Part shown: in pieces, positions 1-64,000 of the stretch
Numbering within the stretch: position 1 is the stretch's first letter
How the letters are laid out: every line of letters starts with the position of its first letter
Origin: Pecten maximus
Lineage: Eukaryota
DNA: 64,000 bases
Assembly: GCF_902652985.1 (NCBI RefSeq)
Contig: NC_047017.1
Coordinates: 20,212,001-20,276,000 of the forward strand
Reading direction: 5' to 3'
Position numbers and translations under genes: made by a program
Notes under the pieces: generated by a model
What the model saw: the letters and a program-made list of their open reading frames with translations, nothing else
Databases searched by the model: none
What the model was told of the DNA's origin: nothing

Positions 1-41
1 ACATATGCTCTGTTTCGACTCTCATTTCTGTCAATATTAAA

Positions 42-99
42 ATAATTCAGCATTAGACCAATATATCAGTATAATTCAGCATTAGACCAATATATCAGT
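42..99. repeat. 29-bp perfect tandem duplication
   Basis: ATAATTCAGCATTAGACCAATATATCAGT x2. Confidence 0.9.
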
Positions 100-1113
100 A
101 AGTGATCCTTGACTATAAATATGGTAAAAATATGACTCGCGTATACGCGTAACCTACATAACAAGTAAGAACTGCCAAAATAAATGGTTTAGTCAGATCA
201 GTATCATTTTTTCTTAAAAATCTAGACAAAGTGTAAAATGTTACTTAGTAGCTTTTGTTTTTTAATACTTGTATATTGTATAAAAAATCTTAAAGAAAGG
301 AAACGGAAAGAGCAATGAAAAATGCTTTATTTACAGTAAGAGCAACCTTGACCTGAAGATTCCAGACCCCTAAACATTATTTTGTTTAGGTATTTGTGCA
401 ATGAATACCAGCAATAAGTTTCATCAAAATCACTTGAAAATGATTTTTTGGAAGTCAGTTGTGCTATGGTTAGAATCTAATATCAACAGTGACATTGTCC
501 TCGCTCGAATATATGACTGAAATGCAAATTCATTTGAGGTATTGTCAACAAAAAATCCAATTTCATTTAGAGAAAAAAAATAAAAAAGGAAGGTGGTGTG
601 AAAACATTGTTGGTAGAAACATTTAGATATAAGAGGAATTCATATGTAAGAGTGTGTAATATTAATATCAAGGTTACCTAAATAAGACAGTCTGACATGA
701 GAACAAACACAATAACTTAGCCATTTCTCTGAATGTAGTCACGATCCTCTTGTCATTCTGTATCAATATACCCGGGTAATGGTCGTCATTTCCTGAAGAT
801 GTCGCAATACTGTGCAAAGCAGCTGACAGCTGCTGTATCTCATAATGAATTCATTTTTAGTGTTGGGATCCGTTCACCAGGAAGAACAGACAAGCTACTT
901 GAATGACATTCAACATGATATCACTGTTCCAGTTCAGAGTTATTTCCGTTGGAATGGATTGAATTAACACCAATAGACGCGAGTGTCACAAGGCGAACAA
1001 ATAGCTCATTAGGGTCGGTTGTTTGTTAACTTCCCAAAAACCTTTCAGGTAAATTGCAACCACAGTAATTTTTTTTAAATTTGCAAAATCATTAAATTTA
1101 TGAAAACTCATCA

Positions 1114-1341
1114 TCAACAAAATATATTTGAGCCAAATCCAAATATTTGTTTGATCCTGTTCCAATAGTTCACCTTCCATCCATCACGGGTTTTTTCTAG
1201 TTCTGTGTCTGGGACTCCTGTTTGTGTTAGATTCAACATTGTACAATCCTCTTTTTCTACCAGGTCGAAGGTCACAACTGAATAGTGCTCAGCTGGCCAA
1301 CTTTTCACTCTCCATCTCTGAACGATCTTTGTTGGTTGAAC
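1114..1341 (-). CDS. AHSA1: AHSA1 exon 9 (terminal)
   Basis: VQPTKIVQRWRVKSWPAEHYS...NRIKQIFGFGSNIFC*. Confidence 0.96.
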   Translation of the reverse strand, partial: VQPTKIVQRWRVKSWPAEHYSVVTFDLVEKEDCTMLNLTQTGVPDTELEKTRDGWKVNYWNRIKQIFGFGSNIFC

Positions 1342-4300
1342 CTACAATCAAACATTTATTACAAAGAGTTCAAACAATTTTTAAAATATAATTAAAACTT
1401 TGACACCAACACTAAAATGGGAAATATGACAAACAGTAAAGTGTAAAAAGTTCTTCTTCAAGAAGCTTCTTTTAAATAATGATATCTATTAGACACCTGC
1501 CAAAAAATGTTTGCTTGACCAGATATCTTTTTATTCGTTTTATCCATGCCTACATAACAAGCAAATTCATCAGCTTACCAATTCCACAAATTCTCCAGTG
1601 ATATTTCCATTGAGAAATGAGAATCGTCCTCCCTTCTCTACTTCCATTGACACAGGGCCGCATGTAAAGGCCTGCACCATCTAATTATAGATCAAAGTTG
1701 CAAAACTATTAACAGGTCATAATCAGTAATCAATGTCAGAACATGAATGATACACAAAAAAAGTACTAGTATATCCACAGTACTACAATAATGTACTACT
1801 TTAAATAGATTTCTTAAACTAAAACAAAATCACAAAATATCAAGCTTTTTAGACAGTTTTGGTGTTTCTATAAGAACTGTAACATGTGCGATGAGATATG
1901 TTAAGTACATCACATGACAGAATAGTGACTTCCCATTGGCTACATACATAAGTACTATGAGGCAACAGTGCCTCCTGGCTGAGGTGATAGTGGTTCCGGA
2001 CACTATCAAATTTGGCACAAGATAGAACGTGAATTGATTGTGATGTCTTTGTTACCAGTAAATCAGATGACTGCAGTGAATCAGCGAAGGTGTTCCTAAT
2101 GATGATGGTTATGTGAGAAGCACATTCTATGAGTTCTGATTGGAACTTTTGTGCCGGATGCAGATGACAAAAATGTCTGACGCTGAATTTCAGTGCAATA
2201 TTGAAATTTGCAAAATAAAATTATGTGTGATGTATTAAAAAATTACTGCCTTCCTTCTTAGGCACTATGGTCTGATAATGTTGTCTCGAGATAGAATATT
2301 ACCCTTGCATCTGGCTTGGATACTGTGCCATCCTTTGACAACACTATCAGACCATAGTACCTGGCCCGGGTACTATGCCATCCCTCGACAACACTATCAG
2401 ACCATAGTGCCTGGCCCGGGTACTATGCCATCCCCCGACAACACTATCAGACCATAGCGCCTGGCCAGGGTACTATGCCATCCCTCGACAACACTATCAG
2501 GCCAAAGTGCCTGGCCCGGGTACTATAACATCCCTCGACAAAACATTCAGACCAAAGTGCCTGGCCCAGAATCTATGCCACACTTCGACAACACTATCAA
2601 ACCATAGTGCTTGGCCTGGGTACTATGTCATCCCTTGACAACACTTTCAGACCATAGTACTCTCAAAAGAAGCCAATGATATATGATAATTCTCAGTGTC
2701 TGGTGAATATTTGTGAAGGTACAGTGTATAACAAATCTCACAAAAATACTGATCTATATAAAGCATGAACCTATTACTAGTGATAGCACTAAATGTATCT
2801 ATACATGTATCTGATTGTTTTGAATCGTCTGAAGAGAATAATGAAAGCACTTGCATCTGCTTTTCATATCTCAACTCATCGTTATATATATTATCTGTAA
2901 GAGACCATGAGAAATTGTATTCTTCCTTTTTCTGTTACGATGTGCCCTCATCTATCTTACCTCCTTATCTGTGAGAGCTCGGTAGAGGTCCTCTGCACGA
3001 CATTTGAATTCTTCCTTATCTGTCAGTTTCTTTGTATGGATCCTTACACCAACATTTTCTTTTGACTGATTAATTATCATTTTGTTCATTTCTTGTCGCA
3101 TTTTATTCTGAAATTGACAAATGCATCAATGCATCAAAGCATCAAAGAAATTCGATAAAATCAAAAATACCTCATATGCATGTATGTAGAAAAATATATA
3201 GACCAGAAAAGATGCTAAAATTCTGAGAAAATATTTGTATCTTTTTTTATTAAGGGTAAAACTTACTTCAGCTTGTTTCTTTTCTGTGGCCGTCACTGTA
3301 GCACTGCCCTTTGTAGGGAGAACAATCCCTTTTCCATACTCTATAGTAAAAAGAATACATAACTGAATAACAACATATTTTTCAGGTATTAGTGATTTTA
3401 TTTCCCAGAATATTCATTTATGTATAGGCTACTGCAAGGTTTGGACCCTGGATTCAGTATCTGTACAAAAATTTGTCCTCTTAAATGAGGGCTCTCATTC
3501 AGACATTAACCATCTAAAATTCATTCATTCAGTAAATTATCAATTATCATAAGAGTAATGATGAGTTTGTCATGCATTCTGAATTCATTCTGTATTTTTA
3601 AAGATAAAATACAAGCAGAATATATATAAACATCATTGTTACTAATTTTGCATCAGTGGAAATAATAGATGCTGACATTGCTTTTCTTAACATTTTAATT
3701 TACATTTTATCAATCTTGCTTTACCATCCAGTCACCATAATCCTTTATATCACTTCACGAGTAACATGACTTTTAGTTTAAATTACACTTTACAGAGAAT
3801 CTTAACACACATATTACCTTCTTTTAGCTCTTTCATGTACTTGGCAAGTTGTGTTCGAACCATAGTCCTGTCCTTTCTTTCTCATCATCTCTTTTACTTT
3901 AAATGATTCATCTGTCGTTTTGTCTATTGTCACTTCAAACTGAAGAAAATTAAAAATCACAAATTATATATTATAAAACAGGTGAGGAGGTAGTTGCATA
4001 GCTACATTCTGTCTTAAACTGGCTAAGTGTGACATTTGACTCCTTACCCTAGACCAAGACTTAGCCACTGGACTATTGTGAGTATGTTTCTGACTCCCCA
4101 AAATGAGATATAAATCTTATATTTGGAGGGACATGTCTATCTGACATATGTTTTGACCGCTCAGATTTCTACAAAATTGTGATTTGACTTCTGCATCTAA
4201 AACTAAAAATCAATGATCAACTGGATACTCTGTCTGATTAGTAATCATAACCACTAAAGTCTTATCAAATGTAGAAATTTGGGTTAAAATGGCGTGGTTT

Positions 4301-7034
4301 GAATCAATGTAAACTAAATTTACTGGTATTGTGAAAGAATGTGGAATAAATTGTAGGCAAGTTGTAATTTTTTGATAAGGGGCATGACTAGATGCCAAAG
4401 TTATAGTAAATATAATGGAAAAAATAGAATCAACACAACTGTTTTCAGGCCTAACGACCATCTTCAGACGACACATTTATTGTAACGTCTTGGTAACCAC
4501 ATTATGATGTCATACAAAAGGGGAGATAATAAATATACATGATACTTACATTTATTTCATCAGCATCATTTTCCTCACTTAGATTAGGAATTTCAAACTT
4601 TCCTTTATGTTTCTTTACACCATCTTTAAGTTTCCCTAAAAACAAAAGCACTTTATGGATAAGTACCAGACAATGGATGTTTCTACCTTGAAGTTCAAAG
4701 GACCCAAATGGCTACTTGGCCACGAACATTTACTTTACAAAATAGTTTTTCTAACTCATTTTCTGAGAGAAATAAAGACAACCAAACATAGAACTCACAA
4801 AATTGCAATTAAGGAGACAAATAGAAAAATGAATTATGGTGTTATTATAAATCAAATCTAAGCAAAGTAATTTCTGTCGATATTGTTACCCAAATACATT
4901 TTGTACATGATAAAATACACTAAAGATTGAAATTTTGAAGAAATTGACTATAATTATGATTTTCAAAATATGTTGTCAATGTACAATTTGAAATAAATAC
5001 TGAAGCACTATGATGAGAAAAAAAAGGAATGCAATGAAAAAAAAAATCTGATTTTGAAGCAATTGAAAAAGTAAGATAATATTGTTCTAATATAAGGGAA
5101 CCATTACATATCTCTTTTTTGAACCAATTATTCTACCTGGTATACATACATGTATACACAAACAACTCACCTGACCATTCTCCTGCAATAGTCCATTCAT
5201 AGAAGAATATAAGTTTTCCTTTTCTATTATTTGCTGAAGCTTCCCCATCTAATGTTGTCAGGGATTTTATTTCACAGAAACCTGCAAAGGATATAATATC
5301 TGTTGAAGAGATCAAGGCGCTAGGACTTTATACATGATTATATCAAGACTGTCAATCGTTTAAAATTCATTATTAAACAAGAAGCCCAATGGGCCTGTAT
5401 CGCTCACTTATGCAACTATGAAGTTGATCTAGGTCATCTATACAGACGCTAACCTGTTAACCATGCTTACCCACTAGCTATAGATTGAAACATGAGAGAA
5501 GATTGTTTATTCATTCCAGCATACTTCTCATCCAAATATCAATTCTTATGATTGTTAGAAGTCGTCATTTAAAGTTTTGACACATTGAATCCCTACTACA
5601 TTGAATGTAAGTCAAGGTCATTCATTTGAACAAACTATGAAGCCCTTCACCAATCATGTTACAGGCCTGATATCAGGTCTCTGGGTATCTCTGTTTTTGA
5701 GAAGAGATGCAGCACCATGACATAAGCTCTCATACCCTTTCGACAGAGCGTTAAACTATTTTACTTTAGATTATTAGACAAACCTGTTTTCAAAACCAAA
5801 ATGATGTGTGATGTTTATGGCCACATAAAACTGTTATTTCATTACTTAATACCCTTTTGTACACCTCACCAATATGATCATCTTATTCCATTAATGAAAA
5901 CTTACATTCTTCATCTTCAACAACCAATCCATTTAACAGTTCCTTCAGCTTATCTTTTGACCAATTTGTTGCATTCTTCTCAGTCCTAAAAAAAACAATG
6001 TAAATATCTTTCATTGTGTTTACATGCTAATGACATTTACTTTTTATTAAACAGCCTTTCATAAACCTACCAATAAAAAAAGACTTTTAAAAAACAATAA
6101 CAGAAAGAACTAATCTATTACAATGGAAAGCTTTTAACTCACAGGCAAAATACTATATCTATACATGTAACATCATATGTTGGCATTGAATTTTCTTTTC
6201 AAGTAATGAAGCAAACGAACTTTGAGAACAAATGCCTTGACCTAATGGGACAATCATGCAGACCACAGATAATAAGCAACTTGTTTAGCTAACTAGTCAA
6301 CTGTTCATTTTAAGGGGTCTTGTTGTCCATCATTTCATGATCCAGTATCCTATTCTTTACTATTTTACTTGTCTAAAAAAATAAACTAGCATCATTTCTA
6401 CTAATCCGAAGGTTTCTGATTATTTATTATATGTTTTCATTGTATGCTAGTACATGTTTTGTATATATATGACTGTGACTACGCCTAAGTTGGTAATGCC
6501 AATAAAAGAATTGAATTGCTTAATTAAAATGTTATATGGGCCGATAGAATATAAATAGTGTTAAACGATTTCATTATTTAAAACCAATACTTACAATTGA
6601 TATTTGTGAAATTAGATATTTACTGCTATCCTATAAAAGCCTACAGCCATGAATCAGATGTAAGGAAACATATTTTATCAATATGATACTGGATTTGCCT
6701 TAAAAGCCTCAAAATCAAATCTACGAATTATTGAACATATAATATATTACAAAACATGCAATGTAAATTATGACATTAATTTCAAACGCTTACTGAATAT
6801 ATCCGTTTAAAGAGTGTTCATCTTTGTAAGACACATTTCCAAACAATCGGTTACCAGTTTCTGACCGATTTTCCCGTGTCAAAACGTCTCGATAAATTGA
6901 AAGCACACAAGTCATCAAGTTCAACTGATTGTATGATTAATATCTATTACTTACCAATGCCAATTATTTACATTTGTGCCGTCTGGTCGTTCTTCTACAA
7001 TCCATCGAGGATCTCCTTCTCCCCATTTAGCCAT
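1114..7034 (-). CDS. AHSA1: Activator of Hsp90 ATPase 1 (Aha1), 9 coding exons, 342 aa if the 1-nt insertion in exon 5 is removed
   Basis: Exons (minus): 7034-6955, 5985-5906, 5281-5171, 4635-4550, 3939-3818, 3340-3267, 3107-2961, 1680-1579, 1341-1114, all GT-AG. Translation has the diagnostic MAKWGEGDPRWIVEERPDGTNVNNWHW (NxNNWHW), NNRKGKLIFFYEW (RKxK) and EIPNLSEEN, plus the C-terminal START-like domain ending GWKVNYWNRIKQIFGFG. Confidence 0.97.
1579..1680 (-). CDS. AHSA1: AHSA1 exon 8
   Basis: MVQAFTCGPVSMEVEKGGRFSFLNGNITGEFVEL; ttag/gtaagc. Confidence 0.95.
2260..2661. repeat. 50-bp minisatellite (~7 copies, 2311-2661) preceded by an inverted partial unit (2260-2290)
   Basis: Unit GGGTACTATGCCATCCCTCGACAACACTATCAGACCATAGTGCCTGGCCC; AGGCACTATGGTCTGATAATGTTGTC is the near reverse complement of part of the unit. 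Confidence 0.92.
2961..3107 (-). CDS. AHSA1: AHSA1 exon 7
   Basis: NKMRQEMNKMIINQSKENVGVRIHTKKLTDKEEFKCRAEDLYRALTDKE; tcag/gtaaga. Confidence 0.93.
3267..3340 (-). CDS. AHSA1: AHSA1 exon 6
   Basis: (E)YGKGIVLPTKGSATVTATEKKQAE; atag/gtaagt. Confidence 0.92.
3818..3939 (-). CDS. AHSA1: AHSA1 exon 5 (contains +1 frameshift near 3864)
   Basis: FEVTIDKTTDESFKVKEMMRKKGQD-[extra nt]-MVRTQLAKYMKELKE; the exon is 122 nt where 121 is needed for phase. Confidence 0.9.
4550..4635 (-). CDS. AHSA1: AHSA1 exon 4
   Basis: KLKDGVKKHKGKFEIPNLSEENDADEIN; ttag/gtaagt. Confidence 0.95.
5171..5281 (-). CDS. AHSA1: AHSA1 exon 3
   Basis: FCEIKSLTTLDGEASANNRKGKLIFFYEWTIAGEWS; gcag/gtgagt. Confidence 0.95.
5375..5755 (-). 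mobile_element. Non-autonomous Helentron/Helitron-like interspersed element (HINE-like)
   Basis: Terminus AAACAAGAAGCCCAATGGGCCTGTATCGCTCACTT (GCCC/GGGC stem-loop next to a T run on the minus strand) is the near reverse complement of the end of the element at 15356-15554; family assignment from remembered structure, not searched. Confidence 0.55.
5906..5985 (-). CDS. AHSA1: AHSA1 exon 2
   Basis: (W)TEKNATNWSKDKLKELLNGLVVEDEE; polyT-ag acceptor, gtaagt donor. Confidence 0.95.
6955..7034 (-). CDS. AHSA1: AHSA1 exon 1
   Basis: ATG at 7034, MAKWGEGDPRWIVEERPDGTNVNNWH, donor gtaagt. Confidence 0.96.
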
Positions 7035-7419
7035 TTTAAAGAAAACAGACTGTATCGTTTGAAAAAACAACAATTATTTGTTAATTGTCTATTATTATTG
7101 AAATGTTTACTGACACCGCTTCGATACAGTCAACGCTGTTCTGCACGTTTCTGGAAGGGAATCTCCCGGAAGTCGTATCGCGCCCCCTATGAAGAGAATA
7201 TTCCAGAAAATGTTATGCCAAAAACATATATTTGACAACGATACACTTAGAAATCGTCTCGGAATACAATACAAATTTAAACAATGTTGTCTTCCGTTAA
7301 TAAATGTGTATATTATCGTATCGGTAATGAAAAATATTCATATAAATATAAATGCTCAAGGGAAGTCACTCACAAATCCTTGACTCGGACCTAATTCTAC
7401 ATCCGGAATAATTGGCAGC
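7035..7419. promoter_or_regulatory. Bidirectional promoter/5' UTR region between AHSA1 and DDX52
   Basis: Only 385 bp between divergent ATGs; locally CpG-enriched; ETS-like CCGGAAG at 7166-7172. Confidence 0.85.
7195..7209. promoter_or_regulatory. Heat-shock element (HSF binding site), perfect 3-unit
   Basis: aGAAt aTTCc aGAAa = nGAAn nTTCn nGAAn; second imperfect HSE tTTCt gGAAg gGAAt cTCCc gGAAg at 7148-7172; AHSA1 is a known HSF1 target. Confidence 0.8.
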
Positions 7420-17038
<9,619 letters not shown>

Positions 17039-17091
17039 GATCATGTGGTGTTCTACCGTGGGGACAGCTGTTGGTTCATCGTGTCATCTTC

Positions 17092-17097
17092 ATTAAA
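17092..17097 (+). terminator. Candidate DDX52 polyadenylation signal ATTAAA
   Basis: ATTAAA 54 nt after the stop, followed by T/GT-rich sequence (ATTTTGTTGTTT). Confidence 0.5.
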
Positions 17098-17507
17098 TTG
17101 TATATAAGTTTTCATCAGATATTTTGTTGTTTATGCATCAATCTGACATGAACCATTACAGGAAAGCTTCCTTTAATCTATTCAGAATTAACTAGAATAT
17201 CTGTAAACAAAAACAAAACTAAACAAAAACAACAGATATTTACATCTGACTCACTGCCTTCAGTCTATTTGGTATTTATTTGGGGGAATCTTTATATCCA
17301 TTCATATATCTTGAACCATGCAAATTTGATCTTTGACCTTCTGTTTCAATTCAGCTGCGTAAATGCTGCGTCTTGATTTGCATATAGTCACTAAGTAATG
17401 TTAATACTGGCACTGGTGTTTACTAGTTGCAACTGGTCCTATAATGTCAGCCACGTAGCTTAGGGCTGTAGGTGAATCGGGTAGGAGACTACTGCAAGGA
17501 TAGTTAC

Positions 17508-20294
17508 GGGTAGGGGTGCCCTCTAATTGGATAGGAGGTGTCCTCTAGATGGATGGATAGGGTAGGGTGTGTCCTCAAGATGGATGGATAGGATAGGGGG
17601 TGTCCTCTAGATGGATGGGTGGGATAGAAGTGTCCTCTAGATGGATGGGTGGGATAGAAGTGTCCTCTAGATGGATGGGTGGGATAAGGGTGTCCTCTAG
17701 ATGGATGGGTGGGATATGGGGTGTCCTCTAGATGGGTGGGTGGGATAGAGGTGTCCTCTAGATGGGTGGGTGGGATAGAGGTGTCCTCTAGATGGGTGGG
17801 TGGGATAGAGGTGTCCTCTAGAAAGATGGATGGGATAGGGTTGTCCTCTAGATGGATGGGTTGGATAGAGGTGTCCTCTAGATGGATGGGTTGGATAGAG
17901 GTGTCCTCTAGATGGATGGGTTGGATAGAGGTGTCCTCTAGATGGATGGGTGGGATAGAGGTGTCCTCAAGATGGGTGGGTGGGATAAGGGTGTCCTCTA
18001 GATGGGTGGGTGGGATAGAGGTGTCTTCTAGATGGGTGGATGGGATAGAGGTGTCCTCTAGATGGGTGGGTGGGATAGAGGTGTCCTCTAGATGGATGGG
18101 TGGGATAGGGGTGTCCTCTAGATGGGTGGGTGGGTGGGTTAGGGGTGTCCTCTAGGCGGATAGGATGTGTCCTTTAGGCGGATAGGATGTGTCCTCTAGA
18201 TGAAGTGGTTGGATAGTGTTGTCCTGTAGATGAAGTGGTGGGATAGTGGTGTCCTCTAGGCGGATAGGATGTGTCCTCTAGATGGATGGTTGGGATAGGG
18301 GATGTCCTCTAGATGGATGGGTCGTCTAAACAGATGGTTGGGATAGGGGTGTCCACTAAACAGATGGGTGGGATAGGAGGTGTCCTCTAGATGGATGGGT
18401 CGTCTAAACAGATGGTTGGGATAGGGGTGTCCACTAAACAGATGGGTGGGATAGGAGGTGTCCTCTAGATGGATGGGTCCGATAGGGGTGTCCTCTAGAT
18501 GGATGGGTCCGATAGGGGTGTCCTAGATGAATGGATGGGCTAGGGGTGTCCTCTAAACAGATGGTTGGGATAGGAGGTGTCCTCTAGATGAATGAATGGG
18601 ATAGTGGTGTCCTCGAGACAGATGGTTGGGATAGGGGGTGTCCTCTAGACAGATGGTTGGGATAGGGGGTGTCCTCTAGATGAATGGATGGGATATGATA
18701 GGGGTGTCCTCTAGATGAATGGATGGGATAGGGGTGACCTCTAGATGAATGGATGGGATAGGAGTGTCCTCTAGATGGATGGATGGGATAGAGGTGTCCC
18801 CTAGATGGGTGGGTGATATAGCTTGTGTCCTCTAGATGGATGGGATAGTGGTGTCCTCTAGGCGGATGGATGGGATAGGAGGTGACCTCTAGACAGATTG
18901 GTGGGATAGGGGTGTCCTCTAAACAGATGGTTGGGATATAGGTGTCCTCAAGACGAATGGATGGGATAGGGGGTGACCTCTAGACAGATTGGTGGGATAG
19001 GGGTGTCCTCTAAACAGATGGTTGGGATATAGGTGTCCTCAAGACGAATGGATGGGGTAGGGGTGACCTCTAGACAGATGGGTGGGGTAGGGGTGTCCTC
19101 TAGATGGATGGATGGGATAGGTGTCCTCTAGATGGATGGGTGGGATAGGGGGTGTCCTCTAGATGGATGGATGGAAAAGGTGTCCTCTAGACAGATGGTT
19201 GCAATAGGGGTGTCCTCTTAAACAGATGAGTGGCTCCTCTAGATGGATGGGTAGGTAGGGGATGCCATCTGGATGATGGGTGGGATAGAAGGTCTCCTCT
19301 AAATGAATGGATGGTATAGGAGATGTCTTCTAAATGGATGTGATAGGCAGATAGGTGTGATAGTGAGTGTCCTCTAGATGGATGGGTTGGAAAGGTGACC
19401 TTAAGGATAGGTTGGATAGGAGGTGTCCTCTAGACAGATTGGTGGGATAGGGGTGACCTCGAGATAGATTGATTGGGTAGGGATGTCCTCTAGATGGGTG
19501 AGTGGGATAGGGGGTGACCTCTAGATGGATGGGTGGGATAGGTGTGTCCTCTAGATAGATTTGTGGGAAGGGGATGTCCTCTAGATGGATGGGTGGGATA
19601 GGGGGTGTCGTCTAGACAGATTGGTGGGATAGGGGTGTCCTCTAGATGGGTGGGTGGGATAGGGGTGTCGTCTAGACAGATTGGTGGGATAGGGGGTGTC
19701 GTCTAGACAGATTGGTCGGATAGGGGTGTGTCCTCTAGATGGGTGGGTGGGATAGGGGGTGACCTATAGATGGATGGGTTGGATAGGGGGTGTCGTCTAG
19801 ACAGATTGGTGGGATAGGGGGTGTATTCTGGATGGATGGATGGGATAGGGGTTGACCACTAGACAGATTGTTGGGATAGGGTGTCCTTTAGATGGGTGGG
19901 TGGGATAGGGGGTGTCCTCTAGACAGATTGGTGGGATAGGGGGTGTCGTCTAGACAGATTGGTGGGATAGGGTGTGTCCTCTAGATAGATTTATGGGATT
20001 GGGATGTCCTCTAGATGGATGGGTGGGATAGGGGTTGTCGTCTAGACAGATTGGTGGGATAGGGGGTGACCTCTAGACAGATTGGGGTGTCCTCTGAGCA
20101 GATTGGTGGGATAGGGGGTGACCTCTATATGGGTGGGATAGGGGTGTCCTCTATATGGATGGGTGGGATAGGGGTGTCCTCTAGATGGATGGGTGGGATA
20201 GGAGGGTGTCCTCTAGATGGATGGGTGGGATAGGGGTGACCTCTAGATGGATGGGTGGGATAGGGATGTCCTCTAGATGGATGGGTGGGATAGG
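17508..20294. repeat. G-rich 30-bp satellite array, ~2.8 kb, ~90 units
   Basis: Consensus GTGTCCTCTAGATGGATGGGTGGGATAG(A/G)G; homogeneous at both ends, degenerate in the middle. Confidence 0.97.
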
Positions 20295-21039
20295 CAAGTT
20301 TTAGAATTTTGTACCTACTGTTTGAGGAAGCTGTATCTGTTTCTGTCTCAATTCTTGATATTTTCTGACGGTGTGACATCGAACCTAAGGTTACATTGAC
20401 AGAGACAACTGAGGAGTATGTGGCGTTTTCTAGTAAATCCAGTACACATTGTCGAAAAATGTCTTTTTTTTCAAATCTATAGATGCATATTTTTTTATGA
20501 AAGGGAACTATGCCTACGACAATATCCATTAATAAAGGCACTATCAAGCTCCATATACTCGCGCACAAAGTCACATCAAACATATATACAAGCAGAACTA
20601 CAGTCAACTACAAATATTGTCATTTTTTTAAACATTCAGCATGAGATTTGTTGAGATTTAACTATTTTAAATATATTGATGGTCTATAGATTCAATATCC
20701 GTTAATATATATCATTACATTCACACGTATTTGTAACAATTTAAAATAATCCACTTGATTTCGATAATCCCATTATACTGAATAGTGGTTTAGTTTTCAG
20801 ATAATAGGCTCTGAACACCTTACGTTTCTTATTTCTAAGGTGAAATTAACACGCCCGGAATATCATTTCTTTTGTAATTAGACCGTGTATATTTGTTTTG
20901 TTAACCAAGAGTGAATGGAGTATCATGCTATGTGGTTTCTTTGTTTAGTGAAGTGGTTTTGGAGAAGGTAACAGTCTATTGTGTTGATCCAATCAGTTGT
21001 AGACTCGTCTACGACTTGCAATTAGCATATCTTCCTGAA

Positions 21040-21169
21040 TAAAGGAAGGACATTTTAAATATGGCGGTTGGGTACTGAAAAATTAGAGATTCCTTTCGAC
21101 TTTCGAACATCATGTTTACTTGTGGTGACTGGCGCCTATCATCTTTCTGATAAAACATTACTTTCACAA
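21040..21169 (+). promoter_or_regulatory. Candidate promoter/first non-coding exon of the spectrin-repeat gene
   Basis: YY1-like AAATATGGCGG at 21057-21067, local CpG enrichment, donor CAA|GTAAGT at 21170. Confidence 0.4.
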
Positions 21170-21827
21170 GTAAGTATTAATTTACGATAATTACTAACGC
21201 TGTATACTTCTTCCGAGATGGACAGGTGTCCGTTTAACGGGTAGTTGTCATTCAAATTCAAGACAATTCGTCCAGAATTTAATGAATACATTTAATGAAT
21301 ACATTTTGTTTATAATATAAGAACATGTTTTATATAATATTTATGATCCGTATAATATATAAGATTTTGTGCACTTTTTAAGTTGTGCTCTGAGTTCTGC
21401 CTACAATACGTCATGAATATATGATAAGTTTTGTTTAGCTATATATACGTTTATTGTACTCTAAAATGCTTACATTAAACCTATTATAGACCTATTATGG
21501 CCAAAAATTCAACGTCAGAAGTTAGAGACTTTTCTAATTGAAAGATTAAAGTTTATTTTTTTTTATAATCCGCCTTGAACTTTCTGAGGACAAACATATA
21601 TCTGATTGTTAACTCAGTCACAATGCTATCAATTACTGAGTAGATATTGAAATCTATGTGTATATAATATTGTATGTCAGTGCCAATGTCTTTGTTTGTT
21701 AACAAATACTGGGCTGTTATAAAGCTATTGTACTGAATATTGATGTAATTGACCATTATAATTCGTTACAGTTTAATTCATGTTTACTTGATACTAAAAA
21801 TATATATCCCTGTACGTACAAATGTAG

Positions 21828-21906
21828 TTGGACACCAGGGAATCATGGCGGACACAGTGAGTTTCGGACAAAGACGGCTGACACTGGAAATTTTGACAGT
21901 CGGCAG
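21828..21906 (+). other. Candidate 5' exon with strong-context ATG (21845, MADTVSFGQRRLTLEILTVG) and consensus donor
   Basis: aatcATGGCG ... GGCAG|GTAAGT; phase 2, so out of frame with the ATG at 24644 if spliced to 24642. Confidence 0.5.
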
Positions 21907-23554
21907 GTAAGTCTAAATAATAGTCGAAAAAAGAAAGATCTGATGTAGCCCATTTCAAAGAATTCTTTGCAAGCGTAACATTCGTTTTGAGAAAGCTTTC
22001 CGGACAAAATTAAATAAAATTGAATCTGTTGAAGTTTGTGGAGACAAAAGACGTCGCATATACCTATATTTACACACTACAAAACATATCCTGTTATGCC
22101 TATTTTTTAAGTAACACAAGGCGTTTACCATTTTATATACTCAACACAAAATATTGGTCACGTCGACCTTGACCTTACAAGGTGCACAAAGGTCATTTAG
22201 TCAATAAAAACACCTGGGTCTGCCACCTAAACAGTGTCTATCTCATTTCTCTCCTTGATCTCTTTGATCTGGAAATTTGATCACTTCCGTGTTCAATTTT
22301 AACAAGCATATATCCACTTATAAAACATAATGATTATTTACAAGAGCTCTACGCACAGGCGTCTGCGTCTGGTTAGTATTTATAGGGGAAAAAAGGGAAA
22401 ACAGTATACATGAATCCCCCTACTTTACTATATAGTAGGAATAATAAATAAGGCTAATATTTTTTTTCTATAAATACTCGTGTTCCAAGCATCCTCCCCA
22501 TCCTTCCGTAAAAATTATATATATCATGAACATACATACACACCTGGGATTTTTATTGGGAGGCTGGGTTGCAAATATTATGATAAACGCGAAGGTGGTG
22601 CCGGGGTGTGATGTTTCCATTGACCCATATATGGGTACTGTTGCTGGATTTTGGCCACTCATCAGACACCTAACAAATTCCCAGTATGGTGATCCCCGTC
22701 GATTAAGATACCAAAGGGAATATTTTATAGAAAGCATTACAGATACTATAACTACTAGTAGGAAGTCTTGTTGCTCTTCCGTATGAGACGTAAAATGCTT
22801 CCTCCTAAAAAATCAGGTACCCGTCACATTTAAAACAAATCAACTTGTATCTATTCATTTGGCAATTGTGCCAAAATTCACCAAATGTTGACGCTATGCA
22901 CAGCAATACGGTCTCGCCCTCAGATCCGGAACTGTCCTGTAGTATAGCTATATGCGTTCTCTGTACATTTTCTAATCGGCCTTGACTGAAAACTAACCGT
23001 TAATGACAATCTATCGATGAGGCACCTGCACCTGCGTTAAAATCTTAATGAAGATTTATTTCCCTACAAAGTCAAAAGTGAAAAGCCCAGTGTAATAGAA
23101 AATGCACTTGCTTGTCGATCTCGTGCTGTGCCGAGCTGCACCTGTGATCGGTATACCCAGGTGATAGCTGTGAGAGTGGGGGATTTTAGGAGGGAGTGTA
23201 TTGTAATATAACTAACGGGATGGGTCGTTATGTAGGATTTAATGCAAAACCATGTGAAGTTCTCCAGCCAAGCGAGACCATTATTAAATCTTTTTTTTTC
23301 ATTGTCGCTTTAATGGGTAAGGTTATTAGAGCTAATGAATCAGACATGATGATGGATCATGTCCAACGCCATTACAGATAATGGATCAGAATACTGATCA
23401 TGGTGATATGATGTGTAATGTTATTTTTATAACTAAGTAAGATGCTAAAATTTGTTTCAAATTGGTTGTTAAATAAAATAAATGATTGGGATATGATGGT
23501 ATTGGCTTTGGTTCGATCGCCCGTTTGCCTCTTTTGGTGTTGGTTAGATTGATT

Positions 23555-24500
23555 GCTTCATCTCATATTGTTTGGACAGTCTGTCTCAACTCATATTGTT
23601 TGGACAGTCTGTCTCATCTTGTGTTGGTTGGACAGTCTGTCTCATCTCATATTGTTTGGACAGTCTGTCTCATCTCGTGTTGGTTGTACTGTCTGTCTCA
23701 TCTCGTGTTGGTTGTACTGTCTGTCTCATCTCGTGTTGGTTGTACTGTCTGTCTCATCTCGTGTTGGTTGTACTGTCTGTCTCATCTCGTGTTGGTAGGA
23801 CAGTCTGTCTCATCTCGTGTTGGTAGGACAGTCTGTCTCATCTCGTGTTGGTAGGACAGTCTGTCTCATCTCGTGTTGGTAGGACAGTCTGTCTCATCTC
23901 GTGTTGGTTGTACTGTCTGTCTCATCTCATATTGTTTGGACAGTCTGTCTCATCTCATATTGTTTGGACAGTCTGTCTCATCTCATATTGTTTGGACAGT
24001 CTGTCTCATCTCATATTGTTTGGACAGTCTGTCTCATCTCGTGTTGGTTGTACTGTCTGTCTCATCTCATATTGTTTGGACAGTCTGTCTCATCTCATAT
24101 TGTTTGGACAGTCTGTCTCATCTCATATTGTTTGGACAGTCTGTCTCATCTCGTGTTGGTTGGACAGTCTGTCTCATCTCGTGTTGGTTGGACAGTCTGT
24201 CTCATCTCGTGTTGGTAGGACAGTCTGTCTCAGCTCGTGTTGGTTGTACTGTCTACTTCCTTTCGTCTTGGTTAGACTGTCTGCTTCCTTTTGTATTGGC
24301 TGGACTGTCTGCTTCCATTCATGGCGGTTGGACTGTCTGCTTCTCCTTTCGTGTTGGTTGGACTGTCTGCTTCCATTCGTGGCGGTTGGACTGTCTGCTT
24401 CCTTTCGTGTTGGTTGGACTGTCTGCTTCCTTTCCTATTGGTTGGACTGTCTGCCTCCTTTCGTGTTGGTTGGACTGTCTATTTCCTTTCGTGCTGGTTG
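23555..24500. repeat. 28-bp minisatellite, ~33 units with variant classes
   Basis: GTGTTGGTAGGACAGTCTGTCTCATCTC and variants, drifting to CTTCCTTTCGTGTTGGTTGGACTGTCTG at the 3' end. Confidence 0.96.
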
Positions 24501-24643
24501 TACTTTTTACATCCTTCAGTATCGGTTGCAAATGTCCCTAACCTATATGTCTTTAAGATACCCATTTTCATGACTGTATGTGTATGTGTATATCTTTCGA
24601 TTGATGTGTTCTTTGAATGTAGCTATCCTTTTGTCTTGCAGTC

Positions 24644-24809
24644 ATGGCCGCTCTCCCCCGGCGGAGTGGGACAGGTTTCGGGTCCTTAGAGTCTGTGACA
24701 TCAGATGACGATCAGGACTCCCAGTGTTCAGACACATCCACGGGATCTGACCAATCACAGGCTACCGTCATCTCAAACGTGACGGCATCAACCATACGTC
24801 AGTCTAAAC
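24644..24809 (+). CDS. Spectrin-repeat gene, first coding exon (acceptor AG ends 24641)
   Basis: ttttgtcttgcag|TC ATG; MAALPRRSGTGFGSLESVTSDDDQDSQCSDT...RQSK; donor gtgaga, phase 1. Confidence 0.72.
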
Positions 24810-27800
24810 GTGAGATCATATTAATCATTGCGCAAGTTAACGTTTCTCATCATAAAATTTTAGTTAATGAAATATACCATCATAGAGCGTCCATCAAACC
24901 AGTACCCCTTCTCTATCACATCTAACGTTCAAAAGAAAGTAAATGTTTTCAATATTTTCAATAAACATACAAAATATCAGATACCTATATATAGAGCGTA
25001 CCGTTAATTGATATTATCTTTGAAGTTCTGAAGAAGAAGATCTTGTTGGAGTTCCCACTCGCGTCACTGAATGATGTCATTAAGCAAACAATCGCTGTCA
25101 TGATGTAAGACCTCACACAACCACAGTGATCATTTTATGCATTTGTAAACTTCTGAACTATAACTAAGGCCCCGAGATGTTTTGGTTTGATGTTATCATT
25201 TTACGTCCCTATAACACAATGTGTTCGCCTAAGAACGATTTTCACGAAATACTGACCACCAATGGCGGTTTTATAGCGTCATCACACTGAAATGTCACAC
25301 CTGGACACGGTCGCGTGACACCCAAACCGGTCACATCATAATGATGTTTGTGATACATTTATTTAATGTTGAAACAAGCCTAGTTTACATGTAGATCATG
25401 GCGTGGCAGTGATGCTGGCTGTCTGAGAACTCATTTTCGGTCCCAGTTGAAAATCGCACCTGAGGCCGAGAATGTGAAAACTATGCGGGATCGTTTTGAT
25501 GTAATTTTATATGTCACTGAAAGTCCAGGTAAAATAATCTCTTCGTCATGATCGCACAATTTCGCGGATTTCAAAATGTCACTAGATCACAAAGCAATGT
25601 TTCCCATAGATTGGGATTTTTTCTTCATTTGTCTCCAATGAATCGTTACTGACTGTTTCAATTGGAGGGCAACCACACGTTATGAAGAATATGAAAACAC
25701 CTTTTACAGTTATAGGCATTTATTGATTAAAATGTCCACTGCGTTAAGATATCGTCAATATCACTGCTATAGCTTAATTCTTGATTGTGATATTAGTTCG
25801 TTATGCTTGAAAGTTTCTACTGAACAAGTGACGTCGCCAGTTAATTAACCGGAATGACCATAACGAAATGAGCGAATTTAGTTTTGATACAAGGGAGATA
25901 ACCTGTACTGTACCGGCCGGGTATAGGGATTGTGCACCATGCAAACAGTTAAAGTGTTTTGTGTTCTAATTTTAGTCCACATTCCAATGAATCAATAAAG
26001 TCATTACGGATAATTACGAGGACCAATTAAATTTCGTCGAAGACAAATGGAGACTAGTTCAGAAAAAAAATAGCGAAATGGTAGAGAGCGATGGAGAGGG
26101 TCACTCTCCTTGAATCGTTCATTATATATTTGTCATGAAGAATTCCACAAAAAACATCAACACACTTTCTAATCATATAAAGCAATACGATGTTTCATTA
26201 TTTTTATAACAAAGGGGGTTAAATATCCCCGACTTATTGATTATCAATACATGTTTGACTTACTCTCAAACATCACACAACATTCGGTGCCATTGGAAGA
26301 TTCCTATCTTTTACAGTAAAATAACAGAAAGAATTCACACTACTGGACAAAGGCTGTGGAGGGCTATAAGCCCCTTGAGGGTCCTTTCTGATCATTATTT
26401 GGTTAAGCTGTGTCATCGTGTGCATGTAGTCGTCGGGAATGGAATGTTAATTGAGACATGTCTGTAAAAATCCACAAATCGATAAAGTTACAGTGTCTTT
26501 ACGGCTTTGTTTCAGTCCTGGAATTTAGCATGTGTCGAAATGATGGCTAGGAAGGAGAGTGAGATCCGTGATGCAGATTAAAATGCAATCGTGGCGAAGA
26601 AAACGTATCGCTAAAAAAATATAATAGTAATAAAAGTGCTGAGGTTTTCTAGTCATGTAATGTGATAATACATGTATACATATGAACCTTGGGTTGGGAA
26701 TTCGTGTCAAGTCCCTGTGAATGTCACGCAACAACTAATGTAATGCTGAGATATAAAGACACAAATAGCAGGACCTTTCAAGCACAGGGACTTTGCACGA
26801 ATTACAAATCCATGGTCCATTTATGTATCATGCTTTCAAATGTCCACGATTATACATATTATTTGCTTCACGGATCGTGTGAAAGGAATTCTAGTGTCCA
26901 GTAGGTATTTTATAGTGTTAACATATTGAAATGTCATAGCCTCGACATGGAATCATGACCGGTGACAATGGGCTAATGCTGCTATACGTATCCATCGTCA
27001 TTGAGTGTGACGTCATATTTGAAGACTAATTTGCAGCAAGTTGGACTAAGTTGACAGACATTTTCTTTTCTTTTTTTTCATTATTGATTTGGGTGGTTCC
27101 CTTGTTTAGTATTGACCTACTTACATGACACACTAATTACGTATCATTGACACACCTTCATTTAAGTAGTACATCGCGTGTAAGAAAGGATACAGAGATC
27201 GCTAAGGGCCGTATTACAATGGGGTGTGAGGTATGAATTAATACTTATGTAATCATTGTCATATATGTAGTATTTGATTCTCTTTTGTCTCACGTGTTTT
27301 TAGCCGGTTTAACCGACAATACATACCAGGTACTATAGGACTGAGAATAAACGTTACACATGTACGTCGCGTGTGAGAAATGATCAGAGTGACATACTTA
27401 CCATCACGTGTGTGTTGACCTGTTTATGTATTCAGTGTTATAGGTGTTTGTGTACATAACTGTCTAATTAGTAGTACCAAATCATCTCTTATTACGGAGC
27501 TGATAGTCCATTCACAGGAAAAAAACGGAAACTGACGCAAATATGGTCATGACTATACAACAGACATAGCCCCATTAAGATATGTATGTCTTATAGATAA
27601 TAAAAAGTAACCCAACACATAGTTTGTGATATATAATGATATACTCTAATACAATTTTATCCTCACACCTTTAGACATCCGTGTCTTGTCTGACTACACA
27701 TTATGTATCTATTACATATATATATAAATAAATGGACACCATAGACAGACTAAGGCTGTCTGAGTTTAACGATTTCTACTGTCATACAATATTACTCAAC

Positions 27801-30800
27801 CTTGTCCAGCATATCTCCAGAGGCCCACTGTCCTCACCTGCGCGCTATCATACTTACCTTTACCTATATGTGTATTATACACAGATGAGGTGAAAATCAG
27901 TGAGGCAGAACTTGGCTACCTGTCCTCAGAGGTGTGGAAGACACTTACCTGGCTACGACGAAGAAGTGGCTACCTCTCCCCCTCCCGATTACACTCGGGG
28001 ATCCGCCTGGGAGACCCTCCCAATTCGATCAAGGTAGGTCCAACATACTGATACGTAATTACACATCGTTTGAATTAAGATATTTCTTGATTTTAAAAGT
28101 ATATACAAACTTTTTTTATTTGGCGGGTAAACGGTTCATTATATACCAGAAAACAGTTGACATACATATTTGAATTCTTGTGTATTCATTGACAAGAGGG
28201 ATGGCTGGAGGTAAGTACATAGGTATACACTTTGTACACAACTGTGTATTGATTAGTTTTGTTTTAAACGTGATAACACAATGATATACTGTACACCACA
28301 TTACGAGTGGCTGACGAAATGTATTACCGGATATATTTACTCGCCGTTATTGGGACACGTGTTTTCTCTTACATCTCTTTATATACCGGACTGGGCCAGG
28401 GTTTAGACACGCCATTCTACTTATCTTTTTTTCCTTTTTTGAAAATTCAAATACCTATTGTTGTTTAAGTTTAAATTCAGAGTATTACATTTCCTAACTT
28501 TAGAAACAGTCTAAGAACATGATATATCAGATCTATTTTTATCGTCACATTCACTTCCTGACAAAACAATTAAAAACTGAGAACTAATTTGAACAGAACT
28601 GTCATTATACAGTTAATCATTATAGTGAACGACTTACAATACATTCCATTTCTATTACATCCTGTTTCTCTTATACTTATTCTCAAAGATATCGATGTAT
28701 TAATATTTTATAGTAGTATTAGGATTAGTAAGTACAAGTTATATGAATTGTTGAAATCTATCTCATCAAATAAAAAAAAAAGTTTATCATCAGAAGTAAA
28801 TAGGAAGAGGAAGAGGGAAATAACCCATACCCCATCCAGTTATATAAAATATATTTATATGAATGCAATGATGAATATAACAAAACTTCAGATATGAGGG
28901 CAACTTTTATTTGCATGAGCATACATGTCTATGCTTTGAGCATGCTGTTTCTTTCAGCCGAGTAAAAGGGGATCAATTAATGTTACTCGTTAATTAAAAA
29001 AAATGAATAACAAAAATATATTAAATTGAGTATTAACTATTAAATACTTACAAGAAGCGTGTACACGCCTACAACTTAACTACTCTTCTGTTTTATGACA
29101 AATAAAAACCAGTCGTTGGTCGGACGGCTCATTATCATTATCACATGTATATTATAAGGCATTTATAAAAAGTGTGATAATTGGTTTCTGTCCCAGTTCA
29201 AGGACGAGCCTAGCAGCCTTATTGACTGAGAAGGAAAACAGGAATTAAGTCTGCTTTCTTGAAATGTAATATATTCATGTTTCATACTGAACGATACATA
29301 TCTCATCGCCAACATAAAAATAACAGTAAAAGAAACATTTTATTCACATTCCAAACATGTTTGCGAAACGGGCACCTGTCAGGGGGAATTCCGTCTATAA
29401 ATAGAAAAATAAACGCTGCAACGCGATTGGCTGAATTTATCCACAGATTGCCAATGATGTGGCGATGTTTGAAAACGATGAGGTCATTCCCAAAAGGCGG
29501 AATTTACCGATAGGACCTATATGAAAGATGTGCCGACGATATTCTAAGGTTTATACCGATATTTGGATATTTATGAGTATTCTAAGGTAAGAAAACTTTA
29601 AAGATTTATTGTAATTCACTATGTACCATTCATAATGTTGGGTAATGCCATGCTTAGACCTCAGGGATGGGAGAGACGGCGATCTACTGTCAGACATGTG
29701 CAGGATAAACGTGTGCCATGATTGGCATCTGTTGCTGTGCTTGAATCACTGTAGTATGTGACCCAGTTCTAACAGATATCTGACAATCCTAGATTCCTGC
29801 CTGAAACTGTTATAGTATACCGGAATGGGAAGTCAAGATTTGTTTAGTTTGACAAAGTTCAACAGTCGAAGTTGTTTGAAACATAAGTACTGTCAGAATT
29901 TGTCCACAGACCTACTTTATCTATCTAGTTAGTTTATGAAGGAAACAAAGTCATGTAACTGAAGCAATTATATCTATAACAATGAAACGATTTCATTTCC
30001 CATCAAAATATATATCCTTTTCCTTATTAATGATTTCCAAATTCACTGAATTTATCATGTTCAGTAAAGAACTTATATTAAGGAATTAGTTGATTAATCT
30101 ATGCCTATGATTTAGTTAATTAATAAGTGCCTATCACTATAATAGTAATCAAGATATCCTTGGGATTTTGTGTATTGCTAACTGGCAATAGATAACCTTA
30201 TAATATAATATATACAGGTCTTTTGACTCTTAGGTTAGCAGTAATTGACAAAAATTTGAATTCAAATTTTGATATTGTGCCAAAAACTTACACCCATTTT
30301 CTGGGCAACTGGGGTACGCGCTCTTTGTCATATCCGTTACACATGATTACAGATTGTTTTTGGCCAGAGTTTGTAATACACACCATCCTCAGTTAATTCA
30401 ATTCAAGGATCTTCAAAAACTGTGAAATATGGATGAAGTGCTAGTGTTGCTAGCAGATATATCATCTGTATTTCGGGTAACAGATCCAGAGCTGTGCAGG
30501 GTGACTGGAGTGAAGTCACATTCCTAAGCTTCACATGGAGACACCGTTTATATACTTAGTTTATCCTTCTTCCTCTTCCCATTTGCCTTTAACTAACTGT
30601 GTCAAAGGGAATACAAACATTACTACAAAGATAATACTCTATGTACTATGTACATTTATGTAACATGGAATTTCTGCCAGATAACATTGAATCCTGTCAA
30701 ATGTTTAAACAGGTCTTGGTAAATCCCAGCAGCTTCTGGAAATATTATCTATAATCTATTAAACATTTGATTGACCAATCAGATTATAATATAATTATGA

Positions 30801-33800
30801 ATATACAGTATTTGCACTTCCTTTGCATGTAGCTGTATACTGTATTGAAAACATACTGAAGTAGTAAAACAGTAGTAAACACGGATAGATGAATTGCATT
30901 CATAAGGGCTATGAATGCAGTTAAATCACTTTCTCTTCTTGCATGTCAGACTTGAATCGTTTTATCAATAGAATTCATGTGCTGTTTTTGCATATACTAA
31001 GTCTTATAATGGAGTAAAAATTCAAAAATTAGACTATACACGTGTATATGCTACATGATTATATATAGGTTACTGCAATACTGGTAATGTTCTTTCAAAC
31101 TTTCCTGATGGTACCTTATATTTATAATTAATCTCCAAATACCCAGATAATATTTAGTCCTTCGATATTTACAGAGTTTTACCCACTTTAAGGGCACCAG
31201 GTGCAAACCTTATGCTCTTGTTAGTGCAACAGTTAGATACATTTAGCATTATTTTAAGTTTACCTGGTAAATGTATTTCATACTTGAACAAAAAAAATCT
31301 TGTAAGATCTCTTCAAAATTGAAAACAATTCTTATACAATTCAAAATAGAAGTAATTATCTAGAGTATAAAAGACTAACAAAAACATATGATGAAAGTTG
31401 TACCTCAAGTTGACCAATATTTCAGCAGCTGGTTCTTGTGCAGAAAGAGTATTACATGATTATAGTCAGAACAAGGTAACATCTCCACTTTGAACTTTTT
31501 ATGCCAGAACTTGATCTTTTGAATTAGTGTTCTTTAGATGGGGTTTAAGTGCTTTGATGTTACGCATGCAAATAAACAAAACTTTCCTAGTATAGCAAGC
31601 ATTTATAGTTTTTAACTCAATCTTTAATAACATCTTAATTTATATCTTCATTAAACTGATTAAAAGAAAAGAAAATCCTTCTAGGATACAAAATAACCCT
31701 GCAGAATTAGATCACTTAGTTTTAATTACAGCGTTGTAAATTACTTGTCCTGATTTTATGTGTACCTACCTCATACCAGGGGGAAAATTTGTATTATAAT
31801 TTGTCCTGATGAAGCCTCGCATATAGAGGCGAAACTAGTCGACAAATAAATTATAAGTAACCCACTTACCTGGTGACACTTGTCCTTGTTGCGGTTAACC
31901 TCCCCCTCTTTACCTCATACCATTTTACATGTACTTGCTACTGTCATATACTAGATACTCCTATCATGATAAAAAAAAAAGACTTTATGAAATGTTAGTT
32001 TATAACTTGCTTTACCAGTAATATTCATACATGTATTGTATATTACATGTGTACATGGAAAGGCTGTAGAAGTATTGTTTAGGCATGTACTGTATATATG
32101 TATATTGTTTAGGCATGTACTGTACATGTATATTGTTTAGGCATGTACTGTACATGTATATTGTTTAGCTCAGGGCAACTGGTGGTAATGTTATCTTTTG
32201 TCTGCATCAGTTTGTTAAATGTGTTCCTGTATCTGAAAGAAAGATACAAAGGGAAGATAGATACCTGCAGGAAATTGTCACTTTTTTTACTTATTGAAGA
32301 AAATGCATACCTGTAAAATAATTTAAAAAAAGAGGTGAAATGCTCCTTAAAATGCATGTCATGGTCATGACAGTAAGTGCTCAACAACTGATAGTTTTAT
32401 ACAGATTATAGATAACTTTCAAGTAACATATTATCAGCTTCATCAGTCGAGTGATCACCTGTAGCTACTACACCATGAGCTGGTAATGTATCATTTTTAG
32501 TTGGAATATAAACGAACACACATTTATTGCATGTTCCGTGACTTACAATTGTAATTGCTGGCATTTACACAAAGCTGAAGTTTGAGTCTGTTCTTGCATA
32601 TATGTTTTTTTTCGCAATAGGTTCTGGTATCCAAATTGAGATCCCGTAAAGTTTAGATATTGGATTTTCAGTGAAATCTTTCATTTACATGAGAACGACT
32701 TCATATATATTGTAAGTTTTAAAATGGAAATTATCTGAATAGCTGTGGTGGAATTCAGTGTATAGATATGTACAGACAGGATTAATACATTATAACTATA
32801 TACAAGACCATGAATAATGAAATGCACAGGTGTATATTTGCTAATAGAAATTTGATGGAATATTCACTAGAGCAAACATCTCTTTGTCCCGTGGCCATTG
32901 AGGCACATCCAGCGCCAATATATGGACTTAAAGACAAGCTGGACACGACAACCATATCCTACTGGTCAGCGAGTCCAATGGAGTGGACAATCAACAATCT
33001 GCCTCTGTGAGTCAACAGAGAAATATGAAATAGCGATTTAGGCCACTTGTTTATTGATATTCAATCAGTGTATTAACTGGCCTGACAAAGGTTCCATTGG
33101 TGATAGACCTTCTATCTCCAGTAGATTGATTTTACTAATCCCGAGGGAGGATGGTTTTGATGGTCAATATATTGTACCTGTTGGAGCCAGAGCTTCTTGT
33201 CACACAGAAAATGTGCCATTGTTGTTAGATTTCATGTCAATAAAGTTGAAGATCTTTTCATTTCCTGGAGATTCAATCCCATTGATTTATTATAGACCTA
33301 GCACATTCATGTGATGCATTAAAAATCTACAATGGTCAAAATAAAAAGGTCTACATGTACAAATTGAACTTCTCATATTATATATTTAATACAATGCTAG
33401 CTGTCAATTATGATGATACAGTGTGACATTTATAAGCATTTTGAGCCTTGCCTTGTATTGAATACATTCATCCATAATCATTAATGGATAAAATTTCCTC
33501 GTATCTGGTTACAAGTTTTAACATGTTTTCTCAAAATAATCATTGAAATACCTAAATATATAGTCCAACATATGTTTTGTAGATGTTCATGCTGTAACAA
33601 ATGAAAAAATGACACAATTTATGTATGATATACATATATAGGTGAATTGAGGTAATGGTATTGGTAATGTCTACTCTATCTGACATATATCAATTTATTG
33701 ATAAATAATAGATTCAATACCTTCACGTCCAAATTAACGAGTCATTGATTTTTTCATTCATTTGACTTAGTATTATGGTAGACTTATACATGTATTTGTG

Positions 33801-36800
33801 CATTTTGATTCAATGATTTTCGAAAGAGGGATGGTCTTTTTTGGCATTTCATTATTGTCTAGGAATCTCCTCACTGTTTCCCAATATCATTAAAACTCTG
33901 TGGCTTCTTTTTTTTAAATGGCTTTTAAGATTTGGTGATTTTTGTTTTAATTTGTGTCGAAAATTATAAAACCTAAGTTAAAAATAACAGTAAATTACCA
34001 GATTATTGTTTGGTAAGCTAGCCAAGTCTAAGGTCTTAGTCACAAATATTTAAAAGAAAAACAACAAAAAACTGCTATACATATGTAGTGTATGGAATAC
34101 AAATTGAAGGTTTAAATTACCCACAATTCAGTAGTCATGTTAGAAAATTATCAATATATATAAAAATAATTAAAAAGTGCATGATAATTTATACAGTGTT
34201 TGTGATCTCCATGCATCGAGTATGTAGACAGACATATTTGTGGTGTAATAAATTGTTCTTGGGCTGTGCTGATAATTCAGTGTATGACCACCTGTAACTG
34301 TTTGCTGTCCCAATACACATTACACACATACAGAATGTGTCCTTAAATGTACCTGTTGTAGACTAGTCTACCTGTTGTGCCCGAGGGACAGTCTTACCTA
34401 TAGTGACAGGGTGTTATGATCAGCACAGAACCAAATGTGTCAGTGTAACCAATTTCTTTATCTGTTTCAATAACACACACGGACAATGTAATCGTTATAT
34501 TCACCGCCATAAACAAATTTTTCTTGGCACTGTAAGTGTTTTTATACTCCTAATGAATCTACTATACTGCTAATGGAGTACTTTCTTTTGTAACAAGTTG
34601 TGAAAAGGAAATTTTAAATGTTTACTAGGATTAGATGTACCAGGATTAAACCACTTCAGTTTCGAAGCGATCTACTTTTACTTGTATATTCCATATAGAA
34701 AAAGTATTATTTTTTGTATACATCGGTTTGATAATCGTGTTTGATACCAATTGTTGTTGAATCAGTCGTGGATAACAATATCAGCCGTATTGTAGATAGG
34801 ATTGGAAACCTTTTGTGATATTTGTCCTCAGGATTGAGTAGGTTACGTAGTTCTACTAATGGTCAAGTCTTGTTACCATTGCAGATCTAGAGCTCTTACA
34901 AAAGGAATCACATTTAATATCGACATTGATCAATATCATACCATTGTAAATCAAGAGCTCATTGACACAATGACATAATAGTAGCATCGTGACCTACTTA
35001 TCTAATACCAAAAGTAGGTCACATTCCAGAAGAAGGTCATGATCACTGCTTTATGATGAATTTTTATATTTTGTATGTTTGTGTTCAGGTATATAGTACA
35101 TTTTCGACAGTTGGAGTAACGTGTCACTGTGGAAGTTTATACATATATGTGTTTAGTATGTGATGGAGTAATAATATATCTAGATCGCCTCCGGTTGGGT
35201 TCAGGCAAATTTACCGTTGTGTAGATCTGTTCTGCATGAATTTCTATTCTGTAAGGTTTCTTTAACCATGAAACATAAAGAGTTATGACTTGTATGCTAG
35301 GATAAGTTCAAGCTCTCATTATCTTTGATCAATCATAAATGAATAAAGTTATTTCCCATATAAAACATCTGATTTCTGTTATAGGATATATCGGACTGCA
35401 CCAAAGACTTATAGGGCCTTATGCCAATATTCAAACAGGTAGAATCCAGTGGTATATATGTACATGTCAAGGTTTAACTCCAATATAACAATTGCCAATA
35501 TATGATATATAGACTAGTGCCTGCCAAGAGCATCGTTGTGTATAACATCAGAAACTGTAAGTAAAGGCTGTGTTTGAAACCCAAGTTTTCTAAACGTTTG
35601 TTATTTATAACCTGTCAGTCATGTGTGGAGAGGATTCTACAGTGTAGTATGAGGAGCCATGCCTTTGGATGCTACTTGTGAGAGTGGAATGTAGGCTGAT
35701 GTCTGTAAACACTTGTTTAAAAGCAAACTCCTGTAGGCATGTTTGGTGGGGAACTCTTGCCCTGGAATCTTCAAATTCATAAGCAAAAATCAGTGTTAAA
35801 AAATTATTAGAAATATGCATGTACAGTTAACATAATTGAAACACTATACTTGTTACATGTATACTATAAAATGTACCTTGTAAAATTGTCTTTATTGTGT
35901 GGTACAAAAAAGAATCGGCCAACAGTTATCTATACAGAAGGTATAAATATATACCGGTATACTCCGGCCCAAGTCTTCAACAGGAAATCTTTCCCTTTCT
36001 GATTTTGTTACAATATAAAGTTTGCTTACTTTACATACTCTTACTAGTGATGTACTATATAGCTACCTATATGATTATGAAACCCAAATCTGTACACAGG
36101 ATGTGGTTCTGTAACGGTTTGGTTTCCAGGACAGGTGGTTCCACTTCAATCCCATGGAGTGAGGTTTGACACTTAGGGAGGGGGTGATTAGATAGTGAGG
36201 ACTATTTCCTTTTTCTTTCAGTGGTGGTGAGCTCGAGGTGTTAAATCATTTCTTTACCAATCTTTGTCTAAAAATGTCAAGAAAAACCTCAGGTTCAGTA
36301 GGTTTGGTAATAAAAATTAAGTAGGTTGAAAACCACAATATGTTTCTGTTTGGCCATATAGAGGTTGGATATGTCAAAGATGATGAAATACCATCTATTT
36401 ATTGTATGAGTGTGAGATTGTTTACACATTGTACATACAAGGTAGAGAGACCATGAGGAAGTATCCCATGTGATGATGTAAATGCCAGCTACCTAATTAA
36501 TTCAGCTATACACATCAAGTCTACATTATTCTGATCTGTATACAAATAGCTTGTGTCCTGTGTGTCCCCACCTAGATTAGGACTGTACTTGTGGCTATGT
36601 GGAGTTTCCACTATTACGCCAACTTCAAATCACATGAATAATTAATGTATTCATGACATGTAAAACAAAAAAGTTATACATGTTGTTTGGTTGTGTCATC
36701 AACAATTTTCAGTGTCTGACAGTGTGGTAACATCAATATAGGAGAGGGGATGGGTCTCTGATAGGATATACTGTAAGGTTTTGAAATAAATAATATCTTA

Positions 36801-39800
36801 TAGACCTAAATACAGTGTTCTTTTCATAGAAGTGTTCATCGGTAAACTTGAGATTATTTATATAAATTATATCGTTCTGTCCATGTGGTCCCCCCTTACC
36901 TTCACCAACTCCCCCACAATGTCACTGCAGTCATAGCAACAACTTCATTGACTCTCTCACACTCTCACTGACTCTCCCACTACAACACTGACTCTCCCTG
37001 CACCCTCATTGACTCTCTCACACTCTCACCGACTCTCCCACTACCTCACTGACTCCCTGTACCATCATGCATTGACTCTCTCACACTCTCACTGACTCTC
37101 CCACTACAACACTGATTCCCTGTACCATCATGCATTGACTCTCTCACACTCTCACTGACTCTCCCACTACCTCACTGACTCCCATGCATCCTCACTGACT
37201 CTCCCACATCCTCACCGACTCCCTGCATCCTCATTAACTCTCCAACAACCTTGCATCCTCACTGACCCTCTCACACATTCACCGGCTCTGCAAACCCTCA
37301 TCAACTCCCCCACATCCTTACTGACTCCCCCTCACGCTCACTGACTCTCTCACACCTTCACCGGCTTCAAAAACCCTCATCAGCTCCCCCACATCCTTAC
37401 TGTCTCCCCCTCACCCTCACTGACTCTCTCACACCTTCACCGGCTTCAAAAACCCTCATCAGCTCCCCCACATCCTTACTCCCCCTCACCCTCACTGACT
37501 CTCTCACACCCTCACCGGTTCCGCAAACCCTCATCAACTCCTCCACATCCTTACTCACTCCCCCTCACCCTCACAGACTCTCTCACACCCTCACCGGTTC
37601 CGCAAACCCTCATCAACTCCTCCACATCCTTACTCCCCCTCACCCTCACTGACTCTCTCACACCCTCACCGGTTCCGCAAACCCTCATCAACTCCTCCAC
37701 ATCCTTACTCACTCCCCCTCACCCTCACAGACTCTCTCACACCCTCACCAACCCACCCTCACTCTTTACCCATTATTGTAATCCACCCACTGTCAGGCTC
37801 TCTCAGTTCTATAATATCATTGCCTGGAGTCTGAATAAACATTTAATGGAACTTACTGTATATACCATCTGCAGCAGTTTTTTCATGGCAAAAATTGTAT
37901 CAAATCAATACAGTGTCCTAGTAGTAGTCGATAGCCGACTACATTGTCAGCCTACTCAAGCTTACCTGATTTATATATAGGTAGGCCTAGCCAGGTACAA
38001 AAAATCAATTAATAGGGGAAATAAAAAAGGTTGTTTTACCAAAGCAGACATCACTTATATGTGTGTGAGGACTGATGATGAAGATTGGGATCAGATGGGG
38101 GAAATTGCTACCAGTAATAACGTAGTGTATTGTCTGCGTGTCCTGATCGTATTACCTGGCCATATATTTGTATAGGTCTATTTAGAGGGTTGTTATTTGT
38201 GTAATATAAATGTGGTTGGACTTTATGTCCCTGTAAATATCGAGACCATGCCCAGTTAATTGTTTTTTCCCAGACAAATTTGTCTCCTACAACACATAAC
38301 AGCAGTTCCTCTTGTCGTTTCCCAAATTTTCTTTTTGGCCAATTCACAACAATTCTTCGTTCTCCCTCAAGTTCTCATCCTTCATGGTTTTGCATACTGC
38401 AGAGCAGTAACATTTGACTGAAACATTTAATAAGTATATATGCTACAATAGCAGCTGAATTGTTCTCAATTGTTCTTTCATTTGGTCTTTATATTTACTT
38501 CCCCTTCTCCTTCTTCTTTCACTTCATCATATTGGTCATCCTCCATGATTTGCATCACGCAGAGCAGAGCAGTAATACTTGACTTTAAAATCATCTTTTA
38601 TCTTGGAATTGGGTCTGAGCATTTCCAAATCCTATAATTACCGATGGTAATTGTTATGTATTTTCTCTTCTTTCCTAAATTCTTATATACAGTGTATATA
38701 TATATATTATTGGTCACATTCGCTGCGAGGTAGGTAAAGTTTCTTCTTTCCATCTATCGTGATGTTTTATTGAGTGTTAAATATGCTAGTAAAGATGAAA
38801 TATTTACCGAAAGTTCATAAAATGTACTTTAAGTATGTAATGTAGAGGTAGCATGAGTACTGTATATACATTTGTATATATCTAGTTTATAGGTTCACAG
38901 GTACCAATGGTGAAAGATTTATGGCATTAAAATCAATTTTTAAGCTGCACACAAGAAAATACTGTTAAATTTCTAGTAGGGATTGAGTGCAGCCTGTGAA
39001 GGTATGTGTGATTCTTATCATCATTTGACACATCCCCCAGCTCACTCCTGATACAATCTAGTCAGTATGAGTTGCAGCCATGCTGAAACCCTGACACAAC
39101 CAATACCTCCGGGTCCACAAGGATATCCAGGAAAATAATTAGGTGAAATGTATTATCATTTAAATTAGGAGCCCACCTAAAGATATAAGCACCACTGAAC
39201 ATATACTCAACACTGCATTAGATCATGTCAATTAGGTCTTCAAAAATATGATTTCCCAACTGATGCTTGTGACATCATCAAGCTTCCTTCAGCTTAATTA
39301 AAAGTTGTGACTGCCAGTCAGATTCTGTCAATGTCGTCTCCTGTGAATTACGAAATCAATATATTGTAATGAATTTTTTTTTGCATCTTCTACATGAGTT
39401 AATTATTTCAAAGTTACTTTATACTACCGTCAATGTCATGAATGATAAGCGTCATGTTAAATCTTACAGATGTTTCCTTTTTAGACGATCAATTGGAGAC
39501 TAATTATTTATCTGAAAGCACTGACATTTAAGAACATAATTACTGGTGTGAGAGGATTTGAATTAGAATCCCTTCCCAAACCTTTACACAGGTTTCATTA
39601 TTGGTTGATGTTGGAGTATAGTTATAAACCTTATTGGATTACTTACATGGTATTTCTTCACTAGTTTGGGATGGGCTCTTATGCCTCATTTTGGGAATAG
39701 AATTGGTGACTTCGAAAGAAATTTTCAGGAGAAACCTGCAAAATTTGGAAATTTGGCTTCAATATGAAAAAATGGTCAGTTGGGAATTGGGGTGGGAAGG

Positions 39801-42800
39801 GGGAGGAGGGGCATTATTTGCCCAAAATGCCCAAGGTACCCACATATCGGTAGTAATATAGATCGTCAGAGGGTTCACCATTGATGCAGGGTTATAATAT
39901 ATTGACAGTACATATAATTATGTGACAGAACATGGGTATAGTACTATAGATATATGGTACTGACAGTCTGATGTAAGATATATACTATTACTAGTACTGG
40001 GTAGTAACCTTAGCACTGACAGATTCTATAGAACTTGGTGCCAATCACCAGGTGTATACACCAGAATTAGTCGGAATAGTTAGGAGGATATTGGCCATAT
40101 GGGAGATCCTTGTCTGTGACCCTGTCTAACATGTATACAGTGTATTTACACCACAGTTAACCCCAGAATCCTATTCATCTGTTCCTATATGTCTTAGTAC
40201 TATAATGCATCTGTTGATAGATCACCCCAGTACTGTGATGTAGATTTAGTATGTTGGTACCATTCAGTACTGCGGTAGTATGTTGGGTGTTATATATACT
40301 GCCCTGCCGAAACACAGGTACATCAAATTAACTGTACGTGTATATCATCGGAAACCTGCAGTCAGCGCTCATTATGACAACTCATATGCACTTGTAGTGA
40401 CAAGTATGGGAGTCTCCTTATCATCATAGATCTAGAGAAAAAGAAGGAGGCTGGTGAAACCTTGTTAGGAATGAGGATTGTAGGTAAATATATGTCATAA
40501 GATAAGTAGTGGCAATATTACAGACAAAGGAATTTGTTGAATTTTAGAGGCAATCCACCAACACCCAAATACATCAACATTACACTAAGGAAAACAACTT
40601 GACTGTGTCGTAACACAAGACGTCAAACAAGAATTTATATATAGCATAAACTAAGATAGATGTAGGGTAAAATTATCTCCTCAATAAACATGGAGTTGTG
40701 CCAATGATAATTAGGCACATGTAATTATTAATGTTGATTTCATTAAAGTCACATACTCTTGGAATTAGTTTTTGAAAGCCTTATCATGCAAATTATTATT
40801 CTATAAGATTTTGAGTGACTTTGAACACCAGTAAGTCATATACGCGAATCTTGATTTTTGCATTTGAAGAGGCAATAGCTAGGTCTTTATTGAGTGAAGA
40901 AAACTGGCCTGAATTGTACAGTGAATATCAGTACTAGCTCCTGGATATACATAAAGATGTCTTTGAAGTCGTACATATGATCCATAAGCCAACATTTCTA
41001 TATCTAGAGTTAGATTGGGATAGGCAGTGATCATGAAGACAGTTTGGCAAATGATCAGATTATCATTGAAATGCCAAATCCATAATGTTGTATGTAAATT
41101 ACTACCATCGTCAATTTCTCAAGACTAGATTTGTTTCATCTGAGTGTCGTTTGTACTAAAAGTATTGTAATTCAGGGCCCCAAGGAAGACATCTGGACTT
41201 GAAATGAATGTAAACAAGCTCATGACACACCATATGTTTGTATTACAAGTTTAATTTGATAGTTTGTAACATATGGTTTTCATCATGACATCGATTTCCA
41301 TTAATCCTTGATCACCCTGCTGATATTAATGAAGATCATAATTAGCCCACAAGGCTATGGATATGAAATGTGTCCGAATCCATTGATGACCCATTTAAAT
41401 AGAATCTAGGCTATTTCTACATCTAATGAACTGGGAAAGTACTTATACTTGACACAGATATATAAGAGTTAGCCATAATTATGTGCTTGTTTTATTCTGT
41501 AGCCTATATTGAAATAAACCTGTCTGACTAACGAGACTATTTATTATCAGAGTTATATAAGATACTGGTATGTTTGTATCTATAGAATGAAAACCTCTAG
41601 ATACAACAAACCCCAAGAGATATACAAGCTATGTAATAGTTAGGTATGATGTAGGTAATTCTACACATATGATAGAGTATATACATGTGTGTATGAGATC
41701 ATGATCATAGCTCTGGAGAAAATGGACCAGGGATGCTGGCAATCAGTGTACTTATGCTTTAGATTCTTTGTCCTGTCAAAGATGAAGATTTGAATGAAAT
41801 ATAGCAAAGTCTGGACATTTGGAAAGCAGTATTACCCTAAATTTATTACTTGATTTTTCTTTTAAAACACTAATGAATCTTATCGATACATAAACTAATA
41901 TAGCTGTTTGGTATATGAAGCTAACTAGTGGCAGACTTGGAACAAGTGCACAGTGATGTAATCCCTGTGTCTAATGATGAAGCTCTGGGGGATTGAGTCT
42001 GATTACAACACAATGGTGTCCTTATCTACCCGCTGAGAAACACTGCAGACATTTTAATAGTTATCAGGCTCGGAACCACCATACACCAAAGAATTACCAC
42101 AATTACAGTAAAACGCCTAGGAACAAAGTCGTTATATCAGTATTTATAACATGTATGATGCGATTAATGTTTGTGTATTTTTAGCCTGCTGTATCAAATG
42201 AAATGTGTATAATCGCTAGATTGGTGGGATTTATCTATCGGCATTTACAGCATCCTTACTCTCAGCAAATGAAGCATTTCATGCCCTGTATCATGTTAAG
42301 CAGGTCAAGATATTTTTTGATATCTGAAAACTTTGGTATGTAACTGATAAATATGTGATAACATATAGCCTGGTATTCAACTAGATAATATATATATATG
42401 AAAGTCTTGTGGTATTCAGCTAGATATTATATATATAAGTATTGATAAAGAAAATTAGCTCCACATGTTAGCTAATGCTAATAAGCTCGGTGCAGCTACA
42501 ATTGTATACATATCTGGGGTATAAGGCACATTGGAAGTATGTATTTGTAATTATGAAGATCTCATTGGAGAAAACAATACAAATTAATAATGTGAATTTC
42601 ACTTACTGAAATTAAAACTCCATGCCAGGATGACTATAAATCATATTCTTCAGGTACATACCTGTTTACTGTAGACAAAAGAAAATTGAATAACTCAATT
42701 AAGTACATTTAGTACATTAAAGTCATCTTGAAGAAAATATGTGTAAATATTAAATACAGTTTTTGAATTAATTCCTCTCAGCTTTTCATAGCCAGACATG

Positions 42801-45800
42801 CGTTCTGTCGGATAAAGTGAATTGGATTGGATAAATGGAGAGAGTGCTGTGGCATTGACCAGCATTGATGTATGTATTGATTAATTAGGGGTATTATCGG
42901 AAGCCTATGGGCCATTTCACCTGTATAATCGCAAATTCAGACCTTAATATATACAGTAATCACCATTAATACTTAATTAGAGCTTGGTGAGCGGACTAGC
43001 GGGGCGGTAATCCGTCAACGCTAGAATCATTCCTGGTCCACACTCTCCAATCAGTAGACATATATTTTTCATAGGTGAATTACTTCCCTTTTGTGACTAG
43101 TTTTCAGATGCTGTGAGGGGTCAAAGTAGAGGTCAGGATACAACATGCGTAAGTGTTGGTCTGTAGTACCTGGCCAGTGTGAGATCAATATTGGTAAAAG
43201 ATTAGGGTTGGACATTAACAACGGGCAGATTTACAAGCTCCTTGACAGAAAACACTGGATGTGTGTGATACTGCATGATATAGAGATGTAACAGGAAACT
43301 GACCAATGACCAAAGTCCATTGTGCTCGGTCAGAAAACTGATCATTGGAACTGATGAGACCTTGGAGGAATTAATATAAAAAATCTGGTCCGAAGGTTTT
43401 GTCATTTTGATCAATACACAGCCATTGACCATCTGGCTTCATTAGCTGATCAAGAGACTGGAAATATGTTTTCTCCATTTGTTGATGTTACAAAAAAAAA
43501 ATGCTTTTAATGTCTTTTATATCATGGAGACATGCTGGGTACATATTTTTGCTTCAATTATCAGACATCATGCAGACAGCTTTAAGAATATATAAAAATA
43601 AAAATGTATTATTCATAGAATTCATAATGGCGCAATTTCATATTGAAATCAAGGACATCATTGGATTTAAGCCCAAAGTTAAAAGATAACACAACCGATT
43701 GACAAAGCACATCAACTTTATACTTTAAAAAGTATAACAAGAAGAAAATTCTAATGGTTTTCCTGTATGGCAATTTGGAATTTTCACTCATACAAAAATA
43801 CCAAGGTATATTTACCTCTGATACTTAGCTGGAATCTTTACTAACATCCTCTGTGTATCGTATATAATTATAATTAGCTCCAGTATACACCTGTGTTCAC
43901 CATATAAGTACCCACTATAAGAGGGTTGGATTCACAGCATCTCCCAGGCACTATCAAGTTTCCCTGTCTCTGTTTCATATTACAAACAATTTGTGCTTAG
44001 TTATTAAATCTTTAATAATACAGCTCTGGAGAAACTCACATGTAGGATTATTATTATTAAAGGGTGTTTGTAAGCTATCAGCCATTATATATTAAACTGT
44101 TTTCATGTCGGTCTCTCTTATTTGATCTAATCAAATGTACTTTTATAAGTCTCAGACATATACTTTTCTTATCTAGTTTAAATGTGTGTTGTAGAGATTT
44201 ATGAAAATAGAGGTATGATTTTATAAACTTGTCACAGATTTTGGTAACTGTGTGTTCATTGATTTAAAAGTGGATCTTTGTATAATCCAGACGGTTGATC
44301 AATTGTTTTACAAAATAACTTTGAAGTTTTTCCAGTTTATGTAAAGAACATAATATTTTTGAAGGAAAGGCTGAGAGAAGATATAATATTTAACTGTCTC
44401 TTGAAGGATTTCGGAATGATAGAACATGTACATTGTTCTTGATGGAAGAGCTCCAGTTTTCTATGCAAGTTCATTTTCCGACCATGCTTTTGTCCATTTG
44501 TACAACTGGGCAGACTCAATCAGGGTTAAATTTTTGATGATACAGGGTTTGAGCTTCATCCGTCTGTAACAAAACATTCTTCTACCTGTAATTGTATAAG
44601 ATGAATGGTTGATCTGCCTTTTGGTTCTGCAGTAACTTATAAAATTCAACTGTGTATACCTTGGTATAAGAAGTCTGAAGAGAGGGGCTCAGTTGGTTTT
44701 AGTTTCAGTCTATGTAAACCCCAGGTGAAGATCCATAGTGAGAGGCCTAGGTTCAACAATTCCCGCCTTTGGCAGTTTGTGTTTCTTGAGAAGCTGAGAA
44801 ACAGACTGGGTCTGAGCTGTCATGATTGCGTCCGTGGGCAAGACACTTTACCCTAACTGCTCTGTATGGCATGCATCAGGCCTACCATATTTTGTTTTGT
44901 GAGGTAGCCACAAGCTACTACATTGTACTAGAAAACCCCTATCTAAAAATACCATGGCTGTTCATGATGTTATAAACCCAACAATAAACAAACAAACTGA
45001 AGTGGAACTATAGGACATTGTATTATATGTGATCTACCTTATATTTCGGCCTGTTATAGAAGTCTCTAAGGTACAGGACTAGCTAGATATAGGCTGAACA
45101 TTACGACTGTTGTCAATGCTGAGCAGTTCATGATCTTAAGACTTCAGAATATTAATGGTATATATATATATATATATATATAACCTTTGTTATACAAGGT
45201 CAGACCAAGGACAACTGCTACCTGAATTAGATTTATTTAAAAGCTACAGGCATGTTTTAAGGCATTCAAACAAATAGAAAACATGAAAATGTTCTTTTGT
45301 GAGATCTCCTTTCATGATTTCAACCTACAATAACAAGTGTTTGGTTTTTTGTTTTGTTTTGAAATAGAGTTTGGTTGGCTGGACATGAATGTATATGATA
45401 GCTATATTTCCTTGTATATACCCTCTGGTATTGCCTCATTGTAGTTACGACTCTTTAGAATATTATTGACAAACCATAAATGTTGGGTTTCTTTGTTGTT
45501 TTAGTTGTATTATGTGTATGATGCTTTTGACCAAGTTGCTAAAAATGGCCACAATTCACCCTTACAGTTTTAAAAGCCAGATCAGATTTCAGTTTAAAAA
45601 AATAGGTCTTTTCTTGGTACAAATTTGGGGTGACAAAAACATGACCAGAGATTCAGTAAATTGTTTACTAGGAAGTTGGGTAATGCAGACCTTCAAATGG
45701 ATAGCGTGACAGACTGACGGATCATTTTGTCCCACGGCAGTTGTATATAAAAAAAACTCTGTATTGATGTCCTCTTTTGTCTGTATTCAGACTCGCTCAG

Positions 45801-48800
45801 GTGTTGAAATTGCGTAATGTTCTATATTTTGCTGTTTTTGTTAGATTTAACGACACAGGTTTTGATATTCATAGCTGTGTGTATTCTAATTGTCAACAGC
45901 GATTGTTGTCGGAGAATGAATTAAGAGAGAGTGAATTAAGTTACGGTCAGGTTTTGAATACAGATTTTATAGATGTGCATTAAAATTTTCTTATGTAGAT
46001 GTTTTAAGTTATGCTGCAGTAAGTTTGCTTTCATAGCCAGTGGGAATGCCAACCACAGTCAATGTTTAAAGTTTAAATATTTTTACTGATAATTAATCGC
46101 AGATATTTCAATGTCAAATGAAATCGTATTTAGTTTTATTAATTGTGATTGCTTGTTGAAAATACAACACTGCCTGTCACAGGAAAAAAATTAAAATTCT
46201 TCAAAAAAAGTTTTCTTGCCTATATCTGTACAATTGTTTCCAAAACTGGAAACACAACTAAATTATGTTTACCTATGTAGTGCAGCTTATACCAAGATCA
46301 GATTTGATAGATTGCACATGATCAATTTGTCATTGAAACCGTTGACAATATAACCACACAATCCATAATACCTAGTCATTATAAATGTTCAGGATGCTTT
46401 TCTTTTGGTCGAGAAACAAAGTAAAAAGAATCATTTGTTCAATCAAGATTAATGTAAACTTGTACAAATTTTAAGTATAGAACACTTGGGATATTTCCAG
46501 CTTATACTTCCCACATCTTTATATACCTGCTATAGGTATATATTGTTGTAAACAGAGGGATTGTAATCTGTTTTACCTTACTCCAACCCCAACTTCCTGT
46601 ATCCATGGCAACTGATAGGATTTTCATGCTATGGTCAAGACAGGTGCTGAGTTGTTTGTTCTTGGTAAATGACCGATCCTCCAGACCAGTCTAATCCAAC
46701 AACCAGACAGCAGAATTTACTCGTAGTGTAATGAAGGAGAAGGGAGAAAGATTCTTGAACCAGCTAGTCTGATTGTAAACCTTTCTGGAAGATAATTAGT
46801 ACATCGTTCAGCAGACAGTCTAAGATTATGTTGCCCTATGGGGCAAACAATCATTATTGTTGATACTGGTTATTAGATGGCTGTCTTTTGAAATAAAAGG
46901 AAAAAAAATTCCCAATATAAATATAGATCAATTTGTTTTGAAGAGACACTCCAGTATCCATTTCTCCATGTATACATGTACCTGTCTGCAGGGTATCATT
47001 GCCATGGTTACTGAATGGTAAAGAAATGGATTGGAGACCAGGTAAAAGGCACTGTGATGGGCTATAAACAAACAATTCTACATTAACTTCATGGAGCACC
47101 AAGAATATACTAATTGGTGATAAAGATATATAATGTGTATTAATGTCAGTTAGGTCGGTTGATCTGATATATTGAGATGTTCTATCAGCGACCGTTGGCC
47201 TTGAGGGAGATTATTACTGGTTATATAGACAGTGTAAGGTTGGGAATTATTCCAGCTCCAAGTGATCCCATCAGCAAAGTATAATACTGATGTAGGCGAT
47301 GTTTCATAGTTAATGTAATAAAGTGTATCTAGATCTAGGTTCCATTCATTATCTTCCTGAATGGCCAGCTCCTGTTGGTTGTTAACATCACCAAGTGCCA
47401 TAGTTATATGTTTAGTCCCCTAATCTTTAACACCAGTACACAGACCACTTTTGGTTGTTGGCATGACAGGTTTGTTTGGTACATCTTTGTGATCACTACC
47501 GGTGAAGGAGGGCAATATTTGGCAATTGTGAATCATTAAGCAGTACAACCTGTTTCATTGATATTTCTTAACTTTAAAATTTCCATAGGAAAGCATTACA
47601 AAATTTAAGAAGTTCCTTTACTAAGACTTTTGTCTTTTAAGTTCAATAATGCTTTCTTTCTGAAAATTTAAGATAAGGAACGTTGATGAGACCTAAGTCA
47701 GGTGTCCTGTCGTTAGCTGCCAAAAAAAGTTGTTGCCATGTTCAGAGGATGAATGTGGCTACCTAGATTGGATCTAGATTTACATTGTGGGAGTCTTCAA
47801 TGAATCTGAAGATGCTTACACTTCTGGAACATCTGGTCCTGTACTTTTCCAGGGCCTCATCACATGCTTATTAATATTATAGTTATATTTTGTTAATATT
47901 TCCCAGTCAGTCTCATTCATGGATTTTGAGTTAGAAATACGACTTCATTTGAATGTTTGGTATTCTCTTGTATTTTAGAGACTCCTTCTTTAAATGAAGA
48001 AAATATTACACTGTTTATCTATATACATGCTCAAAACCAACTTAAAGTAAGTAAGGTTCATGTATAACTCAATCAAAGCTGAACCATGAACTCTTAATAA
48101 AACAAAATCCTGGATCTGCCCCCATATGTCACAGAGTTCACCCTATCTCAGTAAATTTTCTGTAAATCCCTAAACCAAACTTATATCTGACTGCCACATC
48201 CTCATCAGCTGTAGATATCATTACTTCCTATGTGCCCCTGTACACAAGTCAATATGCCAGTAAGTTAAACAACTTTTTACTACAGCTATGGTGGAGCTTT
48301 ATGGCAGCTGTAGCTTATAAATAGGTGGCTATGAAAAGATTATTTCCATTATTACTTAATGAGTCGCACATGCTTCTTAAATTGAGAAGGATACAGACCA
48401 GAACTTGTAAACAAAGATTTAAATGCAGCATCATGTTTTTATAATTTCTATATTAACATGCCAAATGTCAATTTTAGCACTTTGACTAAAAAAATGTATT
48501 AAAGGAAAAGTAAATTTGTGTGGCTATAAAGATGAAAGATGATAAAGGCCAATTCGACTGTTTACTATATATATACGTATATACCCGTAAACTCTATATG
48601 ATATTTACAAATCCAGACCCCTGTTGGATCATATCTTTAAAACATATCTAACAAATATGAGTAATTTATAAGTAGCTGTGATGACTAGTCCAGTCAAATC
48701 GTGTATCATATTTTGGGTGATACATAATTTAGTAAAGGGTAATGACCCTGTACAAGTCTGAGGACACTTCATTCTATCATATGTGTAATAACTTACTGAT

Positions 48801-51800
48801 CAGTGGTAAAGGGATGAGTCTAGTGAGTAAATATATACATGATGTTTGAAGGACAAGAATGATTCTTAAGTTAAAAAAAAAAAAAAACATGATGAAATAT
48901 TTTATAAGGGAATCCTGTTTTCCGAAATCACTCATGATACAACTTTGTTAAGTTTTGAGTTTTGAAGGTCAAGATAACCTTGTACCTGGGTACTGGGCAG
49001 AAGAGGACAATTAACAGTGGGATATATGTACATTGTGTTTCCTTTCTGATACGTGAATGTTATTGAGGAACTTAAGTTGAATGACACCGATATTGAGGAA
49101 CTTAAGTTGAATGACACCGATATTGAGGAACTTGAGTTGAATGACACCGATATTGAGGAACTTGAGTTGAATGACACCGTTCAAAGTTAGACTGACCTGT
49201 ATACCTGTATACATATCAGCCACACAGGTGACTTAAGTGAAGTTTATGCATGGCAGGGGGAATTTATTTGAGACCTTCAGAATGTCTTTCATGGTGTTAT
49301 TTTCATTCTAACTTCTGTTTGATTTGAGATTCAGTTTGACATTGAGGAATGATTTACATATTTCCTGTATAACTTCACACTTTGTATATTTACATATTTG
49401 TACCAGAGGAAGAAGAGATTTTACCGAGTAAATTGTATTGAGCCACACTAAACACAGAGCTATGAATCTTCTTTCACTATGAGTCTCATATACCGTATCT
49501 TATATTTTTTGACAACCAATTATAAAATAACCAAATTAAATATGGGAGTACTTGTGGGACTGTTGTAGTGGATGTTGTGCTCAAATATATGTATACAGAG
49601 TTATAGCCCTTTATAATTTTCAATAGCAAAATTTGCATGTCTTGGAGTACTGAATTGCTTGCTCATTGATGTTTACAATAAAATCTGTCTCATAAACTAA
49701 TCTTGATTTTCAACTTGAGGAGTTCTTGGTTATATAAAATCAGTTAAATACCACATGTATATGTCTTATACTGTCCGTAAAATTTCACATGATGTGATTT
49801 TAAATTCCCACACTGAGTATGTTGAACATCTTATCATTAAGTTTAACCCTAATCAGTGGTTTGCTGTGACACAGATTGTCAGGAGAAATCACACACACCT
49901 CAATGACAAGCTCACAGACACTGGCTGACACAGATATTCTTGTTTAACAACTTCTGGACCACTAAACCTTTATACAGATCTGAAGTGACAGAATTTTCTC
50001 ATGCAGATCTTGTCCTTTCGGACTAAAATAAACTGAAAGTTGAATCCTATTGTGTATTGGAGGTGTAAACCGGGATAAATTGCCTACATTAAGGATGTCC
50101 GTACTTTACTGAATGTGAGAAAGATGGCCAGCAGAAGTGTCGAAGTAGAACAGACTTCAGAATAGCATTTACTGAAATCTATCATTGTGTATAATGAAAA
50201 GGTAAAATAAATGATTAAAATCAGTAGAGTTCTCTTGAGACCAGTTCATAGTAATAATGAGGTAATTAAACTGGGTGTACGCAAGCGTGTCCGATCGTCA
50301 TCCCAGCAATATCACATAAAACACATTTAAGTGTATAGACTTACCAAAATTGATTTTCTACCAAATCAATTTTCAATACCCATGATATTAAAATCCTGTC
50401 ACAAAATCTATAGAGTACCATGTTCATTCAAAATTAAAAGACCAAGTCTCACATTGAAAGTCGGTAGGACAGGTTCAAATTACAGATGAAATATGGTTTT
50501 GATTTTTGTGACCCAGGACCTTAACTTGAGGGTAAATGGGGAAGTTGTTGTTTCTCAGGTTAAGAATGTTCATTACATTTAAATATCAGAAATTAATTAA
50601 AGAAATAAAGAAATCAACATGATTAATGATTTATATTCTATAGGCAATATTAAGCACATTAATTTGACTTGTGTAAGTCTATTATGTAGCAGTGAGCTAG
50701 CTACCTGTTACCAATATAACCTATATAGGGCCTCTTTTTGAAATAAAATGTGATGTATCCTGTATATAAACTACAATGTGTAAGCTGTAGGTCTACAGTG
50801 GTTTACTTTCTTCTGTACGTGTTTGAAACCTCTTCAACATTCCTACTACCCTAGCAGCAATTATTGGCAGCCTACCCATATATTACTCTCTAGTGCTTTT
50901 AACTCGAGGTTTGAATATATATATACAAAATGTACTACCGGAACTCTATGGAAAAGTCATTATGTATTTGTGAATGGATTCTTCAAGACACATACTAGAT
51001 ATATATACCAATTGTGGCGTTTATCCCTCACATTATCTATAGGTGCATTTCCCCTTGATGGCTTAATATAGATTGTTTAACGAAGTGTAGATGTACTGGT
51101 TACAGAAAAAAAAGAAGAAGAAAAACAGCTTCAGCTATAAATATACACTGGATACCACCTGTTCTCATTGTGTTTTGGGCTGTAAGCATTGGAGGGAGTT
51201 ATGTACAATTTTGTAGTAGTGATTTTGAATTGTATGTGTATTAGATATGTCTAATGATAAATTACATGTATTCATAATTTTGATTAGATCATTTTTTAGT
51301 GAAGAAAATGATTCTTTATACATGAAATGATGTCAATAGATATTTATATATATATGTATATCTAGATCTATTGGTGCTGATAGGTACCTGCAAGCTGGTT
51401 TATAGGCCTATTAATTGATTATTTTCTTTTGTTGTGTACTTTCAGGAACTGATACAAGAAGTTAAAGTAAGTCAAGGATCCATTGACCATCTTCTGGACA
51501 GAGGTCAAAGGTTCTTGGAGACATTTCCAGACATCAAACTAAAAGTTGATCTGGAAAACTTGGCATTTTACTGGAGGACTTATGTGAAGGAGCTGCAGTC
51601 GCTGGACAGCCTACAGATCTACTGGCTTTTTACTCCGAGGCCAGAGACCCAGACAGGAAATTGTCACCTGCCGCTTAATCCAGACTCATCTGCTTTGTCT
51701 GACCTTGGTAAGAGGCCACAGTGCATCCCAAGGTCACAGGAATGGAAGCAATGTGTCTACAAATATGGAAAGTCTGTTGAGAATTACAAATCTCAACAGC

Positions 51801-54800
51801 ATTCACAAGCCCCAGTAACCAAGATAAACAGGCAAACTCATGAGATTGCCAGCCAACCGAGCTCTTCAGAAATAGAAGAGCCAAAAGGTAAAGAAGCATC
51901 TGGTAGCCATTTTGTACCCAGCTTACAGGTTGGTTCCACTGTACGGAAATCCACCTGTCTCACCCACCTTCCAGACTTGTATAAATCTAGAAACCCAGCA
52001 TCTACCCACTGTTTATATAGCAATATGGAAGGACTTCGCTCCGGACCCAGATCGCCGCTTTCCGCTAGAAAAGGGGAGGGAAACATACGCACCTTTTCAC
52101 CTACTTTCGACAAGACTGGACTAAAGGATAAGAAACTCGGGTCAAACCCTGAGCTGTCCTTTATTCCAGACTCGCCTACTGAACCCAAGCGACGGAGAAT
52201 GTTGGATGACATGTCCAGCAATGTTAGTAGCCAGGTTAGCAGTCGCTCACATTCGCCTACACTTTCGATAAATTCTGAGACAACGCTGGATGACAGCTAC
52301 CTCAGTACTCCCGGTTGCTCACCAGCCGCCACCCTGAAGGACCAGTTCAAGAAGCGCTATAGCAAATATGAACTGACCATTGAGTCGGACCTGATGGATC
52401 AGTGTCTGATGGATTATGATCTTCTGGAGGCTTGTAAGGTAAGGAGTTTGATATTATATAGCCTATATATGATCTTCTGGAAGCTTGTAAGGTAAGGAGT
52501 TTGATATTATATAGCCTATATATGATCTTCTGGAAGCTTGTAAGGTTCATTTTGTACTGAAATATCCTGGTGATCACTAAGGGTTTTAGTGATCATGACG
52601 AGGTATATATGTAATTAGAAATTCACTGTTAAGATAATCTTTAAGCTTTTAAAAGGTTAAATTTCACTTGGTGTAAATCTTTAAAAGGAAAACAATAAAA
52701 AATACCATACTAACATCTTAAGATCCGCATGATAAAAATTAGGATTAGTCACAAAAGCTTTAAAAATATGCTCTCTTTACAAAAAAGTGAAAGTTTCTTG
52801 CTTTATTGAAACCAGATTTGATCAATGAAAAAAACAGCTTTAGGAAAGAGAACAACACGTAACCTACATTCTTTCTGAAAAAAAACAAATGAAAAAAGAA
52901 GATGGATACAGATCAGTCACCATAAGGAATGGGGGTATAGCCAAAATGTCTTGTCACCAAGTTCCCAAGGAACTGTTTCCCAGGCTCCATACTAGTGGCC
53001 TGCATTGTTGTCCTCAATTCATTGAGGACACTTTTGATAGATCTGTTTCCAAGATGAATCAGAGACCTTGATGTTTGATCATATGAGATGGGCGACTTGT
53101 AACGATGCATTTGCAGAGTTGATAACACGTGACTGAGCGACCATTGTAAAGTGTTGTCTGTCATCTGCTCTTGTATAGCTGGGAACATCCGACAAGGCAA
53201 CGATTGCATATACGGTGTCGTCTGCTTCTGAAGAGTGGGGAATAAGTGACTAAGCGACAATTATATTAGGTAGTTGCCTAAATCATACAATATTCGGCTA
53301 GTTACTCATTTTCCCAACTCTACAAAAGCAGACGACACCTTATTGTCTGCAATTACCAGCTTTTTCATTTATTCTCCATTAAATCCTAGAACTTGGGTTT
53401 TAATGTTTGATGCAGGCGGCATAACAATTAATTCTAAGGTTTGGATGTAAATTGAAATTTTAAACTCTGGGTTTGACATCCTTCATCCTGCTTATAATGA
53501 ATCGAAACACGAAAACAAAATAAGTGGCCATCATGGAACTTCAGATATACAGAAATGTGAATTTCCATGAATTAGGATAGAATTGAATGAAAATGTTAAG
53601 ATTTGAAGTGTTGACAGTAATAATCTGAGTAAAGTTAAAAAATCAATAGAGCTCCTTGTAACATTCATTATTGTACTAGATACTTCTGTATTTCTCATCA
53701 AGGTTCCTTTTTACACTTCCTTTATACAGTCAAGAAGATAATTATCTTGGTGTTTAGAAATGAAAATGTGATTTGCAGAAAAACATTACCTTCTTTTCAC
53801 GTTATAATTGGGATTTGATTGGTTCTGTTTCCAATTCCCAATTGTAATGTAAGACTGTTTTTCTGTGATATTCATTCTGCATTTCATTGCTGCCTTCGAT
53901 CATGTGAAATGCATTCAACAAGTGAATTCAATTATGTATGGCCTTTGTATCTTTTGTGTCTAATATAGACAGCAAAACGTATTAACAGCTAGAATCACTC
54001 CGACAAGATAAGCGTACCAGTTAAAGGAAATTTCTTACATTAGAATTCATAAAAAGGAAAACAATAAAGTTAAGGATAGCTTTCTGAATTTCTTCCTTAA
54101 CTCCAATATTGCTTGCTTATGGAAAAAATTTTATACGATGAATATTTCCATAATTTAGCGATGTTGATAAAACTGAAGCCCCTGGTCTATTATAAATCAT
54201 GTTTACATCCTGTACTGGTTCACCTGACTAGATAGGTAAATGGTTCAAGTAATGATATCATCTGGATAAAAGTTTTAGGAACTTACTTAAATGTTGATTA
54301 CTGTACTGGGGTCAGCTGTCAAAAAGGATTAAATTTTATGCTTTGGATGAAAAATAAAACTGATTTGGTAAATGAATTTAGATCTGTGATGTACAAATAT
54401 GGCGACCTTCAATGATTATTTCTAATTTGATGTTTAAATTGATACAGGCTTATTGTTTTAAATATTTCATTGACATTTAATTTTTTTTTTTACCGATTTT
54501 AATATCATGATTGTACTTCGTAACATTGGACTCAAGTTTTCTCTGTACACAATGTATGCTCTATCCTACACTGTCTGACTATATAGGTCGTCTTGAGTAC
54601 AGAATTGTTTTACTGTTGTTAGGAAAGATACATCACCCAGATGGGAACAAAATATAACAAATGTAATTGTCTTTTTCTGATCACATGACATATATTTGGA
54701 GTGCGACCCAGACAACATTTGACAGATATTCACCATTATTACCTATAATATAGACATAAACAATGCTGTACACCTGTATCCGCAGTCTAACGTATGTTTA

Positions 54801-57800
54801 CCTGTCTTTTGTAGTCTGCAGAAAGCGATGAGGAGAATATTGGCATCAATGCCAAAGTTTCGTTGGCCGAGTTCCAGCAGCAGTACCGGGAGCTGTCCCA
54901 ATGGCTTGACCAGGTACTCCAGGTGACCAAGCGCACCATGGGAACTCTGGCGCTGTCTGAGAAGTATCTCACACAGGTGGGTGGACCTATCACACATTGT
55001 CTGTTTTGTCTTTTGCATTTGGCATGTACATATGCATGTGCATCCCAAAGTCATTGTGGTTTATTCAAAAGAATGCAAAGTTAACATTTTCGTATTAAAA
55101 ATTAAGTTTAATGTTATATAGTTATAAAAACTTTTGGTAAAATTGTGTGAAGTTTTCTCTTTATCTTATACATTTTTTATACCCTTGTTGCTATAGATAG
55201 CAGGATTTTTTTTTGCCCACAAATATCAGATCGTAGGCTGTTCACGGAAATTACCCATTGTTCCTAAACTGGTATCAATCCTTAAAATATGCTTGTTATC
55301 ATTATTTCTGAGAAGTGCTGGAAGGATTTCTCTCAAATTACGTACATAGGTTCTCCTTAGTTGTACATATTCAATACTGAGACTGATCAGGAAAACAAAA
55401 ATGGCTCATAAGCATCCATCTTGGATTTTGACAATTGAAGTTTGTTATCGTCTTCATTTCTTCATTTCTTCATTTCTTATTGCATAGATTAATTTGAAAT
55501 TTCATTATAAGGTCTTTATTATTCCTGCTCTTTTCCTGATTTATTTCGTGTTTGTGTAAGTAGAAAGATATTACCAAAAGCAAATTAGGTTTATTATTAG
55601 CATATAAACAATTTCCCCAAATGTTTAAAAATTGGCTTTAATAATCCTGAACAAATGCCATGCATTTAATACTGAGGTTCAAAACTTGATGGAGTACTAC
55701 AACACTGATTTTCAGTGTAAAATTTCCCCGATTTTTTCCAGGGATATCTATTATAATGTACTGAATCATTGTTTGGCTGTTCAGTTTGTGTGTCCATCAT
55801 ACTGCTAAACAATAATTTCCTGTCAGAAATGTTAAAGTGGGAGTATACATAATGTCATGTAAATATTGTTTTATAATGGATGGGCCTGTTTGACATTTTA
55901 GTCAGAATCACAATTTGCTTTATTTGATAATAGAATTGCAGTTTAGGAATATTCACATTGATATTGGTAAACATACCAACGTTGGTGTTGATAAAGCAGG
56001 AAATAGCTAGTGTTGAAATTGTGAAATTGCTTCATTGGAACCATTGGAGTCATTTTTAAAATGTTTTTTTTTTTAATGTAGCATCAACCTGTTCTATAGT
56101 GTTATGTCTGAGGATTGTGCATGCAGTAGTAGTAGCATAAAAACACGCTCATTAGATGCTTGTAGCTTCTACGGGTATTTTAAGACACTGCTTATAACAG
56201 TACAATTCCTGCAGTGAAGACATTATGTGAAATTAGTTTGATACAGGAGTGAAGTTCATCAATAAATGATTGCTTCATCCCCTGAGAACAATGGGTAGAG
56301 GGCTGGTCTATATAATGGTATCTCTGAGATTGGCTGTATGCTGATATCTGATCAATCTTGTCAACAGTTGTCTTCTCTGTTTGACCTTTATTAAAAGGTC
56401 ATTGGGAATGAGCTTTGGGACTCTACCTACAAAAGTGATCTTGCTCAGCCACATATAAATATTTGAAATTTTCCCAAATATTTGTAGAATTTCCCATATC
56501 TGATAGTAAATGAATTTAATTTGTGATGTAGAAAGTCGTGTATTCACTTAATTACTAACTTATCTAAAACCTAATTGCATATTACGTATTCCGATAAATT
56601 TTGTACGATTTTCTTTTGACTTCTGATATGAAGATAATGATATTGATCAGGAAAGATAACTCCAATTATGTCATTTTGGTATCATACTGGTTACTATGGC
56701 AACTGCCTTATTGGTCGCCAGCATGATGTGAGTGTGAAAAGCTGACTTGTGTTGACATATGATCAACACACACCGCTTCCTAACCATGATGTCACATCTT
56801 CTCTCTGCAAGAAACTTGTCTCGTTGTATCCATGGTGATCGTAAGGGTAGAAAATTAACCTGAAATTTCCCAGTTAATAATATAATGTATATTTATGTCA
56901 TCGACCACTCCTGTAGATCCTACTCCCATGAAATGTGATTTATACTGCTTTTGTCAGGAATCCTTGTCATGCATATTACCAGTATAAATTATTACAAAAA
57001 ATAATTGTTACGAACGTATTAATTTTACATGAATGATTTCAATTTTCAAGGTTCTTTAGATTATTAGAATCTGAGCATCAAAAGCTAAAATTGATACCTG
57101 GTAACTATCATTCAAATTATGTTAATTATGTATGTAAATTAATAATTAATTTCCTGGTTTATGGACATTTGAATTGTAATGATAATACATTATTTATGTA
57201 TCAATATCAAAAATATTTCCATAACATAAATATTTCAATTTTGGAAAATTACTTAAATTAGGTTTCTTTTCTGTGATCCAGCAGACCAGCACTGTATATA
57301 ACCTAGGTAAATAAAATGAAAGTATTCACTAGTACCCAGGAAATAAACTGTAATTATCAGGAGTCTACCACTATGACTTGGTAGGTACATATATTTGTTC
57401 TGTATTCCTTAATAGCCCATTAAGGACTATAGGCTTAATTAATGTCCTTAGCCCATTTGTGTACTATAGATAGAGAACCTAGACTAATGACTCCAGTGTT
57501 AATTACTGTAACTAACGAGATGACATATTCCTTAGGGAGTCACACTAGTTATGGGATATTAAGAAACTCCTTAGGGATTCACACCAGTTATAGAATATTA
57601 AGGAACAAATTAGTCCCCATATGTCACCCGAGTGGTCAGTGTGTGATGACCAGCTGTACTGATGGTCTACTGACCATTGTACTAATGACTGACCAATACA
57701 TCACTGGTGACCAGCCGTGACAGATCAAGATGACCCATAGGGATTGTAATATATCCTGACACACCCCATGTATCAATGTCCAGTTTGTGAGACAGGGTCC

Positions 57801-60800
57801 TTAGACCAGGCGACTAGTTGTCCCATCCTTCCAGCAGATCTTCAACCAACAACTTGTTGTCAGCACAAACATGTTCTACAACTTTAACAAACAACTTCAT
57901 GGTGTCTTTTCGGGCCCCAGTCAACAACTGTAAAGATTATTGCACTCATGCCCCAGTTTCACCAATATTCCCTTACTTAATGAAATTTTCACAGAAATTA
58001 AGCATTATTGGATTTAAGGGGGAAAATGTTACTAAGGAAGTTTTGTTCTATAATGCTTTCCTTTAGAACATTTTAAGTTAAAGGTCCTGGTTCTACAAAT
58101 AAGACTGTTTGTTGGGTTTAACAGCCTGAGTCATTTTTGAGGCAGGGTCTCCTTATAGTAGTTGGTGACTACCTCACTGAACAACATACGGGAGACCCAT
58201 TGCATGCCATCCAGAGCAAATAGGGTAAAATGTCTTGCCGAAGGATATAACCATGACTGCACAGACCAGCCTGTTTCTTAGCTTCCCGAAAAACACAAAC
58301 CAACACTGGTAGGGAGCATAGAAAATAAACTGGTACACTTATATCAAAAGATACATTTAAAAATGTTTACCTGTACAGTTTTACACCACTTAAAATTCCA
58401 GCACATTTACATGTACCTGCTTTTAAAATATTTCACTATTTGTGTTCTGTCTTGCATTAAATTGCTGATGTTTAAGATAAGTTGTGAGATACATGGTTTG
58501 GAGACATTTGTAATTCTATTGAAATTTCTTTTGAGCTTCATTTGATGCAGTGAGTTTGTGTGATATTTACAAGTCTTTTATCTTCACATACTATCTTTTA
58601 TATTTTTTCGTAAATATCTAAAACCTTGTGATGTTAACATGGGTATTCACAATATGAAAAGAAAGTTGAATCCTCAATTACTTCATATTAAATGGTAGGT
58701 TTGAAGTTAAAGAAAAAGATACACCATATTTTGATGTTATCTGTGTAATTGTCGTGTTTGAAGTCTAGTTTGATCAATATCCAATTTTTCATTGGGTGTA
58801 CGCATAATATGAGAAGTATTTACCTGAACGCCTAAATAACGCCTGTATGAATGGTGGGAGAAATTAATAGTCATTTGTAGGAAGTGCTGATGGGGTAGTT
58901 CTATTTGGGATGTAGAATAACGATCATGAGGCTTTGTTGAGGTTCTAAACCTAAAAACATTATACCTAATTTAGGAGAAATTGTTATCTCAGACTCACAT
59001 AGGTGTTACTTCACAGGTTTACAAACACATGTATCTTAGACAACCAAGCTAGGAGAGAACGGCAGTATGGAAGTGGTAATTACTGTATTAGGTCCAACAG
59101 AGGGTACAGATCTAGATATACAGATATTTATTAAGACAAATTCATTACCAATGAGTACACACCAGTTCAGTTTTAAATTGATAATTACAAAATGATATAT
59201 AGGAGCCTTTAAATTCACACTCGGTAATGTCTCCGAAGGTCGGGCAATTACAACATATAAAGAGATGGAACTTTTTTTCTAATTCCAAAATTCTGAAAAT
59301 CCTTCATGTCCAAGTGAGAGCTTAATATGTTAGATTTAGCTTCCTATGATCAGAAACTCAAATACTGTGTTATGTACTGCAGTGAAGTCAAGGGAGTTAA
59401 AAATAAACTGCAGTATGTAAGCTTTGTCTTGACATTGATGCTTCAAATTTAGAGGAAGTTGTATTTAAAATTGTTACGATGTTACAGAATTATATATATA
59501 TAATATCAATTAGGTAAAATAAAGGTTTAGTTGACACTAAAGAAAGGATGCATATTCCTTCTATAGTGTTTTTTTTCTTGGAATTTTTTTTTTTTTTTTC
59601 TTCAATTCTCAGTTTTTCTCAATACCAGGTAAACACAAGTAGAATCTGTATGTTACATGATGTTAGAGTATATGTGTCTACCTTAGCTTGTCCCTTCTGA
59701 CCTGAAGGTGTTGTGGATCATGTCGTTTGTCCCTGATTATAACTGCTGACAGGTCGCCCATCAATCACACAGCCTGGTGGAGCCTAACTCACGTTACAGG
59801 TCCTCCTATCAGTGAGATATCTCTAAACCTTACAAAAACAAATCTGTAAAATATCTCTAAACATCACAGTCCACAAATCAGTGAGATATCTACCTCTAAA
59901 CTTCACAGTCCAAAATTCTGTAAGATATCTCTAAACCTTAATACAAAAATCAGTGAGATATCTCTTAACCTTACAAAAACAAATCTGTAAAATATCTCTA
60001 AACATCACAGTCCACAAATCAGTGAGATATCTACCTCTAAACTTCACAGTCCAAAATTCTGTAAGATATCTCTAAACCTTAATACAAAAACAAAGCTGTA
60101 AGATATCTCTGAACCTCACAGAACACAAATCTGAAAGATATCCCTAAACATCATAGAACACAAATCTTATAGTAAGTCATATTTTTGAGTATATCTCTCC
60201 AAACTTTATAATGTTTGCTTTTTGAAAAAAATATTCTAAAAAGAAGTTTTTCAGAATATTAGGTTTCCATACAAGAAGAAAGAATAATTGTTGGAAGGTG
60301 AGGTGTTTTTATAGCTATATTTGTAATGCCCAGGGTTTTTCTCCGTACAGGATATATTGTTATTGTCCGACAGTTTTGACCAGCAATATATATCCCCATG
60401 TACCAAAATGGTCCAATTCTAGTGCAAGGACTCTAGTTATCATGTAATGGACCAGGAGAGATGTCATGCCAGTGTGTCTGGTCGATGTCATGCCAGTGTG
60501 CCTGGTCGATGTCATTCCAGTGTGCCTGGTCGATGTCATGCCAGTGTGCCTGGTCAATGTCATGTCAGTGTGCCTGGTCGATGTCATGCCAGTGTGCCTG
60601 GTCAATGTCATGCCAGTATGCCTGGTCGATGTCATGCCAGTGTGCCTGGTCGATGTCATGCCAGTGTGTCTGGTCAATGTCATGCCAGTGTGCCTGGTCA
60701 ATGTCAACATTTCAGTAAAATAGCACTATAAAGGCCCCATTTGTGTATAGGTACCTTACTTACATGATCTAAGTGTGTTGATAGAACATTAAAATGTATC

Positions 60801-63800
60801 ACCAATCGTTTTATATGTGCCATTACATACAGTAAGCAATATATGCCATATTGAAAGCAGGTGAAGAGATGCCATGCCTTCACCCCTAAGGCAGCCTAAA
60901 CCTGTTTGTGACACAGGTCTACCTGTACACAAAGGTGTTATTTAACGACTTCCTGACAGCTACTTCACCTTATATGATAATAAAGGTGTTGGGGGTTATG
61001 TTGGGCTCTCTCCCTATAAATCACAAATTTTGACATTTGACTCCTGCAGCTAATGTACATGCTTTTGTGCAGATTGTTTTTGACAAACAGAAGCAGCCTC
61101 TTTTTTTCTCCCTTAATATATAAAGGAGCATTTTTATTGTCCATCCCCATCAATACTATAAGGTCATTCAATATGTATAATAACAATAGTCTAATTTGTT
61201 ACAATAATGTACATGTAATTCAGTAATTTTGAATAATAAAAAATGGTTCCTTGTGCTAATGTAAGAGACTAGACGATGTCAAAGTGTTTGTTCATAACTG
61301 AACAGATAGAACAGTTTTAAATATTCATTACAATAGATAATTCTGCAGTGAATTTTTTATACAATGATGTTGAAAATGTTTCATGTTATCATAGCCAAAA
61401 GAGTATGCCTATAGAATATGGATATCTATTTTAACCTGATCTGTACATTTTGTTTCCAATCAGGAATATTTAATATCTTAACATTGTGTGGAAAATGTCT
61501 TATGTGTAATTTTCAGTGTAAATTTAGGACTTTGAAATTTGTGTTGTCTTTCTTTCTTTCTTTTTACAAAAAATATTTGTCAACAACTTCCAATTTCCTC
61601 TACATAAGACAGAGTTGTCTCCCTTATTCTTGATGCATGGATTTGTTGTCTTAGCATGTCTTGAGAACAGACAGGCGGCGTTTACTAGTAAACTACTTTA
61701 TTCCACATAAGCATGTATATATACTTATACTTACGTAATGAATTTGTGTAATAATACATCGTTATAGTTATGATGTCTTAGCTGAAGTTTACTTTGAATG
61801 TCAATTCTGCTACCGTTTCCTGACAAAAACCATTGCTTTCAGATATCATCATTGACAAGTTTGACAACCAAGTTTGTAAGTGACGTCGGTGAAATAAATG
61901 TATTCATTCACTATCCGTAATACGCTTTTTGTGTTGGAAGTCAAGGGGAGGCAACTCCAATAGAACTATGACATCTGCTTTTACTGGTCCAAGACTGCAC
62001 ATATATCAAATCTCTGATTTACACCCTGTAATAAATACACTGTAAACTCTCTGTACACATGTATAACCAACTTATCCAGGATAATAAACAACATTCCAGT
62101 CTGGTACTAAAACAGATTAATTTAATTCCATACATTATTGCTCAAAATTTCTTCATAGGTGCCGAGGGTAACCTGTTGAATTTAAAATAAGATTGGTGAA
62201 ATTTAAAAAAAAATACCGGTAATCAGCCTCGAAATTTTTAGGTCATCTGACTCTAAAGTTGACAAGTTCGTTATCAGGTCATCAAAAAGAAGTTTCATAT
62301 AACAGAACTTCACTGTCATATAACCACCAGTTAAATTCACCTAATTGTTAACAAGATATTAACAGTATTTGGTAAGCAACAAGTGATCACCTTTGTAATC
62401 AGATAATAAATTAACTACATTTGATCAGCAACAACTTAATACATCGTCAAATCACCATCAGGTTTAATTTCTTCATTATCAGATAATCAACAAACTAATT
62501 TCACTATGTATTTTAACATTACAAGATATCTTCCTTGTTTGATAACCTGCCATAATCCGATCATTCTTAAAATTATCTGTAGGCTGTATTTTACATCCAG
62601 TTGTGACAAGACACACTGGTTGAGTGAATACCGGTGAATAGCGTTGTACATCACTGTCACTCAGTGTAGTAAAGATTTATATTGTGATTGTTGGTATAAG
62701 GATTGTATTAATGTATATGTAACCACCATAATCTAACCTTCAGATATTCGGGAAATAGCCATGGCGACCTCGGAAAGACATTTATATTGTAACTTCACAG
62801 ATTAAATATGTATAAATACTAACAGCATGTTAAACTATTCGTACAAATTGTAAATCACATTCTCTACAATATACCATTACATCTTGTATTTGACCGAACA
62901 GATGTTGTTGGCACTTAAGCAAGTACGGAATCCTAGAATAATGAATTAGAAATATAAGTAAAAAAAAGTAGAATATTTTATGCATAAGGAATAACATTAA
63001 TAAAACATGGACTATTTATTAGATCAACTGTGGTATTTGTGGATTTTTAAACAATCAATGTTACAAAATAGAAACATAAGCGAATTAATTCTTTTACTAA
63101 GATTACAATGACTTTTACAATTCATTGTCCATGATTATATATAATTTTGATTAGGGTCAGCAGGGGAGGATGCTGTAAACTTTCAATTTGACATACACTG
63201 AGATATGATAATTCATAGAAGACCTATTTACAGGAGTTAATTACCAGCATTTATATCTGTTGAAATGTTTTTGCTAAATTATGGATGTTTTTAATCAATA
63301 TTGCTTTTAGCTTTTACAGTCATAGATGGTAAGTCAAGAATTTATGTAAATATTAAACACAAGTAAATGTGATACATCATGTGAATGTTTGTATTTCTAC
63401 AGAGCTACCATGAAGAGCTACTGAAGCAGTCCCCCCGTCACAAGCTCTTCAATGAATATGCTAAGCAGCTGCTGCAGCGCCGCTCTAGCTTGAAAGGGGA
63501 GATAACCAAATGCCTGAACCATGTGAATAGTCAGTGGGAAGTGGTTGAGAAGGCAGTGTCCTGTAAGGATATTTGGCAGGATAAAGAAACCATGCTCAAA
63601 GGTATTTACCTTAAAAATTTATGACAACCGTATCAAATCATGTTGGGATTTTTTCCTCTTTCATATGTAATGATGATTTTATTCGGCCAAAAATGGTTCT
63701 ATTTTTACTTTTAATGAATGAAATTTATTTTCCAGACCTGGAATCAGATATTGTGTGTCTGAGAAGATGGCTTGATGGTGTGGAGAACAGTCTTTCGACC

Positions 63801-63857
63801 TTTGACAAACCTCATTTTACAGATGAGGAACTGCACAGGAAACTCTTAGAGCACCAG
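24644..63857 (+). CDS. Spectrin-repeat protein, Klarsicht/AKAP6/nesprin-like; 5' part only (3' end beyond window)
   Basis: Phase-consistent exons 24644-24809, 27885-28033, 51446-52438, 54815-54976, 63403-63601, 63736-63857. The joined translation gives spectrin-like helices with conserved Trp (LTWL...ELIQEVK...LLDRGQRFL...LAFYW; LAEFQQQYRELSQWL...LFNEYAKQLL...VNSQW; DLESDIVCLRRWLDGVE...KLLEHQ) resembling long Klarsicht/AKAP6-like proteins from memory; no KASH domain in the window. Confidence 0.75.
27885..28033 (+). CDS. Spectrin-repeat gene exon
   Basis: (H)EVKISEAELGYLSSEVWKTLTWLRRRSGYLSPSRLHSGIRLGDPPNSIK; acag/gtaggt; phase 1 to 0; GC-rich island. Confidence 0.78.
29370..29592 (+). promoter_or_regulatory. 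Candidate internal promoter/alternative first exon (MEF2/TATA site, donor at 29587)
   Basis: CTATAAATAG (29395-29404) fits MEF2 consensus CTA(A/T)4TAG and overlaps TATAAA; E-box CACCTG upstream; CpG-enriched; donor AAG|GTAAGA. Confidence 0.4.
31767..31922 (+). mobile_element. 132-bp hammerhead-bearing insertion (Penelope pLTR/retrozyme-like) with 12-bp target-site duplication
   Basis: TACCTCATACCA at 31767-31778 and 31911-31922 flanks 31779-31910; AATAAA at 31845-31850 just after the cleavage site. Confidence 0.75.
31794..31856 (+). ncRNA. Minimal type I hammerhead ribozyme
   Basis: Stem I ATTTGTC(31799-805)/GACAAAT(31841-847); core CTGATGA(31806-812)+A; stem II GCCTC/GAGGC with loop GCATATA; GAAA(31831-834); palindromic stem III ACTAGT; cleavage triplet GTC, cut after C31840. 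Confidence 0.88.
32073..32168. repeat. 28-30-bp tandem repeat x3.3
   Basis: TATTGTTTAGGCATGTACTGTACATGTA. Confidence 0.88.
36945..37765. repeat. C/T-rich complex tandem repeat
   Basis: CTCACTGACTCTCTCACACC-type ~18-21-bp subunits organised in higher-order blocks. Confidence 0.9.
44682..44997 (+). mobile_element. tRNA-derived SINE, near full length
   Basis: A-box-like GGCTCAGTTGGT (44686), B-box-like GGTTCAACAATTCCC (~44750), CORE-like GGGCAAGACACTTTACCCTAACTGCTC, tail AAACCCAACAATAAACAAACAA; second copy at 58107-58300. Confidence 0.72.
45159..45182. repeat. (TA)n microsatellite
   Basis: ~12 TA units. Confidence 0.9.
47549..47692. mobile_element. Quasi-palindromic MITE
   Basis: GTTTCATTGATATTTCTTAACTTTAAAATTTC..GAAAGCATTA pairs with TAATGCTTTC..GAAAATTTAAGATAAGGAACGTTGATGAGAC; related copy at 57950-58084. 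Confidence 0.65.
49061..49179. repeat. 30-bp tandem repeat x4
   Basis: TATTGAGGAACTT(A/G)AGTTGAATGACACCGA. Confidence 0.93.
51446..52438 (+). CDS. Spectrin-repeat gene, large 993-nt exon
   Basis: ttcag|ELIQEVKVSQGSIDHLLDRGQ... Ser/Pro-rich linker ...DYDLLEACK|gtaagg; within the longest non-repeat ORF; phase 0-0. Confidence 0.9.
52415..52546 (+). repeat. 53-bp tandem duplication spanning the exon/intron boundary
   Basis: TATGATCTTCTGGA(G/A)GCTTGTAAGGTAAGGAGTTTGATATTATATAGCCTATA x2.5. Confidence 0.92.
53212..53340. mobile_element. Palindromic foldback element
   Basis: GGTGTCGTCTGCTTCTGAAGAGTGGGGAATAAGTGACTAAGCGA pairs with TTCGGCTAGTTACTCATTTTCCCAACTCTACAAAAGCAGACGACACC. Confidence 0.65.
54815..54976 (+). 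CDS. Spectrin-repeat gene exon
   Basis: SAESDEENIGINAKVSLAEFQQQYRELSQWLDQVLQVTKRTMGTLALSEKYLTQ; gtag/gtgggt; phase 0-0. Confidence 0.88.
57950..58084 (-). mobile_element. MITE, inverted relative to 47549-47692
   Basis: GTTTCACCAATATTCCCTTACTTAA..AAATTTTCACAGAAATTAAGCATTATTGGATTTAAG..TTACTAAGGAAG..TAATGCTTTCCT matches the reverse complement of the 47.6-kb copy. Confidence 0.62.
58107..58300 (-). mobile_element. SINE copy (5'-truncated), inverted relative to 44682-44997
   Basis: Reverse complement GTTTGTGTTTTTCGGGAAGCTAAGAAACAGGCTGG..GGCAAGACATTTTACCCTATTTGCTCTGGATGGCATGCA..GTGAGGTAGTCACCAACTACTA aligns colinearly with 44775-44990. Confidence 0.78.
59808..60170. repeat. ~35-bp monomer array with a 141-bp (4-monomer) higher-order duplication
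   Basis: Monomer (A)TC(A/T)GT(G/A)AGATATCTCTAAAC(C/A)T(T/C)ACA..AAA; block 59808-59948 repeated at 59949-60089. Confidence 0.9.
60460..60707. repeat. 24-bp minisatellite x10
   Basis: ATGTCATGCCAGTGTGCCTGGTC(G/A). Confidence 0.95.
63403..63601 (+). CDS. Spectrin-repeat gene exon
   Basis: SYHEELLKQSPRHKLFNEYAKQLLQRR...VNSQWEVVEKAV...ETMLK; acag/gtattt; phase 0 to 1. Confidence 0.9.
63736..63857 (+). CDS. Spectrin-repeat gene exon
   Basis: (D)LESDIVCLRRWLDGVENSLSTFDKPHFTDEELHRKLLEHQ; ccag/gtatgt; phase 1 to 0. Confidence 0.9.
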
Positions 63858-64000
63858 GTATGTTGTTTAATTTCAACATGTATATAACTGCTTTAAAATA
63901 AAGCTTTCTGACAATTAACATACACTTACTTCACCCATGGAGCAATAAAAACTATCATGAGATAGTGACATAACTTGAACAGATTTTGCCAACTGACATT

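What the first reader, a model, noticed from the sequence alone, without database searches (positions are those of the whole stretch)
31767..31922. Intact hammerhead ribozyme on a 132-bp, TSD-flanked mini-retroelement, in sense inside a 23-kb intron
Seen: ATTTGTC-CTGATGA-A-GCCTC-GCATATA-GAGGC-GAAA-CTAG-TC-GACAAAT keeps every catalytic-core nucleotide. It has a 7-bp stem I that extends past a 4-nt bulge (TTATA/TATAA), a 5-bp GC-rich stem II, a self-complementary stem III (ACTAGT), a GUC cleavage site (after 31840) and an AATAAA right behind it. The unit 31779-31910 lies between perfect 12-bp direct repeats (TACCTCATACCA); its ends carry GGGGG and CCCCC, and it contains a consensus antisense donor (CAG|GTAAGT, reverse of 31864-31872). 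Established: minimal type I hammerheads with palindromic stem III are hallmarks of Penelope-like element pLTRs and non-LTR retrozymes, and are thought to cleave as dimers; an extra A between A9 and G10.1 occurs in active natural hammerheads. Inference: this is a young, non-coding, ribozyme-carrying mobile unit, possibly an undescribed bivalve retrozyme family. Because it is sense to the host pre-mRNA it could cut the nascent intron, dependent on dimerisation with a second transcript or a retrozyme RNA in trans.
Basis: partly seen in the sequence, partly recalled or inferred. Interest (0 to 1): 0.88.

Follow-up and report, generated by a model that had tools for sequence, protein, structure and literature searches.

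The report
Truncated Penelope retroelement tail with hammerhead
The 132-bp insert is the broken-off 3' tail of a Penelope-like retrotransposon, carrying that family's usual small hammerhead ribozyme; it landed recently in a gene's intron and is still absent in other individuals, so it is real but ordinary transposon biology.

Summary
The 132-bp unit (31779-31910) sits between perfect 12-bp direct repeats. It carries a complete type I hammerhead (31799-47) and lies in sense in a 23,412-bp GT..AG intron of a nesprin-like gene.

The unit is not a self-contained mini-retroelement or a retrozyme. In other genomic copies the homology runs upstream into a GIY-YIG endonuclease ORF, and the sister family has a full RT + GIY-YIG ORF between 408-bp pseudo-LTRs. 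The family also shows variable 5' truncation, head-to-head inverted partial copies, an optional 3' "tail" and TSDs of 10-16 bp. These are the published hallmarks of Penelope-like elements (PLEs).

The ribozyme is the published PLE "min-HHR": a bulged base before helix II and a loopless 6-nt palindromic helix III, thought to act as a dimer. Related PLE families in this genome keep it with compensatory changes in 11 of 15 pairs.

An empty-site allele, skipping exactly 144 bp, is present in DNA of other individuals, so the insertion is young and polymorphic. Cleavage of the host pre-mRNA is untested and unlikely, because single min-HHRs were inactive in vitro in the literature.

First-stage notes of this scan mention other hammerhead-bearing repeats elsewhere in this genome; I did not check them.

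The parts
31767..31778 (.). Left copy of the 12-bp target-site duplication TACCTCATACCA. The last 2 nt (CA) are also microhomology with the element sequence upstream of the truncation point.
   Evidence: The empty-site joint has 12 letters that fit either side.
31779..31910 (+). 5'-truncated 3' end (132 bp) of a Penelope-like retroelement, of the tail-less 3'-end type (...CCTCCCCCTCTT[TA]).
   Evidence: 99% identical to the last 132 bp of longer copies. In those copies homology continues upstream, into a GIY-YIG ORF.
31799..31847 (+). Minimal type I hammerhead ribozyme: helix I 31799-805/31841-847; core CUGAUGA 31806-812; bulged A 31813; helix II 31814-818/31826-830; GAA 31831-833; palindromic helix III ACUAGU 31834-839; C17 31840; predicted cleavage between 31840 and 31841.
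   Evidence: covariation among PLE families.
31845..31850 (+). AATAAA directly 3' of the ribozyme. AATAAA is also present just 3' of the ribozyme in the related families L025, L046 and L048/L053. Its function is unknown.
31911..31922 (.). Right copy of the 12-bp target-site duplication.
28034..51445 (+). Host intron (23,412 bp, GT..AG) between exon 2 (27884-28033) and exon 3 (from 51446) of a nesprin-like spectrin-repeat/KASH gene. The insertion lies in sense within it.
   Evidence: A spectrin repeat is found in a downstream exon.

Best explanation
This is a dead-on-arrival, 5'-truncated copy of a Penelope-like retroelement (PLE).

How it arose. The element's RT/GIY-YIG protein nicked the intron DNA. 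It started reverse transcription at the family's proximal start site (...CCCCCTCTTT) and copied only 132 nt of the 3' region, which includes the hammerhead. The cDNA was then joined at a 2-nt microhomology (CA), leaving a 12-bp target-site duplication. These steps are inferred from the anatomy and from the published PLE mechanism.

The ribozyme. It is the family's own PLE-type min-HHR. Between PLE families it is kept under selection, which is shown here by compensatory changes. Its loopless palindromic helix III means it can only become active by pairing with a second copy (dimer), which is inferred from the literature.

Status in the host. In this solitary intronic copy the ribozyme is a passenger. 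The insertion is recent and still segregating in the population. It most likely has no ribozyme-mediated effect on the host pre-mRNA.
For: 1. Family and truncation. There are at least 46 genomic matches; 10 have the full 132 bp at 98-100%, and many are truncated at different 5' points. All other full matches continue upstream with the same sequence. Copies of 176, 252, 427, 531, 902 and about 1,814 bp all share the same 3' end.

2. Coding capacity. The longest copy encodes a 238-aa ORF with GIY-YIG (PF01541, 26.5 bits against a cut-off of 22.6) and a C-x3-C-x2-C linker. The sister family (54% identical endonuclease) has a 703-748-aa RVT_1 + GIY-YIG ORF between 408-bp direct repeats that are 99.5% identical. 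Each repeat carries the ribozyme.

3. PLE hallmarks as described in PMC8557442 and PMC11167929.
- Head-to-head inverted 5'-truncated partners.
- An optional tail at one end only, about 115 bp here.
- Variable TSDs of 10-16 bp in other copies.

4. Ribozyme conservation. Eight hammerheads from at least six PLE lineages show a change on both sides in 11 of 15 pairs. Helix III is paired in 100% of cells (ACUAGU, ACCGGU, ACAUGU, AGUACU). None of 500 shuffles reaches the observed values, and the slid controls are far lower.

5. Empty-site allele. The joint 31766->31911 skips 144 bp (= 132 + 12). It lies in a 4,711-nt DNA contig of another sample and study (X5), and also in X3.

6. Youth. The copy differs from the family consensus by a single 1-nt C-run indel.

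7. Transcription. The family is transcribed: a 1,138-nt RNA-seq contig runs from upstream element sequence into the ribozyme (X19).
Against: - No full-length copy of this exact subfamily with an RT was found. The longest copy is 1.8 kb, so the RT is inferred from the sister family.
- The RVT_1 score of the sister ORF (28.9 bits) is just under Pfam's cut-off (29.6).
- No Rfam hammerhead model reaches threshold.
- No cleavage data exist. The RNA evidence is contigs only, which cannot show ends. These contigs run across 31840/41, so uncleaved RNA exists.
- The tail is about 115 bp, longer than the published 30-40 bp.
Confidence: 0.93

Rival explanations
1. A non-autonomous mini-retroelement or non-LTR retrozyme: a 132-bp non-coding unit that moves as such, possibly through a circular RNA, using a PLE's enzymes.
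For: The unit is short, non-coding, TSD-flanked and carries a type I hammerhead. A 2026 preprint argues that animal retrozymes derive from PLE pLTRs.
Against: - No other copy shares the 5' end at 31779; all continue into PLE sequence.
- The 5' ends are scattered.
- None of the 46 matches is a tandem array. The C4 pair is a 1.56-kb segmental duplication.
- There is only a single ribozyme, so no unit-length RNA can be excised.
- Published mollusc retrozymes are tandem repeats of about 350-390 bp (PMC7229834).
Confidence: 0.03
2. An intronic ribozyme that acts on the host. In sense orientation, it cleaves the nascent nesprin-like pre-mRNA after pairing through ACUAGU with PLE transcripts in trans, or with the same-strand copy 44 kb downstream. 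This would lower expression of the insertion allele.
For: - The sense orientation in the intron is confirmed.
- The core is intact.
- Family RNA with the same palindrome is expressed.
- A same-orientation copy lies 44 kb downstream.
Against: - Single min-HHRs showed no detectable cleavage, and dimers only low cleavage, in vitro (PMC4209133).
- In the anole PLE no RNA-seq reads begin or end at the ribozyme site (PMC11167929).
- The insertion is polymorphic and about 99% identical to its family, so there has been no time for, and there is no sign of, host selection.
- The thermodynamic fold of the monomer prefers an inactive extension of helix I.
Confidence: 0.03
3. A solo terminal inverted repeat of a DNA transposon, as suggested by the many inverted pairs of the unit.
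For: Inverted pairs with the same outer ends are found at C17, C4 and C2.
Against: - The sequence between the arms is itself two head-to-head copies of an RT/GIY-YIG element of unequal length.
- 5' truncation points vary and TSD lengths vary from 10 to 16 bp.
- This arrangement is the published PLE insertion structure (PMC8557442).
Confidence: 0.01

Closest known systems
Endonuclease-containing Penelope-like elements with a CX2-5CxxC linker (Neptune/Nematis type; Arkhipova 2006; Craig et al. 2021, PMC8557442)
   Same: RT plus a C-terminal GIY-YIG endonuclease with a C-x3-C-x2-C linker; pseudo-LTRs; frequent 5' truncation; an adjacent inverted truncated copy; a tail at one end only; a hammerhead in the pLTR near the 3' end.
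   Different: The tail is about 115 bp rather than 30-40 bp. The clade carries a conserved second ORF with two C2H2 zinc fingers downstream of RT-EN; I found no description of this in one quick search. Clade placement by RT phylogeny was not done.
PLE min-HHR (Cervera & de la Pena 2014, PMC4209133)
   Same: [quoted passage not shown]
   Different: Here helix III is a 6-nt palindrome (ACUAGU). The cited paper describes a range from no helix III at all to small palindromic inserts. Activity was not tested here.
Metazoan non-LTR retrozymes (Cervera & de la Pena 2020, PMC7229834), including the mussel family
   Same: Type I hammerhead, low GC content, TSDs longer than 4 bp, and co-occurrence with PLEs in molluscs.
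   Different: Retrozymes are tandem repeats of 170-400 bp, each with its own ribozyme, and are expressed as circRNAs. This is a single truncated copy of a coding element.
Conserved intronic hammerheads of amniotes (HH9/HH10; De la Pena & Garcia-Robles 2010; known to me from memory and cited in PMC7229834)
   Same: A hammerhead in sense within an intron of a protein-coding gene.
   Different: Those are ultraconserved, monomer-competent ribozymes with a stable helix III. This one is a polymorphic, weeks-old-in-evolutionary-terms transposon fragment with a loopless helix III.

Membership tests
Penelope-like element (EN+) | Reverse transcriptase fused to a C-terminal GIY-YIG endonuclease | tested here: met
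   The sister family ORF (L046:1498-3609:-) has RVT_1 at 28.9 bits (cut-off 29.6, so marginal) plus GIY-YIG at 26.5 bits (cut-off 22.6). The longest copy of this family has GIY-YIG only, because it is 5'-truncated within the ORF.
Penelope-like element (EN+) | Pseudo-LTRs (partial tandem), often with an adjacent inverted 5'-truncated copy | tested here: met
   408-bp direct repeats, 99.5% identical, flank the ORFs in L066. Inverted pairs are seen at C17, C4, C2, C3, C12, C16 and others.
Penelope-like element (EN+) | Optional 'tail' extension at one end, reflecting two RT start sites | tested here: met
   There are two classes of 3' end...CTCTTT(A), or the same plus a conserved tail of about 115 bp. 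In inverted pairs only one arm has the tail. The published length is 30-40 bp.
Penelope-like element (EN+) | RT groups with PLE/TERT reverse transcriptases in a phylogeny | not tested
Hammerhead ribozyme, PLE min-HHR variant | Catalytic core C3-A9, G12-A14, A15.1-U16.1 and H17 in a type I arrangement | tested here: met
   CUGAUGA ... GAA A....U C at 31806-31840. The core columns are invariant among 8 lineage representatives.
Hammerhead ribozyme, PLE min-HHR variant | Helices supported by covariation; helix III short, palindromic and loopless; bulged base before helix II | tested here: met
   11 of 15 pairs show compensatory change, 0 of 500 shuffles reach this, and helix III is 100% paired. 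The bulge is present in 6 of the 8 representatives.
Hammerhead ribozyme, PLE min-HHR variant | Match to a curated covariance model (Rfam) | tested here: not met
   There are no hits at gathering score. The best hit is RAGATH-1-hammerhead at 15.9 bits against 56.3, and there is no Hammerhead_1 hit at E<=10. Rfam models expect a helix III hairpin; the 2014 paper needed a special descriptor.
Hammerhead ribozyme, PLE min-HHR variant | Self-cleavage at H17 | not testable with these tools
   Only Logan contigs were available. They cross 31840/41 and cannot show RNA ends.
Non-LTR retrozyme | Tandem repeats of 170-400 bp, each with a hammerhead, and no coding capacity of their own | tested here: not met
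   This is a single copy and the genome has no tandem array of the unit. The sequence is the 3' end of a coding PLE.
Non-LTR retrozyme | Unit-length circular RNA | not testable with these tools
   Raw reads were not available for these runs.

The most novel reading that the evidence does not exclude
The sense-strand min-HHR in the 23-kb intron is switched on in trans by transcripts of its own PLE family, which carry the same ACUAGU palindrome and are expressed. The insertion allele of the nesprin-like gene would then be cut co-transcriptionally. That would make it a naturally segregating, allele-specific ribozyme knock-down.
Probability: 0.03. Interest if true: 0.7.

Novelty: new member of a known kind. 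Interest (0 to 1): 0.25.

Why it matters
This finding mainly serves as a clean worked example. It shows that PLEs with hammerheads have been active very recently in this bivalve genome, because presence and absence alleles are still segregating. It also gives a well-defined natural pair of alleles, with and without a sense intronic min-HHR. That pair could be used to ask whether such ribozymes ever act on host transcripts. It does not reveal a new kind of element or ribozyme.

The side observations may interest transposon specialists more than the insertion itself. They are a conserved zinc-finger ORF 3' of RT-EN, a 115-bp tail, and a pile-up of 5' ends at the ribozyme's 5' edge.

Tried and rejected
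- Rfam scans at gathering score and at E<=10 gave no usable hit. I judged this uninformative for this variant.
- ViennaRNA folding of monomer and dimer. The monomer minimum-energy fold keeps helices I and II but pairs core nucleotides with CUAG. The active dimer is not nested, so its energy could not be evaluated. The predicted dimers use other palindromes (GUCGAC). I drew no conclusion.
- The direct pair at C4:17.19 Mb looked like a retrozyme-like tandem. It is a 1,563-bp local duplication of an old 3'-deleted copy plus its flank.
- I considered a GGGGG/CCCCC closing helix and the antisense donor CAG|GTAAGT as functional features. Neither is kept in the sister family.
tblastn of P0001 on L012 found no exon.
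- Pfam on the host exons gave only a weak spectrin hit. Gene identity comes from the homologue P0001, whose C-terminus ends like a KASH domain (a resemblance from memory).
- Organism: the assembly size (918,306,378 bp), the 3,983 contigs and 19 large ones match my memory of the great scallop Pecten maximus assembly. The paper search to confirm this failed on syntax and I did not repeat it.

Full report
**1. Observation**

TACCTCATACCA occurs at 31767-31778 and again at 31911-31922, with 132 bp between the two copies.

The hammerhead is complete:
- Helix I: 31799-31805 pairs with 31841-31847 (7 bp).
- Core: CUGAUGA 31806-31812, followed by an extra A at 31813.
- Helix II: GCCUC/GAGGC, 31814-18 with 31826-30.
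- GAA 31831-33.
- Helix III: the palindrome ACUAGU 31834-39.
- C17 at 31840.

A simple descriptor finds only this motif in the 64-kb window. None of 200 dinucleotide shuffles gave a motif of comparable quality.

Rfam gave nothing at gathering score. On the 301-nt region it gave only a 15.9-bit RAGATH-1-hammerhead match against a cut-off of 56.3. I do not accept that. This variant has no helix III hairpin, and its discoverers needed a purpose-made descriptor (PMC4209133).

**2. What the 132 bp are**

The unit matches at least 46 places in its own genome. Ten places hold all 132 bp at 98-100% identity. In all nine of those outside the window, the homology continues upstream of position 1, with the same sequence ending ...GAACCCCGAAAAATGTACTTCA just before GGGGG. 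Downstream, it stops at ...CCTCCCCCCTCTTT. So the GGGGG "end" of the window copy is a truncation point, not an element terminus.

Copies of 176, 252, 427, 531, 902 and about 1,814 bp share the same 3' end.

The longest copy (C17) contains a 238-aa ORF. It has a C-x3-C-x2-C linker and a GIY-YIG domain (PF01541, 26.5 bits against a cut-off of 22.6).

The genome holds hundreds of related endonuclease genes: 583 candidates, of which 150 were scored. The nearest relative has a 54% identical endonuclease. It carries an intact RVT_1 + GIY-YIG frame of 703-748 aa between 408-bp direct repeats that are 99.5% identical. Each repeat has the ribozyme.

**3. Family hallmarks**

Several copies form head-to-head pairs of unequal, 5'-truncated arms.

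There are two classes of 3' end. One stops at CTCTTT(A). The other continues for a conserved stretch of about 115 bp. In the pairs, only one arm has the extension.

Other solitary copies have TSDs of 16, 10 and about 10 bp.

These features are what Craig et al. 2021 (PMC8557442) and Frangieh et al. 2024 (PMC11167929) describe for Penelope-like elements. They list heavy 5' truncation, pseudo-LTRs, an adjacent inverted truncated copy, and a "tail" present at one end that corresponds to two internal RT start sites.

The CX2-5CxxC linker points to the Neptune/Nematis type rather than Penelope/Poseidon. This rests on the sequence motif only; I made no tree.

**4. The ribozyme is a conserved part of these elements**

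Related PLE lineages in the same genome carry a hammerhead at the same place, near the 3' end. The stems differ:
- Helix II: GCCUC/GAGGC, GCCCU/AGGGC, GCCU/AGGC, GACUGU/ACAGUC.
- Helix III: ACUAGU, ACCGGU, ACAUGU, AGUACU. It is always a loopless 6-nt palindrome.

On an alignment of eight representatives:
- 11 of 15 pairs show a change on both sides.
- Helix III is paired in 100% of cells.
- None of 500 shuffles reaches the observed values, and sliding the partners by one to three columns collapses the signal.

A sequence pattern for this ribozyme type hits the genome 101 times, against 0 for the reversed control.

An older copy (87% identical) has lost the core (TTAATGA). That is what neutral decay after insertion would produce.

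**5. Age and polymorphism**

The window copy differs from the family consensus by one base in a C-run.

I laid contigs of four public runs on 29000-34900. One joint runs from 31766 to 31911 and skips 144 bp (132 + 12), with 12 letters that fit either side. It lies in a 4,711-nt DNA contig from a different sample and study (X5). A shorter contig shows the same joint in X3.

The insertion is therefore recent and segregating.

**6. Host context**

A representative-library search with the large exon returned a 1470-aa homologue, P0001. tblastn of P0001 maps six + strand exons in the window.

Exon 2 ends at 28033 (AAG|GTAGGT) and exon 3 starts at 51446 (after ...TTTCAG). The intron is 23,412 bp and the ribozyme is in sense.

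The protein has spectrin repeats. Its C-terminus looks like a KASH domain (a resemblance from memory), so I call it nesprin-like.

**7. Mechanism and likely consequence**

The insertion mechanism is inferred, not shown. The steps are target-primed reverse transcription from the proximal RT start site, an early stop after 132 nt, and joining at a CA microhomology.

The function of the ribozyme in the PLE life cycle is itself unsettled in the literature:
- Single min-HHRs gave no detectable cleavage in vitro, and dimers gave low cleavage.
- Catalytic mutants of the anole PLE still inserted in vitro.
- No RNA-seq ends mapped to the anole ribozyme cut site.

Here, a true RNA-seq run (X19) holds a 1,138-nt contig that runs from upstream element sequence through 31777-31850. 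An 88-nt contig covers 31821-31906. So the family is transcribed and uncleaved RNA exists. Contigs cannot show ends.

For the host intron, cleavage would need a partner RNA with the same palindrome. Such RNAs exist, so the idea is not excluded. I put it at about 3%.

**8. Comparison and novelty**

This is a new member, possibly an unannotated family, of a well-described kind. It is an EN+ Penelope-like element with the published min-HHR, seen as an ordinary truncated insertion.

It is not a retrozyme. It has no tandem array and no second ribozyme, and the sequence belongs to a coding element.

Mussels and other invertebrates are already reported to hold PLEs with atypical type I hammerheads (PMC7229834).

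**9. Earlier notes of this scan**

First-reader notes on other pieces of this genome mention 49-nt hammerhead minisatellites and a "Penelope-like/retrozyme" architecture. I did not examine them and they did not shape this reading.

**10. Limits**

- No raw reads were available, so there is no end mapping.
- No full-length RT-bearing copy of this exact subfamily was found.
- Clade placement was not tested.
- The region downstream of the window could not be fetched.

Noticed in passing
L002:657-1289 (+), L046:904-1497 (-); also L047, L048, L049, L050-L053, L043: This PLE clade has a second ORF that starts right after the RT-EN stop codon. It is about 195-210 aa with two C2H2 zinc fingers. It is intact and 45% identical between two families (E 6e-52), and recognisable down to families with a 37% identical endonuclease. 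One quick literature search found no description of a 3' zinc-finger ORF in PLEs.
   Followed up: partly
Flanks of L003, L005, L006, L011-L015, L018, L021, L023 (3' of ...CTCTTT): The optional PLE 'tail' of this family is about 115 bp (ATATTTATATACTCTGTTAATCGCC...CCTTCCTTATTTA), roughly three times the published 30-40 bp. It is present on only one arm of inverted pairs.
   Followed up: partly
Copies L011-L016, L018, L019, L021, L022, L024, L028; equivalent to window 31799-31806: The 5' ends of 12 of about 30 copies pile up within 8 nt at the 5' strand of hammerhead helix I (unit positions 21-28). Most of these copies have the tail and a short inverted partner. This could be a transcription start in the pLTR, or an RT stop or template switch at the folded ribozyme.
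   Followed up: no
G000:C3:20288128-20288339 (44 kb downstream of the finding, outside the window): A head-to-head pair of the same family lies here, with its + strand arm in the same orientation as the window copy.
   Followed up: partly
window 31821 (read laying loose ends, runs X6 and X19): RNA-run contigs join an unrelated sequence (...CATTTACATAATTGTCATTTACAATTGTA) to the unit at 31821. Presumably another family copy, truncated at unit position 43, is expressed within some other transcript.
   Followed up: no
L030:1495-1640: An older copy (87% identical) has a decayed catalytic core (TTAATGA instead of CTGATGA). This is consistent with neutral decay of inserted copies.
   Followed up: no
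window 12695-17038 (+): Exons of a DEAD-box helicase gene (Helicase_C, DDX52-like by eye) lie upstream of the nesprin-like gene on the same strand.
   Followed up: no
window 31845-31850; L025, L046, L048/L053 equivalents: AATAAA directly follows the hammerhead in four related PLE families, about 60-85 nt before the RT start sites. It is unclear whether it acts as a polyadenylation signal or as part of a structure.
   Followed up: no
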